DNA of 64,000 nucleotides, from contig CAMLLW010000002.1 of NCBI GenBank assembly GCA_946481295.1, positions 33,898 to 97,897 of the forward strand. The letters run 5' to 3'. The DNA comes from an uncultured Clostridia bacterium (lineage in GTDB: Bacteria; Bacillota; Clostridia; Lachnospirales; UBA5962). The position numbers were made by a program, and so were the translations under genes. The notes under the pieces were generated by a model, which was given only the letters and a program-made list of their open reading frames with translations, searched no databases and had not been told where the DNA came from. This document shows, one piece after another, positions 1-64,000 of this stretch (positions are counted from its first letter, which is position 1; every line of letters starts with the position of its first letter).

Positions 1-460
1 TAAGCATATTATTTTTTATTTTATTATCGTTTTTATATTTCTTCTCCATATCTTTTTTGGCGTTTTTTATTTCTTCATATAAATCATTTGCAGATAATCT
101 ATAAGAACCATGTCCTATTATTATGACTTGTTCTAGATTATCTGATGTTGCTACTCTAACATTATAATTTTTACTTAATTTTTTAGAAGTTTTCTCTATA
201 TACATATCTGCTGTTTCTTTTTCTTTTGTATAGACAACTACTATATTATCATAGTTTTCTATAGTTTCTATACCGTGATTTACTTTTTGTGCATCAAAAA
301 CTAAAATGACATTTTCTTTTGTATAACCTTGAAAATTACTTAAAATATCCATTAATTTTTTTCTAGCATGTTCTAATTCTCTATTAGCTAGAATTTTTAA
401 CTCTTTCCACGCAAAAATAATATTGTAACCATCAACCAATAAGTATTTTTCTTTATTCAA
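1..460 (-). CDS. YacP/Rae1-like NYN-domain ribonuclease (3' end runs off the window)
   Basis: Not in the ORF track because it is truncated. My translation from TTG at 460 (AGGTGA RBS just upstream) gives LNKEKYLLVDGYNIIFAWKELKILANRELEHARKKLMDILSNFQGY...VATSDNLEQVIIIGHG. It lies directly after rlmB, as in the Firmicute cysS-mrnC-rlmB-yacP cluster. Confidence 0.75.
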   Translation of the reverse strand, partial: MNKEKYLLVDGYNIIFAWKELKILANRELEHARKKLMDILSNFQGYTKENVILVFDAQKVNHGIETIENYDNIVVVYTKEKETADMYIEKTSKKLSKNYNVRVATSDNLEQVIIIGHGSYRLSANDLYEEIKNAKKDMEKKYKNDNKIKNNML

Positions 461-473
461 ACTAGTCACCTAA

Positions 474-1198
474 CTATATGAAATTTCTCTGTCTAACTAC
501 TTCGTACATTAATAGTGCAGATGCAACAGAAACATTTAAAGAAGATATTTCTCCATACATAGGAATTTTAACAGAAAAATCGCATTTTTTACTTATTAAC
601 TTTCCTACTCCGTCTCCTTCACTTCCTAAAACAATAGCTATAGGCCCTTTTAAATCTGCATTAAAAATTTCTCTACCATGCATATCTCCTGCAACTACCC
701 ATATTCCTTTTTTCTTTAGATCATCTATAGTTTGAGCTATATTTGTTACCTTTGCTACGGGAACATATTCAATAGCTCCTGCAGAAGTTTTACTAACTAT
801 TCCAGTTAAACCTACTGCTCTTCTTTTTGGTATTATAATACCATGAGCACCACTTGCATTAGCTGTTCTCATTATAGCTCCTAAATTATGTGGATCTGTA
901 ACACCATCTAAAATAATTATAAATGGATCTTCTTTTTTTCTTTTTGCACTATCTAAAATATAATCTACATCTACATATTCTTTTACTGGACAAAATGCTA
1001 TAACACCTTGGTGATTTTCTGATTCACTTATTTCATCTAATTTTAATTTACTTACATTTTGAACTACTATACCTTTTTCTCTGGCCTTAGCAACTAAAAC
1101 TTTAATGCTTCCTTCTACCAATCCTTCTTTAACAAAAATTTTATCTATTTGCTTATTACTATTTAACGCTTCTAAAACTGAATTTCTACCTTCTAATT
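474..1198 (-). CDS. rlmB: 23S rRNA 2'-O-methyltransferase RlmB (SpoU/TrmH family), exon 2
   Basis: The tracked ORF 474..1121 has the SpoU methylase core (LDGVTDPHNLGAIMRTA, LGSEGDG, ISSLNVSVA). The same frame continues upstream as LEGRNSVLEALNSNKQIDKIFVKEG (substrate-binding domain) until a TAA at 1197..1199, which is the intron boundary. Confidence 0.85.
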
Positions 1199-2049
1199 AT
1201 AGCGATAGGTAAGTTTTTAAATTATCTCCAACTTTTCCCCCGCTTCACACCGTACATGAGGCTTTCACCTCATACGGCGTTCCATCATCTAATATAATTT
1301 AATAATATGACTTAAAATTTAGGTATATTGTATTAATTTACAATTAAATAAATGCTTAGCCATATCATTTAATCTATATAAGATAACTAGTGGCTATCCC
1401 TCCACAACTTATTATCACTGCTTCTTAGGTACTGTGCCACCTCTATCACTGACATTAATATTAGTTATAGTATTTAACTTTTCCTAATAAACGTTTCACA
1501 ATATAGCAAGATATTTTATCTACGTTGCCAGCTTTCAACGTTCCAATAATATTCTCTTTCTATATCCTTAGGTTCTTTCTATGTGCCTGTTTGCTTGATA
1601 CTACCTGTAATAGTATAAGGATTTTCCTAGACTCCAATTGTACTAATCCTCACAAACGATATTTTAAATATCAATTAACATTTCTACTAATTATATATAG
1701 ACACGTACATTCAAAAGTTCGTCAACACCTATGTGTATTCTAACCTTAGATATATTATGATTAACTTAAAATTATTAGAAAATCATTGACCCCCGATCTA
1801 TCAGCTTCTCGACTATCTATAGTTCGCTTTTCCTCAGCTTTAACTGTTAGGGAAACTTCTCAATCGACTTTACCGAGCTTCATACCCATATATCTTGCTA
1901 TATACGCGCATGTCGGAGTATTAGGGAGAACCCTTCAGGACGTTACTCCTTCATTTGATTCTAAATATTATTAGTTCTCATAAATAGCTTATAATCTATT
2001 TAAGGCTTACCCTTTCTGCTTTATGCACTAAGGCAAGAACGTTTCGCAC
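1199..2049 (-). mobile_element. Group II intron, ORF-less (no reverse transcriptase/maturase)
   Basis: On the minus strand the 5' end is GUGCGAAAC (2049..). Domain V is ACGCCGUAUGAGGUGAAAGCCUCAUGUACGGUGU at 1247..1280. Domain VI is at 1199..1246, with an unpaired A (1206) 8 nt from the 3' end, and the intron ends in AU. It is visibly more GC-rich than its flanks. Exon joining is in frame. Only spurious plus-strand ORFs lie inside it. Confidence 0.85.
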
Positions 2050-2212
2050 GAAGTCCCTCTTCAAAATTAGTTTTATTTAGGTTAAATGATTTTTTATTTT
2101 CTTTAAAGTGTTTTTCACTTTTAAAATTATTTCTATCATATTTTACAATAGACTTACTTTTGTTCTTTTGGTTTTTATGATTACTTTTTTTCATCATTAT
2201 TCTCCTCATCAT
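2050..2212 (-). CDS. rlmB: RlmB exon 1 (Lys/Asn-rich N-terminal extension). The start is ATG 2212 or, more likely, ATG 2197 after GAGGAG.
   Basis: ORF 2021..2212 reads MMRRIMMKKSNHKNQKNK...NFEEGL and then runs into GTGCG. It is 163 nt, so one nucleotide of a split codon (C|AA = Gln) is completed by 1198..1197. Confidence 0.7.
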
Positions 2213-2633
2213 TTATTATACATTTTTCAAATATAAAATTTATTCGTTCATTGTCTCCCTTTAAGAATAAATATCCAAAAAGTGCTTCTAATCCTGTAGC
2301 ATGTCTATACTCTACAATTGTAGCATTTTTTGCCTTAGAAATAGATTTAGTATTACGTCCTCTTTTCATAATGCTATATTCTTCTTCTGATAAAAAATTA
2401 ATTATTTTATAGTACATTTCGCATTGGGCTTTAGCATTTACAAAACTTTTTGCTTTACTATTTAATTTATTAACAGATGTTTTAGAATCTTTTAAAACTT
2501 TATCTCTAACTAAAACTTCAAATATAGCATCACCTAAGTAAGCTAAATTTAGAGGAGATATATTATATAAATTTTTATCTACAAATTCATTTTTTTTATT
2601 AATGCTATTAAAAAAATTACATGCATTGTCCAT
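2181..2633 (-). CDS. mrnC: Mini-ribonuclease III
   Basis: LAYLGDAIFEVLVR motif, about 150 aa, located between cysS and rlmB. Confidence 0.85.
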   Translation of the reverse strand: MDNACNFFNSINKKNEFVDKNLYNISPLNLAYLGDAIFEVLVRDKVLKDSKTSVNKLNSKAKSFVNAKAQCEMYYKIINFLSEEEYSIMKRGRNTKSISKAKNATIVEYRHATGLEALFGYLFLKGDNERINFIFEKCIINDEENNDEKK

Positions 2634-2637
2634 CTAA

Positions 2638-4041
2638 TTACCTCTTATACCATTTTACTCCTTGCCTTGTATCTTCTATAACAATATCTTTTTCTAATAA
2701 ATTGTTTCTTATCTCATCAGCTAAAGTAAAATCTTTATTTTTTTTGGCATTTTGTCTTTTTAAAATTAACTCCTCTATTTCACTATTACTTATTGTATCT
2801 ACAGATTCATTTTTTACTATTAATCCAAGAACATCACACAATTTTTTTATAGTATTTATAATATCGTCACATAATTCTATAGATGATTCATTATTAACAT
2901 TTTTATTGACAAATTTTATCATTTCAAAGATAACAGAAATAGCATCTGCTGTATTAAAATCATCATCCATTTTTTGCTCAAATTTTTCTACAAATTTTTC
3001 TATTTCTTTTAATAAGTTTAATTCTTCATTAGTGATTTCTTTTCTTTTAGTATTATTTTTTATAAACTCTAAATTTATAACACACATATTAATACGATTG
3101 AAACTATTTTCTGAAGATTTTAATAATTCAACAGTAAAATTTATAGGACTTCTATAATGAACACTTAATAAAAAAAATCTTATTGTATTATAAGAAAAAT
3201 CTTTAGCAATATCTCTTACAATAAAAAAATTATTCTTAGATTTAGACATTTTTTCATTGTCTATATTTATAAAGCCATTATGCATCCAATAATTTGCAAA
3301 TGCTTTTTTATTTGCACACTCACTTTGGGCTAACTCATTTTCATGATGAGGAAAAATTAAGTCTTGACCTCCTGCATGAATATCAATAGTATCCCCTAAA
3401 TACTTTTTAGCCATTGCAGAACACTCTATATGCCAGCCTGGTCTTCCATCTCCCCAAGGAGATTCCCAAAAAGGCTCATTTTCTTTTTTAGATTTCCAAA
3501 GCACAAAATCTGTACCATTGCGTTTTTCACTATTAAATTCTACTCTATTACCTATATCTAAGCCTTCTATATCTTTTTTAGATAACTTTCCATATTCATC
3601 GTATTTACTAGTGTCAAAATAGACTGTACCGTTTATATTATAAGCAAATCCTTTTTCTTCTAATATACTTATCATATTTATAATGGACTCAATTTCTTCT
3701 GTAACTTTTGGAGTATAAGTATATTCTTTTATATTTAAACCTTTTATATCTTCTAAAGCTTCTTTTATATACTTTTTAGATACATCTATAGTAGAACATT
3801 TTTCTTCTACTGCTCTATTTATTATTTTATCATCTATATCTGTAAAATTTTGCACATAATTAACTTTATAACCTTTATACTCAAAATATCTTCTTACAGT
3901 ATCAAATACAACAAATGGTCTAGCATTCCCTAAATGTATATAATTATAAACGGTAGGACCGCATACATACATACTAACCTCTTGAGGTTTTATACTAATA
4001 AATTCTTGTTTTTGATTGTCCATAGAGTTATAAATTTGCAT
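2638..4041 (-). CDS. cysS: Cysteine--tRNA ligase
   Basis: MYVCGPTVYNYIHLGNARP (HIGH region), KMSKS present (EKMSKSKNN), 467 aa. Confidence 0.95.
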   Translation of the reverse strand: MQIYNSMDNQKQEFISIKPQEVSMYVCGPTVYNYIHLGNARPFVVFDTVRRYFEYKGYKVNYVQNFTDIDDKIINRAVEEKCSTIDVSKKYIKEALEDIKGLNIKEYTYTPKVTEEIESIINMISILEEKGFAYNINGTVYFDTSKYDEYGKLSKKDIEGLDIGNRVEFNSEKRNGTDFVLWKSKKENEPFWESPWGDGRPGWHIECSAMAKKYLGDTIDIHAGGQDLIFPHHENELAQSECANKKAFANYWMHNGFINIDNEKMSKSKNNFFIVRDIAKDFSYNTIRFFLLSVHYRSPINFTVELLKSSENSFNRINMCVINLEFIKNNTKRKEITNEELNLLKEIEKFVEKFEQKMDDDFNTADAISVIFEMIKFVNKNVNNESSIELCDDIINTIKKLCDVLGLIVKNESVDTISNSEIEELILKRQNAKKNKDFTLADEIRNNLLEKDIVIEDTRQGVKWYKR

Positions 4042-4140
4042 AAAATCCCCCTATAAAAATTTATTTTAATAGTTTATTATAACATAAATATTCTAATATA
4101 TATTCATTATTTTTATAATTTTAAGAATTAATATAAAAAT

Positions 4141-4164
4141 AAAAAGGGTATTAACCCCTTTTTT
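4141..4164 (-). terminator. Putative intrinsic terminator after ispF
   Basis: The minus strand reads AAAAAAGGGGTTAATACCCTTTTT, a short GC stem plus a T-run immediately after the ispF stop. Confidence 0.45.
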
Positions 4165-4632
4165 CTATATTAATATACAAACAGCTTTTGCAGAAATTCC
4201 TTCTTCTCTACCTGTAAATCCCAGTTCTTCTTCTGTAGTGGCTTTTATATTAACTTTATCTTTTCCAATTTCTAAAGTATTACATATATTTAATATCATT
4301 TCGTCTATATATGGCCTAAGTTTTGGCTTTTGTGCAACTATTATAGAATCAATATTTCCTATTTTATAATTATTATCTATCATAACTTTTTTTACTTCAT
4401 TTAATAAATATATACTAGATATATCTTTAAACTTTTCATCTGTATCTGGAAAAAATGTACCTATATCTCCCAAACCCATTGCTCCTATTATAGAATCCAT
4501 TATCGCATGAATAAGTACATCTGCATCAGAATGACCTAATAATCCTTTATTATAATTTATTAAAACCCCGCCTATTATTAACTTTCTACCTTCAACGAGC
4601 TTATGCACATCATAACCTATACCTATTCTCAT
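4165..4632 (-). CDS. ispF: 2-C-methyl-D-erythritol 2,4-cyclodiphosphate synthase
   Basis: [12 protein letters not shown]...[15 protein letters not shown]...[11 protein letters not shown], 155 aa. Confidence 0.95.
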
Positions 4633-4645
4633 AAGATATCACCTA

Positions 4646-5056
4646 TTAACTTTCAATTTTTTTATAAACTACAACTTTACTTAATGTATAATTTAAAACT
4701 ACCGTTATAGCTTGTATGAATAATTTACTATAAATAACATTTAATTTTAATAATGATACTAAAATTATAAGTCCAATATAATCTAAAACACTTGTAAAAA
4801 TTCTAGAAATAAAAAATAAATACATTTCTTTAAATAATAAAGAAATATTGGCACATCTAGTTTTAAATACAAATATCTTATTAACTATATACGCAAATAT
4901 TACTGATACTGTGATAGAAATTAAATTAGAAATTTTATAATTAAATCCATATAATAAACCTATTTTAAATAATACATAATTTAAAACAGTTGTCATACCT
5001 CCAAAAACTAAATATGAAAAAGTTTCCGTGTGCATAAATTTTTTTATTAGTTTCAT
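4646..5056 (-). CDS. GtrA-family membrane protein
   Basis: 136 aa with four hydrophobic helices and a FSYLVFGGMTTVLNYVLF N-terminus typical of GtrA-like proteins. Confidence 0.65.
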   Translation of the reverse strand: MKLIKKFMHTETFSYLVFGGMTTVLNYVLFKIGLLYGFNYKISNLISITVSVIFAYIVNKIFVFKTRCANISLLFKEMYLFFISRIFTSVLDYIGLIILVSLLKLNVIYSKLFIQAITVVLNYTLSKVVVYKKIES

Positions 5057-5333
5057 ATAAAATCCTCTTATGTAAAATATTTTGTTTCACTATTATAGTT
5101 TATATTTTTAAATAATACAATTGTATTATTTTGTATTTTTAAAATTTTAATGTTATATTAAAGCAAATTATAAATTATAAATATATAAATATAACAAAAA
5201 ACTATAATAATTATTGTCTAATTTATAATAAATTGTTGAAAAATATTGATTATACTTATATTAAATGATAATATTAACTAACAGAGTAATAATAGTTAAA
5301 ATATATTAATATAATTAGTGAGAGGTGTTATTT

Positions 5334-6734
5334 ATGGCAAGGTATGAATTTCCTAAAAACTTTTGGTGGGGTTCAGCTGCAAGTGGTCCTCAAACAGAAG
5401 GACGTATAGAAGGTGATGGCAAAAGCGATAATATTTTTGATTATTGGTATTCAATAGAACCAAATAAATTTTTTAATAAAATAGGACCGGGGAATGCATC
5501 TAAAGTATATGTAAATTATAAAGAAGATATTCAACTTATGAAAAAAACTGGACATAATTCATTTAGAACTTCTATACAGTGGAGTAGATTAATTCCTAAT
5601 GGGACTGGAGAAATAAATCAAAAAGCAGTGGATTTTTATAATGATTTTTTCCAAGAATTAAAAAATAATGGTATTGAACCTTTTGTAAATTTATATCACT
5701 TTGATATCCCTATGGCACTTCAAAAAATTGGGGGTTGGTTAAATCGTGAAAATGTAGATGCATATGTACAATATGCTAAAACATGTTTTAATCTATTTGG
5801 GGATAAAGTAAAATTTTGGTTTACACATAATGAACCTATTGTTCCTGCAGAAGGTGGTTATTTATACGGTTTTCATTATCCTGTTAAAACTAATCATTTA
5901 AAAGAAGCTATACAAGTAGGTTATAATGAAATTTTAGCATCTGCATTAGCAATAAAAGAATATAAAAATCTAAATTTAGATGGTAAAATAGGAATAATTC
6001 TTAATTTAAGTCCTAGTTATCCTAGAGATGAAAATAATAAAGAGGATGTAAAAGCAGCAGAAATATCAGATGCTTTTTTCAATAGATCATTTTTAGATCC
6101 ATGTGTAAAAGGTTATTTTCCAAAAGATTTAATTGAAATTATAAAAGATAGAGATATAATGCCTTATATATTAAATGATGATCTAGATATTATTAAAAAT
6201 AATGTTATTGATATACTTGGTATAAATTATTATCAACCTAGAAGAGTAAAAGCTAAAGAATCTCCTTGTATAAAAACTAATATGCCTATGCCAGAAGACT
6301 ATTTTGATAATTATGATATGCCAGGTAAAAAAATGAATCCTTATAGAGGCTGGGAAATATACGAAAAAGGAATTTACGATCTATTAATAAATGTAAAAGA
6401 TAACTATAATAATATTCCTTGTTACATTTCAGAAAATGGAATGGGCGTTGAAAATGAAAGTCGTTTTATTAAAGATGATGGTATGATTCATGATGATTAT
6501 AGGATAGATTTTATAAAAGATCATTTAAAATATGTACATAAAGCAATAAAAGAAGGGTCAAATTGTTTAGGTTACCACATGTGGACATGTATGGATAATT
6601 GGTCTTGGATAAATGCTTATAAAAATAGATATGGGTTTATATCAGTAGATATTGATAATAATTTTAAAAGAAGTATTAAAAAATCTGGATATTGGTTTAA
6701 TAAAGTATCTAATGATAATGGTTTTGAAGACTAG
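5334..6734 (+). CDS. Glycoside hydrolase family 1 (beta-glucosidase / 6-phospho-beta-glucosidase)
   Basis: FPKNFWWGSAASGPQTEG, FTHNEP (acid/base Glu) and YISENGMG (nucleophile Glu). I prefer ATG 5334 (GAGAGG RBS about 8 nt upstream) over the tracked GTG 5325. Confidence 0.9.
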   Translation: MARYEFPKNFWWGSAASGPQTEGRIEGDGKSDNIFDYWYSIEPNKFFNKIGPGNASKVYVNYKEDIQLMKKTGHNSFRTSIQWSRLIPNGTGEINQKAVDFYNDFFQELKNNGIEPFVNLYHFDIPMALQKIGGWLNRENVDAYVQYAKTCFNLFGDKVKFWFTHNEPIVPAEGGYLYGFHYPVKTNHLKEAIQVGYNEILASALAIKEYKNLNLDGKIGIILNLSPSYPRDENNKEDVKAAEISDAFFNRSFLDPCVKGYFPKDLIEIIKDRDIMPYILNDDLDIIKNNVIDILGINYYQPRRVKAKESPCIKTNMPMPEDYFDNYDMPGKKMNPYRGWEIYEKGIYDLLINVKDNYNNIPCYISENGMGVENESRFIKDDGMIHDDYRIDFIKDHLKYVHKAIKEGSNCLGYHMWTCMDNWSWINAYKNRYGFISVDIDNNFKRSIKKSGYWFNKVSNDNGFED

Positions 6735-6738
6735 ATAT

Positions 6739-6773
6739 AAAAGGTTAACAATATTATATTTGTTAACCTTTTA
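6739..6773. terminator. Bidirectional terminator between the GH1 gene and sigF
   Basis: AAAAGGTTAACA-N10-TGTTAACCTTTT hairpin flanked by A/T runs. Confidence 0.6.
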
Positions 6774-6777
6774 ATAT

Positions 6778-7494
6778 TTATCCAAAATTTTGTCTCATGC
6801 TTTGTAATACCTTTTTTTCTATTCTAGAAACCTGTACTTGAGAAACTCCTATTTCTTTTGCTATCTCTGTTTGAGTTTTCTCTTGGAAATATCTTAACAT
6901 TATTATTTGACGTTCTTTTGGTTTTAATTTATCTATCATATCTTTTAAAGCTATAATATCTACCATATTTCCATCAGTACCATCATCTTGATCTATTTTA
7001 TCTATAAGATGTATAGGACTACCATCACCTTGATATATAGTAGAATACAAGCTTTCCACATCTCGCCCTGCATCTATAGCCATTAAAAGCTCTTCTACTT
7101 CTACATTTAATTGTTCCGCTATTTCTTTAGGAGTTGGCTCTTTACCATTTTTTTGTATTAATTCTTCTTTTACGTATTTTGCTTTAATAGCCATTTCTTT
7201 TAATGGTCTAGATACTTTTATCATACCATCATCTCTTAAAAATCTTTTTATTTCTCCTAAAATCATTGGTACAGCATACGTTGAGAATTTTACATCATAA
7301 TTTAAATCAAATTTATTAATACATTTTATAAGTCCTATTGTTCCTATCTGAAAAAGATCTTCTAATTCACAACCTCTACCTGTAAATCTTTTAACTAAAC
7401 TCCATACTAAGCCAACATTTTCTTTTACTATTGTTTCACTAGCTTCTTTACTTCCTTCTTGTGCTAATTTTATAAGCTCTAAAGTTCTATCCAT
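6778..7494 (-). CDS. sigF: Sporulation sigma factor SigF (SpoIIAC)
   Basis: VGLVWSLVKRF, DLFQIGTIGLIKCINKFD, region 4 HTH TQTEIAKEIGVSQVQVSRIEKK. It follows spoIIAA-spoIIAB. Confidence 0.9.
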   Translation of the reverse strand: MDRTLELIKLAQEGSKEASETIVKENVGLVWSLVKRFTGRGCELEDLFQIGTIGLIKCINKFDLNYDVKFSTYAVPMILGEIKRFLRDDGMIKVSRPLKEMAIKAKYVKEELIQKNGKEPTPKEIAEQLNVEVEELLMAIDAGRDVESLYSTIYQGDGSPIHLIDKIDQDDGTDGNMVDIIALKDMIDKLKPKERQIIMLRYFQEKTQTEIAKEIGVSQVQVSRIEKKVLQSMRQNFG

Positions 7495-7510
7495 AAATTA
7501 GCTCCTTTTC

Positions 7511-7939
7511 TTAAGAGCGTGATATTTTTTTTATCATTTTTACTATTGTTCCATTTCCCTCTTCAGATATAACCTCTAAACTATCCATAAAAGTTTGCAT
7601 TACAGTAAATCCCATACCTGAACGTTCCATTTCTGGTTTTGATGTATATAAAGGTTCCATAGCTTCTTTTATATTATTTATACCTACACCATCATCCTTA
7701 ATTTCTATATATACATTATTATCCTTATAACCACATTTTAAATATACTTTGCCCTTTTCGTTATTATATCCGTGTATTATTGCATTAGTAACAGCCTCTG
7801 AAACAGATGTTTTTATATCAGTTATATCTGCCATAGTAGGATCTAATTGAGACACAAAACTCATTACACTTACTCTTGCAAAAGCTTCGTTTCTTGAATT
7901 ACTATCCATAATAATATTCATTTCATTATCAAATTCCAT
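7511..7939 (-). CDS. spoIIAB: Anti-sigma F factor / serine kinase SpoIIAB
   Basis: HATPase_c motifs EAVTNAIIHGY and DDGVGI, 142 aa, operon position. Confidence 0.9.
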   Translation of the reverse strand: MEFDNEMNIIMDSNSRNEAFARVSVMSFVSQLDPTMADITDIKTSVSEAVTNAIIHGYNNEKGKVYLKCGYKDNNVYIEIKDDGVGINNIKEAMEPLYTSKPEMERSGMGFTVMQTFMDSLEVISEEGNGTIVKMIKKISRS

Positions 7940-7950
7940 TTTAAATCCTC

Positions 7951-8286
7951 CTATATTTCTTTCAAGGCTTCATCTAAAGTAGTATAACACTTTATAATTT
8001 TTTGCAATCCAGACATATTAAAAATTCTTTCTATATTTTCAGAAACATTACAAATGGCAACTTGTCCACCTTGTTTTTCTATATTTTTATATCTTCCTAT
8101 TAACATACCTATGCCAGAACTATCCATAAAACTTACACTACTAAGTTCAAAAACTATATTTTTAGCTTTTTCTCTAAAATAATCTCTATCAATTTTTTCT
8201 CTTATTTCTTCTGATGTATGATGATCTATATCTCCTTCTATTTTTATAACTAAATTTCTATCTTCTAAAAAACTTTGAACTAACAT
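7951..8286 (-). CDS. spoIIAA: Anti-anti-sigma F factor SpoIIAA (STAS domain)
   Basis: SFMDSSGIGMLIGRY carries the phospho-Ser motif. The start is taken at ATG 8286 (GGAGG RBS) rather than the tracked 8319. Confidence 0.85.
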   Translation of the reverse strand: MLVQSFLEDRNLVIKIEGDIDHHTSEEIREKIDRDYFREKAKNIVFELSSVSFMDSSGIGMLIGRYKNIEKQGGQVAICNVSENIERIFNMSGLQKIIKCYTTLDEALKEI

Positions 8287-8384
8287 AATTAATACCTCCG
8301 TAATGCCATTTATTGTCAATCCTTATATATATAATATAAAAATAAGCTGTAAAAATCAAGTATTTATAAATCTTTTATTATAAA

Positions 8385-8419
8385 CAAAAAAACACCATTT
8401 TCTTATTAGGTGTTTTTTA
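8385..8419 (-). terminator. Intrinsic terminator after the nucleotidase gene
   Basis: AAAAAACACC-loop-GGTGTTTTTT. Confidence 0.6.
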
Positions 8420-8427
8420 TTTTAATA

Positions 8428-10236
8428 TTATAAAATTCCAGAATCTTTTAATTCGAAAACATTTAAAGATTTTACATTTGGTGTTCTACCGTCTTCAGAT
8501 CTTGGTATTACTATTTTTTTATCTTTTACTAAGTTAAAAACTTTTTCTTTATATGTTTCATCTAAATCTGCACCAATGATTTTCCAATTTTGAGTTACTG
8601 TTGGTTCTAATGTTTTATCTTTTAATTCTTCTTGTACATATTTAATTATTAAAGCTCTTATTTCTGGACTATCACTATATACATTGCTAGAATCATAATA
8701 TATATCATCTAATGAAACAAGATTTAAACTAATTAATGTTCCTAATCTATAATTATTTATAGCAACTTTATAAGTTTTAGCTGGGTCTAAAGGTTCATCA
8801 TTTATAGTTACATTTTGGATTCTTTCACCAGAAGGTTTTGATATATCTATATCATAATCTATTCCATAAAACATATCATAATTATAATTACGTACTTCTG
8901 GATTAAAACTTACTGTAATATCGCCAGGTTTAAATGTATTATAGTAATTTGCTGACCATTCCATATATTTTTTTAAATTTTCTCCTGACATTTCTACACC
9001 TAATAATGTGTTATCAAATTTATAGATATTTGATGCATCTTTTACTTTAAAATCTCCTGCTTTTAAATTAGAATTTGAACTAAAAAGTGCTGCTGCAGAA
9101 ATATCAGCTTTTGTATAAAACATTTGTACTTTATTTATAAATTCAATTAATGCTGTTGGTTCTAATTGTGCTGTAGGCATTGTAGTTACTTTATCTTCAC
9201 CAGTAATATAATCTGGTCTTTTTATAAAATCTGCTCCTACTTTTCCTATAACTTTATTTATTTCTTTTAAAGCTTTTTCATGTTTATCTTTAAAGTTATC
9301 TAAAAAGTCTTGATCTGCTTCTACACCATCAGTTTTAATATTTTTTGTTTGAACATTTTTAACAGTCCAATTATCATCTTGTTTTTCTAATTTAATAGAT
9401 ATTTTAGCAACATTTGATCCTCTAGAACCAGGTTCTATTAATTTTACTCCATTTACTTCTAAATTATCAAAAGTATCATGTTCATGACCTACTAATATAG
9501 CTGAAAATTCTGGAAAATGTTCTGCAATAACTTTTACACCATCAGTTTCTTGATACTCTGTATTTTTTCCAATATGAAAAGCTCCAATTATAACATCTGC
9601 TTCACCTTTTAATTCTTTTAATACTTTTTCTGTACTAACTAAAGTATCTTCAAATTTTAAACCTTTAAAATGTTCTGGATTTGATGCTTCCCATCTTGGA
9701 ACATTAGGAGTTGTTAATCCAACAATGGCAACTTTTACACCATCAATATCATAAATACTATAAGGTTTTACAAAATAATCGTCATTTTCTTTTATTATAT
9801 TAGCAGATAATACATCACCATTAAATTCATTTATTTGTTTTCTTAAAAAATCTAAACCAAAATTAAATTCATGATTTCCTAAAACCCATGCATCATAATT
9901 TAAATAATTTAAACCTAAAATCATAGTGTGTACTGGATCATTATTAAAAATATAGGCCATATTATCTTGAACTGTATCACCATTATCTACTAATAATAAA
10001 TTAGGATTTAACTCTCTTTCCTTTTTAACTATTGTAGCAACTTTGGCTAACCCTTTATCATTTTCTTCTTTGTCTAAAGGATAATTATAGTTATAGAAAA
10101 ATCCATGTAAATCTGCCGTTCCCAAAATTGTAATTTCTTTTTGTTTTTTAACATTATCTGACGCGTATGTAGAAATATTACTAGTACTTACACTCACTAG
10201 AAAAAATGAGAAAACGGCTATAAAAAATTTTTTCAT
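8428..10236 (-). CDS. Secreted bifunctional metallophosphatase / 5'-nucleotidase family protein
   Basis: Signal peptide MKKFFIAVFSFFLVSVS. Metallophosphatase motifs GTADLHG, DNGD and GNHEF, plus a C-terminal 5'-nucleotidase domain. The start is taken at ATG 10236 (GGAGG RBS). Confidence 0.8.
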   Translation of the reverse strand: MKKFFIAVFSFFLVSVSTSNISTYASDNVKKQKEITILGTADLHGFFYNYNYPLDKEENDKGLAKVATIVKKERELNPNLLLVDNGDTVQDNMAYIFNNDPVHTMILGLNYLNYDAWVLGNHEFNFGLDFLRKQINEFNGDVLSANIIKENDDYFVKPYSIYDIDGVKVAIVGLTTPNVPRWEASNPEHFKGLKFEDTLVSTEKVLKELKGEADVIIGAFHIGKNTEYQETDGVKVIAEHFPEFSAILVGHEHDTFDNLEVNGVKLIEPGSRGSNVAKISIKLEKQDDNWTVKNVQTKNIKTDGVEADQDFLDNFKDKHEKALKEINKVIGKVGADFIKRPDYITGEDKVTTMPTAQLEPTALIEFINKVQMFYTKADISAAALFSSNSNLKAGDFKVKDASNIYKFDNTLLGVEMSGENLKKYMEWSANYYNTFKPGDITVSFNPEVRNYNYDMFYGIDYDIDISKPSGERIQNVTINDEPLDPAKTYKVAINNYRLGTLISLNLVSLDDIYYDSSNVYSDSPEIRALIIKYVQEELKDKTLEPTVTQNWKIIGADLDETYKEKVFNLVKDKKIVIPRSEDGRTPNVKSLNVFELKDSGIL

Positions 10237-10287
10237 TTGTATTCCTCCATTTATATTATTTGTAAATATATCGTCAAATAAGTTCAA

Positions 10288-10806
10288 TTATTTAAGATAA
10301 TCTTCTGCATCTGTATCATATAAAACTGAAAATTCTTTGGAATGACCGAATATATGCTCTATTTTTCCATTATCATCTTTTACTATAGCCCTAGTTACAA
10401 AATGAAATGACGTTCCATCTAATATCCATCCAATATTCTCTATATCAACATCTAGAAGATTTTTATTTTGCGTATGTTTTTGACTATAAATTTTTATACT
10501 TTTTATATACCCTGTATAAGGATTGTATATATATGAAAAATTAATTTCATGTGTTAGTGTTCCAAAACTTTCTGGCCAAACCATATGAACATATTCTTTA
10601 TAATCATTTATAGGTAATGGGTCACCTACAGGATTATTAATTACTTTCAAACCAGGAACATCTACAATAACTTTGCTCATGTCATATATATAACCAGCAT
10701 AACGCCAGTAAGTATCTGCATTAGCAGTTGTTGCCGCAAAAGCTTTATTAGTTATACTAATAGTTAAAACAAAGGCTAAAACACTAAATAAACTTTTTAA
10801 TTTCAT
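10288..10806 (-). CDS. Secreted protein of unknown function
   Basis: Signal peptide MKLKSLFSVLAFVLTISITNKAFA. No family recognised. Confidence 0.55.
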   Translation of the reverse strand: MKLKSLFSVLAFVLTISITNKAFAATTANADTYWRYAGYIYDMSKVIVDVPGLKVINNPVGDPLPINDYKEYVHMVWPESFGTLTHEINFSYIYNPYTGYIKSIKIYSQKHTQNKNLLDVDIENIGWILDGTSFHFVTRAIVKDDNGKIEHIFGHSKEFSVLYDTDAEDYLK

Positions 10807-10884
10807 AAAACATTCCTCCTAATAATCATTATTATATGTTCTATGAAAAAAAATTTCAATCTTATAAACTTAGTCAAAAAGTGG

Positions 10885-12153
10885 TTATATACCTTTTTTT
10901 ACAATTACTTTATCGCTTAATTCTAAAACTGAATAAATATTACTATTTTTTATAATATCTATAGAAAAATAATTTTCTCCATTTATATTAATATGCTTTT
11001 CTTTAGATAAATCTAAATCTTCTAAATGATTAGTTACGCTTTTTTCTGAAAAATAAGTTTTATTATCTATCTTATATGCTAAAAATGGAGATTTTATTAA
11101 TTGCTTTACAACTTCATCACCTGTTGTAAAATCTATATTTGATAAGTATTTATTATTAGAAATAGCGCTTTTATAAGAATCTAATATAACACTATTATCT
11201 GTAACAGAATAATTTTTTTTAATTTTATCATTATTACCTTGAATCTCATTAAAATCTATATAATTAATTGCTTTTATTCTAGGATAATATTCTGATATAT
11301 TTTGATAAATATTTTTTATTTCATCTTTTGATTCTAATGTTTTATAATTATAGTTTTGTGTAGAAAAATATGCTACTCCTAGTTGTGATATCATAATTGG
11401 CTTTCTCTTTTGATATTTATAATAAAAATAATCTAAATTATTAAAAATATCTTTTTGAGAATCTGCATCATCATTAAGATCTTTAAAAATATCTAATCCT
11501 ACCCAATCTACATATTCATCTCCAGGATAATACATATCTGAATCTAATACATCTTTTTCATTTAATGTCCATACAAAAGCTACATTAGATGCATACTTTT
11601 TAAAAACTTCTCTTACATATTTATAAAAATTAATATATTCTTCTGGAGTATACGCTTGATTATGTGGTTCTGGATATATGTGTATAAATATTGGAACATA
11701 AAATTCACCATACTTTTTAGCTATATTTTCTATATTATCTAATCTAAATGGCATTTTATCATTTGATCTATTTATTATTATATTTGGAATTTTCATTTCT
11801 GATATACAAGTTAAAATCCATTCTTCTGGAAATGGACTATCTATTTTAGTATAGTAAGTATATAGTGCATGCTTTTTTTCTGTTAATTCTTCAAACTTTT
11901 TGATATTGTTTTCAGAATAAGCACTATTTAATATATATGCTCCTAGATATATACCTTCTTTTGGCTCATATAAACTTAAATTATAATTATCTTCTTCAAT
12001 ATAAAATGAAATAGCTTTTTTATTTTCTGATGAAACTAAATTAACGTTTATACTTTCTTCATCATCTATAAAACTAGTATTATTACTGTTATTATCTTTA
12101 TTTTGACATCCTGTCATAAATAGAATTAAAATAAAAATACTAAAATATTTCAT
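10885..12153 (-). CDS. Lipoprotein, possibly with a GH26-like glycoside-hydrolase fold (function uncertain)
   Basis: Lipobox LFMTGC. YPGDEYVDWVGLDIF resembles the GH26 signature, but the expected nucleophile context reads ISQLG rather than ISE.G. Confidence 0.5.
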   Translation of the reverse strand: MKYFSIFILILFMTGCQNKDNNSNNTSFIDDEESINVNLVSSENKKAISFYIEEDNYNLSLYEPKEGIYLGAYILNSAYSENNIKKFEELTEKKHALYTYYTKIDSPFPEEWILTCISEMKIPNIIINRSNDKMPFRLDNIENIAKKYGEFYVPIFIHIYPEPHNQAYTPEEYINFYKYVREVFKKYASNVAFVWTLNEKDVLDSDMYYPGDEYVDWVGLDIFKDLNDDADSQKDIFNNLDYFYYKYQKRKPIMISQLGVAYFSTQNYNYKTLESKDEIKNIYQNISEYYPRIKAINYIDFNEIQGNNDKIKKNYSVTDNSVILDSYKSAISNNKYLSNIDFTTGDEVVKQLIKSPFLAYKIDNKTYFSEKSVTNHLEDLDLSKEKHININGENYFSIDIIKNSNIYSVLELSDKVIVKKGI

Positions 12154-12161
12154 AATACCTC

Positions 12162-12695
12162 CTAATATTTATTATTAATAAGAAATATATTTAAAGTTTC
12201 TAAATAATGAATATAATATTTATTTTTACTTTTAACTAATAATTTTTTATCAAAACTATCATATGAAATACTCTTTTTGCCGCCATTTTGAGCAATATTC
12301 CATTTTTCTTTAAGACTTTCAAATGGATAATAAAAATACTCACAATATTTTGCAAAATTAACAAGTAAAAATGCAATTCCCCCCTGTTTTTCAAATTGCT
12401 CCATAAAATCTATCTGATGTGGATGAATATTTTGCATTGGTAAAAAAGTTCTATTTGTTTCTTTAGCATCAAAACAAATCGGAATTCCCTGTACAACTCC
12501 CATATAATCAACAGTACTTTTTTGTTCAAAATATCCTAATGTTATTTGTCCAACATTATTAATTTTTACAGGTTTTATAGGTGTTGGTATCTTTTGTATA
12601 ATTGCCAAGTTTTCTTCTCTATATACCTTATTAGTCATATTTATCATTTCTTCAAAACTACTTCCTCGTAAACCTCTAGAATTCCAATATCCCAT
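12162..12695 (-). CDS. recU: Holliday junction resolvase RecU
   Basis: RGSSFEEMINMTN...STVDYMGVVQGIPICFDAKET...HQIDFM, 177 aa. Confidence 0.9.
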   Translation of the reverse strand: MGYWNSRGLRGSSFEEMINMTNKVYREENLAIIQKIPTPIKPVKINNVGQITLGYFEQKSTVDYMGVVQGIPICFDAKETNRTFLPMQNIHPHQIDFMEQFEKQGGIAFLLVNFAKYCEYFYYPFESLKEKWNIAQNGGKKSISYDSFDKKLLVKSKNKYYIHYLETLNIFLINNKY

Positions 12696-12737
12696 TTTTT
12701 ATCTCCCAAAAAAATAAAAGCTCAAATTTTTAAGCTT

Positions 12738-13367
12738 TTATATATATTTATTTATTATAGTATCATAAATTTTATCTGCATTTAAAATAACTTCTTTTAA
12801 AACATTTTCACCTTTTGATCTGTATTTAATATTAAATTCTTTATCTTTTATTAAATTTATATTTACTAATACATTTAACCAAGCTTCTTTTGCACATGCT
12901 TTTAAATTTATAGCAGAACTTGCAACATCAGTTAATGCATTTTTATTAAAATTAGATAATGATTTTTCTGTAATATTAATCGCTTCTAAAGAAGTTTCCA
13001 TAATATTATATGGAACTATAGTAGCTTCTTTTAAAGCGAGCTGTACACTTTCATTTCTTAATTTTATTTCATCTAATGTATTTTTAGGCATTTTATATGC
13101 ATCTGAGACTTTTTTATATGCTTTAATATCTTCAAAACAAAGATTTATAAATTTTTGCTGTAGATCATATCCTTTTTTTAAAGAAGTAGCAGCAATTTCA
13201 TGACTAGACAAGTACTTATTATTATTTATAGTTAAACTTGATACCATATTATTTAAAGATATTCCTAATGCTCCTATAATTGCAGATGTAGACCCACCTC
13301 CTGGCACAGGATCCTTAGATGATAATTTTTCTAAAAATTCTTGAATAGTCATTTCACTAATGTACAT
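12738..13367 (-). CDS. Cyclodeaminase/cyclohydrolase family protein (FTCD C-terminal domain-like, FchA-like)
   Basis: KDPVPGGGSTSAIIGALGISL motif, about 209 aa, all-helical. Confidence 0.75.
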   Translation of the reverse strand: MYISEMTIQEFLEKLSSKDPVPGGGSTSAIIGALGISLNNMVSSLTINNNKYLSSHEIAATSLKKGYDLQQKFINLCFEDIKAYKKVSDAYKMPKNTLDEIKLRNESVQLALKEATIVPYNIMETSLEAINITEKSLSNFNKNALTDVASSAINLKACAKEAWLNVLVNINLIKDKEFNIKYRSKGENVLKEVILNADKIYDTIINKYI

Positions 13368-13392
13368 TTACTTTCTCCTTTGTAGAATAACT

Positions 13393-14325
13393 TTATTTTA
13401 ATTTTTCTTTTTTATTTATTAATATTATACCTATGCTTACTAACACTATAGATATAAAAACATTAATATTTAAATTATTTTCATGCAATATTATAAATGA
13501 TAATAGTACACCAAATAGTGGTACTGAAAATTTATAAACACTAATTTTTGAAACATCATTAAATTTTAATAAAATAGACCATATTGAAAAAGCTGCAGCT
13601 GAAATAAAAGCCATATATAAAATCATTAAAAAGCCTACACTACTAAAATTAAATATTTTTCCATTAGTTCCTATTAAACCTACAATAGTAAGAACAGCTC
13701 CACCTATTGCAAGTTGATATCCAGAAATAGCAAATGGTTTTATATCTTTAGATATATTTTTTGTATATATAGATGCAAATGCACTAGCTACTGATGAAAT
13801 AATAAGCAATCCTTCACCATTTAAAGAAAATGTACTTTCTTTTAAACCTTTAATATTTAAGATTATAACACCTAATAATCCAATAATTAGTCCAATAAAT
13901 TTTGTTTTAGTAATTTTATCATTTTTACATAAAAAATGTGCTGCAATAACAGTAAAAAAAGTACCTAAAGATGATATTATAGAGCCACTTGTACCACTAA
14001 TATGAGACATCCCTATATAAAAAAAGAAATATTGTATAGATGTTTGTAAAATACCTAAAAAACTTAATTTTCTAAATTGTCTTAAATTTATTTTTAAAGG
14101 ATATTTTAAAAATACACATACTACCATTACCATAATTCCAGCTAATAAAAATCTTATCCCTGCAAATAAAATTTTTTCATAAGTATCATTTTGTCCTATA
14201 TTAAAAACTCTATATCCAAGTTTTATAAATGGAAAAGCACTTCCCCATAAAAAACAACTTATAATTGATAATAAAATTACATTTTGAGGTTTTGTTAAAA
14301 TACTTTTTGTATTATTTTGTAACAT
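13393..14325 (-). CDS. DMT-superfamily (EamA) transporter
   Basis: Ten predicted TM helices in two EamA-like halves. The start is taken at ATG 14325 (AGGAGAG RBS). Confidence 0.8.
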   Translation of the reverse strand: MLQNNTKSILTKPQNVILLSIISCFLWGSAFPFIKLGYRVFNIGQNDTYEKILFAGIRFLLAGIMVMVVCVFLKYPLKINLRQFRKLSFLGILQTSIQYFFFYIGMSHISGTSGSIISSLGTFFTVIAAHFLCKNDKITKTKFIGLIIGLLGVIILNIKGLKESTFSLNGEGLLIISSVASAFASIYTKNISKDIKPFAISGYQLAIGGAVLTIVGLIGTNGKIFNFSSVGFLMILYMAFISAAAFSIWSILLKFNDVSKISVYKFSVPLFGVLLSFIILHENNLNINVFISIVLVSIGIILINKKEKLK

Positions 14326-14543
14326 ATAACTCTCCTGTTCTAATTTTTTCCCAAATTCATAACTTGTAATATAAATATTGTATAGAAATACTATCATAAA
14401 AGATAATTCTATTCAATATTTTAATTTTTTACTAAATATCACTTAATATTAGCTATGTATCTTTATATTATAGTAGTATTTTGTTGCAATTCATAATATT
14501 TACTGATAATATTAAATAAAAAATAAAAATAAGGAGTTGTTTT

Positions 14544-15347
14544 ATGTATAAATTAGTAGCTGTTGACCTTGATGGTACACTTTTAACAAGTTCTAGACAA
14601 TTATCAGATGAAACTATAGATGCTGTAAAATATGCAAAATCTAAAGGAGTAAAAATTGTTTTATGTACAGGTAGACCTCTTATTGGAATTAAAGATTTAT
14701 TAAAGAAATTAAATTTAGAAGATCCTGGAGATTATGCAATAACATTTAATGGTGCATTAATACAAGACATATCTAAAAATGAAGCTATTTATCATGTATT
14801 TTTAGATAAAAATGATATTAAAAACATATATATTTTTTCTTTATTAAATAATTTACATATGCACTTTTATGATACAAATACTTTATATACTCCTAATACA
14901 AATATTAGCAAATGGACAATTTCTGAAGCTTTTAATTGTAATATTCCAATTCAATATACTAATATAGAAGATATTGGTGAAAATTTCTTTTGTTCAAAAG
15001 CTATGATAATTGATGACCCGGAAAAACTAGATATTAATGAAAATAAAATTAAATCTAATTTTGGAGATAATTACACAGTAATAAGAAGTTCGCCTCATTT
15101 TTATGAGATTTTAAATAAACAAACTGATAAAGCACAAGGATTAAATAAATTAGCAAACTATTTAAATTTAAAACAAGAAGAAATAATAGCAATAGGTGAT
15201 CATGAAAATGATTTATCTATGATAAAATATGCTGGACTTGGTGTTGCAATGGGCAATGCTTTAGATTCAGTAAAAGAAATTGCTGATGAAATTACATTAT
15301 CAAATGATGAAAATGGAGTCGCATATATTATAAAAAAATATATATAA
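14544..15347 (+). CDS. Cof-type HAD-IIB sugar phosphatase
   Basis: VDLDGTLL, CTGRP, GDHENDLSM, GVAMGNA. Confidence 0.85.
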   Translation: MYKLVAVDLDGTLLTSSRQLSDETIDAVKYAKSKGVKIVLCTGRPLIGIKDLLKKLNLEDPGDYAITFNGALIQDISKNEAIYHVFLDKNDIKNIYIFSLLNNLHMHFYDTNTLYTPNTNISKWTISEAFNCNIPIQYTNIEDIGENFFCSKAMIIDDPEKLDINENKIKSNFGDNYTVIRSSPHFYEILNKQTDKAQGLNKLANYLNLKQEEIIAIGDHENDLSMIKYAGLGVAMGNALDSVKEIADEITLSNDENGVAYIIKKYI

Positions 15348-15380
15348 TAATTAAAGTTAATTATAAAAAGGAGGAAGTTA

Positions 15381-16196
15381 ATGTATAAACTTATTGCTAC
15401 AGATATGGATGGAACATTGTTAAATAGCCAGTCTACTATACCAGAAAAAAATATAGAGGCTATAAAACTTGCAAAAAGAAAAGGAGCAAAAGTTATATTA
15501 TGTACTGGTAGACCTATAACAGGTGTAAGAGATTTTGCAAAAATATTAGGTTTAACAGACAAAGGTGATTATGCAATTACTCAAAATGGGGCTATAATTT
15601 ATGATTCTTTTACAAATAAAATTATAAGTTCAAATTTACTTTCAAAAAAAGATATTTTAAATTTTTATAAATTTAGTCAAAATAATAATTTAGAATTGCA
15701 TTTTTGTTATAATAATAAACTTATAACTCCTGCCAAAGAAATAAGTTTTCACACTATACAAGAAGCTTACTTATGTAACATAGCAATATCTGTTATTGAT
15801 AATATAGAAGATATTTCTAATGATATATGCCCATCTAATATAACATTAGTAGTAGAAAATGAAAAAACAATTATAGATCTAATACAAGAAGCTAAAGCTT
15901 TATTTGGAAATGATTATTCTATAGTTCATAGTTCAAATAACTCTATAGAAATTTCTAATAAAAATGCAAATAAAGGTAATGCCGTTAAATATATTGCCGA
16001 GAAAATTTTTAACATAAAAAGAGAAGAAATAATAACTATAGGCGACCAAAATAATGATTTAACTATGATAGAATATGCTGGATTAGGAGTAGCAATGGGA
16101 AATGCCATAGATTCTATAAAAGAAATATCTAATGAAATTACTTTAACAAATGATGAAAGTGGATTAGCACATATTATAGAAAAATATATTTTATAA
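15381..16196 (+). CDS. Cof-type HAD-IIB sugar phosphatase (tandem paralog)
   Basis: TDMDGTLL, CTGRP, GDQNNDLTM, GVAMGNA. Confidence 0.85.
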   Translation: MYKLIATDMDGTLLNSQSTIPEKNIEAIKLAKRKGAKVILCTGRPITGVRDFAKILGLTDKGDYAITQNGAIIYDSFTNKIISSNLLSKKDILNFYKFSQNNNLELHFCYNNKLITPAKEISFHTIQEAYLCNIAISVIDNIEDISNDICPSNITLVVENEKTIIDLIQEAKALFGNDYSIVHSSNNSIEISNKNANKGNAVKYIAEKIFNIKREEIITIGDQNNDLTMIEYAGLGVAMGNAIDSIKEISNEITLTNDESGLAHIIEKYIL

Positions 16197-16200
16197 TTAT

Positions 16201-16241
16201 AAAAATAGCACTTTAGCTTTTAAAATTTTAGTGCTATTTTT
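16201..16241. terminator. Putative bidirectional terminator
   Basis: ATAGCAC-loop-GTGCTAT flanked by A and T runs, between convergent genes. Confidence 0.45.
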
Positions 16242-16262
16242 ATAACACTAAAATCTAATTTA

Positions 16263-16928
16263 TTATACTTCAATTTTATAACCTACATTCCTTATAGTTT
16301 TTATTATACTTCCAGAGTCCTTTAATTTTTTTCTTAAAGTTTTTATATGCATATCTACTGTTCTACTTTCTCCACTAAATTCAAATCCCCATATAGTTTC
16401 TACTATTTTATCTCTGGAAAGAACATATCCTTTATTATTTGCTAAAAATATTAAAAGCTCAAATTCTTTATATGTAAGTATAATATCTTCATCACCTACA
16501 AGAACTTTTCTTCTATTTAAATCTATAGTTATATCTTTTATTTTTATTATATCATTTTTATCTTTTTCGCATCTTCTTAATACAGCTTTTACTCTAGATA
16601 CTAATTCTAATACAGAAAATGGTTTTGTTATATAGTCGTCAGCACCTGTATCTAAAGCTTTAATTTTATCCATTTCATTACCTTTTGCTGAAACAATTAT
16701 TACAGGAATTTTTTTATAATCAGAATTAATTTTTTTTAAAATTGATATACCATCTTCTCCAGGAAGCATAATATCTAAAATTATTAAACTAGGAATTTCT
16801 TTATTTAATTCATCATATAATTTATCTGCGCTATCCATTGATTTAACATTAAAACCTGAAGACGTTAAAGCATAACTTATAAGTTCTCTAATGCTATCAT
16901 CGTCTTCTACAATAATTACTTCAGACAT
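16263..16928 (-). CDS. OmpR/PhoB-family response regulator (no adjacent histidine kinase)
   Basis: Receiver domain (IIVEDD, LIILDIMLPGEDG, SAKG) plus a winged helix (RTVDMHIKTLRKKL). The start is taken at ATG 16928. Confidence 0.85.
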   Translation of the reverse strand: MSEVIIVEDDDSIRELISYALTSSGFNVKSMDSADKLYDELNKEIPSLIILDIMLPGEDGISILKKINSDYKKIPVIIVSAKGNEMDKIKALDTGADDYITKPFSVLELVSRVKAVLRRCEKDKNDIIKIKDITIDLNRRKVLVGDEDIILTYKEFELLIFLANNKGYVLSRDKIVETIWGFEFSGESRTVDMHIKTLRKKLKDSGSIIKTIRNVGYKIEV

Positions 16929-17074
16929 AAATAACACCACCTAAATTTGTACATAATAATTTAATATATATTTTATCATAAATTTTAATTATGTACACTT
17001 TTAAAATTTACAAATTATTTTTTTAAGTGTAAAATTTAAATATATTATATTACATTATAAAAGGAGGCAATAAA

Positions 17075-17830
17075 TTGATAGCTTTAGTAACCGGTGCAAG
17101 TTCAGGAATAGGTAAAGATATGGCAAAAATTTTAAGTAACATGGGATATGACTTGATCTTAGTTGCTAGAAGGAAAGAACGTTTAGAAGAATTAAAATCT
17201 AAATTAAATACAAATGTAGAAATTATTTGTGCAGATCTTTCAAAAAAAGAAGAATGTATTTCTTTATATGAATTAGTTAAAGATAAAGATATAAATATTT
17301 TAATAAATAATGCAGGATTTGGAGTATATGGTCCATTTCATAAAACAGATTTAAATACAGAATTACAACTAATAAAAACTAATATCTGTGCTGTTCATAT
17401 ATTAACAAAATTATTTTTGAAAGATTTTAGAAATAAAAATAAGGGTTATATACTTAATGTTTCATCAATGGCAGGTATTATGCCTGGTGGTCCACTTATG
17501 GCAACTTATTATGCATCAAAAGCTTATGTATTAAATCTTACTCGCGGAATTTATCAAGAATTAAAACATGAAAATTCCAATGTATATATTGGTGCATTAT
17601 GTCCAGGACCTGTAAATACAGAATTTAATAAAGTTTCTCATGCTCACTTTAATGTAAAGAGTCTTTCTAGCATGGAAGTTGCAAGATGTGGAATAAAAGG
17701 TATGTTACAAAGAAATCCTGTAATAGTACCGGGAAAAAATTCTAAGTTAATTTCAAAAATAGTTAAATTTATACCTAATAATGTACTTTTAAATGCTACA
17801 TTTAAACTTCAAGAAAAAAAACAAATTTAA
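17075..17830 (+). CDS. SDR-family oxidoreductase
   Basis: TGASSGIGK, NNAG, YYASK. TTG start after AAGGAGG. Confidence 0.85.
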   Translation: MIALVTGASSGIGKDMAKILSNMGYDLILVARRKERLEELKSKLNTNVEIICADLSKKEECISLYELVKDKDINILINNAGFGVYGPFHKTDLNTELQLIKTNICAVHILTKLFLKDFRNKNKGYILNVSSMAGIMPGGPLMATYYASKAYVLNLTRGIYQELKHENSNVYIGALCPGPVNTEFNKVSHAHFNVKSLSSMEVARCGIKGMLQRNPVIVPGKNSKLISKIVKFIPNNVLLNATFKLQEKKQI

Positions 17831-17849
17831 ATTTTACTATATAAATTAA

Positions 17850-17878
17850 TTGAAATACTTAGTAAAATAATATATTAT
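17850..17878 (+). promoter_or_regulatory. Putative sigma-A promoter of nitroreductase paralog 1
   Basis: TTGAAA-17 nt-TATTAT. The 22 nt TACTATATAAATTAATTGAAAT are identical upstream of paralog 2. Confidence 0.4.
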
Positions 17879-17911
17879 ATATACATTAATTTACGAGAAG
17901 AGGTAATAAAA

Positions 17912-18490
17912 ATGAATCAAGTACTTGAAAATATTTTATCTAGAAGAAGTGTTAGAGATTATAAACCAGAACAAATTCCAAAAGAATCTCTTGAACAAAT
18001 TTTATTAGCTGGAAGATACGCTGCTAGTGGTTGGAACAAACAACTTTGGAAATTTGTTGCTATTCAAGATAGAACAGTTTTAGATTCAGTAGATAGAGCT
18101 TTAAAACAAAGTATTCTCAATGTTGATTCAAAAGGTATTGGAGATTATTATTTAAAATCTCTACAAAGAATGGCAAAAAGTGATTATGATTTATTTTATG
18201 GAGCACCAACATTAGTTATTATTGCTGATACACCAAATAACGACGTTGCTAGAGAAGATTGTGCTTTAGCTGCAGGAAATATGATGCTTATGGCTACAGA
18301 ATTAAATATCGGTAGCTGCTGGTTAAATCAATTAGTTAATTTCTCAAAAGCTCCAGAAGTAAGAGCTTTATTTAGCAAATTAGGAATACCAGAAAATTAT
18401 GAAATATATTCTTCAGTAGCACTAGGATATGCTACTAGAGATTTTAAAAAAATAGCTCATAGAAAAGACGATGTTGCAACTATAATATAA
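17912..18490 (+). CDS. Nitroreductase-family protein, paralog 1
   Basis: RRSVRDYK, LLAGRYAASGWNKQ, GSCWL, 192 aa. Confidence 0.85.
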   Translation: MNQVLENILSRRSVRDYKPEQIPKESLEQILLAGRYAASGWNKQLWKFVAIQDRTVLDSVDRALKQSILNVDSKGIGDYYLKSLQRMAKSDYDLFYGAPTLVIIADTPNNDVAREDCALAAGNMMLMATELNIGSCWLNQLVNFSKAPEVRALFSKLGIPENYEIYSSVALGYATRDFKKIAHRKDDVATII

Positions 18491-18509
18491 AATTAATTAT
18501 TTTTTATTT

Positions 18510-18540
18510 GTGCTACAGTTTTAACTGTAGCACTTTTTTA
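18510..18540 (+). terminator. Intrinsic terminator after paralog 1
   Basis: GTGCTACAGTT-TTA-AACTGTAGCAC followed by TTTTTT. It is near-identical to the hairpin at 20039..20067. Confidence 0.7.
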
Positions 18541-18585
18541 TTTTTAAATAGTATATAAATTAAGCTATATTACTATATAAATTAA

Positions 18586-18614
18586 TTGAAATCATAAAAA
18601 AACTAATATATACT
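18586..18614 (+). promoter_or_regulatory. Putative sigma-A promoter of nitroreductase paralog 2
   Basis: TTGAAA-17 nt-TATACT. Confidence 0.4.
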
Positions 18615-18653
18615 ATACATAAATATTTTATCTATATAAGGAGATTATAAATT

Positions 18654-19241
18654 ATGAATCAAATACTTGAAAATATTCTATCTAGAAGAAGTGTTAGAGA
18701 ATACAAATCAGAACAAATTTCTAAAGAATCTCTTGATCAAATTTTATTAGCTGGAAGATACGCTGCTAGCGGCAAAAATAAACAACCTTGGAAGTTTATC
18801 GCTGTACAAGATAAAAAAATTTTAAATTTAGTAGATAAAACTTTAAAACAAAGTATTCTTAATATTGATTCAGAAAATACTACAGAAGTTATTTCAAAAT
18901 ATTTAAATTTTTTAAAACCAAAAGCAGAAAGTTCAGATGATTTATTTCTTGGAGCACCAACTTTAATTATTATTGCTGCTCAAAAAGATAACTATACTTC
19001 TAGAGATGATTGTGCTTTAGCCGCAGGAAATATGATGCTTATGGCTACTGAGCTAAATATTGGTAGTTGTTGGTTAGGTATGTTGCCTATTTTTACAGAA
19101 GCTCCAGAAATAAGAAATATATTTGAAGCATTAGGAATACCAGAAAACTATGATATATACTCATCTTTAGCATTAGGATATCCTACTAAAGATTTCAAAA
19201 AAATAATTGATAAAAAAGACGATGTTATTGAAATAATATAA
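18654..19241 (+). CDS. Nitroreductase-family protein, paralog 2
   Basis: RRSVREYK, LLAGRYAASGKNKQ, GSCWL, 195 aa. Confidence 0.85.
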   Translation: MNQILENILSRRSVREYKSEQISKESLDQILLAGRYAASGKNKQPWKFIAVQDKKILNLVDKTLKQSILNIDSENTTEVISKYLNFLKPKAESSDDLFLGAPTLIIIAAQKDNYTSRDDCALAAGNMMLMATELNIGSCWLGMLPIFTEAPEIRNIFEALGIPENYDIYSSLALGYPTKDFKKIIDKKDDVIEII

Positions 19242-19313
19242 TATAATATAGAATATTTTAAAATAAAAATTCTATTACAATAGATATAAAAATTAAATAT
19301 AATATTTATAATC

Positions 19314-19342
19314 TTGCAATATTTAGTAAATTAATATATATT
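19314..19342 (+). promoter_or_regulatory. Putative sigma-A promoter of nitroreductase paralog 3
   Basis: TTGCAA-17 nt-TATATT. Confidence 0.35.
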
Positions 19343-19383
19343 TATATATAATTAAATTTATTTAAATAAGGAGGTTATAAAAT

Positions 19384-19962
19384 ATGAATAAAATACTTCA
19401 AAATATTCTATCTAGAAGAAGTGTTAGAGAATATAAACTAGAACAAATTCCTAAAGAATCTCTTGATCAAATTTTATTAGCTGGAAGGTACGCTGCTAGC
19501 GGCTGGAATAATCAATCTTGGAAATTTATCGCTATTCAAGATAGAAAAACTCTAATAACTTTAAGTGATGCTTTAAAACAAAGTATTCTTAATTTTGATT
19601 CAATAGATGATGAAAATTCTCACTTACACTATTTGAAAAAAAGAGCAGAAAGTGCATATGATTTATTTTATGGAGCACCAACATTAGTTATTGTTACTGG
19701 TGATAAAGATAACTATATGTCTAGAGATGACTGTGCTTTAGCTACAGGAAATATGATGCTTATGGCTACTGAATTAAATATCGGCAGTTGTTGGTTAAAT
19801 CAATTAGTTAATTTCACAGAAGCTCCAGAAATAAGAGCTTTATTTGATACATTAAAAATACCAGAAAATTATAATATATATGCATCATTAGCACTAGGAT
19901 ATGCTGCTAAGGATTTCAAAAAAATAATTGATAAAAAAGACGATGTTATTGAAATAATATAA
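19384..19962 (+). CDS. Nitroreductase-family protein, paralog 3
   Basis: RRSVREYK, LLAGRYAASGWNNQ, GSCWL, 192 aa. Confidence 0.85.
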   Translation: MNKILQNILSRRSVREYKLEQIPKESLDQILLAGRYAASGWNNQSWKFIAIQDRKTLITLSDALKQSILNFDSIDDENSHLHYLKKRAESAYDLFYGAPTLVIVTGDKDNYMSRDDCALATGNMMLMATELNIGSCWLNQLVNFTEAPEIRALFDTLKIPENYNIYASLALGYAAKDFKKIIDKKDDVIEII

Positions 19963-19974
19963 TATAGATATATA

Positions 19975-20012
19975 GTCAGTTCGTAAGCTTCCTGACGTAA
20001 ATTAAAACTAGG
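19975..20012 (+). promoter_or_regulatory. Candidate preQ1-I riboswitch aptamer
   Basis: GUCAG-UUCGUAAGCUUC-CUGAC-GUAAAUUAAAACUAGG has a 5-bp P1, a 12-nt loop starting UUC and an A-rich tail ending ACUAGG. This is the same architecture as the B. subtilis queC aptamer AGAGG-UUCUAGCUACAC-CCUCU-AUAAAAAACUAAGG. It lies upstream of queT. Confidence 0.55.
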
Positions 20013-20038
20013 CATATATTTAAAATCTAATTTTATTT

Positions 20039-20067
20039 GTGCTGCAGTTTTACTGTAGCACTTTTTT
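20039..20067 (+). terminator. Intrinsic terminator. It is a possible riboswitch expression platform and also the 3' terminator of nitroreductase paralog 3.
   Basis: GTGCTGCAGT-TTT-ACTGTAGCAC followed by TTTTTT. Confidence 0.7.
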
Positions 20068-20106
20068 AATAATAAATAAAAATATTGGGGGAAATAAATT
20101 CAAAAT

Positions 20107-20610
20107 ATGAATACATCTACTTTAGTAAAAGTATCTCTTGTTGCTGGAATATACACAGTTGTAAGTCTTTTAATAGCACCTATATCATATGGAATAGTTC
20201 AATTTAGAATAGCTGAAATACTAAATTTATTAGCTTTTATAGATCCATATTATATTATAGGTGTAACATTAGGATGTTTTATTACTAATGTTTTAGGGCC
20301 TGTAGGTTTACCTGATATTGTATTTGGAACTACAGCAACATTTTTAGCAACTGTATGTATATATAAATCAAAAAACTTAATTATAGCTTCTCTATATCCT
20401 ACTATATTTACACCAATTGTTGGTTTAGAACTATACTTATTCTTTGATAATGCGTTTTGGATAGGAACTTTAAGTATTATGTTAAGCCAATTTATAATAT
20501 GTACTATTCTCGGTGTTCCACTATATAAAGTATTATTTAAAAATAAAAATTTTGTAGAAGTACTTAGAATAGATAAAAATAATAATAATATTTATAACAA
20601 AATAAAATAA
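20107..20610 (+). CDS. queT: Queuosine-precursor transporter QueT
   Basis: 167 aa multi-TM protein with VSLVAGIYTVVSLLIAP...QFRIAEILNLL typical of QueT/COG4708. A preQ1-like leader lies upstream. Confidence 0.8.
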   Translation: MNTSTLVKVSLVAGIYTVVSLLIAPISYGIVQFRIAEILNLLAFIDPYYIIGVTLGCFITNVLGPVGLPDIVFGTTATFLATVCIYKSKNLIIASLYPTIFTPIVGLELYLFFDNAFWIGTLSIMLSQFIICTILGVPLYKVLFKNKNFVEVLRIDKNNNNIYNKIK

Positions 20611-20644
20611 AAACCTTTTATCAAATGATAAAAGGTTTTTTTTA
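20609..20644. terminator. Bidirectional terminator between queT and the RND pump
   Basis: AAAACCTTTTATC-AAAT-GATAAAAGGTTTTTTTT. Confidence 0.65.
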
Positions 20645-20652
20645 TTTAAATT

Positions 20653-23600
20653 TTATTCTTGTTTCTTTAGATGTCTTATTCTAGCTCTTTCGTGTTTTCT
20701 TAAAATAAAATCTTCTACTGTATTATACAATATAGGTATTACAACTAATGTAATAAATATTGATAACCCGTATCCAAACATATACGCAATAGCTAAACCA
20801 CGGAATAAGGCATTTCCACCTAATGCTAAAGGTACCATACCTAATACAGAAGTCATTGTACCAAGTAATATTGGTCTAAACCTTTGATTAACAGCTTCTG
20901 CTGCAGCTTCTGATGGACTTAATCCAGATTCAATTAATTCACTAATACATTCTACAAGAATAACTGTATTATTTATAACTATACCCATAAGACTTAATAG
21001 ACCTAAGATAGTAAACAAGTTGAAACCTGGTTTACAAACTACAAGTCCTATACTTGCACCAACGAATCCGAAAGGTATTGAACATAAAACCATTATAACT
21101 TTTCTCATAGAATAGTATTGCATAAATAGTAATATGAATATACCCATAAGACCAACCAATGCACCCATTGCTAATGGTCCTCCTACTTCTTCCATCTTAG
21201 ATAAGTCACCACTATAGTCTACACCGATATCGTCTCCTAAACCAAGAGTTTTAATATCTTTTAAAACTTGTGATTGTAAACTTACGGCACTATATCCAAC
21301 TTTAGGATAAGCAGAAATAATTATACTACGTTTTCCGTTATGTCTTGTAACACTGTGATATATTTCTTGTGTTCCTATATCTGCTACTTGTCCTATTTGA
21401 TGTTTAGCACTAGTAGTAGTAGATTTAATCATTAAGTTTGATAAATCATTACTAGAATGTATATCACCTTTTAATAAAATAGGATATTCTTTATTATTTG
21501 CTCTATATACAGAAATTTTTCTTCCCATTAAAGCAATATTAATTTCATTTTGTACTTCTGCTTTAGTTAATCCGTAACCATTTAAAGTACCTTGTCTCAT
21601 TTTTACATAATATGATAGAGTTTTAAATTGTCTATCACTGTAAACATTTCTTATACCTTCTGTATTATTCATTAAGTTTTCAACTTTTACAGCGGCATCA
21701 TTAAGTTCATCAAAATCATCACCCATTAACCTTAATTGTATTGGTGTTGATGATTCTGGAACAACTCCTAATTGTTTTACTTCTACATATGAGTTAGATA
21801 TAGATTTATCTACTACACCTTGTAAATATTCTACAAAATGAGGTATGTCTTTAAATCTATTGTTACCAGATTCTAAATCAAATCCAAGTATTATATTACC
21901 AGAATTAGTAAGATCAGCTTTTGGTAAAATACTAAAGTCATATTTAGGTATTGAACCACCTACTGAAGTTAAATAATATTTACTTTCTGGTTGTTTCATT
22001 ATAACTTTTACAACGTCATTTACAGCTTTTTCTGTCTTTCTAATATCTGTTAAATCTGTAGTTGTAATACTAATATCTAATATAGATTTTTCACCTTTTG
22101 GCATAAACTCTATATTTAATGTTCCAAGTAATTTAAAAGCACCTAAAACTAAACATATTGCAATAGCAAATGTAACTATTCTATGTTTAGCTGCTAAATG
22201 ATATTCAGCTAATATAACGCCTCTAAATCTATCCATGATGCTTTTTTTGCCTTCACGTTCTACAGCTTTTTTCATCATGAAGAAACATACGATAGGTGTT
22301 ATAAACATAGAAACTACGAATGATGCTAACATTGTAGATATAACAATAGTTGGTAAACTAAATGTAAATAAGTAAGTTGTACCTGGCATAAAATAGAATG
22401 ATATAAATATACATACTGTTGAAAGTGTTGAAACTAAAACTGGGATAGCAACTCCCTTAACACCTTCTGCACAAGCACGAATTCTATCACTATCATCTTT
22501 ATCTAATTGTACCTGTATAGCATCACTAATAACAACAACGTTATCAACAACCATACCTAAGGCTATAATTAAAGCGGCTAATGATATAAATTGAACATCT
22601 ATACCCATAGCTTTCATAACCAGGAACGGAACAACCATTGTTATTGGTATAGCAACGGCAACTATTGTACCATTACGTAAGCTCATACCTAATGTTATTA
22701 CAACTAAAACTATTAAAATCGCTTCTATAACACTACTTGTAAAGTCCCAAATAGAAGCTTTAACGTCTGTTGATAAGTCAGCAACTGTATTTACTTTTAC
22801 GTCGCTTGGTAATTTGCTCTTATATTGATCAATATATTCTAGAACTTCTTTACCTGTTGTTACAACATTAATACCGTCTGCATAATATACATCTAATAAG
22901 ATAGCATTTTTACCATTATAGTTATATAATTTAGTATCTTCATCAACAGTTTTTTCAACTGTAGCAACGTCTTTTAACGTTACAACGTTTCCTGTATCAG
23001 GAGAAATACCAATAATAATATTTCTAATTTCATCTAAATCTTTAAATTTTCCTGATGTTTCAACTGGTATTTTATCAGTATTAAATTTAATTTTACCTGC
23101 TGGTAATAAGTTGTTTTGATATGGTATTAACTTAGATAATTCAGCAAGTGATACTTTTAATCTGTTTAATTTAGCAGTATCTACATCAATTTCAATTCTT
23201 TGAGAAGCTTCTCCATCTACTTCTACTTTTTTAAGACCTTCTCTTGTTCTTAAATCAGTTTTTAATTTGTCAACAATATTATAAAGTTCTTCATTACTTC
23301 TCTTGTCAGATGTAAAAGCTAATACTAAACCTGCTGTATCTCCAATATCAGATGTATATTTTAATTGAGATACGTCTGCTGGTAAAACAGTACCTTTTAA
23401 ATCATTAATTTTATTACGTAAGTCATCTTTACTTTGTTTTTGTTCATCTTCTGGCATATCTAATTGGAAGAAAACTTGAACAACACTTACATTATCATAC
23501 GAAAAAGATTCAACACGATCAAAGCCGTCTGCTTCCATAGCAACGTCTTCAATTTTTTTAGTTACTAGTTCTTCAACATCTTCTGCAGATGCACCTGGAT

Positions 23601-23763
23601 AAACAGCTGAAATAACTGCAACTGGTATACTTATAACAGGATATTGTTGTTTTGGTAAAGCATTATATGTTAAAATACCTGCCACAAAAGTAAAGAATGC
23701 TAGTAAGAGTGCTATATTTCTCTTTTGTAAAACACCATAAAGAAAAAATTTCTTTTCTTTCAC
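20653..23763 (-). CDS. RND-family efflux transporter permease (AcrB/AcrD/AcrF family)
   Basis: 1036 aa with 12-TM, two-large-loop architecture and an N-terminus ALLLAFFTFVAGILTYNALPKQQYPVISIPV typical of the family. Confidence 0.9.
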   Translation of the reverse strand: MKEKKFFLYGVLQKRNIALLLAFFTFVAGILTYNALPKQQYPVISIPVAVISAVYPGASAEDVEELVTKKIEDVAMEADGFDRVESFSYDNVSVVQVFFQLDMPEDEQKQSKDDLRNKINDLKGTVLPADVSQLKYTSDIGDTAGLVLAFTSDKRSNEELYNIVDKLKTDLRTREGLKKVEVDGEASQRIEIDVDTAKLNRLKVSLAELSKLIPYQNNLLPAGKIKFNTDKIPVETSGKFKDLDEIRNIIIGISPDTGNVVTLKDVATVEKTVDEDTKLYNYNGKNAILLDVYYADGINVVTTGKEVLEYIDQYKSKLPSDVKVNTVADLSTDVKASIWDFTSSVIEAILIVLVVITLGMSLRNGTIVAVAIPITMVVPFLVMKAMGIDVQFISLAALIIALGMVVDNVVVISDAIQVQLDKDDSDRIRACAEGVKGVAIPVLVSTLSTVCIFISFYFMPGTTYLFTFSLPTIVISTMLASFVVSMFITPIVCFFMMKKAVEREGKKSIMDRFRGVILAEYHLAAKHRIVTFAIAICLVLGAFKLLGTLNIEFMPKGEKSILDISITTTDLTDIRKTEKAVNDVVKVIMKQPESKYYLTSVGGSIPKYDFSILPKADLTNSGNIILGFDLESGNNRFKDIPHFVEYLQGVVDKSISNSYVEVKQLGVVPESSTPIQLRLMGDDFDELNDAAVKVENLMNNTEGIRNVYSDRQFKTLSYYVKMRQGTLNGYGLTKAEVQNEINIALMGRKISVYRANNKEYPILLKGDIHSSNDLSNLMIKSTTTSAKHQIGQVADIGTQEIYHSVTRHNGKRSIIISAYPKVGYSAVSLQSQVLKDIKTLGLGDDIGVDYSGDLSKMEEVGGPLAMGALVGLMGIFILLFMQYYSMRKVIMVLCSIPFGFVGASIGLVVCKPGFNLFTILGLLSLMGIVINNTVILVECISELIESGLSPSEAAAEAVNQRFRPILLGTMTSVLGMVPLALGGNALFRGLAIAYMFGYGLSIFITLVVIPILYNTVEDFILRKHERARIRHLKKQE

Positions 23764-23776
23764 TTTTACTCACCTC

Positions 23777-25192
23777 TTATTCAGTTACAACTACATCGTT
23801 ATTCTTTAAATTTTTTACTCCATCTACTATAACAATAGCACCTGGTTTTAAATTTTTTACTAATATATCAGATCCTTGTGTATCAGATAAAGAAACTTGT
23901 TTTCTTATAGCTCTTTTTACACCACCTTGTTGTTCTACACAGTAAACATAATTGATATCATCCATGTTTATTACTGCTGACATAGGAACAAATATACCTT
24001 GTCCTGTTTGAATTGGAATTTTAACGTCTACAATTGTACCTGCTGGTAAGTCCATATTTTCAGGTGTAATTTCTATATTATAAGTTCCTGTTGCATCATC
24101 AGGATACAAACTAATAGTTGTTATTTTACCTTTAAATGTAGCATTATCATGAGTTAAAATAGCTTCCATTCCATTTTTTAATTTTTTGAAGTCTTCTACA
24201 GAAACTCCTATATTAATTACAGATTTGCCTGATTTTAATACAACAACTGGTGTTCCTGCTCCAACAACTTCTCCTTCTTTTGAAGTTTTACTTAAAACAT
24301 AACCATCCATTGAAGCTTTTAAAGTTGAATCACTTATGTTTTTATTGGATAATTCTAAAGCTATATTAGCTTGTTTTTCTTGTAATCTTGCTGCATCTAA
24401 TTTAGTATAGGCTGTATTTAAATCGTCTTCCATTGTTTTTATAGCAACTTTTTGAGTTTCTACTTTATTTTTCATAACATCTATACTTTTCTTTTCTAAT
24501 GCAATATCATTATCTCTATCTTGCTCTTTTAATTTTAATTGTTTTTCTACAGTTTCAAAAGCGTATTTTGTATCATCATAATTCTTTTTAGATGCTCCAC
24601 CTGTTTTATATAAAGCAGAAATATTGTCATAATTTTCTTTTGCATTATCATAAGATAATTTTATAGTTTTAATTCCAGTATCATAAGATTCTTGAATCTT
24701 TTTTAATTTCAATTCTTCTGCATCTATACCTAATTCTGCGCTTTTTAAATTTAATTTTTCAGCTTCTATGCCTGATTTGGCTTTGTTAATTCCACTTTCT
24801 ATTTGTTTTATAGAATTTTGTGCTAATAGAATATTTTGTCTTGCATTATCTGCTTGTATATTTAATTTATCAGTATCTAATTGTGCAACAACAGTACCTT
24901 CTTTTACAAATTGTCCTTTATCAACATTTAAGTTTTTTATTGTTCCACCAAGTTCAAAAGATAATTTTCTGACCTCATCTGCTGCAATATACCCTTTATA
25001 ATTAATATATATAGGATAATTTTGATTTTTAGCAACTAAATATTTTACTCTTTTTACATCTGTCGTTTGTTGTGCTGCAGTCTGTTCTGTATTTTGTTTA
25101 TCTTTTGAACCGCATGCTGTTAAAGACAATGTACTTATACCAAAAACAAGTCCTAAAGCAATATTCTTATAATATTTACTCTTTTTAATCAA
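23777..25192 (-). CDS. Efflux RND periplasmic adaptor (membrane-fusion) lipoprotein
   Basis: Lipobox STLSLTACG, a long coiled-coil hairpin, and beta-barrel/biotinyl-lipoyl-like ends. The start is probably TTG 25192 after GGAGGAG (the track starts at 25207). Confidence 0.85.
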   Translation of the reverse strand: MIKKSKYYKNIALGLVFGISTLSLTACGSKDKQNTEQTAAQQTTDVKRVKYLVAKNQNYPIYINYKGYIAADEVRKLSFELGGTIKNLNVDKGQFVKEGTVVAQLDTDKLNIQADNARQNILLAQNSIKQIESGINKAKSGIEAEKLNLKSAELGIDAEELKLKKIQESYDTGIKTIKLSYDNAKENYDNISALYKTGGASKKNYDDTKYAFETVEKQLKLKEQDRDNDIALEKKSIDVMKNKVETQKVAIKTMEDDLNTAYTKLDAARLQEKQANIALELSNKNISDSTLKASMDGYVLSKTSKEGEVVGAGTPVVVLKSGKSVINIGVSVEDFKKLKNGMEAILTHDNATFKGKITTISLYPDDATGTYNIEITPENMDLPAGTIVDVKIPIQTGQGIFVPMSAVINMDDINYVYCVEQQGGVKRAIRKQVSLSDTQGSDILVKNLKPGAIVIVDGVKNLKNNDVVVTE

Positions 25193-25601
25193 CTTAATCT
25201 CCTCCATCTAACACTTGATTTGCTATTAAACTAAATACAAACAACAATGGGGTTACAAAATTTTCCACTTGTACCGTTATGTTGATTAATTGTATTTTAT
25301 TTAAATTAGTTTCTATAGCTTTATTATAAGAAATTTATCACTTAACAAATAATAATAATTTACTAGTATAAACTCCAGCAAACAAATTTTAAATTATAAA
25401 TAAAATTAATTATATGAATCATGCATTTAAATACTTATTAAATTTATATACAATAACAATTATAATTTATATAATTGTTATTTTTATATAATACTAATAT
25501 ATTATTATTCTTTATAATTTTTTCTAAATTATCCTCAACAAAATTTAACTTATATAATAAGTAACTAATAATCATTGATAGTATTTAGTAAAACATTAAA
25601 T

Positions 25602-26195
25602 TTAAGTATTATTTTTTTTATAATTTTTTAATAGACACGAACTTACTAAATCTACTGTATCATTTTTGACAAGTTTTTCTAAAATTTTTTTATCTATATT
25701 TAATTCTATAGAAAGTTTTTCATTTAATGTTTGAAAAGTGATAAATGAAAATATGTGTAACAAAATTTGTATTTTTACATCATCTGAAAGGCTTCCTTCT
25801 GAAAATGTAAAAAGCTCAGATGGTATTTTAAAGAAAAATCCTTTATCTTTCTTATTATCTTTTAAATACTCAACCAGCATTATTCTAAAAACATCTTTTT
25901 CTTGGATAAAAAAATCTAATAATTTTGTTACTCGATTTTCTATTATATTGTAATTACAATAATCCTCCTCACTTTTTTCTTTCTTATCTATAAGATAAGC
26001 TGACTTTTTTAAAGCTCTATCCATAAGTTCTACTAATATGCTCTCTTTACTATCAAAATAATAATATAATGCAGCTTTTGTAATCCCTACTTTATTAGCA
26101 ATAAGATTCATACTAGTTGCATCATAGCCTTTTTTAGTAAATAATTGTTTTGCTGAATCTAATATAGCATCGTTTCTACTTACCCCCCCATGCAC
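25602..26195 (-). CDS. TetR/AcrR-family transcriptional regulator
   Basis: HTH TSMNLIANKVGITKAALYYYFDSKE. The start is probably GTG 26195 (AGGAGG RBS 6-7 nt upstream) rather than the tracked 26228. Confidence 0.85.
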   Translation of the reverse strand: MHGGVSRNDAILDSAKQLFTKKGYDATSMNLIANKVGITKAALYYYFDSKESILVELMDRALKKSAYLIDKKEKSEEDYCNYNIIENRVTKLLDFFIQEKDVFRIMLVEYLKDNKKDKGFFFKIPSELFTFSEGSLSDDVKIQILLHIFSFITFQTLNEKLSIELNIDKKILEKLVKNDTVDLVSSCLLKNYKKNNT

Positions 26196-26221
26196 TTGCC
26201 AACCTCCTATATAACTTTTAC

Positions 26222-26239
26222 TTACCAAACGGTTAGTAA
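26222..26239. promoter_or_regulatory. Imperfect 18-bp palindrome, candidate TetR operator
   Basis: TTACCAAACGGTTAGTAA has 14 of 18 positions dyad-symmetric and lies 27-44 nt upstream of the preferred tetR start. Confidence 0.3.
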
Positions 26240-26512
26240 AATAGCAATAGAATTATATTAAATTTAAATATTTTTGTCAAATTTTTTGATTTTATTCATA
26301 AATTTTTTATAAATTTAAAGTTAAAATTTTATTTATATCTTTTAAAATATTTATATTTATTAAATTATGATATAAAATTCTAATTATTTTAATCTAGTAA
26401 ATTTATGCAAATAGACCTTAATGTTTAAAATTTATCAAATTTAAATGTTAATTATTTATATATTTTACAATAATGAAAATTTTAACGATAATTATTATTA
26501 TATAATATTTAA

Positions 26513-26541
26513 TTGACGCTGCTGGAATTATTTGCTATAAT
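26513..26541 (+). promoter_or_regulatory. Putative sigma-A promoter of ahpC
   Basis: TTGACG-17 nt-TATAAT, 38 nt upstream of the ahpC ATG. Confidence 0.5.
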
Positions 26542-26578
26542 ATTCATAAATTATAAAAAATTTGAGGAGGTTTAAAAT

Positions 26579-27142
26579 ATGTCACTAATAGAAAAGGAAG
26601 TAGCTGACTTTAAAGCACAAGCTTTTCAAATAGATAAGTTTGTGGAAGTATCAAAAGAAGATTTAAAAGGTAAATGGTCTGTTTTTGTATTTTATCCTGC
26701 AGACTTTACTTTTGTATGTCCGACAGAATTAGGCGATTTAGCTGATCAATATGAAGAATTTAAAAAAATAAATTGTGAGGTGTATTCTGTTTCTACAGAT
26801 ACAGAATTTGTCCATAAAGCATGGCATGATGCGTCAGATACAATTAAAAAAATAAAATATAAAATGATTGCAGATCCTACTCATCAATTATCAAAAGATT
26901 TTGAAGTTTTAATTCCTGAGGCTGGTCAAGCATTAAGAGGAAGTTTTGTTGTAAATCCAGAATGTAAAATAGTATCTTATGAAGTTAATCAATTAGGTAT
27001 AGGCCGTGATGCATCCGAATTATTAAGAAAAGTTCAAGCTGCTCAATTTATTGCTGAGCATGGAGATCAAGTTTGTCCTGCTAAATGGAAACCAGGTTCA
27101 GAAACATTAAAACCAGGATTAGATTTAGTTGGAAAACTATAG
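26579..27142 (+). CDS. ahpC: Alkyl hydroperoxide reductase subunit C (typical 2-Cys peroxiredoxin)
   Basis: FYPADFTFVCPTEL (peroxidatic Cys) and resolving Cys in GDQVCPAKW, 187 aa. Confidence 0.95.
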   Translation: MSLIEKEVADFKAQAFQIDKFVEVSKEDLKGKWSVFVFYPADFTFVCPTELGDLADQYEEFKKINCEVYSVSTDTEFVHKAWHDASDTIKKIKYKMIADPTHQLSKDFEVLIPEAGQALRGSFVVNPECKIVSYEVNQLGIGRDASELLRKVQAAQFIAEHGDQVCPAKWKPGSETLKPGLDLVGKL

Positions 27143-27157
27143 GATGGTGTTTAAATA

Positions 27158-28801
27158 TTGATTAATACATATGATTTAATCATAATTGGAGCTGGGCCCG
27201 CAGGGCTCAGTTCTGCTATATATTCAGGAAGAGCAAAATTAAATACTCTAGTATTAGATAAAGATGATATTGGCGGCCAAATAAAAATTACAAATGAAGT
27301 TGTAAATTATCCTGGTATTTTAGAAACAAGTGGTTCATTTTTAACTAAAACTATGAAACAACAAAGTATAAACTTTGGAGTAAAATTTGAAACAGTAGAA
27401 GTTCTAGATGTTGATTTTTCAGATACAATTAAAAAAGTAAAGACTAATAAAGGTGAATTTAGATCTTTAAGTATAATTATAGCAACTGGAGCAAGACCAA
27501 GAAGACTAGGATTTAAAGGCGAAACAGAATTTGCTGGTCGTGGAGTAGCTTATTGTGCTACATGTGATGGTGAATTCTTTACTGGTTTAGATGTTTTTGT
27601 TATAGGTGCTGGATTTGCAGCAGCAGAAGAAGCTATCTTTTTAACTAAATTTGCTAGACATGTTTATGTTATAGCTCGGGAACCTGAATTTACATGTTCT
27701 AAAACAATTGCTGATAAAGTATTATCTAATTCTAAAATTACAGTTCACTTTAATACAGAAATCTTGGAATTATCTGGTGCACAATCTCCAAAAAAAGCTA
27801 CTTTTATTGATAATAAAACAAATAATGTTTGGGAATACAATGTAGAAGATTTAAATTCAACATTTGGAGTATTTGTTTTTGTAGGTTATGAACCAATAAG
27901 TGAAATATTTAAAAATCATATTGAACTAGACAAATTTGGATACATACCTACTAATGAAGATTTAAAAACAAATATTGAAGGAGTTTATGCTGCTGGTGAT
28001 ATACGGCCAAAACGTTTAAGACAATTAGTTACAGCTGTATCAGATGGAGCAATTGCTTCTACATCTATAGAAAGATATCTCATAGATAAAAAAGATGAAT
28101 TAGGTATATCTTCTGAAGAAAACAATACAAGTAAAAATAATAAATCTTCATCTACAGACACTATATTTGATTTAGATTTAAAAAATCAAATTGTTGATAC
28201 ATTAAATATATTTGAAAATAATATCTCTATTGTATGTATATATGACGATTCTGAACAAAATGGTAGAGATACATACTCTTTTATGAAAGAATTTAGTGAA
28301 ATAGTATCTAAAAAAATAACTACTAACTTCTATAAAAAGGGTGAAAATACAGAGCTTGAAAAAATAATAAATGTAAGTTTATATCCTACAATAGCTATTT
28401 TTGATAAAGATAATAAATTTACAGGAATAGAATTTCATGGTGTTCCAAGTGGACACGAATTTAATTCATTTATATTAGCTCTTTATAATGTATCTGGTCC
28501 AGGACAAAATTTAGATGAAAATATTATAACTAGAATTAAAAATTTAAATAAAAATTTAAATATAAAAATATGCGTTTCTTTATCATGCAGTATATGTCCA
28601 GATGTTGTAACAAGTATACAAAAAATGGCTTCAATAAATAATAATATTAAAGCCGAAATGATTGAACTATATAGATATCCTGAAATTAAAAGTAAATATA
28701 ATATAATGAGTGTCCCAGCAATAATAATAAACGATAACGAAAATTTATTATTTGGTAAAAAAAATATTGAAGAACTATTATATTATTTTGAAAATGTTTA
28801 A
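27158..28801 (+). CDS. AhpF-like NAD(P)H-dependent peroxiredoxin reductase with permuted domain order (TrxR-like N-terminus, thioredoxin-fold C-terminus)
   Basis: GAGPAGLSSAIY (FAD), CATCDG (redox CxxC), GAGFAAAEEA (NAD). A low-complexity linker SSEENNTSKNNKSSS is followed by a C-terminal Trx-like fold with CSICPDV. TTG start. Confidence 0.8.
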   Translation: MINTYDLIIIGAGPAGLSSAIYSGRAKLNTLVLDKDDIGGQIKITNEVVNYPGILETSGSFLTKTMKQQSINFGVKFETVEVLDVDFSDTIKKVKTNKGEFRSLSIIIATGARPRRLGFKGETEFAGRGVAYCATCDGEFFTGLDVFVIGAGFAAAEEAIFLTKFARHVYVIAREPEFTCSKTIADKVLSNSKITVHFNTEILELSGAQSPKKATFIDNKTNNVWEYNVEDLNSTFGVFVFVGYEPISEIFKNHIELDKFGYIPTNEDLKTNIEGVYAAGDIRPKRLRQLVTAVSDGAIASTSIERYLIDKKDELGISSEENNTSKNNKSSSTDTIFDLDLKNQIVDTLNIFENNISIVCIYDDSEQNGRDTYSFMKEFSEIVSKKITTNFYKKGENTELEKIINVSLYPTIAIFDKDNKFTGIEFHGVPSGHEFNSFILALYNVSGPGQNLDENIITRIKNLNKNLNIKICVSLSCSICPDVVTSIQKMASINNNIKAEMIELYRYPEIKSKYNIMSVPAIIINDNENLLFGKKNIEELLYYFENV

Positions 28802-28805
28802 CATT

Positions 28806-28835
28806 AAAAAAATACCTATTTTAGGTATTTTTTTA
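28806..28835 (+). terminator. Intrinsic terminator after the ahpF-like gene
   Basis: AATACCT-ATTTT-AGGTATT followed by TTTTTT. Confidence 0.6.
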
Positions 28836-28836
28836 A

Positions 28837-28861
28837 TAAAAAAAGAGTATTAAATACTCTT
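28837..28861 (-). terminator. Intrinsic terminator of the tRNA operon
   Basis: The minus strand reads AGAGTATTTAATACTCT followed by TTTTTTT, directly after the last tRNA-Leu. Confidence 0.55.
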
Positions 28862-28868
28862 AGAATAG

Positions 28869-28952
28869 TGCTCGAGACCGGAATCGAACCGGTACGATGT
28901 TTCCATCGCAGGATTTTAAGTCCTGTGCGTCTGCCAGTTCCGCCACTCGAGC
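28869..28952 (-). tRNA. tRNA-Leu(UAA), copy 1
   Basis: Acceptor GCTCGAG/CTCGAGC, anticodon loop CT-TAA-AA, long variable arm, T-loop GGTTCGATTCC. CCA is not encoded. Confidence 0.9.
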
Positions 28953-28961
28953 AAAACATAA

Positions 28962-29034
28962 TGGTCACTATAGGACTTGAACCTATGACATCCTGCTTGT
29001 AAGGCAGGCGCTCTCCCAACTGAGCTAAGCGACC
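28962..29034 (-). tRNA. tRNA-Val(UAC), copy 1
   Basis: Acceptor GGTCGCT/AGTGACC, anticodon stem CCTGC/GCAGG with loop CT-TAC-AA, T arm ATAGG-TTCAAGT-CCTAT. Confidence 0.9.
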
Positions 29035-29037
29035 AAA

Positions 29038-29111
29038 CGACTCAAAAGGGGCTCGAACCCTCGACCTCTGGCGTGACAGGCCAGCGCTCTAACCAACTGA
29101 GCTATTGAGCC
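29038..29111 (-). tRNA. tRNA-Asp(GUC), copy 1
   Basis: Acceptor GGCTCAA/TTGAGTC, anticodon loop CT-GTC-AC, T-loop GGTTCGAGCCC. Confidence 0.9.
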
Positions 29112-29176
29112 ATTTTAAACTTAATAACTTAAAACTTTTTATTTAATATATTACTAAAAGTAATATTTAGAAAATA

Positions 29177-29260
29177 CTGCTCGAGACCGGAATCGAACCG
29201 GTACGATGTTTCCATCGCAGGATTTTAAGTCCTGTGCGTCTGCCAGTTCCGCCACTCGAG
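29177..29260 (-). tRNA. tRNA-Leu(UAA), copy 2
   Basis: Identical to copy 1 by eye. Confidence 0.9.
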
Positions 29261-29269
29261 CAAAACATA

Positions 29270-29343
29270 ATGGTCACTATAGGACTTGAACCTATGACAT
29301 CCTGCTTGTAAGGCAGGCGCTCTCCCAACTGAGCTAAGCGACC
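29270..29343 (-). tRNA. tRNA-Val(UAC), copy 2, with a 1-nt insertion in the 3' strand of the T-stem (possible impaired or pseudo-tRNA)
   Basis: Same sequence as copy 1, except that plus-strand CACTATAGG becomes CACTATAAGG at 29275..29284. The T arm therefore reads ATAGG-TTCAAGT-CCTTAT. Confidence 0.6.
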
Positions 29344-29346
29344 AAA

Positions 29347-29420
29347 CGACTCAAAAGGGGCTCGAACCCTCGACCTCTGGCGTGACAGGCCAGCGCTCTA
29401 ACCAACTGAGCTATTGAGCC
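29347..29420 (-). tRNA. tRNA-Asp(GUC), copy 2
   Basis: Identical to copy 1 by eye. Confidence 0.9.
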
Positions 29421-29478
29421 ATTTTAACTTAATGTCATAATAAGTATCTTGTTGACTTACTTGCTTTCGACTTTTATA

Positions 29479-29507
29479 AGTATATATTAATTATTAAAAA
29501 AAGTCAA
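29479..29507 (-). promoter_or_regulatory. Putative sigma-A promoter of the six-tRNA operon
   Basis: The minus strand reads TTGACT-17 nt-TATACT, about 60 nt upstream of the distal tRNA-Asp. Confidence 0.5.
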
Positions 29508-29560
29508 GCATTTTTTTTGAAAATACAAAAATATACTAAATTTTATTATATTATTATTTT

Positions 29561-29597
29561 AAAAAATAGAGAAATCACATGTGATTTCTCTATTTTT
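29561..29597 (-). terminator. Intrinsic terminator after the 940-aa exoprotein gene
   Basis: TAGAGAAATCAC-AT-GTGATTTCTCTA flanked by A/T runs. Confidence 0.65.
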
Positions 29598-32404
29598 TAA
29601 AAAACTTTTTCTATATTAAATTTTATATTATTACTATTTACTCTAAGTCGTAATATTGAAAAATCTTTGTTTATAGATCCACTACTATTAAATAAACTAT
29701 CTAAATTTATATATGTTACACCATCTTCCATATAATTAGATACACTTATATTATCATCTGCTGATACAACAAATATTGTTTTTCCCATATCTACAAGATC
29801 TTTTAATGCTTCTTTAAAAATATTTTTATCTGATATATTATCAATATTTTTATTTATTATAAATACTACATTTTGTACATTAGAATTTTTTATTTCCTTA
29901 TAAAAACTCCAATTATAAACAGATGTTTTAGTTAAACTTCCTTTAGAAGCATTTAAACTTATTAATGATATATTATTAAACTCCTGATACTTATACCCTT
30001 TACTTATTTTTTTAGTATTTAAATTTTCTATTCCATCTAAATAAGTATCTCCTACAAAAACCCCAACAGAAGAATTATTTTTAAATTTACTTATCCAAGA
30101 ATTTTCTATATCATTAATATTATCAGGTAATTTATCTCCTGGTTTATTTGTTGTACCTACAAATGTGATATCTACCCCATTCTCTTTTGAAAAACTACTA
30201 ATATCAAATAGAGGATTTTTATATTTATTAGCTTCTGGTAAATCTACATGTTTATATTCTATAGGATAAAGTCCAATTAAATCATCAAAATAAATACTAC
30301 TATCTAACTTAGATTCATTAGATAAAGATGCTATATATAATTTATCTAATTTTAAAGGTTTAACAGCCTTTTCTGGTAATGGTACAATTAAATTCTTCCA
30401 GCCTGTCCAATCAATATTTCTAGATATATCAACTAAAAATTCACCTCCATTAGCGTCTATAAGTCTAGCTCTTGCCCAGTTATTACTATTATCACCATAG
30501 AGAGCAATTTTAAATCCTATAGCATTATTACCAAAAACAAATGGATTTTTAAATGTTGCATATGCAGCTTGAGTTGTTTCACTTATATCAAAACTATAAG
30601 TTAATTTTAATGCATTATTACCTTCAGAATTTTTATCAGAGTCATATGAAACATTACCTGATACACCATTTTGTGTATTTTCAAAACTTACAATATCATC
30701 ACCATTAAAAGAAGTAATTGGTTTTTCTAATGATCCAACATGTACTTCTATATAAGTTGAAATATCTCCTACACTTGCTTTTATATATCCAGAGCCACTA
30801 CCAGTAACTTTAAATACACTATTTTCAATAGTTCCTAACTCTTTTGGTACTACTTCATATGTTAATGTATTTATATTTTCTGTTTTACCAGTAGTACTTA
30901 TTCCTTTAAAATTAAGAGTTTTTGTACCATACATTGGTAATTCTATTAATTTATCTTCTGATTTAATTTCTGCAAGATCTAAACATTCTATTTTTTTAGA
31001 TTCTGTAATTCCATTGTAGTCTACATTTATATTAATTTCTCCAGTTTTACTAGGTTTAAAATTATATCCATTCCATACACCATTTTTATCATCAGAACTA
31101 TATTTTATATTGTTACTTACATCTATTTTATTTAATTGATCATCTAATCCAAAAGCATAAACATCTACATCGCTTCCTAAAAATACTATATCCCTTGGAT
31201 ATGTATTTATATCTAATGAAGTTACATTACCTGGTTCTGCTGTATTAAAAACTCCTAATGCATTAGCAACCTTTCTTTGACTACCTTCTGAAACTTTATT
31301 TACTACTTTTACAGAATCATCATCAATTGTTTTTACTGCCATTGTAGTAGAACCACCGCCATCTAATTGCATAGCATTATATGCTCCTAAATCCGCTAAT
31401 ATATTGGCAAATTCTTCATGTGTAACACCTATACTAATACCTCTTCCATCTATAGCTACTAAGTATATTTTTTTACCATCTTTACTAATTCCCACTGCAC
31501 TTCTAGGCTGTCTTTTACCAGGGGAAACAACATATCCTGAATTTACATACTTACCATTTTCTAATATTTTACCGGCTCCACCTATTGCAGTTTTTATAGC
31601 ACTAAAATCAAAAGATGTATTTATATGAATATCTGCTTTATCACCTACTTTTACAGAATCATAAAAATATTGAGCATATGTAGCAGCAACTAATATTATA
31701 TATCCATTTTCAGGTACTTCTACAGTTTCTCCACCTTTAGATATATAATCTATAACACCATCTTTAACTACAAATTTAACTAAATCAGGAAATTTAGCAT
31801 CTAAATCTTTTGTACTAGTTATTGCTTGTCTATCAAAATATACTGCACTAAAGTTTCTTTGATATTTATTCATAGCACGAACTCTTATATTTTCTTGTCC
31901 ATTATTTGTAAATGATATTTTAGGATAAACATAATCTATAAATGGGTTATTATCTGAATCTATTAAAAAACTTGCATATCCTTTTTCACCTTCACTAAGA
32001 GACACTATTTTACTTTCATCTACAACCATTCCCATAGATGTTACGGGTGTCATAGACATATCAAAATAATCTGCATTTATACCAGCTAAAGCACCATTAT
32101 TATTAACTAAAGCACTTGTAGTTGATCTTGATCCATATGTATTAGATTGTATTGGTCCTACTTTTATATTTTTATTTGATATATCTGCCGTTATAATATG
32201 TATATTTACTAATCCTTTATCTGTTATACGCGTCTTTTTTTCGTATGTTACTCCTTTTGTTACAATGTTTTGTGGATAATTATGTTCATAAATTAATCCA
32301 GCTTTAACTTCATGTAAACTGAATTTTGTACAACTTATAAAAGTAAAAATTAGCATTTGTAACATAACATATTTAAATACTTTATTTTTTAAGTTTTTTT
32401 TCAT
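29597..32404 (-). CDS. Large secreted phosphodiester-glycosidase (NAGPA-domain) family protein with Ig-like / carbohydrate-binding-like repeats
   Basis: Signal/anchor MKKNLKNKVFKYVMLQMLIFTFISC. NAGPA-type motifs GINADYF, PRSAVGISKDGKKIYLVAIDGR and QLDGGGSTTM. The start is taken at ATG 32404 (GGGGGGAG RBS). Confidence 0.75.
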   Translation of the reverse strand: MKKNLKNKVFKYVMLQMLIFTFISCTKFSLHEVKAGLIYEHNYPQNIVTKGVTYEKKTRITDKGLVNIHIITADISNKNIKVGPIQSNTYGSRSTTSALVNNNGALAGINADYFDMSMTPVTSMGMVVDESKIVSLSEGEKGYASFLIDSDNNPFIDYVYPKISFTNNGQENIRVRAMNKYQRNFSAVYFDRQAITSTKDLDAKFPDLVKFVVKDGVIDYISKGGETVEVPENGYIILVAATYAQYFYDSVKVGDKADIHINTSFDFSAIKTAIGGAGKILENGKYVNSGYVVSPGKRQPRSAVGISKDGKKIYLVAIDGRGISIGVTHEEFANILADLGAYNAMQLDGGGSTTMAVKTIDDDSVKVVNKVSEGSQRKVANALGVFNTAEPGNVTSLDINTYPRDIVFLGSDVDVYAFGLDDQLNKIDVSNNIKYSSDDKNGVWNGYNFKPSKTGEININVDYNGITESKKIECLDLAEIKSEDKLIELPMYGTKTLNFKGISTTGKTENINTLTYEVVPKELGTIENSVFKVTGSGSGYIKASVGDISTYIEVHVGSLEKPITSFNGDDIVSFENTQNGVSGNVSYDSDKNSEGNNALKLTYSFDISETTQAAYATFKNPFVFGNNAIGFKIALYGDNSNNWARARLIDANGGEFLVDISRNIDWTGWKNLIVPLPEKAVKPLKLDKLYIASLSNESKLDSSIYFDDLIGLYPIEYKHVDLPEANKYKNPLFDISSFSKENGVDITFVGTTNKPGDKLPDNINDIENSWISKFKNNSSVGVFVGDTYLDGIENLNTKKISKGYKYQEFNNISLISLNASKGSLTKTSVYNWSFYKEIKNSNVQNVVFIINKNIDNISDKNIFKEALKDLVDMGKTIFVVSADDNISVSNYMEDGVTYINLDSLFNSSGSINKDFSILRLRVNSNNIKFNIEKVF

Positions 32405-32660
32405 ATATTCTCCCCCCATTTATTTATATTTAAGTATAACAAAATCAGGCATAATATTCAATTTACTAAAACATTACAATATATTGAAAAATCATTTATC
32501 TTATCTTTAACAATAATTTATTTGTATTATACCCAAATTTTCCAAATTTTAAAATATTTATTTCTTTGTAAAATTCACTAAAATATCGATATCTTTACAA
32601 AAAATTTTCATTACTGTATAATTACTGTTAAATAAAATATTAAAAGGGTATGATATTAAT

Positions 32661-34529
32661 ATGTTCATTAAAATAAGAAACTTTTTTAACAAGCTGAAAA
32701 TAAATATATTTATTTCATTTATACTTATTTTATTATCATCTTTTATAATTACATTTTGCATGTTTTATTTACAACCTATATCAATAAAAGATGTTTTTTT
32801 TATAGCAAAAGAATCTAATTATTTAACTATTTGGGTAAATTTACTGCCAGTACTTTTAAGTATGTTACTTCTATTTTTTATAAGTAGTAATTTAGTTTTT
32901 TCTGTAGGGACTGTTTCAATAATATGTATGATAATGGGTATTGTAAATAGAGAAAAAATTCTATTAAGAAATGATCCATTTTTACCATGGGATGTTTCAT
33001 TAGGATTAGAGCTTGCAGGAATTGCTAAAAGCTTTGGTATAACTAAAATAATTTTAGTTATATTAAGTATTTTAATAGTAATTACATTATTAGTTCTAGC
33101 AATTGTACTTGTAAAAAATAATAAATTAAATAAGATAACTAGAATTGTAGGAAGTATCGTTACATTATTTATTATGTATATTTGTAATTCTAATATATAT
33201 TCAAACACAAATATAAATAACTCATTGTATGTATTTGGTAATGTATATAATCAAGTAGATACATTTAATTCTAGAGGTTTTTTATATTCGTTTTTAAGTA
33301 CTTATAATTTAAATAATTTTTCTAAACCAAGTGATTATTCAGATAAAGAAATTATAAATATAATAAATAATTTTAATAAAAAAGATTCAAGTAATATGAA
33401 AAAACCTAATATAGTGTTTATATTAGGAGAAGCATTTTCTGATATGGCTCTAAATGAAAATTTAAATTTTGATAATTATAGAGATCCTTTAGAAAACTTT
33501 AGAAAAATAAAAGAAGATTCTATAAGCGGTCATATTGTAGTTCCAGGTGTAGGCGGAGGTACAGCTGATACAGAATTTGATATTTTAACTGGATTAAATA
33601 CAAGATACTTAAGGGGTGCACCATTTTCATATAGATTGGTAACTCATGATTTTGAATCTATACCTTCATTTTTAAAAGGATTAGGTTATGATACAGTAGC
33701 AGTTCATCCTGGATATAAGTGGTTTTATAATAGACAAAATGTCTATAAATATTTTGGAATAGATAAATTTATTAATATATCAGATTTTCCAAATGCAACT
33801 TATAAAGGTATGTATGTTAGTGAAAAAGATACTATAGATAGATTTATAGATGTATATAAAGAACATAAAAATAAATCAAATTCTCCACTATTTACATTAG
33901 GTGTTACAATACAAAATCATGGTCCATACCCTGATAAATATTTATACGATGCAAATTTAACAAAACCAAATTTTAATAGTAATTTAGATTTAACTGATGC
34001 AGAAAAAAATGCATTATCAAATTACTTTGAAGGTTTAAAAGATGCAGATATACAATTAAAAAGATTATTAGATTTTTATAATAAACAAGATGAACCAATA
34101 GTTGTTGTATATTGGGGAGATCATTTACCTGCATTTAAACAAGAAATTTATAATAAATTTTTTCCCGATACATTTGAAAAAGGTACTTATAATTCTTTAA
34201 CAAGAATATATAAAACACCATTTATAATTTGGCAAAATAAAAAAGCAAGAGAAACTACAGATATATCAAAAAATTATAAAGAACTTTCTATGCCTGAAAA
34301 AAATGTTATATCATCTAGTTATTTAGGTGCATACGTTTTACAGCTTTTAAATTTTGATGGTATTTCTCCATTCTTTGATTATTTAAATAATTTAAGAACA
34401 AAATATCCTGTTGTATTTGAAGATCAAAGTTTTTATTATGACAAAACTAGTACAGCTAACGTACCAATAGAAGAAAAAAGAGATTTAAGATTATATAACT
34501 TCTGGCACTACTTTAAAATATTTAATTAA
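32661..34529 (+). CDS. LTA-synthase-family (sulfatase-domain) membrane protein
   Basis: N-terminal multi-TM region followed by an extracellular sulfatase domain (NIVFILGEAFSD, GGGTADTEFDILTG, NHGPY). Confidence 0.8.
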   Translation: MFIKIRNFFNKLKINIFISFILILLSSFIITFCMFYLQPISIKDVFFIAKESNYLTIWVNLLPVLLSMLLLFFISSNLVFSVGTVSIICMIMGIVNREKILLRNDPFLPWDVSLGLELAGIAKSFGITKIILVILSILIVITLLVLAIVLVKNNKLNKITRIVGSIVTLFIMYICNSNIYSNTNINNSLYVFGNVYNQVDTFNSRGFLYSFLSTYNLNNFSKPSDYSDKEIINIINNFNKKDSSNMKKPNIVFILGEAFSDMALNENLNFDNYRDPLENFRKIKEDSISGHIVVPGVGGGTADTEFDILTGLNTRYLRGAPFSYRLVTHDFESIPSFLKGLGYDTVAVHPGYKWFYNRQNVYKYFGIDKFINISDFPNATYKGMYVSEKDTIDRFIDVYKEHKNKSNSPLFTLGVTIQNHGPYPDKYLYDANLTKPNFNSNLDLTDAEKNALSNYFEGLKDADIQLKRLLDFYNKQDEPIVVVYWGDHLPAFKQEIYNKFFPDTFEKGTYNSLTRIYKTPFIIWQNKKARETTDISKNYKELSMPEKNVISSSYLGAYVLQLLNFDGISPFFDYLNNLRTKYPVVFEDQSFYYDKTSTANVPIEEKRDLRLYNFWHYFKIFN

Positions 34530-34558
34530 AAAAACCTATCTAAAGATAGGTTTTTTTA
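34528..34558. terminator. Bidirectional terminator between the LtaS-like gene and GT4::CsaB
   Basis: AAAAAACCTATCT-AA-AGATAGGTTTTTTT. Confidence 0.6.
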
Positions 34559-36775
34559 TTCTAATAATTTTATAACAACTTTTGCATCATTACGTGCTAA
34601 AGCTTTTAATCTTAAACTCTCTTTTAATATTTCTTCTTTTACTTCTTCGTAATTTATTAGTATATTTTCTATCATACTTAATAATTTTTCTACATCCATA
34701 TTAGATGTATCTATAAATGTATCTTGATTTATATACTCTATAAAAAATTTAACTTTTGGATCATACACTAAACCTATAACAGGTAGATTTGAACTTACAG
34801 AATAAATTAGTGTATGTAATCTCATAGATATAGTTAATTTAGATATACTTATTATAGAAAGTAATTTTTTAACATCATATACTTTACTTAAAAATACATG
34901 TTCTGTATTTGATTTATTTGCAATTTCTCTTAATATATTAGAATCATTTGGATGCATAGGAACATACATAGGTATTATATTATATTTCTTATTAACTTTA
35001 TTTATAACATATGCCATTTTTTTGACAAAATTATCTTCGTTATACTTCCAACTTCTACAAGAAACTACAAAATAGTTCTTATTTATATCTATATTTTCTA
35101 TCCTTATAATGTTATCTATTTTTGTTATATCATCTATATCTATTGCAAAAACTGGATCAACTGATAAATTAATATTTTTATTTCTTACATGTAATCTTTT
35201 AATTTCATTTAATGATTGTGGTTCTCTTAAAGATATATAATCACATATAGATAATGCATTTCTAGCTCTTGCCTCATTATATTTTTTTGTAATTGGACCA
35301 ATTCCATTAGCATATATCATAAGTTTTAATCCACAAGCTTTTGCTACTTTTAACATAACTGTATAATAAATTAAAGACTGTGTACTTGTAATATCTTGTA
35401 TTATACTTCCTCCACCGTTTATAAATACACGTGATCTCCTAAAATATCTTATTATTGTAAAAAAATTATATCTATTTATTGAAAAAACATTATGCTCTTG
35501 CATTGTATCTTTAGGTTTTCTTGATAATACTAAAATTTTAATATCTTCTTTTTCTTTTCTAATACTATCTATAACAGCTTTTAATAAAGCATCATCACCG
35601 CTGTTGTTAAAACCATAATATCCAGATAAAACAACATCAAATAATTTATTCGCATCTTTTTGTTTTTTCAATATATCTTTATAAATTTCTATATGTCTAT
35701 TTTTCATGCTTTCTTTAGAAAAATTTGATTTTGCAAAATTATATAAGTTATTACCTAAAACTTCTCTTAAATTTTTATCTTCTATAAGTTTTAAAATTTT
35801 TCTAGAAAGTTCTCTATAATCTCCAGACTTTACTAATAATCCAGTTTCTCCTTCTATTATTAAATCAGATATACCTCCAACATTTGTACTAACAGTAGCT
35901 TTTTTTAATCTAGCTCCCTCTAATAAAACATATGGAAAGCTTTCGCTGTAAGAACTTAAAACATTTATATCTATAATATTTATAAAACTATATATATCTT
36001 CTATGAAACCAATAAAAAATACATTTTTATTTATTCCTAATTTTTTAGTTTGTTGAACTAAATTATTTTTTTCTATACCTTCTCCAGCTAATAAAAATAT
36101 AACATCTTTTCTAGTTTTTAGTATTTGAGCTGCTGCATTTATAAAAACTTCATGTCCTTTTACATAATCAAATCTTCCTATTATACCTATAATTGTTTTA
36201 TCTTCTACTAATAGTTTATGTTTTTTTATAAATTCATCCTTAGGTAATATATTTAATTCTTTTTCAAAATCTATAGTATTATAAACTGTATAAATTAAAT
36301 TTTCTTTAAAGCCTCTTTCTATAAGCATATTTTTAAAATTTTCAGATACAGCTATATAATAATCTATAAATTTTAATGCTATTGTATTAAGCCATGTATA
36401 TATATATTTTTTATATAAATTTTCTGTAAAATCTAATTTATAATCACTGTGTATTGTTGTAACTATAGGTGTACTTATAAATAATTTTAAAAACATAGCT
36501 ATAAAATTAGCTCTAGCACCGTGTGCATGAATTAGATTATATCTTTCAGAACGTATTAGTTTTACTAATTTTTTTATTACAGATAAGTCATTTCTATATC
36601 TTTGTTTAATAAGTTCAGAATCTATCGGCATATTTTGTATTTCTTGATAGAACACACCATTAGTAAAACAAACAACTTTTATATCTATTTCTTCTTTAAG
36701 AGCCGAAAGAAGCGTAAAAACATGAGTTTTTGCGCCACCTTTGTCTCCACCGCTTATTAAATGAAGTACTTTCAT
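34556..36775 (-). CDS. Fusion protein: GT4 glycosyltransferase (N-terminus) and polysaccharide pyruvyl transferase CsaB (C-terminus)
   Basis: aa 1-370 have GT4 features (HLISGGDKGGAKTH, EGFPYVLLEG-like ESFPYVLLEGAR). aa about 378-739 have the CsaB signature LSGYYGFNNSGDDALLKAV and FINGGGSIIQD. Confidence 0.8.
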   Translation of the reverse strand: MKVLHLISGGDKGGAKTHVFTLLSALKEEIDIKVVCFTNGVFYQEIQNMPIDSELIKQRYRNDLSVIKKLVKLIRSERYNLIHAHGARANFIAMFLKLFISTPIVTTIHSDYKLDFTENLYKKYIYTWLNTIALKFIDYYIAVSENFKNMLIERGFKENLIYTVYNTIDFEKELNILPKDEFIKKHKLLVEDKTIIGIIGRFDYVKGHEVFINAAAQILKTRKDVIFLLAGEGIEKNNLVQQTKKLGINKNVFFIGFIEDIYSFINIIDINVLSSYSESFPYVLLEGARLKKATVSTNVGGISDLIIEGETGLLVKSGDYRELSRKILKLIEDKNLREVLGNNLYNFAKSNFSKESMKNRHIEIYKDILKKQKDANKLFDVVLSGYYGFNNSGDDALLKAVIDSIRKEKEDIKILVLSRKPKDTMQEHNVFSINRYNFFTIIRYFRRSRVFINGGGSIIQDITSTQSLIYYTVMLKVAKACGLKLMIYANGIGPITKKYNEARARNALSICDYISLREPQSLNEIKRLHVRNKNINLSVDPVFAIDIDDITKIDNIIRIENIDINKNYFVVSCRSWKYNEDNFVKKMAYVINKVNKKYNIIPMYVPMHPNDSNILREIANKSNTEHVFLSKVYDVKKLLSIISISKLTISMRLHTLIYSVSSNLPVIGLVYDPKVKFFIEYINQDTFIDTSNMDVEKLLSMIENILINYEEVKEEILKESLRLKALARNDAKVVIKLLE

Positions 36776-38112
36776 TGTTTTAAACCTCTATTAATTTTAA
36801 TAATAGCCCATGTTAATCCCATACACATCCAAAATGTTAACATATCTCTTGGATAAAACCAAACATGCTCTACCATTCCAACCATTACAAATGTAACTAT
36901 AGATGTTGCTCCTGCAGCAGAAAAATATTTTACTTCTTCATTGTTAGAATTTATAAAAGTTGATATTGCACTAGTAAATGATTTTAATAAATATGCTAAC
37001 ATAGCAATAAATCCACCTATACCTACTTCTACTAATGTATTAATAAGAACATTATGTGCATGCATTGCATTACCTGCGCTTTGATGTGCATGAGCTCTAT
37101 ATATTAATGTAAATGCACTTGGTCCTATTCCAATACCAGATGCCCAATAATTTTTTATAACTCTAGCTACGCCTTCCCAAATCATAAGACGATATGAGCT
37201 TGAACTATCTTTACCTATAGTAGAAAAACGCATTATAATTGTATCAGGTATAAAAGGTATGCATAATATACCTAAAACTAATATAATAGGAATATATCTT
37301 GGTTTTACAATTAAAATATAAACAAATGCTCCGCCAATTAAAGCTAAGTATGCTCCCCTTGAAAAAGTTAATACTAATGCTATAAAACATGGTATAAATA
37401 ATATAGTTAATAAAATTTTCTTGAGCTCATTTTTAGTTGCTAATATATAAGAAACACAAAATGGCATAAACATAATTAAATATTCTGCATAATTATTAGC
37501 ATTAGACATTGTAGAAAATAATCTGCCCGGTAATCCTCCATTTGTTTTTAAGTCTATAAAATCAGCTCTTATTTCTATACCAGTAAATTTTTGATAAAAC
37601 CCATAAATAGCAGTTAGAAATAATCCTAAAAATATAAATAATACTAATTTTTTATATTCTTCTAATGTTGTAAATGTATTTGTTATTAATATAGTAAAAA
37701 TTATACAAGAAAATAATAGACTTACAACTTTTATACTATTAGCTCCTCCCCAGCCTGTAAATAAACTTATTATACAAAATAAAACATACATAACTAAACT
37801 TGGAGCTATATAATCTAGATCTATTCCTTTTCTTTTATTACTAAAATATTGTACTGTAAAAACAAATAAATATAGCATGCTACCTAACATTATAAACATG
37901 TTATTCCATATTTCATGGGGTGTTATCGCTGATAATAGTGCAAATATACCTAAAGATACATTTATATTATAAAATGTAAATAATGCAAAAAATAATCCAA
38001 GACACATTACAAGAGCAAGCTTTAAAGATATAAAATAAGTTGTTAATCCAATCAACATCCCAAAAATAATAAAAATTATCTTTAAAATATTATTTTCCTT
38101 TGTAAATATCAT
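36772..38112 (-). CDS. O-antigen ligase / Wzy-like polymerase family membrane protein
   Basis: 446 aa with about 11 TM helices and a Wzy_C-like loop (TFSRGAYLALIGG). Its stop overlaps the next start (ATGA). Confidence 0.75.
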   Translation of the reverse strand: MIFTKENNILKIIFIIFGMLIGLTTYFISLKLALVMCLGLFFALFTFYNINVSLGIFALLSAITPHEIWNNMFIMLGSMLYLFVFTVQYFSNKRKGIDLDYIAPSLVMYVLFCIISLFTGWGGANSIKVVSLLFSCIIFTILITNTFTTLEEYKKLVLFIFLGLFLTAIYGFYQKFTGIEIRADFIDLKTNGGLPGRLFSTMSNANNYAEYLIMFMPFCVSYILATKNELKKILLTILFIPCFIALVLTFSRGAYLALIGGAFVYILIVKPRYIPIILVLGILCIPFIPDTIIMRFSTIGKDSSSSYRLMIWEGVARVIKNYWASGIGIGPSAFTLIYRAHAHQSAGNAMHAHNVLINTLVEVGIGGFIAMLAYLLKSFTSAISTFINSNNEEVKYFSAAGATSIVTFVMVGMVEHVWFYPRDMLTFWMCMGLTWAIIKINRGLKQ

Positions 38113-38128
38113 TTTAACCCCCTTGTAT

Positions 38129-38674
38129 TTACTTAAAAAGCCATGTAATAACTTTACTAGGAATACAATTATTTATTAATTTTACTAATGAATCTGAATT
38201 TATAAATGTTATAACTAAAGATATTAAAGATAAAATTAAATTTAATAATATACTCTTAGTACTATGATTTCCTAAAATAACTATAATAGTTCTTATTAAA
38301 AAAAACCCAAACATAGATGCAAAAAAAACTTGTATAAAAATGCCATAATTTTTTAGAGGTTTTATAAACTTTTCAAAAAGTTTATAATTTACACTATCAG
38401 TATTTTTAATAGAAATTTTACTATAAATAGTTTTAAAAAATTTAACTACTTTTTTACAAACAGCAAATATAAAACCTATAATAATACTACCTTTAGCAAA
38501 GTTATTATTATATCCTTCTTTTAATTTTCTATAAATATTACCTATAATACAACTATCTAAAGCTTTATTAGAAATTTTATTTATAGCAAAATATATAAAA
38601 CTTTTTTCGTACATATTGTTTAAATATCTAAGTATTCTTAATAATAGGTTTATAAAAAAACTATTTTTTATCAT
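38129..38674 (-). CDS. Membrane protein of unknown function
   Basis: 181 aa with several hydrophobic helices. Its start overlaps the upstream stop (TAATG). Confidence 0.5.
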   Translation of the reverse strand: MIKNSFFINLLLRILRYLNNMYEKSFIYFAINKISNKALDSCIIGNIYRKLKEGYNNNFAKGSIIIGFIFAVCKKVVKFFKTIYSKISIKNTDSVNYKLFEKFIKPLKNYGIFIQVFFASMFGFFLIRTIIVILGNHSTKSILLNLILSLISLVITFINSDSLVKLINNCIPSKVITWLFK

Positions 38675-39165
38675 TATTCACCGCTCTTTTCTTCTATACC
38701 AGAAATTCTTACATTAAGAATAGCTTTACCAGCTCTAATATTTAAACTATGTCCTACGCTATATTTATTTCCATTTACTAAAAATCCATAGTCAAATTTT
38801 TGTCCTTTTAAATTAGATGTTATTTCTATAGAATTGTGATTTTCCTTTCCACTTGCAACTAATATACCATTAGAATTAGGACTAAAACTTATACTATCTC
38901 CACTTTTTATATCTATTATTTGACCTAAATCAAGTTCTTTATCAGCATCTAATACTTTATCTCCTACTTTAATGCTATCTGTAACAAAGCTATCTATATC
39001 TGTTGCATAAAATTTTACGGTAAATGCTGATTCTGTTGAACCAGTTATTCCTATATCTTTATGCATTTTTGAATATATAAAAAAACAAACTCCTATAAAA
39101 ATTAAGATGATTAAAATATCTATAATATTTATTTTAACTCCTGATTTTTCTTTTCCAATTGTCAT
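38674..39165 (-). CDS. DUF4330-like single-pass membrane protein
   Basis: 163 aa with an N-terminal TM helix followed by a beta-rich domain. It is a paralog of the adjacent 159-aa protein. Confidence 0.55.
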   Translation of the reverse strand: MTIGKEKSGVKINIIDILIILIFIGVCFFIYSKMHKDIGITGSTESAFTVKFYATDIDSFVTDSIKVGDKVLDADKELDLGQIIDIKSGDSISFSPNSNGILVASGKENHNSIEITSNLKGQKFDYGFLVNGNKYSVGHSLNIRAGKAILNVRISGIEEKSGE

Positions 39166-39194
39166 TTTACTTTCCTTTCTTTTGTTATAATTTT

Positions 39195-39674
39195 TTAATT
39201 AAATTCTATATCTGAAATTTTTAAAAATACTTTGGCTTCTCCAGCCCATAATATAATTTCTTGTCCAACTAAATAAGTATGTCCACTTATAAGAACTGCA
39301 TCATTGTAATTATAAGCTTTAAGCTTAGTAGTAAATTCAACAGAAGATAAACCATCCATACTACTTTTTTTATTTATTCCATTTTTATCAGGATTAAAGT
39401 CTACACTTTTATCTTTCTTTACAGATGATATTTCTCCCAAATATACATCAGTTGCATCTTGTGTAACTTTGGCACCTGGCTTTAATTTTGCTACAGTAAA
39501 ATTTTGTAGTGCAGGAGAATAAAATTTTATAGTCACATCTTGCATTTCACTAGAAATACCTGATTTATATCCTATTCTTAAAATTCCAAATAAAATTATT
39601 AAAATAATAGAACAGATTATAAATAAGTCTACTATACTTATTTTTTTTAATATTCTACCATACTTATCTATCAT
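39195..39674 (-). CDS. DUF4330-like single-pass membrane protein (paralog)
   Basis: 159 aa with the same architecture (KISIVDLFIICSIILIILF ... VTIKFYSP ...). Confidence 0.55.
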   Translation of the reverse strand: MIDKYGRILKKISIVDLFIICSIILIILFGILRIGYKSGISSEMQDVTIKFYSPALQNFTVAKLKPGAKVTQDATDVYLGEISSVKKDKSVDFNPDKNGINKKSSMDGLSSVEFTTKLKAYNYNDAVLISGHTYLVGQEIILWAGEAKVFLKISDIEFN

Positions 39675-40783
39675 TTTTTCCTCCTTTCAATAGAATTTAA
39701 GTATAAATCATATGTTTTATCAAAGTTTTTTGATTTATCAAAATTAATTTTAACGGCTTCTCTAGAATTTTTGCAAAAATTATAATATACTTCTTTTTCA
39801 TTTAGCATAGTATTCATAGCATTTGCCATTGCACTAATATCATTATAATTTACAACTAAACCACAATTTGTTCTATCATTTATAATATCTATATTACCAC
39901 CTACATTTGTAACAATTGCTGGTATACCTCTGCTTAAAGCTTCTATAATAGCAAAACTTAACGCTTCTGAACTAGATGAATTTATAAAAACATTACTTTC
40001 ATCTAAAATATTTTTTGTGTCTATTCGATAACCAGTAAAAATAACTTTATTTTCTAAATTGTTTTGATTAACAAAATTTTTTGATTCTTCTAATAAAATT
40101 CCATCTCCCACAAATATTACTCTAAAAGGGATATTAGTTATATTACTTAAATATTTAATAGATTTTAATAAAAACATATTTCCTTTTTCTTCTGAAAAAC
40201 GTGTAAGTGTTACAAAGACAAATTCTTCTTTTGAAATAGAAAATTCATTTCTTATGTATGGTTTTGCTTTTATTAATTTTTCATCAAAATCTACTCCATT
40301 AAAAATAACTTTTATTTTATTAGAAGGATAATTATTTTTTATAAGTAATTGTTTTACACTATTACAAACTGCAATAATATATGAATTTTGTTTTATTAAT
40401 ATTTTATTAGTAAATTTCCAAAAACAATTATTATTTAAATTTATATGAGATGTATATATAATCTTTATTTTTGCTCCTAATAATTTTGAAAAAATAGCAA
40501 TGTAATTTTCTCTAGCAAACTGGGTATGAATAATATTTATATTATTTTCAATACATATATTTTTTAATTTTATTGCAGAAAATATATCAAAAGGATTTTT
40601 CATATTTAATTTTATAGTTTTTACACCTAAATTTTTAACTTGTTCAACAAGTAATCCTTTTTCATTATATACTAAAATTACATTATCATTTTTATGAATA
40701 AGACTTTCCATTAAATCTTTTACATATTTTTCAGAACCTCCTTGACCAGCGAAATTTATTAAAAATAAGATATTCAATTTCAA
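39671..40783 (-). CDS. GT4-family glycosyltransferase
   Basis: FLINFAGQGGSEKY and EALSFAIIEALSRGIPAIVTNVGG. TTG start overlapping the murJ-like stop (TTGA). Confidence 0.85.
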   Translation of the reverse strand: MKLNILFLINFAGQGGSEKYVKDLMESLIHKNDNVILVYNEKGLLVEQVKNLGVKTIKLNMKNPFDIFSAIKLKNICIENNINIIHTQFARENYIAIFSKLLGAKIKIIYTSHINLNNNCFWKFTNKILIKQNSYIIAVCNSVKQLLIKNNYPSNKIKVIFNGVDFDEKLIKAKPYIRNEFSISKEEFVFVTLTRFSEEKGNMFLLKSIKYLSNITNIPFRVIFVGDGILLEESKNFVNQNNLENKVIFTGYRIDTKNILDESNVFINSSSSEALSFAIIEALSRGIPAIVTNVGGNIDIINDRTNCGLVVNYNDISAMANAMNTMLNEKEVYYNFCKNSREAVKINFDKSKNFDKTYDLYLNSIERRKK

Positions 40784-42324
40784 TCAATCCTTTTTTTATC
40801 TTTTACAAATATAGTGTAAACTAAGTTTATTTTTAAAATGATAGCCATAATAAAATAAATTATAACACCTACTATAGAAGGAACAAAAGTTTTAAATATT
40901 CTAGTTAATATTTTACTATTTAAAATATTTATATCAGATATAATAAGCATTACAAAATAAACAAATATAAGCATTATAAATGTTGCAAATAAACTTTTAA
41001 AAATTAATATAAATAAATTCTTATCTATAAATTTAATTCTTCTATTTATAATTATACAAAGACCTAAAGCTCCTATAAAACTAGCTATAGAATAAGCTAA
41101 TGGCATACTATAAGTTCCTAATTTAATTACCTTTAAAAAGAATGTACTTAAAATAATATTAGAAATCATTATTATAAATCCAAAGAGAGCAGGAATTTTA
41201 GTATCTTGTTGTGAATAAAAAGCTTTATCTAAAATTTCTTTAATACCTATTCCTACAATTCCAAATGCATATAAACCTAACATATTTGATGATATAATAG
41301 CACTTTCTAAAGAAAAATCTCCCCATTTAGCTAATAAATTTATTATATCTAATCTTAATATAATAAATCCAGCTGTTGCAGGTATAAGTAAAAATATAAC
41401 AGTTGATATTATATTATATAAAATATTTTTAAATTCTTCTTTATTATTTAGAGCCCATAACTTTGTTAAATTAGGAAAATATACTCCAGTTATAGAATAT
41501 ATTACTGATAATATTGACACTAAAATTAAATTTTGTACATATGACATAATTGTAACAGTATCAAATTTAGTAGCTAATGTTGAATTAAACCACATATTTA
41601 TTTGATAAGAAGACACGCTAATTAATACAGGTAAAATAAGTTTCCCTGCATTTATAATATTCTTATTTTTTAAATCAATAGAAAATTTATATCTGTAACC
41701 TGTTTTCCTTATAAAGGGTATTAATATTGCAACTTGTAATGCAAGTCCTAATACTGTACTAAATAATAATCCTTTAACACCAAATCTTTTGCCTAATAAT
41801 AAAATATATAAAATTATAGTAATACTAGATGGCACTGTTACAAAAGCAGGAACTCTAAAGTTACCATTAGATTGTAAAACCCCTTGAAATATATAATTTA
41901 ATCCATAAAAAAACATAACTGGCATCAATACTCTTAATGCAAAAATTAAAAATTGCCGATTTTCAGGTATATACCTATATCCTGTTAAATTTGCAATAAA
42001 AGGTGATGCAATCCAACCTATAATAATTAAAAAAATTATTAGAAAACATGATATTGATATAATATCATTTAAAAATTTATTAGACTCTTCATGCTCTTCT
42101 TTAGCAAGTAAAGAAGAATATACTGGTATTACAACCATAGTAAGTGATGTACCTATACAATTAAATATTAAATTTGGTATATTTAAAGCATAAGAATACA
42201 TATTCAAAAAAGAATTTTGAGGTCCAAAAAAGGACATATAAAGTTGTACACCAACTAGAGATAAAAGTCTAGCAAATAAAGTTATAACTGTAACAGAAAA
42301 AATCATTTTACCATATGCTTTCAT
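40780..42324 (-). CDS. MurJ/MviN-family (MOP superfamily) lipid-linked oligosaccharide flippase
   Basis: About 14 TM helices with an N-terminus FSVTVITLFARLLSLV typical of MurJ. The start is taken at ATG 42324 (AGGAG RBS). Confidence 0.75.
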   Translation of the reverse strand: MKAYGKMIFSVTVITLFARLLSLVGVQLYMSFFGPQNSFLNMYSYALNIPNLIFNCIGTSLTMVVIPVYSSLLAKEEHEESNKFLNDIISISCFLIIFLIIIGWIASPFIANLTGYRYIPENRQFLIFALRVLMPVMFFYGLNYIFQGVLQSNGNFRVPAFVTVPSSITIILYILLLGKRFGVKGLLFSTVLGLALQVAILIPFIRKTGYRYKFSIDLKNKNIINAGKLILPVLISVSSYQINMWFNSTLATKFDTVTIMSYVQNLILVSILSVIYSITGVYFPNLTKLWALNNKEEFKNILYNIISTVIFLLIPATAGFIILRLDIINLLAKWGDFSLESAIISSNMLGLYAFGIVGIGIKEILDKAFYSQQDTKIPALFGFIIMISNIILSTFFLKVIKLGTYSMPLAYSIASFIGALGLCIIINRRIKFIDKNLFILIFKSLFATFIMLIFVYFVMLIISDINILNSKILTRIFKTFVPSIVGVIIYFIMAIILKINLVYTIFVKDKKRID

Positions 42325-42489
42325 ATTTATACTCCTAAAATATTTTATAGCAAAAACCAACATTAGTATAACAAACATGTTTTTTTTTTACAACCGGATT
42401 TAATTGTTTTAAAATAATAAAAAAGTAAGAAAAATAAAAAACCAATCTTTAACTAAAATTAGTTTTAATTAAAAATTGGTTTTTTATTT

Positions 42490-43332
42490 TTATATTTTTT
42501 CTATACTATTCATAATAATTGTTGAATTATTATCTACTGATTTAACTAATTTTTTTAAATCTTTTACTTTTTTACCTGGTACTGTACAATAAATAATACT
42601 TTGGTCTTCTTTTTTATGATCTGATCCTGCTTGAACATATAATGTACTTGGATTTATAGTTTCTAATATTTTATTAAATATATCTTTATAATTTTCTGAA
42701 ATTATAGATATATGTTTTTCGCCACCTTTATGGTGTGATAAAGCATTAATAGTTCTATTAATACAAAATGATGATATAAGAGAATATAAAGTTGTTTGTA
42801 TTCCAAAAACTAATAATCCTAATATAATTATTGTACCATCTAATACAAATAAAATATTAGCATACTTAACATTTTTAAATACAATATTTAGTAAACTTGC
42901 CGCTAAAACTGTACCTCCATTTGTTGCATATCCAGAAGTAACAAATACTACTCCTAATCCAGATAATACTCCACCAAATATAGCACATAAAATTAAATCT
43001 ACATTTATATGAGGTATATTTTTAGTTAATTGTAATAAAACTGTTAATCCTATTATAGCTATGATTGTTCTTGCTACAAATCGTTTTCCTTTAAGTAAAT
43101 AACCTATTATAATAAGAGGTACATTTAATCCAAAATTTGTGTATGCAACTGGAATCGCAAATCCTAGATATCTTTTTGAAACAGATTCTACTACTATACC
43201 TAATCCTGTTAACCCACCTGAAACTAACGAATTAGGTTTAAGAAATATATTAACTGACAATGCTACTAAAAGAGATCCAAATAATATCTTAGCATAATCT
43301 ATAATTTGGTATTTGACTGAACTTTCATTCAT
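42490..43332 (-). CDS. YitT-family membrane protein (C-terminal DUF2179)
   Basis: 280 aa with five TM helices and a soluble C-terminal domain. YAKILFGSLLVALSVNIFL is typical of the family. Confidence 0.75.
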   Translation of the reverse strand: MNESSVKYQIIDYAKILFGSLLVALSVNIFLKPNSLVSGGLTGLGIVVESVSKRYLGFAIPVAYTNFGLNVPLIIIGYLLKGKRFVARTIIAIIGLTVLLQLTKNIPHINVDLILCAIFGGVLSGLGVVFVTSGYATNGGTVLAASLLNIVFKNVKYANILFVLDGTIIILGLLVFGIQTTLYSLISSFCINRTINALSHHKGGEKHISIISENYKDIFNKILETINPSTLYVQAGSDHKKEDQSIIYCTVPGKKVKDLKKLVKSVDNNSTIIMNSIEKI

Positions 43333-43334
43333 AT

Positions 43335-44093
43335 TTATTTTCTCCTAACTAACTGATCATTTTTATAAACTTTAAATTTATTTCCTATTACTTTTATTAT
43401 AAATAAAGGTAATACTTTCATTCTAAAAATTCTAACTGGTTGACATATAAGCCTATAAAACCACTCTAATCCAAATTTTATAAATATTTTAGGAGCCCTT
43501 TTTACTTCACCACCGATGACATCTATTGTTCCACCAATAGCCATGCTAAGCTTTACATCTAAGTTATTTTTATTATTGTATATCCATTTTTCTTGTTTAG
43601 GAAACCCTAGACCTACTAATAATAAATCTGGCTTTAAATTATTTATTTCATTTATTATTTTAGTTTCATCATCTGCTGAAAAATATCCACTATGAACACC
43701 TATAACTTTTACATTTTTATATGTGTTTTCTATGTTTTTTTTAGCATTATTTGCTATATTTGTCTTAGTTCCAAAAATATATACAGTTATAATTTTTTGA
43801 GTATTTTTTAATATAGATAAAACTAAGTCACATCCTGCAACTCGTTCTTTTAATTTTACTTCATTAAATTTTGAAGCTAAAACAACACCTATTCCATCAG
43901 GTATTGTAAAATCTGCATTCTTTAATATATGCATAAACTCTTGATCTTCTTGAGCTCTCATAACCATTTCTGGATTTGGTGTTACTATTATTTTATTTTC
44001 TCTACAATCGCCATATAAGATTTCTAATGATTTTTCTAAAGCCTCATTATTACTTATTACATCTATAGGCACATTTAAAACTTCTGTTTTCAT
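43335..44093 (-). CDS. WecB/TagA/CpsF-family glycosyltransferase (N-acetylmannosaminyltransferase-like)
   Basis: IVTPNPEMVM, PDGIGVV, GLGFPKQEKW, LEWFYRL. The start is taken at ATG 44093 (AGGTG RBS). Confidence 0.85.
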   Translation of the reverse strand: MKTEVLNVPIDVISNNEALEKSLEILYGDCRENKIIVTPNPEMVMRAQEDQEFMHILKNADFTIPDGIGVVLASKFNEVKLKERVAGCDLVLSILKNTQKIITVYIFGTKTNIANNAKKNIENTYKNVKVIGVHSGYFSADDETKIINEINNLKPDLLLVGLGFPKQEKWIYNNKNNLDVKLSMAIGGTIDVIGGEVKRAPKIFIKFGLEWFYRLICQPVRIFRMKVLPLFIIKVIGNKFKVYKNDQLVRRK

Positions 44094-44104
44094 ATCATAC
44101 ACAC

Positions 44105-44680
44105 CTATTTTATAGTATAATTACCTTTTACAATAAACCAAGCATCTTGTGTGGCTAAAATTCCTCGTCCATCATCTCTAGGTACTATTATTAAATTATT
44201 TTTTAAAATATCTTTACCATTTAAAAGTTCTTTACCAGTTGTTACATTAATTACTCCATCTGCAACTTCTGTATAAGAAATACCTTTACCACTTCTTAAA
44301 ATTAATTCTGCTCCACCTTCACCTATAAGTATTTGTCCAGCTTTTAAAAATACAGGTTCAAACTTATTAGAATCATCTATTACAGGATTATCATTAGTAG
44401 TATCTGTAGTATTTTTATTATTTCCTAAACTATCTTTAACTAATTTTACTATCTTTTGTAATAATTCATCAGAAATTTTATCATTGATTGTATTATTATT
44501 GCCACTTACATTTACATTGTTTTTAATAGATTTTAATATATTATCAACATAACTCTTAGTAACTAAGGGGTCTTGTTCTGTGCCAGCACTAGTTGATGCA
44601 AATACACAAGTATTAAATGCAAAGATAATATACAATCCACAAATAATTGATATAAATAAAGTTTTTTTACTCCTACGCAT
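44105..44680 (-). CDS. Secreted or anchored protein of unknown function
   Basis: N-terminal signal/anchor and an Asn/Thr-rich linker. No family recognised. Confidence 0.55.
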   Translation of the reverse strand: MRRSKKTLFISIICGLYIIFAFNTCVFASTSAGTEQDPLVTKSYVDNILKSIKNNVNVSGNNNTINDKISDELLQKIVKLVKDSLGNNKNTTDTTNDNPVIDDSNKFEPVFLKAGQILIGEGGAELILRSGKGISYTEVADGVINVTTGKELLNGKDILKNNLIIVPRDDGRGILATQDAWFIVKGNYTIK

Positions 44681-44807
44681 AATGCCCCCCGATACTTATT
44701 ATATTTGTATTATATCAAAATAAGGATTCTTTTGCAATTATGAAGACAATTTTAACTATTTTTACTAAAAAAATACTTTAACATAAAATGTTAAAGTATT
44801 TTTAAAT

Positions 44808-45149
44808 TTATTCTTCAGAATTTTCTTCTTCACATTCGTCTTGAAATAAAGAATAAAAAACTTCAGAAACTTTTGCAAACTCTTCATCAGATTCTATTAA
44901 ATCTAAAGAAACTTCCCCATCATTTTCTGTATATCTATAAATAAGTACTTCATCATCACCAATAGGTAATAAAGTAATATACTCTTTATCATCAACATCA
45001 AATGTTCCTAAAATATCACATTCTACATTTGTATTGTCTTCTAAAGTGATAGTTACTGTTTGTATTTCTTCTTCAATATTATGGTGACATCCACAACCGC
45101 AATGAGAAGCTTTGTATTCATCTCCACAGCCACATCCCATTTTTTTCAC
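44808..45149 (-). CDS. DUF1292-family protein with a Cys/His-rich N-terminus
   Basis: MGCGCGDEYKASHCGCGCHH is followed by ITLEDNTNVECDILGTFDVDDKEYITLLP, typical of DUF1292. Confidence 0.65.
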   Translation of the reverse strand: MKKMGCGCGDEYKASHCGCGCHHNIEEEIQTVTITLEDNTNVECDILGTFDVDDKEYITLLPIGDDEVLIYRYTENDGEVSLDLIESDEEFAKVSEVFYSLFQDECEEENSEE

Positions 45150-45217
45150 GCTCCTTATAATCTTTTAATAAAAATTTGAATATTATTATATCATATTTTT
45201 TAAATTAATTATATTTA

Positions 45218-46378
45218 TTATTTTATACTTTTTTTGATATTTTTGTTTTTAATTTTACCAAAATAAATTTCCTTTTCCTGTATATTTATTTTTAATTTTC
45301 TTTCATGTTGTTTTATTAATTTAATTTCTTTAGATAACGCTATATTTATACAAAATCCCTTTTTATTCATTCTTCCCGTTCTTCCAGAACGATGTATATA
45401 TATTTCTGTATCTTCTGGTATATCAAAATTAACTACATATTCTAAATTTTCTATATCTAACCCTCTAGATGAAATATCTGAAGTAACTAAAAAAACATGA
45501 TTACTGTTTCTAAAATTATTTAAAGCATTTCTTCTATCTTTTGAATACATATTACCATTTAATGATATTGATTTTATACCATGATAATTTAATTTTTCAG
45601 TTATAATTTCTACAGTATTAGCATTATTAACAAAGACTATTCCTTTTTTTATTTTTAATGAATTATATATTTTCTTTAATAATTCAAATTTCTTCTTAAA
45701 ATCAGCTATAAAAAACATATGTTCTATATTTGTAGGTAATACATCTTCACTATTTTCTAATTTTATTATTTGAGGGTTATTCATAATTTCTTTTGCAATT
45801 AGAATATATTTGTCTGGAATAGTTGCAGATGTAAAAATCAATTGTCTTTCCTTAAGTGTAGTTTTTATAATACTATTTACTAAGTCTATATTATTACTAT
45901 CTAACATTCTATCTGCTTCATCTACAACTATACTTTTAATATAGTAAGGCTTTATTTTTTTTAATTTTATTAATTCTAAAATTCTCCCAGAAGTACCTAC
46001 TATTATTTTAGGCTTATTTTTTAAAACATCTATTTGTTTTTTTATATTTGAACCACCTACAAGTAAAGCTACATTATAATCTAAATTACAATTTTCATCT
46101 ATCATTTTTGCTTGTTTATATATTTGACTTGCTAATTCTTGAGTAGGCGATAAAATCATCACTTGTGGTTTATTTAAATTTACATCTATTTTTTTAAAAA
46201 TAGGTAATAGATATGCTAATGTTTTACCAGAACCTGTTTTAGAAGTAAATATACAATCTTTATTATCTAATATAATTGGTATTACAATTTCTTGTATTTT
46301 AGTAGGAATAGTAATACCGTTCTTTTCTAATCCTATAGAATAATTATTATCTATAAGTAAATTAAAATTTTTATCCAT
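45218..46378 (-). CDS. DEAD-box ATP-dependent RNA helicase
   Basis: SKTGSGKT, DEAD, SAT, HRSGRTGR. Confidence 0.9.
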   Translation of the reverse strand: MDKNFNLLIDNNYSIGLEKNGITIPTKIQEIVIPIILDNKDCIFTSKTGSGKTLAYLLPIFKKIDVNLNKPQVMILSPTQELASQIYKQAKMIDENCNLDYNVALLVGGSNIKKQIDVLKNKPKIIVGTSGRILELIKLKKIKPYYIKSIVVDEADRMLDSNNIDLVNSIIKTTLKERQLIFTSATIPDKYILIAKEIMNNPQIIKLENSEDVLPTNIEHMFFIADFKKKFELLKKIYNSLKIKKGIVFVNNANTVEIITEKLNYHGIKSISLNGNMYSKDRRNALNNFRNSNHVFLVTSDISSRGLDIENLEYVVNFDIPEDTEIYIHRSGRTGRMNKKGFCINIALSKEIKLIKQHERKLKINIQEKEIYFGKIKNKNIKKSIK

Positions 46379-46431
46379 AAATTTCTCCTTGAATACTATA
46401 TATATTAAATATAAATAGTTAAAATGTTTGT

Positions 46432-47139
46432 TTATTCTACAGTATCATAGTTTTTAAAATATTCTAAAATGCCAGTATAAATAGCCCAAGCTATTCTATC
46501 TTGATATTCATCTTGAAGCAATAAATTTTTTTCTTCATAATTTGTTAAAAATCCACATTCTACAATAACTGCAGGTATAATTGTTTGTCTTAAAACATAA
46601 TAATTTTTATTAGGTTTTGCAATTCTTGTACTGTCTGGCTGAACAAATTCATTTAACTTTAATTGAATAAAATCTGCAAGTAATTTACTGTGATCAGAAT
46701 TATCAAAATAAAAAACTTGAGCTCCTTTTACACTTTCTTTTGTAAATGAATTTTGATGTATACTAACAAAAATATCTGACTGAGTATCATTAGCTATTTC
46801 TTTTCTTCCTCTCATATCTTGTGATTTTTTATCACCTAATGCAGTATCATCTACTCTAGTCATTAATACGTATGCATCTGCTTGTTCTAAATAACTCTGT
46901 ACTTTTCCAGCAATAGCTAAATTTATATCTTTTTCTAATATATTATCTGTACCTACTTTTCCTGGGTCCCATCCACCATGTCCAGGGTCTATAGAAATAA
47001 CTTTTTTTGATAAAGGCATAGAAAATGTAGTAACTACATTATTGTCTCTTCTCTGATATGAACTAAAAATGCCAACTGATAAAATACATATGTAAATTGC
47101 TATTAAAATTCTTTCTCTATAAATACTTATAAATTTCAT
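46432..47139 (-). CDS. cwlD: N-acetylmuramoyl-L-alanine amidase CwlD (spore cortex muramic-lactam formation)
   Basis: N-terminal TM helix, IDPGHGGWDPG, SIHQNS, ECGFLTN, 235 aa. Confidence 0.8.
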   Translation of the reverse strand: MKFISIYRERILIAIYICILSVGIFSSYQRRDNNVVTTFSMPLSKKVISIDPGHGGWDPGKVGTDNILEKDINLAIAGKVQSYLEQADAYVLMTRVDDTALGDKKSQDMRGRKEIANDTQSDIFVSIHQNSFTKESVKGAQVFYFDNSDHSKLLADFIQLKLNEFVQPDSTRIAKPNKNYYVLRQTIIPAVIVECGFLTNYEEKNLLLQDEYQDRIAWAIYTGILEYFKNYDTVE

Positions 47140-47307
47140 ATTTTATACCCCCAAATATGTATAAATACAAACCTCTTATAAAGATTGTATTCTAGTATAA
47201 TTAAGTTTATACTTTTAGAATAAAACATAAATTTATTTATATTTATAAATAATAATTACAATTATAAAAAACTTTCATAAATATGAAAGTTTTAATGATT
47301 GGTAAAT

Positions 47308-47862
47308 TTAATATCTTCTAATATATTTTTTACTTTTATTTTTCTCTAATACATGTTCCCAAAAATTATGAACAAATATAGCTATTATTGTACCTAAAAT
47401 CATTCCTCCAAGAACATCTGTTGGAAAATGCACCCCAAAATATAATCTTGAAAAACCTATTAAAAATGCGACAATTAAAGATATAATTCCTAATCTTTTA
47501 TTATAAAGTAAAATACTAACTGCTGCTTCAAATGAAGCTAAAGTATGTCCTGATGGAAATGAATAACCAGAAGGTTTCTTTATAAATTGAACTATTAATG
47601 TATTATCAACATTAAATGGCCTATTTCTAGCTACTAAATGTTTTAAAATTCCATTACCTAATATCACTCCACAAATTAAAGAAATAAAAACACAAATTCC
47701 TATTTTTCGTGTCTTTTTAAAATAAAAAAGAATAATAGCAACGACAAACCATATCATACCTTTATTGCCTATTGTAGTAAAAAACCCCATAATGTAATCC
47801 ATAAATTTACATTGAAAAAGAGATTGTATAGAATGTAAAATATTTAACTCAACTGATTGCAT
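47308..47862 (-). CDS. PAP2-family phosphatase (undecaprenyl-diphosphatase-like)
   Basis: KHLVARNRP, PSGHT, SRLYFGVHFPTD. Confidence 0.8.
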   Translation of the reverse strand: MQSVELNILHSIQSLFQCKFMDYIMGFFTTIGNKGMIWFVVAIILFYFKKTRKIGICVFISLICGVILGNGILKHLVARNRPFNVDNTLIVQFIKKPSGYSFPSGHTLASFEAAVSILLYNKRLGIISLIVAFLIGFSRLYFGVHFPTDVLGGMILGTIIAIFVHNFWEHVLEKNKSKKYIRRY

Positions 47863-48021
47863 TGTAATATTCTCCCTTTACTTTTTAATATTAATTTATT
47901 ATATGTTTTTTTTTTCTATTCTTCAACAAAAATATATAATAAATATATAATTATAAGATATTCAATGTATAAATTTTATGCTAACATTTTAATTTATTAA
48001 ATCTATAATATATTTTTATAA

Positions 48022-50676
48022 TTAATTATCTACAAATATTTTACATAATTCTGAGCCTACAATTGATATTAGAGAAAATGCTAAGGACATAATAATTTTT
48101 TCTATATTTAATGGAACTGTACTAAATATAATATTTAATATTGGAATATAAAGTGTTAAAATAAAAATAAAAATAGATATAAATATACATTTATTTAAAT
48201 ATTTATTTTCAAATAATTCTTTTTTTAGACCAATATACTTTTCCGTTCTTAAAGAATACGACATAAATAATTCACTAATAACTAATGTTGAAAAACATAT
48301 TGTTACTGCATCATTTACAGTATACATATTATAAGAAAATATAAATGAGCCTATAACAGATATTGTTATAAAAATACTTCTAAATAAAACAAGAAATTTT
48401 AATTTTCCTTCCATAATAGAACTATCTTTACTTCTAGGTTTACGGTCCATAATACCATCTTCTTTTTTTTCCATAGCTATTGCAAATGCAGGAAATGCAT
48501 CTGTCAATAAATTTATAAATAATAATTGAGTAGCTACTAATGATCCTGGAAAATCAAATAGTACCATTATTAATATTATAAAAATTTCTGCTATATTAGA
48601 TGATAATAAATATGAATTTACTTTTATTATATTACTATATATAATTCTTCCTTGTTCTACGGCTTTAACTATACTAATAAAATTATCATCTGTTAAAATC
48701 ATATCTGAAGCTTCCTTAGAAACATCTGTTCCTGTAATCCCCATAGCTATACCAATATCAGCTTTTTTTAATGCAGGTGCGTCATTTACACCATCACCAG
48801 TCATAGCTACAATATTTCCATTATCTTTTATTGCTTTTACAAGTCTAACTTTATGTTCTGGTGAAACTCTAGCAAATACATTTATACTTTTAACTTTTTC
48901 ACATAATTTTTGATCACTGCATTCATCTATTTCTTTTCCTTCTAATGATTCATTTTCTTTTGAAATTATTCCTAAATTTTTTGCTATTACACTTGCAGTA
49001 ATTTTATTATCTCCAGTTATCATTTTTACAGTTATGCCTGCTTTTTTACATTCTGATATAGCCTCTTTAACTCCTTCTCTTGGTGGATCTATCATGCATA
49101 TAAGACCTAAAAATATTAAATCTTTTTCTTCATTACATATTAAATCTTCACTATTAAAATTTCTAAAAGCAATACCTAAAACTCTTAAAGCTTCTGATGC
49201 AAATTGGGAATCTTTTTTTAGTATTTTATTTTTTATTTCATCTGTTAAATCAATATATTTTCCATCAATATATACTTTATTACAACGTGATAAAAGTTCA
49301 AAAGGTGCTCCTTTTGTATACATAATAATATGATCATCTTTTTTATGATAAGTAGACATTAATTTTCTTTCTGAATCAAAAGGTATTTCTCTAATTCTAG
49401 GATACTTTTTATTTAAATCATTTTTATCAAAAGAAAATTTTTTACCTAAAACTAACATAGCTCCTTCTGTCGGATCACCTATTATTTTCTCTTCTTTAAA
49501 ATCATATATAGAATCATTACAAAGAACAGCACCTTCTATAATAAGATATATATTTTTACTGATGAAATCTGTATTATCTTTTAAATATATATTTCCTTTA
49601 GAACTATATCCACTTCCTGTAACAGTATATTCATTATTTAAATCATACAATTTTACTATTGTCATTTTGTTTTGTGTTAAAGTACCTGTTTTATCAGAGC
49701 ATATTACATTAGTACTACCTAAAGTTTCTACTGCGCTAAGTCTTTTAACAATTACATTATATTTAACCATTCTTTGTACGCCTATAGCTAAAATAATTGT
49801 TACAACTATAGCTATGCCTTCTGGTATTGCAGCAACTGCTAATGTTACAGACATCATAAATATATTTAGAATATCCATTCCTTTTAATACGCCTATAAAA
49901 AAGATTAAAATACATATTAAAATACAAGCTATGCCAAGCTTTTTTGCTAGATCATCTAATTTTTCTTGTAAAGGGGTTTTTTCTTCTTCATCATTAGTTA
50001 AAAGTGTTGCTATATTTCCTATTTGAGTTTCCATTCCTGTAGAATATACAACTCCAATTCCTCTACCATAAGTCACTACTGTACCCATATATGCACAGTT
50101 TATTCTATCTGCTAATTCTGTATTATTATCTAATATTTTAGTGGAATCTTTATTTATAGATATAGATTCACCCGTTAATGAAGACTCATCTATTTTTAAA
50201 TTTATACTTTCTATAAGTCTTAAATCTGCAGGTATATAATCTCCAGTATCTAAAATAACAATATCACCTGGGACTAATTCATTAGAATTTATTTTTTCTA
50301 TATGATTATTACGTTTTACTTTTGTTTTGGGAGATGTCATTTCTTTTAGAAGATTTAAAGCATTATTTGCTTTACTCTCATGATTTATACTGATGATAAT
50401 ATTAAGAATTACTATACAAATTATTATAATTCCATCTAAAAATTCACCAGTAAAAATTATAGATATAATTGCTGCTATTATTAATATTATTACTAAAAAA
50501 TCATTAAACTGTTCTAAAACCATTTTTAGCTTTGACTTGCCTTTTGATTCTTTTAATTTATTTTCTCCATATTTTTCAATTCTCAGCTTATATTCATAAT
50601 CTGTAAGACCCGTTATTTTATTGGTTTTTAAATCAATAATAGTTTCCTCTACACTTTTCGAATAATAATTTTTCAA
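48022..50676 (-). CDS. Cation-transporting P-type ATPase (Ca2+-type, P2A/P2B-like)
   Basis: CSDKTGTLT, TGDN, GDGVNDAPALKKADIG, PEGI in TM4. TTG start after GGGGGAAG. Confidence 0.9.
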   Translation of the reverse strand: MKNYYSKSVEETIIDLKTNKITGLTDYEYKLRIEKYGENKLKESKGKSKLKMVLEQFNDFLVIILIIAAIISIIFTGEFLDGIIIICIVILNIIISINHESKANNALNLLKEMTSPKTKVKRNNHIEKINSNELVPGDIVILDTGDYIPADLRLIESINLKIDESSLTGESISINKDSTKILDNNTELADRINCAYMGTVVTYGRGIGVVYSTGMETQIGNIATLLTNDEEEKTPLQEKLDDLAKKLGIACILICILIFFIGVLKGMDILNIFMMSVTLAVAAIPEGIAIVVTIILAIGVQRMVKYNVIVKRLSAVETLGSTNVICSDKTGTLTQNKMTIVKLYDLNNEYTVTGSGYSSKGNIYLKDNTDFISKNIYLIIEGAVLCNDSIYDFKEEKIIGDPTEGAMLVLGKKFSFDKNDLNKKYPRIREIPFDSERKLMSTYHKKDDHIIMYTKGAPFELLSRCNKVYIDGKYIDLTDEIKNKILKKDSQFASEALRVLGIAFRNFNSEDLICNEEKDLIFLGLICMIDPPREGVKEAISECKKAGITVKMITGDNKITASVIAKNLGIISKENESLEGKEIDECSDQKLCEKVKSINVFARVSPEHKVRLVKAIKDNGNIVAMTGDGVNDAPALKKADIGIAMGITGTDVSKEASDMILTDDNFISIVKAVEQGRIIYSNIIKVNSYLLSSNIAEIFIILIMVLFDFPGSLVATQLLFINLLTDAFPAFAIAMEKKEDGIMDRKPRSKDSSIMEGKLKFLVLFRSIFITISVIGSFIFSYNMYTVNDAVTICFSTLVISELFMSYSLRTEKYIGLKKELFENKYLNKCIFISIFIFILTLYIPILNIIFSTVPLNIEKIIMSLAFSLISIVGSELCKIFVDN

Positions 50677-50750
50677 TTAAAACTTCCCCCTTAGGATTTA
50701 ATATCTTATGTTAAATTATTATTACATTAGTTTATTTTAAAAAGGCATTT

Positions 50751-51263
50751 TTATTTATCTAAAATTTTAATGCCTGTTTTATATAACCCTTTTAAAATAG
50801 GATATATTTCTCCATTTTCTAAAATTTCTATAAATCCATAACTAGCTACTCTTATACCTCTTGGTAATGAAAGACTTCCGGGATTTAAAAATAATATACC
50901 TTCTTTATAAAATAGTTCTGGATAATGCGTATGACCAAATAAACATATATTTACATTTAATGATTTTGAAAATTCTATTATATCTAAATAATCAAATTTA
51001 ACATCATGTTTATGTCCATGACAAATATATATTTTTACTCCATTTATATCTAATATATCATATTCTTTTTCTGAAGAAGTAAAATCACAATTTCCACAGA
51101 CTGAAAAAATTTCTTTATCTGGACATAAATTTTTTATATGATTTACATCACTAACACAATCTCCTAAGTGAATAATTTTATCAAAATTTCCATTTTCATA
51201 ATCTAATACAGTATCTAAATTTTTTAGTATCATATGTGTATCACTTAAAACTAGAATTTTCAT
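50751..51263 (-). CDS. YfcE/MJ0936-family metallophosphoesterase
   Basis: LSDTH, GDCV, GNCD, GHTH, 170 aa. Confidence 0.85.
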   Translation of the reverse strand: MKILVLSDTHMILKNLDTVLDYENGNFDKIIHLGDCVSDVNHIKNLCPDKEIFSVCGNCDFTSSEKEYDILDINGVKIYICHGHKHDVKFDYLDIIEFSKSLNVNICLFGHTHYPELFYKEGILFLNPGSLSLPRGIRVASYGFIEILENGEIYPILKGLYKTGIKILDK

Positions 51264-51272
51264 TATATCCTC

Positions 51273-51869
51273 CTAAATAAATTTATAACTTTTTAATTTA
51301 TCTTTCATTTTTAACAATGCTTTATATCTATGACTAATTTTAGATTTTTCTTCTTTTGAAATTTGAGCTAAATTTTTATCTATACTTTCTAAATAGAAAA
51401 TAGGGTCATATCCAAAACCATTTTCTCCTTTTGCTTCTAAAGAAATATATCCTTCTAATGTATCTTTAACACAAAAGCTATCACCACTTGGAAAATAACA
51501 AGCTATACAACATACAAATCTAGCTGTACGATTATTCCAATCTACATCTTTTAGCATTTCTAATATTTTTCTATTTTTTATATTATATGGTGTATCCTCT
51601 CCTAAAAATCTTGAAGAATATATTCCTGGTTTTTTATCTAAAAAATCTATTTCTAATCCTGAATCATCTGCTAATACAATTTTATTTGTTAATTTGCATA
51701 TTTCCTTAGCTTTTTTTAAAGCATTTTCTTCATATGTTTGTCCATCTTCTTCTATATTTACATTTAAATTTAAATCATCTAAAGAAAATACTTTATACTC
51801 TGTATCCTTCATTATTTCTTTTATTTCTTTTAATTTTCCCTTATTACTTGTTCCAACAACTATATCCAA
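51273..51869 (-). CDS. rdgB: dITP/XTP pyrophosphatase (RdgB/HAM1 family)
   Basis: GTSNKGKLKE, ADDSGL, FGYDPIF. TTG start after AGGAGG. Confidence 0.9.
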   Translation of the reverse strand: MDIVVGTSNKGKLKEIKEIMKDTEYKVFSLDDLNLNVNIEEDGQTYEENALKKAKEICKLTNKIVLADDSGLEIDFLDKKPGIYSSRFLGEDTPYNIKNRKILEMLKDVDWNNRTARFVCCIACYFPSGDSFCVKDTLEGYISLEAKGENGFGYDPIFYLESIDKNLAQISKEEKSKISHRYKALLKMKDKLKSYKFI

Positions 51870-51884
51870 ATCATTAACCTCCTA

Positions 51885-51916
51885 AAAATCCCCTTTAATT
51901 AAAAGGGGATTTTTTG
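51885..51916. terminator. Terminator between hpf and rdgB
   Basis: AAAATCCCCTTT-AATT-AAAAGGGGATTTT. Confidence 0.65.
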
Positions 51917-51927
51917 TATTAAATATT

Positions 51928-52479
51928 TTAATAATCTACCTCTATAATTCCATAAGAATTATTATTCCTTTTATATACTACATTTACTTCTTCTGATTCA
52001 GAATTCCTAAATACAAAAAAATTATGGTTTGTAAGCTCCATTTCCATTACTGCTTCTTCTACATCCATTGGTTTTATATCAAATCTTTTAATTTTTTTAA
52101 TTTCTATTTTATCTTTTTCATCTGAATTTAAATCTAAATCTTCTTCTGAAAATGAAGTTATAAATTCTTCTTTAAAAGAATTATCTTTTTTTACTTTACT
52201 TCTTAATCTTCCTTTATATTTTTGTATTTGCTTTTCTAATATATCAGCAACATTATCTATTGCTGCATACATATCAATATCTACAGATTCTCCCCTTAAA
52301 ATACGTTTTTTTAGTGGTATTGTAACTTCTACCTTGTTATCTAATTTTACTACTTTATAGGTAACTGTAACCTGTGTATCATCTGGAATAAACTTTTCTA
52401 GTTTTGATAATTTTTGAATTGTTATTTGTTTAATTGCATCAGATACAACTGTATCTTTCCCTATGAATGAATAACGCAT
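51928..52479 (-). CDS. hpf: Ribosome hibernation promoting factor (long form)
   Basis: S30AE N-terminal domain plus a C-terminal dimerisation domain (KRFDIKPMDVEEAVMEMELTNHNFFVF). The start is taken at ATG 52479. Confidence 0.9.
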   Translation of the reverse strand: MRYSFIGKDTVVSDAIKQITIQKLSKLEKFIPDDTQVTVTYKVVKLDNKVEVTIPLKKRILRGESVDIDMYAAIDNVADILEKQIQKYKGRLRSKVKKDNSFKEEFITSFSEEDLDLNSDEKDKIEIKKIKRFDIKPMDVEEAVMEMELTNHNFFVFRNSESEEVNVVYKRNNNSYGIIEVDY

Positions 52480-52660
52480 TATAATCACTCCTTCATGTGC
52501 ATTTTTAATAACTATTATAATAATTATACCAAATTTATCAAATTTATTCTACTAATTATAATTAGTTATATTTTATATTAATTTATATAAAAATTTATAT
52601 AATTTATAATTAATTATTTTTTAAAATAACAAATATTATACAACTTTTATGTATAAATTT

Positions 52661-52697
52661 AAAAAAGATAAGAAATTTCAAATTTCTTATCTTTTTG
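52661..52697 (-). terminator. Intrinsic terminator after the aldolase gene
   Basis: AAGATAAGAAATTT-CA-AAATTTCTTATCTT flanked by A/T runs. Confidence 0.6.
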
Positions 52698-52749
52698 TAG
52701 AAATATATATTTATAAATATTTAAAATTTTAATTATATAATAATATAAA

Positions 52750-53616
52750 TTAATTTTTTATAGGGGTACTTTTCCCAACACATCCACAAACTTTTATTCT
52801 TCCCATAACAAATTCTTTAACAGATTTTATTCCTTCTTTGCCATATTTTTTAGGATCTATAGCATCAGGATTTTCTGATAAATATTTTTTTACACCATTG
52901 CTATAGGCAATTCTTAATTCTGTTGCATAGTTAACTTTACATATACCTCTTTTAATAGATTCTATTATTAAATTATCGTCTATACCTGAACCACCATGAA
53001 GTACTAAAGGAATATCTACTTCATTTCTTATTTCTGATAATCTATTTAAATCAAGTTTTGGATCTCCTTTATATAAACCATGAGCAGTTCCTATTGCTAC
53101 CGCTAATGATGTTACACCTGTTTTTTCTACAAAATACTTGGCTTGTAATGGATCAGTATAATTATCTCCTTCTCCACCATCTAAATCGTCTTCTTTTCCG
53201 CCAATTTTACCAAGTTCAGCTTCTACAGGTATATTTGATGGAGTACATGCATTAACTACAGATCTAGTTAATCTTATATTTTCATCAAAATCACTATGTG
53301 AACCATCTATCATAATAGATGTATATCCTGCTCTTAAAGCTTGCATTGCTAACTCAAAACTAGAACCATGATCTAAGTGCATAACTACAGGAATCCTACT
53401 ATTTTCTGCAGCAGCTTTAGTGTTTGCTAAATAATAATTTAACCCTGCATAGTTAACTGTGGATGGTGTTGTTTGTAATATCACAGGAGCATCTAGTTCT
53501 TCAGCAGCTTCAATAACTGCTATAACCATTTCCATGTTTTCTACATTAAATGCACCAACTGCATAATTTCCTTTTTGTGCTCGTAATAACATTTCATTAG
53601 TAGTAGTTAATCCCAT
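52750..53616 (-). CDS. Class II ketose-bisphosphate aldolase (tagatose-1,6-bisphosphate aldolase GatY/KbaY-like / FBA family)
   Basis: GNYAVGAFNVENMEM, VILQTTPSTVNYAG, HLDHG, VLHGGSG, 288 aa. Confidence 0.85.
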   Translation of the reverse strand: MGLTTTNEMLLRAQKGNYAVGAFNVENMEMVIAVIEAAEELDAPVILQTTPSTVNYAGLNYYLANTKAAAENSRIPVVMHLDHGSSFELAMQALRAGYTSIMIDGSHSDFDENIRLTRSVVNACTPSNIPVEAELGKIGGKEDDLDGGEGDNYTDPLQAKYFVEKTGVTSLAVAIGTAHGLYKGDPKLDLNRLSEIRNEVDIPLVLHGGSGIDDNLIIESIKRGICKVNYATELRIAYSNGVKKYLSENPDAIDPKKYGKEGIKSVKEFVMGRIKVCGCVGKSTPIKN

Positions 53617-53643
53617 TAATATTTCCCCTTTTTTATATTATTA

Positions 53644-55569
53644 TTAATTATTATTTTCTAACAACATATTTACTATTTCTTCTCTTGTTTTTGCATTTAA
53701 TATGCCATCTATAAATCCTTCTTTTGTTAATTTAGAAGATAATTTAGCTAAAGTTTTTAAGTGCAAATCACTATCTGTATCACTAGCAGCTATCATAAAC
53801 ACTAAATTTACTGTGCTATTATTATCACCTTCAAATATAAAACCTTCTTTAGATATTCCTACAGCAACTCTTGCAGTATTTACTGCTTTTGTTTTTGCAT
53901 GTGGCATTGCTATACCCATACCTACATCTGTAGAAGACATCTCTTCTCTTTTGTATATTTCTGATTTATATAACTCTTTATCATTTAAAATATTTGCATC
54001 AGCTAATAAATCAATCATTTCATCTAAAACTTCTTTTTTATTTGTACCTTTTAATTCTAAAGTAACTAATTGTGGTTCAAATAAACATGGTTCTTCTTCT
54101 ACAATTTCTTTAGATTCTTCTGTAACTTTATTTTTTTCATTTTCTAATTCTTTACTTGATATTTTATTTTCTGCTTCTACAGTTGTTTTTTGTAAGTTAG
54201 GCATTAATAAAATATACATAATTGCTCCTACAATAGAACCTGCTAAAATACATAATACCCATACTAAAGGTTTATTAACAAGACCTAATACTAAAAATCC
54301 TCCTTGAGGTGCTGGCACTGTTATTTTAAATAAGTATGATAACACTGCAGATACTGAAGAAGCTGTCATTAATGTAGGTATAACTTTAATAGGATTTTTT
54401 GAAGCAAATGGTATTGCTCCTTCAGTTATATGTGAACATCCTAAAATATAATTTACTAAAGCTGCTGTTCTTTCTTCTTCAGTAAATCTATTTTTAGCTA
54501 TTGTTGCAGCTATAGCTAATGCTAGTGGAGGTGTCATACATGCTGCAGAAACACCAGCCATAAAATAGTAATTACCTTCACTTAAAAGCATTGTACCTGA
54601 AACATAAGCAGCTTTATTAATTGGACCACCCATATCAGATGCAGCCATACATCCTATAACTATACCTAGTAGTATAGGATTATTGTTTTGTAAATTTGCT
54701 AAGAAATCCATTAATACACGATTTAACCATGCACAAGGATCTGCCAATACTACCATGAAAAGACCTACTATAAATATTGAAACTATAGGAATTAAAAATA
54801 TAGATTTAAATCCTTCTAGTTGTCTAGGTACTTTTTTAAGTGCAAATAAAATTCCTAATACTAAATAACCAGCAAAGAAACCACCTAAAATTCCTCCAAG
54901 GAAACCTGCACCAGTTTCATGTGCTATAACTCCTCCAACAAAACCTGCTAACATACCTGGTCTTCCTGATATTGACTGTGCTATAAAACCAGCTAAAACA
55001 GGAACCATAAGTCCCATAGAATATCCACCGATTTTATTAAGAGTTGCAGCTATAACATTATATTGATCTGATGTTGGATCAGCGGAGTAAATACCCCATA
55101 AAAATGATAAAGCAGTTAAAATACCACCTGCGACTACAAGTGGTAGCATATGAGAAACTCCACTCATCAAATGTTTATATATTATATGACCTATAGATAA
55201 TTTTTCTTCTTCTTGTCCTTTTGAAGCATCTGAACTACTTCTTTCGCCTTTTCTTATAGGTACATTTCCATCTATACATTTTTGTATAAGTTCATTTGCT
55301 CTATGTATACCATCTTTAACAGGAACTTCGATAACTGGTTTCCCATTAAATCTATCCATATCTACATTTTTATCACATGCTACTATTATGGCATCTGCAT
55401 TTTCTATATCTTCTTTAGTAAGTGCATTTTCTACACCTACTGCTCCATTCGTTTCTACTTTAATATCACAGCCTAATTCTTTAGCTGCTTTTTTTAAGGA
55501 CTCTTCTGCCATGTATGTGTGAGCAATTCCTGTGGGACAACCTGTTACCCCCAATATCTTTTTACCCAT
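53644..55569 (-). CDS. PTS fructose-family transporter, fused IIB-IIC-IIA
   Basis: IIB GVTGCPTGIAHTYMA at the N-terminus, a central multi-TM IIC, and a C-terminal IIA(Fru/Mtl) with GIAMPHAKT. Confidence 0.9.
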   Translation of the reverse strand: MGKKILGVTGCPTGIAHTYMAEESLKKAAKELGCDIKVETNGAVGVENALTKEDIENADAIIVACDKNVDMDRFNGKPVIEVPVKDGIHRANELIQKCIDGNVPIRKGERSSSDASKGQEEEKLSIGHIIYKHLMSGVSHMLPLVVAGGILTALSFLWGIYSADPTSDQYNVIAATLNKIGGYSMGLMVPVLAGFIAQSISGRPGMLAGFVGGVIAHETGAGFLGGILGGFFAGYLVLGILFALKKVPRQLEGFKSIFLIPIVSIFIVGLFMVVLADPCAWLNRVLMDFLANLQNNNPILLGIVIGCMAASDMGGPINKAAYVSGTMLLSEGNYYFMAGVSAACMTPPLALAIAATIAKNRFTEEERTAALVNYILGCSHITEGAIPFASKNPIKVIPTLMTASSVSAVLSYLFKITVPAPQGGFLVLGLVNKPLVWVLCILAGSIVGAIMYILLMPNLQKTTVEAENKISSKELENEKNKVTEESKEIVEEEPCLFEPQLVTLELKGTNKKEVLDEMIDLLADANILNDKELYKSEIYKREEMSSTDVGMGIAMPHAKTKAVNTARVAVGISKEGFIFEGDNNSTVNLVFMIAASDTDSDLHLKTLAKLSSKLTKEGFIDGILNAKTREEIVNMLLENNN

Positions 55570-55645
55570 ATCAATTAAAATCCTTTCGTGAAATTTTTGT
55601 AAAAATAAATTTTATTAATTTAAAAAATCCATAACTAAACATATA

Positions 55646-56569
55646 TTAGATTATTTTCCTTACTTTTATATTTTTTACATATGAATCGATATTTTCTAAT
55701 TTACCAATACCGTCACTTTCAGCAACATTTGCTCCTGTTGCTGATGCAAATTTTAGAGCTTCTTCTATATTTTGATCATCAAATAACCATTTACTCATAA
55801 ATGCTGCTAAACAAGAATCTCCTGCACATGCAGAACTTACTAAATTCACCTTTTGAGCATTTGCAAAATAAATATTTTTGCCATTATAAAAATATAAACC
55901 TTTATCTCCCATTGTTAAAAGTATATTTCTTGCTCCTTGTTTGCTTAGATATAATAATATATCTTTAATATCACTTTCATTAGATATATTCATACCAAAT
56001 ATATCTTTTATTTCTTCATCATTAGGTTTTATTAAATATGGTTTGTACTTTAAAAGATCTTTTAATTTATTAGAACTTATATCTAATATAACTTTTACAT
56101 TCTTTTTTTGACATAATTTTAGTATTTCGTCATAAAATATGGCATCTATTCCTGGTGGAAGACTACCACTTATACAAAGATACTCAACATCTTGCAAATT
56201 ATCTATTATTCTTAACATTTCTTCTTGCTTATTTCTTTTTATGTAAGAACCATTAGTTAATATTTTATATTCATTATTAGAATTATTTAAAAATATATTT
56301 ATTCTAGTATTTTCTTCTACATTGACAGGAATTACTTTTATATCTCTTTTTTCTAAATTCTCTAATATAAATCTACCAGAGAATCCTCCAAAAAAGCCTA
56401 AAACTTTTGATTCTATATTATAATGTTTGAGCACTAATGTTACATTTATACCTTTTCCATTAGGAGAATAGATTGTTTTAGAACATCTGTTAACAACTTT
56501 AGCCTGTATTTTTGAATCTAATTTAATATTCATATCTATAGCAGGATTTGTTGTAAGTGTATATATCAT
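55646..56569 (-). CDS. 1-phosphofructokinase-family (PfkB) ketose-1-phosphate kinase
   Basis: MIYTLTTNPAIDM, GKGINV, GAGDS-like CAGDSCLAAF, ATGANVA, 307 aa. Confidence 0.85.
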   Translation of the reverse strand: MIYTLTTNPAIDMNIKLDSKIQAKVVNRCSKTIYSPNGKGINVTLVLKHYNIESKVLGFFGGFSGRFILENLEKRDIKVIPVNVEENTRINIFLNNSNNEYKILTNGSYIKRNKQEEMLRIIDNLQDVEYLCISGSLPPGIDAIFYDEILKLCQKKNVKVILDISSNKLKDLLKYKPYLIKPNDEEIKDIFGMNISNESDIKDILLYLSKQGARNILLTMGDKGLYFYNGKNIYFANAQKVNLVSSACAGDSCLAAFMSKWLFDDQNIEEALKFASATGANVAESDGIGKLENIDSYVKNIKVRKII

Positions 56570-56621
56570 ATTTCCCTCCTTAATTAATTATTTCTATATA
56601 TAATTATAATTCTATTCTCCC

Positions 56622-56635
56622 TGAAAATGTTTTCT
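56622..56635. promoter_or_regulatory. cre-like / operator-like dyad upstream of the kinase-PTS-aldolase operon
   Basis: TGAAAATGTTTTCT has GAAAA-TG-TTTTC inverted arms. It differs from the cre core at the central CG. Confidence 0.3.
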
Positions 56636-56672
56636 AAAATTGAAAATAAAATTTATAAGAAGTTATTTATAA

Positions 56673-57413
56673 CTACTTGTACATTGTGATATAATCTATA
56701 ATTATCCTAGATATTATATGTAATGATACTCTAGAAGCAACTTCATATGTAGATATAGAATTATGATTATGTTTATAACCTACAATATAATTATCTGATA
56801 AACTTAAAAGCTCTGAATCCTTATTACAACAACAAGTAATAACATTAGCTCCACATAAATTAGCATTTTTAGCTGATGTTATAAGTTCTTGCGTTTTTCC
56901 ATTTAAAGAAAAAATAAAAAGAGTCTCGTCTTTTTTCATATTATTAGATTTAATTTTCATTACATTAGGATCTACTATTGAAAAAGCATTAAAATCTAAT
57001 AGTTCTAGTTTAAACATAAATTCTTCTGCTACATGACTAGTTAATCCTCTAGCTATTATATATATACGTCTTGATGACATTAATTTATTTTTAATATTTT
57101 CTAGAGATTCTAGAGATATTTGTTCTATAACTCTTTGTGCCTCTATAAGAGATTTATTTAAAACTTCTACTGTGCTATAAGTTATATTATCTTTGTCTTC
57201 TAATGCTAACTTATATCTAAGTTCATTAAAACCATTTAATCCACATTTTCTTATAGCTCTTGACACTGTTGCCGGAGAACAAAATGTTTCACATGCAATA
57301 TCTACAATAGATAATTTTGACAATCTATTTTTATTTTCATTTATAAATCTTATAACTGCAAGTTCAGTTCTAGACAATTTTTCTATAATATTATTGTCAA
57401 TTGTTATGAACAT
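56673..57413 (-). CDS. MurR/RpiR-family transcriptional regulator (HTH plus SIS domain)
   Basis: N-terminal HTH_6 (LSIVDIACETFCSPATVSRAIRKCG) and a C-terminal SIS domain. Confidence 0.85.
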   Translation of the reverse strand: MFITIDNNIIEKLSRTELAVIRFINENKNRLSKLSIVDIACETFCSPATVSRAIRKCGLNGFNELRYKLALEDKDNITYSTVEVLNKSLIEAQRVIEQISLESLENIKNKLMSSRRIYIIARGLTSHVAEEFMFKLELLDFNAFSIVDPNVMKIKSNNMKKDETLFIFSLNGKTQELITSAKNANLCGANVITCCCNKDSELLSLSDNYIVGYKHNHNSISTYEVASRVSLHIISRIIIDYITMYK

Positions 57414-57665
57414 TTTTTAACCTCCTTTAAATTATATTTCAATTTTAAAAAAATATATAAAATTATAAATTAATAGTTAAATGAAGAAGCTACAAAATAA
57501 AAAAGTTACGATTATATCATAACTTTTTATTTTATTTTAATTACTAAATTATAAGTTTATAAACAATATAAATTATAGCATACTAAACAATTTTTTTCTA
57601 TCTTTACAAAATAATTTTTATTTTAAATTATATCTAATATTCATTTTTTAATATTTTTTTTATTA

Positions 57666-58589
57666 CTACATAACAATTCTCGTTTTTATATTTTGTACAT
57701 AAGATTCAACTTTTTTTAAATCTCCTATACCACTACTTTCTGCTACATTTGCACCTGTTGCTGATGCAAATTTTAAAGCTTCTTCTAAATTCTTATTATT
57801 ATATAATAATTTACTTAAAAATGCTGCCAAAGCAGAATCTCCTGCACATGTAGAACTAAGTAATTTAATTTTTTGAGCATTTGCAAAATAAATATTGCTA
57901 CCATTATAAAAATATAAACCTTTATCTCCAAGAGTTAAAAGTATATTTTTTGCTCCCTGTTCATTTAAATATTTTAAAACATTTATAATATCTTCTTCAT
58001 TTTTAATTTCTATGCCAAATATATCTTTTATTTCTTCATCATTTGGTTTTATTAAAAAAGGTTTATAAGATAAAAGATCTTTTAATTTACTAGAACTTAT
58101 ATCTAAAATAAATTCTATATTTTTTTTATTACATATTTTTAAGATTTCATCATAATAAGATACATCTATACCTTTTGGTAAACTTCCACTAATACATAAA
58201 TATTCTATATCTTCTAAGTTATCTATTATTTCTAGCATTTCTTTTTGTTTTTCTTTATTAACATAAGAACCTTCACCTGAAATTTTAAATTCATTAAAAG
58301 TATCATTTAAAAATATATTAATTCGTGTATTATCTTCTACAATAACAGGAATTAAATCTATACCATTTTGAGTTAAATCTTCTATCATATGTTTTCCTGA
58401 AAATCCTCCAAAAAAACCTAATGCTTTAGACTTTACTCCATAATGATTAAGCACTAAAGAGAGATTTATACCTTTTCCATTAGAAGAATAGGTTGTTTCA
58501 TATGACCTATTTACTATTTTTGATTCCATTTTTTTATTAAGTTTTAAATACATATCTATTGAAGGATTTGTTGTAAGTGTGTATATCAT
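57666..58589 (-). CDS. PfkB-family 1-phosphofructokinase paralog, translationally coupled to gatB
   Basis: Same length (307 aa) as 55646..56569 and roughly two-thirds identical to it by eye. The ATG overlaps the gatB TGA (ATGA at 58586..58589). Confidence 0.85.
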   Translation of the reverse strand: MIYTLTTNPSIDMYLKLNKKMESKIVNRSYETTYSSNGKGINLSLVLNHYGVKSKALGFFGGFSGKHMIEDLTQNGIDLIPVIVEDNTRINIFLNDTFNEFKISGEGSYVNKEKQKEMLEIIDNLEDIEYLCISGSLPKGIDVSYYDEILKICNKKNIEFILDISSSKLKDLLSYKPFLIKPNDEEIKDIFGIEIKNEEDIINVLKYLNEQGAKNILLTLGDKGLYFYNGSNIYFANAQKIKLLSSTCAGDSALAAFLSKLLYNNKNLEEALKFASATGANVAESSGIGDLKKVESYVQNIKTRIVM

Positions 58590-60016
58590 ATTATTGTCTC
58601 TCCTTTGTTATCTTTTAATTCTTCTTCTAATATGTTTTTTAATATTTTAGAATTAAGCTTCTTATTAGTTTTTTTATTACATTCTCCCATAAAAAAACCA
58701 AAAATTTTATTATTACCACTAGAATACTGATTTTTTGCATTTAAATTTTCATTTAATACAGATAATACTATTTGTCTAATTTCATCTTCATTACTTGAAA
58801 TAAAATAATTATTATTTTTAAATATATCATCTAAAGAAATTTTTTCATTATACATATAAAATAATATATCTGATAAATCTGATTTTTTTATATTTTCATT
58901 TTCTACTAATTTTATTAAATTTATAAAATCATCAATATTTATCTCTAATTTTTCTATATTGTTATTAACATACTTAAGTAAGTAATTAATTATTACATTT
59001 GAAATTAATTTTGGATTAGCATATTTTTCTAAACAATCATCAAAAAATATACTAACCGCTTTATTATTTATGAGTATATCTGCATACTTAGAATTTATAT
59101 TATATTTTTCTATATAAAAGTTCTTTTTTTCTTTTGGCATAATAGGAATTTCTTTTTTTATCTTATTTATATAAATTTCTTCTAATATTATAGGATTTAA
59201 ATTATAATCTTTTATATATCTATAACCTAAAGCATTTTCTTTATTTCTAAGAGAATATGTTTTTCCTGTCTTTTCATTAAAACCTCTTGTTTCTTGTATA
59301 ACAGATTCTCCTAAAAATAAAACTTGAGATTGCCTTTCTACTTCAGCATCTATTGCTTTAAGTAATGACTTTATAGAGCTTAAATTTTTTATTTCTGCTC
59401 TTGTACCTAAAATTTTAGAATTTTTTTCTTTTAAAGATATATTTAGATCTACTCTAAAAGATCCTTCCTCTAATTTTCCATTACAAATATCAGCATACTT
59501 AAACATTAAAATTAAGTTTTCTACAAATTCTTTAGCTAATTCTTTTGAATATATACAAGGCTCTGTTACAATTTCTATTAATGGCACTCCAGCTCTATTA
59601 AAATCAACTTTATTTTCATTTGAATTTATAATAGTTTTTGCTGCATCTTCTTCTATATGTATCCTATTTATATATACAGTACCATTATCTAATTCTAAAT
59701 ATCCATTTTCACAAATGGGATTTTTCATTTGGGTAATTTGAAAACCCTTTGGCAAATCCCTGTAAAAATAGCTTTTCCTATCGAAGTCAGAATAATTATT
59801 TATAATGCAATTTAAAATACTACCTGCTTTTATTGCTAAATCTATAGCATCCTCATTAACTTTAGGTAAAGCACCTGGATATCCTAAACAAATAGGACAA
59901 ATTTGAGAATTCTCTTTTGCTCCAAATTTTGTACTACAACTACAAAATAATTTTTCTTCTGTTTGTAATTCTGCATGTATCTCCAAGCCTATAACCATTT
60001 CTAAATTTTCATCCAT
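58586..60016 (-). CDS. gatB: Asp-tRNA(Asn)/Glu-tRNA(Gln) amidotransferase subunit B
   Basis: VIGLEIHAEL, C-x-C...C-x-x-C cluster (FCSCSTKF..CPICLGYPG), 476 aa. Confidence 0.95.
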   Translation of the reverse strand: MDENLEMVIGLEIHAELQTEEKLFCSCSTKFGAKENSQICPICLGYPGALPKVNEDAIDLAIKAGSILNCIINNYSDFDRKSYFYRDLPKGFQITQMKNPICENGYLELDNGTVYINRIHIEEDAAKTIINSNENKVDFNRAGVPLIEIVTEPCIYSKELAKEFVENLILMFKYADICNGKLEEGSFRVDLNISLKEKNSKILGTRAEIKNLSSIKSLLKAIDAEVERQSQVLFLGESVIQETRGFNEKTGKTYSLRNKENALGYRYIKDYNLNPIILEEIYINKIKKEIPIMPKEKKNFYIEKYNINSKYADILINNKAVSIFFDDCLEKYANPKLISNVIINYLLKYVNNNIEKLEINIDDFINLIKLVENENIKKSDLSDILFYMYNEKISLDDIFKNNNYFISSNEDEIRQIVLSVLNENLNAKNQYSSGNNKIFGFFMGECNKKTNKKLNSKILKNILEEELKDNKGETII

Positions 60017-60068
60017 ATTAAAACTCCCTAAATAGAAATGTACTGTCTTATATACTTATTTATATAAT

Positions 60069-61499
60069 TTAAGCATATATTGTAGGCTTTATTTTTTGCA
60101 TAGTTTTTTCAAAAATATTTGCAATACCTAATAGCTTTGCTTCTTGAAAATAGTTTCCTATAAAGCAAACTCCAATAGGCATTCCATCTTTATTATAACC
60201 ACAAGGTATTGATAATTGTGGTAATCCTGCTAAACATGCTCCTACAGTACAATTATCTGTATTATTAACAAAATTATTATTTATCTTAAAAGCTGTACAA
60301 TTAGTAGTAGGATTTATTAAAATATCACATTTAGATAACATTTCATTATATTGTTTTTTTACTACATTTCTAAATTCTGAAAAATTATTATAATATCCTT
60401 TTTCTAATACATACATACCTATTAAAATTCTTTTTTTAACTTCATCACCAAATGCTTCTGTACGATTATAAGCTACATTTTCATCCCAGTTTTCTGAAAT
60501 TTCTTTAAATTTGTAACCAAATTTTGTTCCATCATATTTACTTAGATTAGTAACTCCTTGAGGATTAGCATACCCTGCATATATATCATTACAGTAACGT
60601 ATAATAGGCATACTAAATTCTTCTATTATTGCACCATTACTTTTATAAAAGTCTAAAACACTTTCTACACTTTTTTTAACTTCTTGATTTATATCATCTT
60701 CTAAAAGATCTTTTATAACACCTATTTTTAATCCTTTTATATTTATTGGTTTATCAATATACTCTAAAAAATCTATTTTTGATAATTTAGACATAGTTTC
60801 ATCTTTACTATCATATTCTGATAAAACAGATAATAATAATCCTATATCATAAGTATTATTAGTAATTATACCTAATTGGTCTAAAGAATCTGCATATGGT
60901 ATAATTCCATATCTAGAAATCAATCCATAAGTTGGTTTTATTCCAACTACTCCACAAAAAGCTGCTGGTTGAGTAATAGAACCTCCTGTATCACTTCCTA
61001 AAGAAGCAACACATAAATTTGCGGACACTGCAGATGCGCTTCCACCAGAAGAACCACCTGGTACACATTCTAAATTATAAGGATTTTTTGTAGACTTAAA
61101 ATAAGAAGTTTGAGTAGTACCACCCATTGCAAATTCATCCATATTAAGTTTACCAAGCATTATAAAATTTTGCTTTTCCATTAAGTCTATAACATGCGCA
61201 TTGTAATTAGGAGTAAAATTTTCTAACATTTTAGATCCACATGTTGTTTTTAAATTTTTAGTACAGATATTATCTTTTATACCAATAGGTATGCCTGTTA
61301 ATACTTTAGAATCTTTACTATTTATAGCAACTTGAGCTAATTCTGCTTGTTTTAAAACATTATCTCTATCTATATCTAAATAACAACCTAATTTTTCATC
61401 GTATTTATCTATATTATCTAAATAATTTATAGCTAATTCTTTTGTACTTATTTCTTTTTTATCTAACATTTTTCTTAAATTATAAATACTATTATCCAT
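60069..61499 (-). CDS. gatA: Asp-tRNA(Asn)/Glu-tRNA(Gln) amidotransferase subunit A
   Basis: Amidase signature GGSSGGSASAV...GSDTGGSI, 476 aa. Confidence 0.95.
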   Translation of the reverse strand: MDNSIYNLRKMLDKKEISTKELAINYLDNIDKYDEKLGCYLDIDRDNVLKQAELAQVAINSKDSKVLTGIPIGIKDNICTKNLKTTCGSKMLENFTPNYNAHVIDLMEKQNFIMLGKLNMDEFAMGGTTQTSYFKSTKNPYNLECVPGGSSGGSASAVSANLCVASLGSDTGGSITQPAAFCGVVGIKPTYGLISRYGIIPYADSLDQLGIITNNTYDIGLLLSVLSEYDSKDETMSKLSKIDFLEYIDKPINIKGLKIGVIKDLLEDDINQEVKKSVESVLDFYKSNGAIIEEFSMPIIRYCNDIYAGYANPQGVTNLSKYDGTKFGYKFKEISENWDENVAYNRTEAFGDEVKKRILIGMYVLEKGYYNNFSEFRNVVKKQYNEMLSKCDILINPTTNCTAFKINNNFVNNTDNCTVGACLAGLPQLSIPCGYNKDGMPIGVCFIGNYFQEAKLLGIANIFEKTMQKIKPTIYA

Positions 61500-61533
61500 T
61501 TTAAAATCTCCTTTTTAAGATCAATAATATTGC

Positions 61534-61677
61534 TTAGATATATTTTTCCATTTCTTTATATATCTTTTTTCTTATATCCTCAAAATTTTGTAATTGTTCT
61601 GAGTATTTTATTATATCTTTTTCATCTAGATTTATCATGGCTTTTTTACTTATTTCTAATAGAATTTGCCTCTCCAT
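61534..61677 (-). CDS. gatC: Truncated GatC-like protein (47 aa)
   Basis: Below the ORF-track cutoff. My translation is MERQILLEISKKAMINLDEKDIIKYSEQLQNFEDIRKKIYKEMEKYI*. An AAGGAG RBS lies upstream. The pattern matches the N-terminal helical half of GatC, and the ORF lies immediately upstream of gatA. Confidence 0.6.
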   Translation of the reverse strand: MERQILLEISKKAMINLDEKDIIKYSEQLQNFEDIRKKIYKEMEKYI

Positions 61678-61698
61678 AAATATTTCTCCTTTAATTCT

Positions 61699-63063
61699 TT
61701 ATTCAAATATATTATTTAACAATTGATAAACATTTGATACTCCTATTACTTCAATATCAAAATTATTTTTTACTGTTTCAATATTAGCTTTTGGTAAAAA
61801 ACACTTTTTAAATCCTAATTTAGACGCCTCTTTTACTCTTTTTTCAGCCATAGAAACTGCTCTCATTTCTCCTGTTAATCCAACTTCTCCAAATATAATT
61901 GAATCTTCATTAATTGTTTTATTTTTAAAACTAGAGGCTATGGCAGATATAACAGAAGCATCTAATGAAGGCTCTGCTATTTTCATACCACCAGCTATAT
62001 TTAAATAACTATCGCAATTACCAAGTTGCATACCTACTCTTTTTTCTAAAACTGCTATTAACATAACAACTCTATTATAATCCATACCTGTAGCAGTTCT
62101 ACGTGGCATTCCAAAATTAGTTTGGCTAACTAAAGCTTGTACTTCTGCTAAAATTGGTCTTGTTCCTTCTATTGTACATGTTATTGCTGATCCAGGTACA
62201 CCTATAGGTCTACCTGATAGCATATATTTAGATGGATTTGTAATTTCTAATAATCCCTTTTCAGTCATTTCAAAAACACCAATTTCATTTGTAGATCCAA
62301 ATCTATTTTTTACAGCTCTAATAATTTTATAATTTACATGATTTTCACCTTCAAAATATAAAACTGTATCTACCATATGTTCTAACAATTTAGGACCTGC
62401 TATGTTACCATCTTTTGTTACATGGCCTACTATTACTATTGGTATATTTAATCCTTTACTAATATTCATAAAAACATTTGTGCTTTCCCTTATTTGTGAA
62501 ATACTACCGAATACCGAATTAACTTCAGGGTTATATATAGTTTGAATCGAATCTATAACAACTAAGTCAGGAAGAATATTTTTAATATTTTCTTGTATTA
62601 TTCCTAAATTTGTTTCAGAAAGTAACATTAAATTTTGAGTGTTTACATTTAATCTATCTGCTCTTGACTTTATTTGTATTACAGATTCTTCACCAGAAAT
62701 ATATAATACTTTTTTATTTTGTAAGCCAATATTTTGAGATACTTGTAAAATAAGTGTAGATTTTCCTATACCAGGTTGACCACCTAATAATATTAAAGAA
62801 CCTTCTACTATACCACCACTTAAAACTCTATCAAGTTCTTGTATATTAGTACTAATTCTTTGTTCACTTGTGTAAACAATCTCTTTTAATGTTATAACTT
62901 TATTATTATTAATATTTGTTGTAAAAAGTGATTTATCTTTTTTTAATTCAACAACATCTTCTTGTAAAGAATTAAATTTCCCACAGACAGGACATTTACC
63001 CATCCACTTTCCTGTTTCATAACCACATTCTACACAAGTATAAATTAATTTTTGTTTAGACAT
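61699..63063 (-). CDS. radA: DNA repair protein RadA
   Basis: Zn finger CVECGYETGKWMGKCPVCG, Walker A GGQPGIGKST, KNRFG, Lon-like C-terminus. The start is taken at ATG 63063. Confidence 0.95.
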   Translation of the reverse strand: MSKQKLIYTCVECGYETGKWMGKCPVCGKFNSLQEDVVELKKDKSLFTTNINNNKVITLKEIVYTSEQRISTNIQELDRVLSGGIVEGSLILLGGQPGIGKSTLILQVSQNIGLQNKKVLYISGEESVIQIKSRADRLNVNTQNLMLLSETNLGIIQENIKNILPDLVVIDSIQTIYNPEVNSVFGSISQIRESTNVFMNISKGLNIPIVIVGHVTKDGNIAGPKLLEHMVDTVLYFEGENHVNYKIIRAVKNRFGSTNEIGVFEMTEKGLLEITNPSKYMLSGRPIGVPGSAITCTIEGTRPILAEVQALVSQTNFGMPRRTATGMDYNRVVMLIAVLEKRVGMQLGNCDSYLNIAGGMKIAEPSLDASVISAIASSFKNKTINEDSIIFGEVGLTGEMRAVSMAEKRVKEASKLGFKKCFLPKANIETVKNNFDIEVIGVSNVYQLLNNIFE

Positions 63064-63348
63064 AAAAAACTCCTTTGTATACATAAAGTTATAAATATCT
63101 TTATATAAATATACTAATATATTTAAATCTTTACTATAAATTATTATTATATAATAAATAAAATGTACGAATTATGTATTATAATAACTTAAAATAAAAA
63201 TTATTAATACATAGTTAATAAATTTAAGAAGTGATATAGAATAAAATATATAGATTTAATTATAACACATAGTAAATTTAATTTATACAAAAAAAATGAG
63301 AAAATATTATTTAATATAAGTATTACTATAAAAAATTTACATTGTAAT

Positions 63349-63378
63349 AAAAAAACCCCAAAAACAATTTTTTTGAGG
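63349..63378 (-). terminator. Intrinsic terminator after rpsI
   Basis: The minus strand reads CCTCAAAAA-AATTG-TTTTTGGGG followed by TTTTTTT. Confidence 0.55.
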
Positions 63379-63395
63379 TTGAACAGATAATGAAA

Positions 63396-63788
63396 TTATC
63401 TTTTTGAAAATTGAGGAGCTCTTCTTGCACCTTTTAAACCATATTTCTTTCTTTCCTTCATACGAGGATCACGAGTTAAGAAACCTGCTTTTTTAAGATG
63501 TGGTCTAAAATCTGAATCTGCTTGTAATAAAGCACGTGAAATACCGTGACGTATAGCACCAGCTTGACCAGTATAACCTCCACCAAAAACATTAACTTTA
63601 ACATCAAATTTATCTAATGTATTAGTTAATTCTAAAGGTTGTCTTATGATAAGTTTTAAAGTATCAAGACCAAAATAATCATCAATGTCTCTTTTATTTA
63701 TAGTTATTTTACCATTACCAGGCATTAAATAAACTCTAGCAACAGAACTTTTTCTTCTACCTGTACCATAATATCTAGCTAAATTCAC
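63396..63788 (-). CDS. rpsI: 30S ribosomal protein S9
   Basis: [33 protein letters not shown], ends KR. The start is taken at GTG 63788 after GGAGGA. Confidence 0.95.
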
Positions 63789-63809
63789 TTTAAGTCCTCC
63801 TTCCACTTA

Positions 63810-64000
63810 TTAATATTTAATTTCTAAAACTTCTGGTTTTTGTGCTTCATGATCATGTTCTGAACCATTATAAACACGAAGTTTTTTAAGCATTTCTCTA
63901 CCTAAAGCTTTTTTAGGAAGCATACCTTTTACTGCATGAGTTATAACATATTCAGGTTTCTTTTGTAACATGTCATTTAAAGTAGTTTCTTTAAGTCCGC
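63810..64000 (-). CDS. rplM: 50S ribosomal protein L13 (5' end outside the window)
   Basis: My translation of the C-terminus is ...[39 protein letters not shown]. It lies upstream of rpsI, as in the conserved rplM-rpsI operon. Confidence 0.9.

Follow-up and report, generated by a model that had tools for sequence, protein, structure and literature searches.

A group II intron without an ORF splits the ribosomal-RNA methyltransferase gene rlmB in a bacterial housekeeping operon

The locus described here lies on the minus strand of a window of 64,000 nt, a term that we use for the whole stretch of DNA that was analysed, from a host that we take to be an uncultured, spore-forming gut Firmicute of about 25% G+C. 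The operon order is ispF-cysS-mrnC-rlmB-yacP-sigH, and within it the ribosomal-RNA methyltransferase gene rlmB is split by a group II intron that has no ORF and runs from position 2049 to 1199. An initial annotation of this DNA had placed the intron at these coordinates, and they hold. No terminator was found in the intron/rlmB region, and promoter-like sites there were below the shuffled expectation and not above chance. The split gene and its upstream neighbour comprise the following features.

2181..2633, minus strand: mrnC (mini-RNase III; PF00636), the upstream operon gene, the 3' end of which overlaps the start of rlmB
2050..2197, minus strand: rlmB exon 1, a Lys/Asn-rich N-terminal extension, ending in ...NFEEGL and the first base (C) of Gln50
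1199..2049, minus strand: ORF-less group II intron, 851 nt, GUGCG...AU, 33% G+C compared with 25% for the window
474..1198, minus strand: rlmB exon 2, beginning with the AA of Gln50, then LEGRN... and the SpoU_sub_bind and SpoU methylase domains, up to the stop codon

The Lys/Asn-rich ORF of exon 1, for which a start at 2212 or 2197 and an overlap with the mrnC stop had been proposed, most plainly begins at ATG 2197, 5 nt after GAGGAG, with 2194 and 2212 as alternatives. The accompanying claim that this ORF breaks off at the GTGCG at 2049 holds for the RlmB homology, which ends at 2050, but not for the ORF itself, which continues for 9 codons inside the intron, to a TAA at 2023..2021. On the other side, exon 2 upstream of TTG 1121 reads LEGRNSVLEALNSNKQIDKIFVKEG in frame, and a TAA at 1199..1197 closes this frame; both the sequence and the alignment of homologues bear out the earlier reading of a conserved RlmB N-terminus that continues in frame 5' of the ORF at 474..1121. 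Joining 2050 to 1198 creates the split codon C/AA (CAA, Gln50) within a predicted ligated-exon junction ...GAAGAGGGACTTC/AATTAGAAGGTAG... (the slash marks the junction; the 3' side is also written AATTAGAAGGTAGAAAT), and the product is an RlmB of 290 aa, within the range of about 290 to 295 aa expected beforehand and colinear with intron-less homologues. Because the intron lies inside rlmB, the enzyme is obtainable only after splicing; from an unspliced transcript, translation would stop 9 codons into the intron, so that the substrate-binding N-terminus would be lost. Public gene calls render the split gene as a 57-aa hypothetical ORF and a 215-aa shortened RlmB. The Pfam domains PF08032 and PF00588 (SpoU_sub_bind and SpoU_methylase) were found both on RlmB homologues and on this 215-aa ORF.

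Thousands of RlmB homologues were obtained in a protein search with the spliced RlmB. The best of those without the intron (60-69% identity, 276-349 aa) span 99% of the spliced query, its basic N-terminal extension included. Nineteen homologues are colinear with the spliced product and carry the motif F-x-E-G-L-Q-L-E-G-R-N (...EGLQ/LEGRN...) unbroken over the junction; they, too, have the basic extension, followed by F-x-EGLQ, and the Gln that is split by the intron is a conserved Gln of RlmB homologues. Among the best 120 protein matches, the sole truncated one was the 215-aa call of the same species (P0001, 99% identity). Likewise, in the two nearest relatives for which DNA was retrieved (L239 and L240; 29-30% G+C), rlmB is uninterrupted and stands in the same gene order, ispF-cysS-mrnC-rlmB-yacP-sigH, with empty sites that read ...GGTTTAC/AATTAGAAGG and ...GGGCTTC/AGATAGAGGG. 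The comparison with intron-less rlmB genes that the initial annotation had called for is favorable across species, in that relatives at 60-69% identity are uninterrupted across the predicted junction, but it yielded no such gene within the species: no intron-less allele of the species is on record, and the next-best homologue has 69% identity. A contig search with the spliced RlmB listed rlmB loci that were all distant (at most 50% identity) and mostly from Gammaproteobacteria, and the intron was absent from all 80 distant loci listed. A metagenome collection was scanned with the pattern ACCTATNNCTATARYTNGARGGNMGNAAY to see whether other species carry an insertion at this site, and gave 0 matches, a null result that is weak since the collection apparently does not contain even this species.

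The intron begins with GTGCGAAACG and ends with ...ACCTATCGCTAT (...CGCTAT). Its termini, GUGCG at 2049..2045 and AU at 1200..1199, are those of the earlier proposal and satisfy the group II boundary consensus (5' GUGYG and 3' AY). In an Rfam search at the curated gathering thresholds, RF02004 (group-II-D1D4-5) matched 1979..1782 with 151.7 bits (E 1e-33) and RF00029 (domains V and VI; threshold 40) matched 1282..1199 with 61.3 bits, the latter match ending precisely at the proposed 3' splice site, 1199. Covariance models thus recognize both the domain I core and the 3' domains. A second copy of the intron was not found within the 64-kb window. The domains are as follows.

1537..2043, minus strand: domain I (intron 7-513), which contains the RF02004 match at 1782..1979; RNAalifold consensus projected onto the window
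1448..1532, minus strand: domain II (intron 518-602), from the consensus structure
1386..1444, minus strand: domain III (intron 606-664), with the class-invariant GGCACAGUACC...GGGAUAGCC
1281..1385, minus strand: domain IV, 105 nt, AT-rich, with no ORF and no IEP/HNH remnant
1247..1280, minus strand: domain V, 34 nt, RF00029, fold of -19.8 kcal/mol
1201..1244, minus strand: domain VI helix, with A1206, the 8th nucleotide from the 3' splice site, as its sole bulge

Domain V folds into a 14-bp helix with a 2-nt AU bulge, a GAAA tetraloop and a CGC triad with the usual G.U wobble, so that the 34-nt element noted earlier is supported by both the covariance model and the fold. The unpaired A1206 of domain VI and the short, AT-rich region between domains III and V had also been recognized correctly. 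For domains I to III (D1-D3), an RNAalifold consensus was derived from five aligned introns, namely, the window intron and four relatives, and it contains 160 pairs, 82 of which show compensatory changes. The window intron has 6 non-canonical pairs among these 160 and the four relatives have 7 to 17; the Cytobacillus intron, which encodes a 638-aa RT/maturase/HNH protein, breaks 7 consensus pairs. Private substitutions at otherwise invariant columns amount to 34 of 281 in the window intron, within the range of 17 to 39 of the others. By these comparisons, the predicted D1-D3 of the ribozyme is as intact as that of IEP-encoding relatives, with no decay seen. Together with the exon pairings considered next and the empty sites in relatives, the covariance models and the compensatory pairs support the initial interpretation of the 851 nt as a group II intron.

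Relatives of the same RNA class provided the basis for an analysis of exon recognition. BLASTN searches against plasmid records identified introns with 66-70% identity over D1-D3 and domains V and VI in Bacillus cereus-group, Cytobacillus and Cetobacterium replicons, all of which carry both RF02004 and RF00029. A class-specific domain III pattern was found at no fewer than 120 metagenomic and 26 viral-contig loci, and profile searches delimited 102 class introns with both ends. Among 84 complete class introns (79 distinct), the start is GTGCG in 62 and GTGTG in 22, and the end is TAT in 72. After removal of duplicates and addition of reference introns, an alignment of 79 distinct introns with diverse junctions was used to set the EBS and IBS columns by mutual information (MI) between exon positions and intron columns. 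The elements in the window intron are the following.

2050..2055, minus strand: IBS1, GACUUC, the last 6 nt of exon 1 (positions -1 to -6)
1630..1635, minus strand: EBS1, GGAGUC (intron 415-420), in the terminal loop of the hairpin GAGGAU/AUCCUU
1581, minus strand: EBS3, U (intron 469), which pairs with the first exon-2 base, A1198 (exon +1)
1691..1695, minus strand: EBS2 position, UAUAA (intron 355-359), degenerate with respect to this exon
2056..2060, minus strand: expected IBS2 position, AGAGG (exon -11 to -7)

EBS1 pairs with IBS1 at all six positions (GGAGUC/GACUUC), its columns reach an MI of up to 1.4 bits across the 79 introns, and it covaries with the 5' exon in 5/5 aligned relatives. 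The EBS3 column is complementary in all 79 introns (MI, 1.62 bits). In contrast, EBS2 and IBS2 pair at only two of five positions in the window intron, whereas at least four of five pair in 74 of the 79 class introns (MI of the columns, 0.5 to 1.7 bits). Of the two pairings that the initial annotation had suggested looking for, EBS1 is thus complete and EBS2 is degenerate. Exon recognition is therefore of the IIB type, the type to which we assign the intron, but the EBS2-IBS2 complementarity was lost or never acquired at this site. Two AT-rich EBS2 candidates suggested by simple complementarity, UUUAAAAU (intron 382-389 versus exon -18 to -11) and AAUUAG (intron 358-363 versus exon -21 to -16), lie in hairpins and in the wrong register and were rejected because class-wide covariation places EBS2 at intron 355-359, pairing with exon -11 to -7. 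A degenerate EBS2-IBS2 interaction could lower the efficiency of splicing. It would also be the expected trace of ectopic retrotransposition followed by immobilisation, and the immobile C.te.I1 as well as mitochondrial IIB1 rRNA introns are reported to have lost EBS2 (PMC3919590).

The intron occupies the same rlmB site, with 99.3-99.7% identity, in no fewer than 10 additional metagenome assemblies of the species, which are independent of one another; the exon-1/intron junction was found in nine further assemblies from different samples, Hadza and Nepal human-gut data included, and the 3' junction in a tenth. Every assembly of the species that covers the site carries the intron. Five distinct SNPs were found in the exons, four synonymous and one K>R; three of the four synonymous ones fall in segments that are translatable only after splicing, and those in exon 1, at codons 11 and 39, are synonymous. 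Within the intron, there are nine SNPs, five in loops and four in helices, and all four of the latter keep the pair by exchanging Watson-Crick and wobble pairing, the domain V SNP at 1261 (G-C to G.U) being one of them. Small as the SNP counts are, this pattern suggests that the split reading frame and the RNA structure are both under selection. Exact spliced RlmB sequences were absent from a collection of 15 billion proteins. An estimate of the intron copy number from contig breaks inside the intron was rejected, as the break positions were scattered across other assemblies.

These observations bear directly on the question of whether the intron might be dead and rlmB disrupted, leaving the cell either with no RlmB or with a truncated 215-aa protein initiated at TTG 1121. 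We consider this very improbable. It is true that public gene callers give exactly a 57-aa and a 215-aa ORF, that EBS2-IBS2 is degenerate and that, RlmB being dispensable in E. coli, an inactivated rlmB would be tolerated. However, exon 1 and codons 50-75 keep conserved RlmB sequence, with synonymous SNPs but no separate start codon, and no decay is evident in the ribozyme relative to active-type relatives, the SNPs in its helices preserving pairing. In addition, TTG 1121 abuts its own Shine-Dalgarno-like AGAAGGA with zero spacer, and the 25 codons 5' of it are conserved RlmB sequence belonging to the SpoU substrate-binding domain, so that a product started there would be devoid of the first 25 residues of that domain. 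The same two features contradict the scenario, raised initially as a possible refutation, in which the 851 nt would be ordinary intergenic DNA and RlmB would start at TTG 1121.

We therefore favor another reading and regard it as highly probable that the element is a structurally intact, ORF-less IIB-type intron, fixed and immobile in chromosomal rlmB, that is removed from the operon transcript by conventional group II splicing. That splicing occurs, and that it proceeds by branching, we infer from the sequence features described above. In this mechanism, the operon ispF-cysS-mrnC-rlmB-yacP-sigH would be transcribed through the intron, the RNA of which would then fold. The splice sites would be selected by pairing of EBS1 (GGAGUC) with the last six bases of exon 1 (GACUUC) and of EBS3 (U) with the first base of exon 2 (A), upon which the bulged A1206 of domain VI would attack the 5' splice site with its 2'-OH and the freed 3'-OH of exon 1 would attack the 3' splice site. 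Ligation of the exons would recreate CAA (Gln50), and the 290-aa RlmB, a 23S rRNA Gm2251-type 2'-O-methyltransferase, could then be translated.

Most bacterial group II introns require their own IEP for splicing in vivo (PMC3919590). The longest stop-free stretch in a sense frame of the rlmB intron is 32 aa, and a search of the 105 nt of domain IV for an IEP or HNH remnant gave nothing significant. A tblastn search of the 64-kb window for an RT or maturase, with a related IEP as the query, returned a best E value of 1.7. Likewise, Pfam detected no RVT or maturase domain among the 20 largest ORFs of the window, which are ordinary chromosomal genes (e.g., radA, gatA/B, and genes for a PTS, an AcrB-type pump, MurJ, a P-type ATPase and a DEAD-box helicase). 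Short sibling contigs likewise show no IEP gene. The earlier statement that neither the intron nor the window encodes a reverse transcriptase or maturase is in line with these searches.

Possibly, the intron is spliced only with the help of a maturase supplied in trans by an IEP-bearing sibling intron elsewhere in the genome, which may still mobilise the ORF-less copy, and we give this almost an even chance. According to reviews, group II introns in bacteria act as retroelements and keep out of housekeeping genes; copies that lack an ORF are uncommon and almost always share the genome with a related intron that does encode an IEP (PMC4424553), as for B.c.I7 (PMC2504315) and phage LPJP1 (PMC12350094). 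Moreover, 89 of the 102 complete class introns are ORF-sized, and the part of the genome surveyed is the 64-kb window only. Against such a helper speak the lack of an IEP in that window, a domain IV without an ORF remnant and the distance to the nearest of about 150 class members sampled (67-75% identity), a weak point given that the collection seems to be without this species. Furthermore, loss of EBS2 and residence at a single fixed site make the intron look like an immobile element, which also argues against this possibility.

Alternatively, and by analogy with C.te.I1, the intron might be an autonomous, splicing-only element that self-splices in vivo with at most general RNA chaperones, in a genome without any IEP; this is a serious possibility, although we would place it somewhat below even. 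It would accord with the fully intact ribozyme, with the lack of an IEP in cis or within the 64-kb window and with the loss of EBS2 pairing, as in C.te.I1 and mitochondrial IIB1 rRNA introns (PMC3919590). The occupation of one site in all sampled strains, at a SNP density similar to that of the exons, suggests long vertical inheritance. A DEAD-box helicase gene does lie in the window, at 45218..46378, though such genes are ubiquitous. On the other hand, C.te.I1 is described as the only known precedent (PMC4424553), self-splicing is not predictable from sequence, and the genome was seen through the 64-kb window.

In concept, the rlmB intron comes nearest to C.te.I1 and to organellar introns. 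C.te.I1, from Clostridium tetani, serves as the precedent for splicing in a genome that has no IEP and resembles the rlmB intron in being ORF-less, IIB-derived and located within protein-coding sequence in a genome of the Clostridia type (PMC4424553). In terms of features, both also lack EBS2-IBS2 pairing and a nearby IEP. C.te.I1, however, resides in surface-layer protein genes and has a shifted 5' splice site, hydrolytic splicing and alternative splicing to several copies of domains V and VI, whereas the ends of the rlmB intron are canonical (GUGCG/AU), its branch A is bulged, and it has one copy of domains V and VI and sits in a core housekeeping operon. Dependence of a conserved gene on splicing is shared with RT-encoding introns in housekeeping genes, such as that in recA of Geobacillus kaustophilus, cited in PMC2504315, and cyanobacterial introns (PMC4424553), but these have their own IEP or IEP-bearing siblings, while the rlmB intron has none in cis. 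It can also be likened to organellar ORF-less group II introns, which are immobile, vertically inherited, splicing-only elements in housekeeping genes (PMC4424553). Organellar introns, in contrast, depend on splicing factors encoded in the nucleus, and their structure is often degenerate, whereas the rlmB intron is bacterial and its ribozyme appears fully intact.

ORF-less introns and introns in housekeeping genes are each known, and rare, in bacteria (PMC4424553, PMC2504315, PMC3919590, PMC12350094), and the literature searched contained no mention of a group II intron in rlmB. What sets the rlmB intron apart is that it combines several traits: it lacks an ORF, it lies in a core chromosomal operon, every sampled strain of the species carries it, and its EBS2 is degenerate. 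Conceivably, though we advance this tentatively and with more doubt than confidence, the intron has completed an organelle-like transition to an immobile, vertically inherited, IEP-independent and splicing-only state in a core housekeeping operon, with self-splicing or chaperone-aided splicing and no RT or maturase in the genome. If it is indeed IEP-independent, C.te.I1 would be its only bacterial predecessor, no earlier case would be known from a conserved ribosome-biogenesis gene, and synthesis of RlmB, and possibly expression of the downstream yacP-sigH, would depend on the conditions for ribozyme folding. An intact ORF-less intron fixed in rlmB would be a natural example of a bacterial intron that behaves like an organellar one, a step invoked in models for the origin of host-dependent introns from group II introns. 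At 851 nt, the intron is short and easily synthesised, so that self-splicing is testable despite the uncultured host.

Within its own RNA class, the intron has ORF-less counterparts. The pYGD98 intron of B. thuringiensis (L082, 2954..4128), one of the relatives with RF02004, RF00029 and 66-70% identity over D1-D3 and domains V and VI, is likewise ORF-less and in frame in a coding gene, where it joins two annotated CDSs. Unlike the rlmB intron, pYGD98 and the other B. cereus-group ORF-less introns (B.c.I7, B.c.I13 and B.th.I2; PMC2504315) are plasmid-borne and usually multi-copy, have an IEP-encoding sibling in the same genome, where none is found near rlmB, and keep EBS2-IBS2 (5/5 in pYGD98, compared with 2/5). 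The Cetobacterium somerae galU intron (L083, 2946..4102) also belongs to the D1D4-5 class, lacks an RT and splits a conserved metabolic gene exactly in frame (...RYDIGN/KIGLLKAN...). It differs from the rlmB intron in that its domain IV retains an HNH-like ORF of 100 aa with weak similarity (E 0.03) to the En domain of a related IEP, in that its EBS2 pairs at four of five positions and in that its host belongs to a different phylum.

Among the complete class introns, 13 of 102 are ORF-less-sized, so that introns of this RNA class without an ORF may be commoner than has been reported; a further one in a housekeeping gene is that in galU of Cetobacterium. As public calls split rlmB into 57-aa and 215-aa ORFs, searches directed at IEPs miss introns of this kind. 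The ORF-less-sized members that were examined sit exactly in frame at conserved motifs, in the following hosts.

Type IV coupling-protein-like genes: site LDEF[AP]N^
UvrD/PcrA-type helicase: site VVGDDDQ^CIYEWRGA
Phage-like genes

In public gene calls, the NCBI record of the 118,702-nt contig included, the rlmB intron is unrecognised, and the gene appears as a 57-aa hypothetical open reading frame (ORF) and a 215-aa truncated SpoU methylase. The two pieces lie in the window as follows:

474..1121, minus strand, rlmB piece in public gene calls
2021..2194, minus strand, rlmB piece in public gene calls

Two other introns of the D1D4-5 class also lie at annotated genes:

L083 2946..4102, D1D4-5-class intron related to the rlmB intron, in Cetobacterium somerae (NZ_CP143320.1, 664-kb replicon)
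L082 2954..4128, ORF-less intron of 1175 nt of the class, on Bacillus thuringiensis plasmid pYGD98

The C. somerae intron interrupts galU exactly in frame (...FDGIRYDIGN|KIGLLKANIEFGL...), and joining across it yields an ORF of 293 aa; the galU CDS annotated in the record extends into the intron. The sole ORF in domain IV of this intron encodes 100 aa and is HNH-like, with weak similarity (E 0.03) to the endonuclease domain of a related intron-encoded protein. The pYGD98 intron separates two CDSs, one annotated as "thioester domain-containing protein" and the other as "cellulase family glycosylhydrolase," and these are probably one split gene, since removal of the intron leaves a single unbroken, stop-free frame of 747 aa.

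Among complete introns of the class, 13 of 102 are of ORF-less size. ORF-less members were found in gut metagenome and viral contigs:

L189 (4891..4159, minus strand); L154, L215, L220, L229, L237, L144, and L093; L175 and L222: ORF-less introns of the class, 677 to 800 nt

Those examined are inserted in frame and at conserved motifs, namely, in a UvrD/PcrA-type helicase gene at VVGDDDQ^CIYEWRGA, in TraG/VirD4-like coupling protein genes at LDEF[AP]N^, and in a phage-like gene at GYYPM^LL (carets mark the insertion points).

Some assemblies break within the rlmB intron itself. Position 1 of one Logan contig (L081, SRR29437439) corresponds to window position 1250, within the 3' strand of domain V, which could reflect low coverage or a domain V-like repeat in that sample. 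In the remaining assemblies, the break points are scattered within the intron.

Other features of the window are the following:

28868..29421, minus strand, tandemly duplicated unit of three tRNAs, Leu(UAA)-Val(UAC)-Asp(GUC)
45218..46378, minus strand, DEAD-box RNA helicase gene (PF00270 and PF00271)
55646..56569 and 57666..58589, minus strand, paralogous pfkB-family sugar kinase genes (307 aa)

In mitochondria, proteins of the DEAD-box RNA helicase type chaperone group II introns, but such genes are ubiquitous among bacteria, and for this reason we claim no link between the helicase gene and the rlmB intron. The tRNA unit repeats with a period of ~309 nt, and Rfam scores are identical between its two copies. 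The two kinase genes, ~1 kb apart, adjoin a PTS EIIABC gene.
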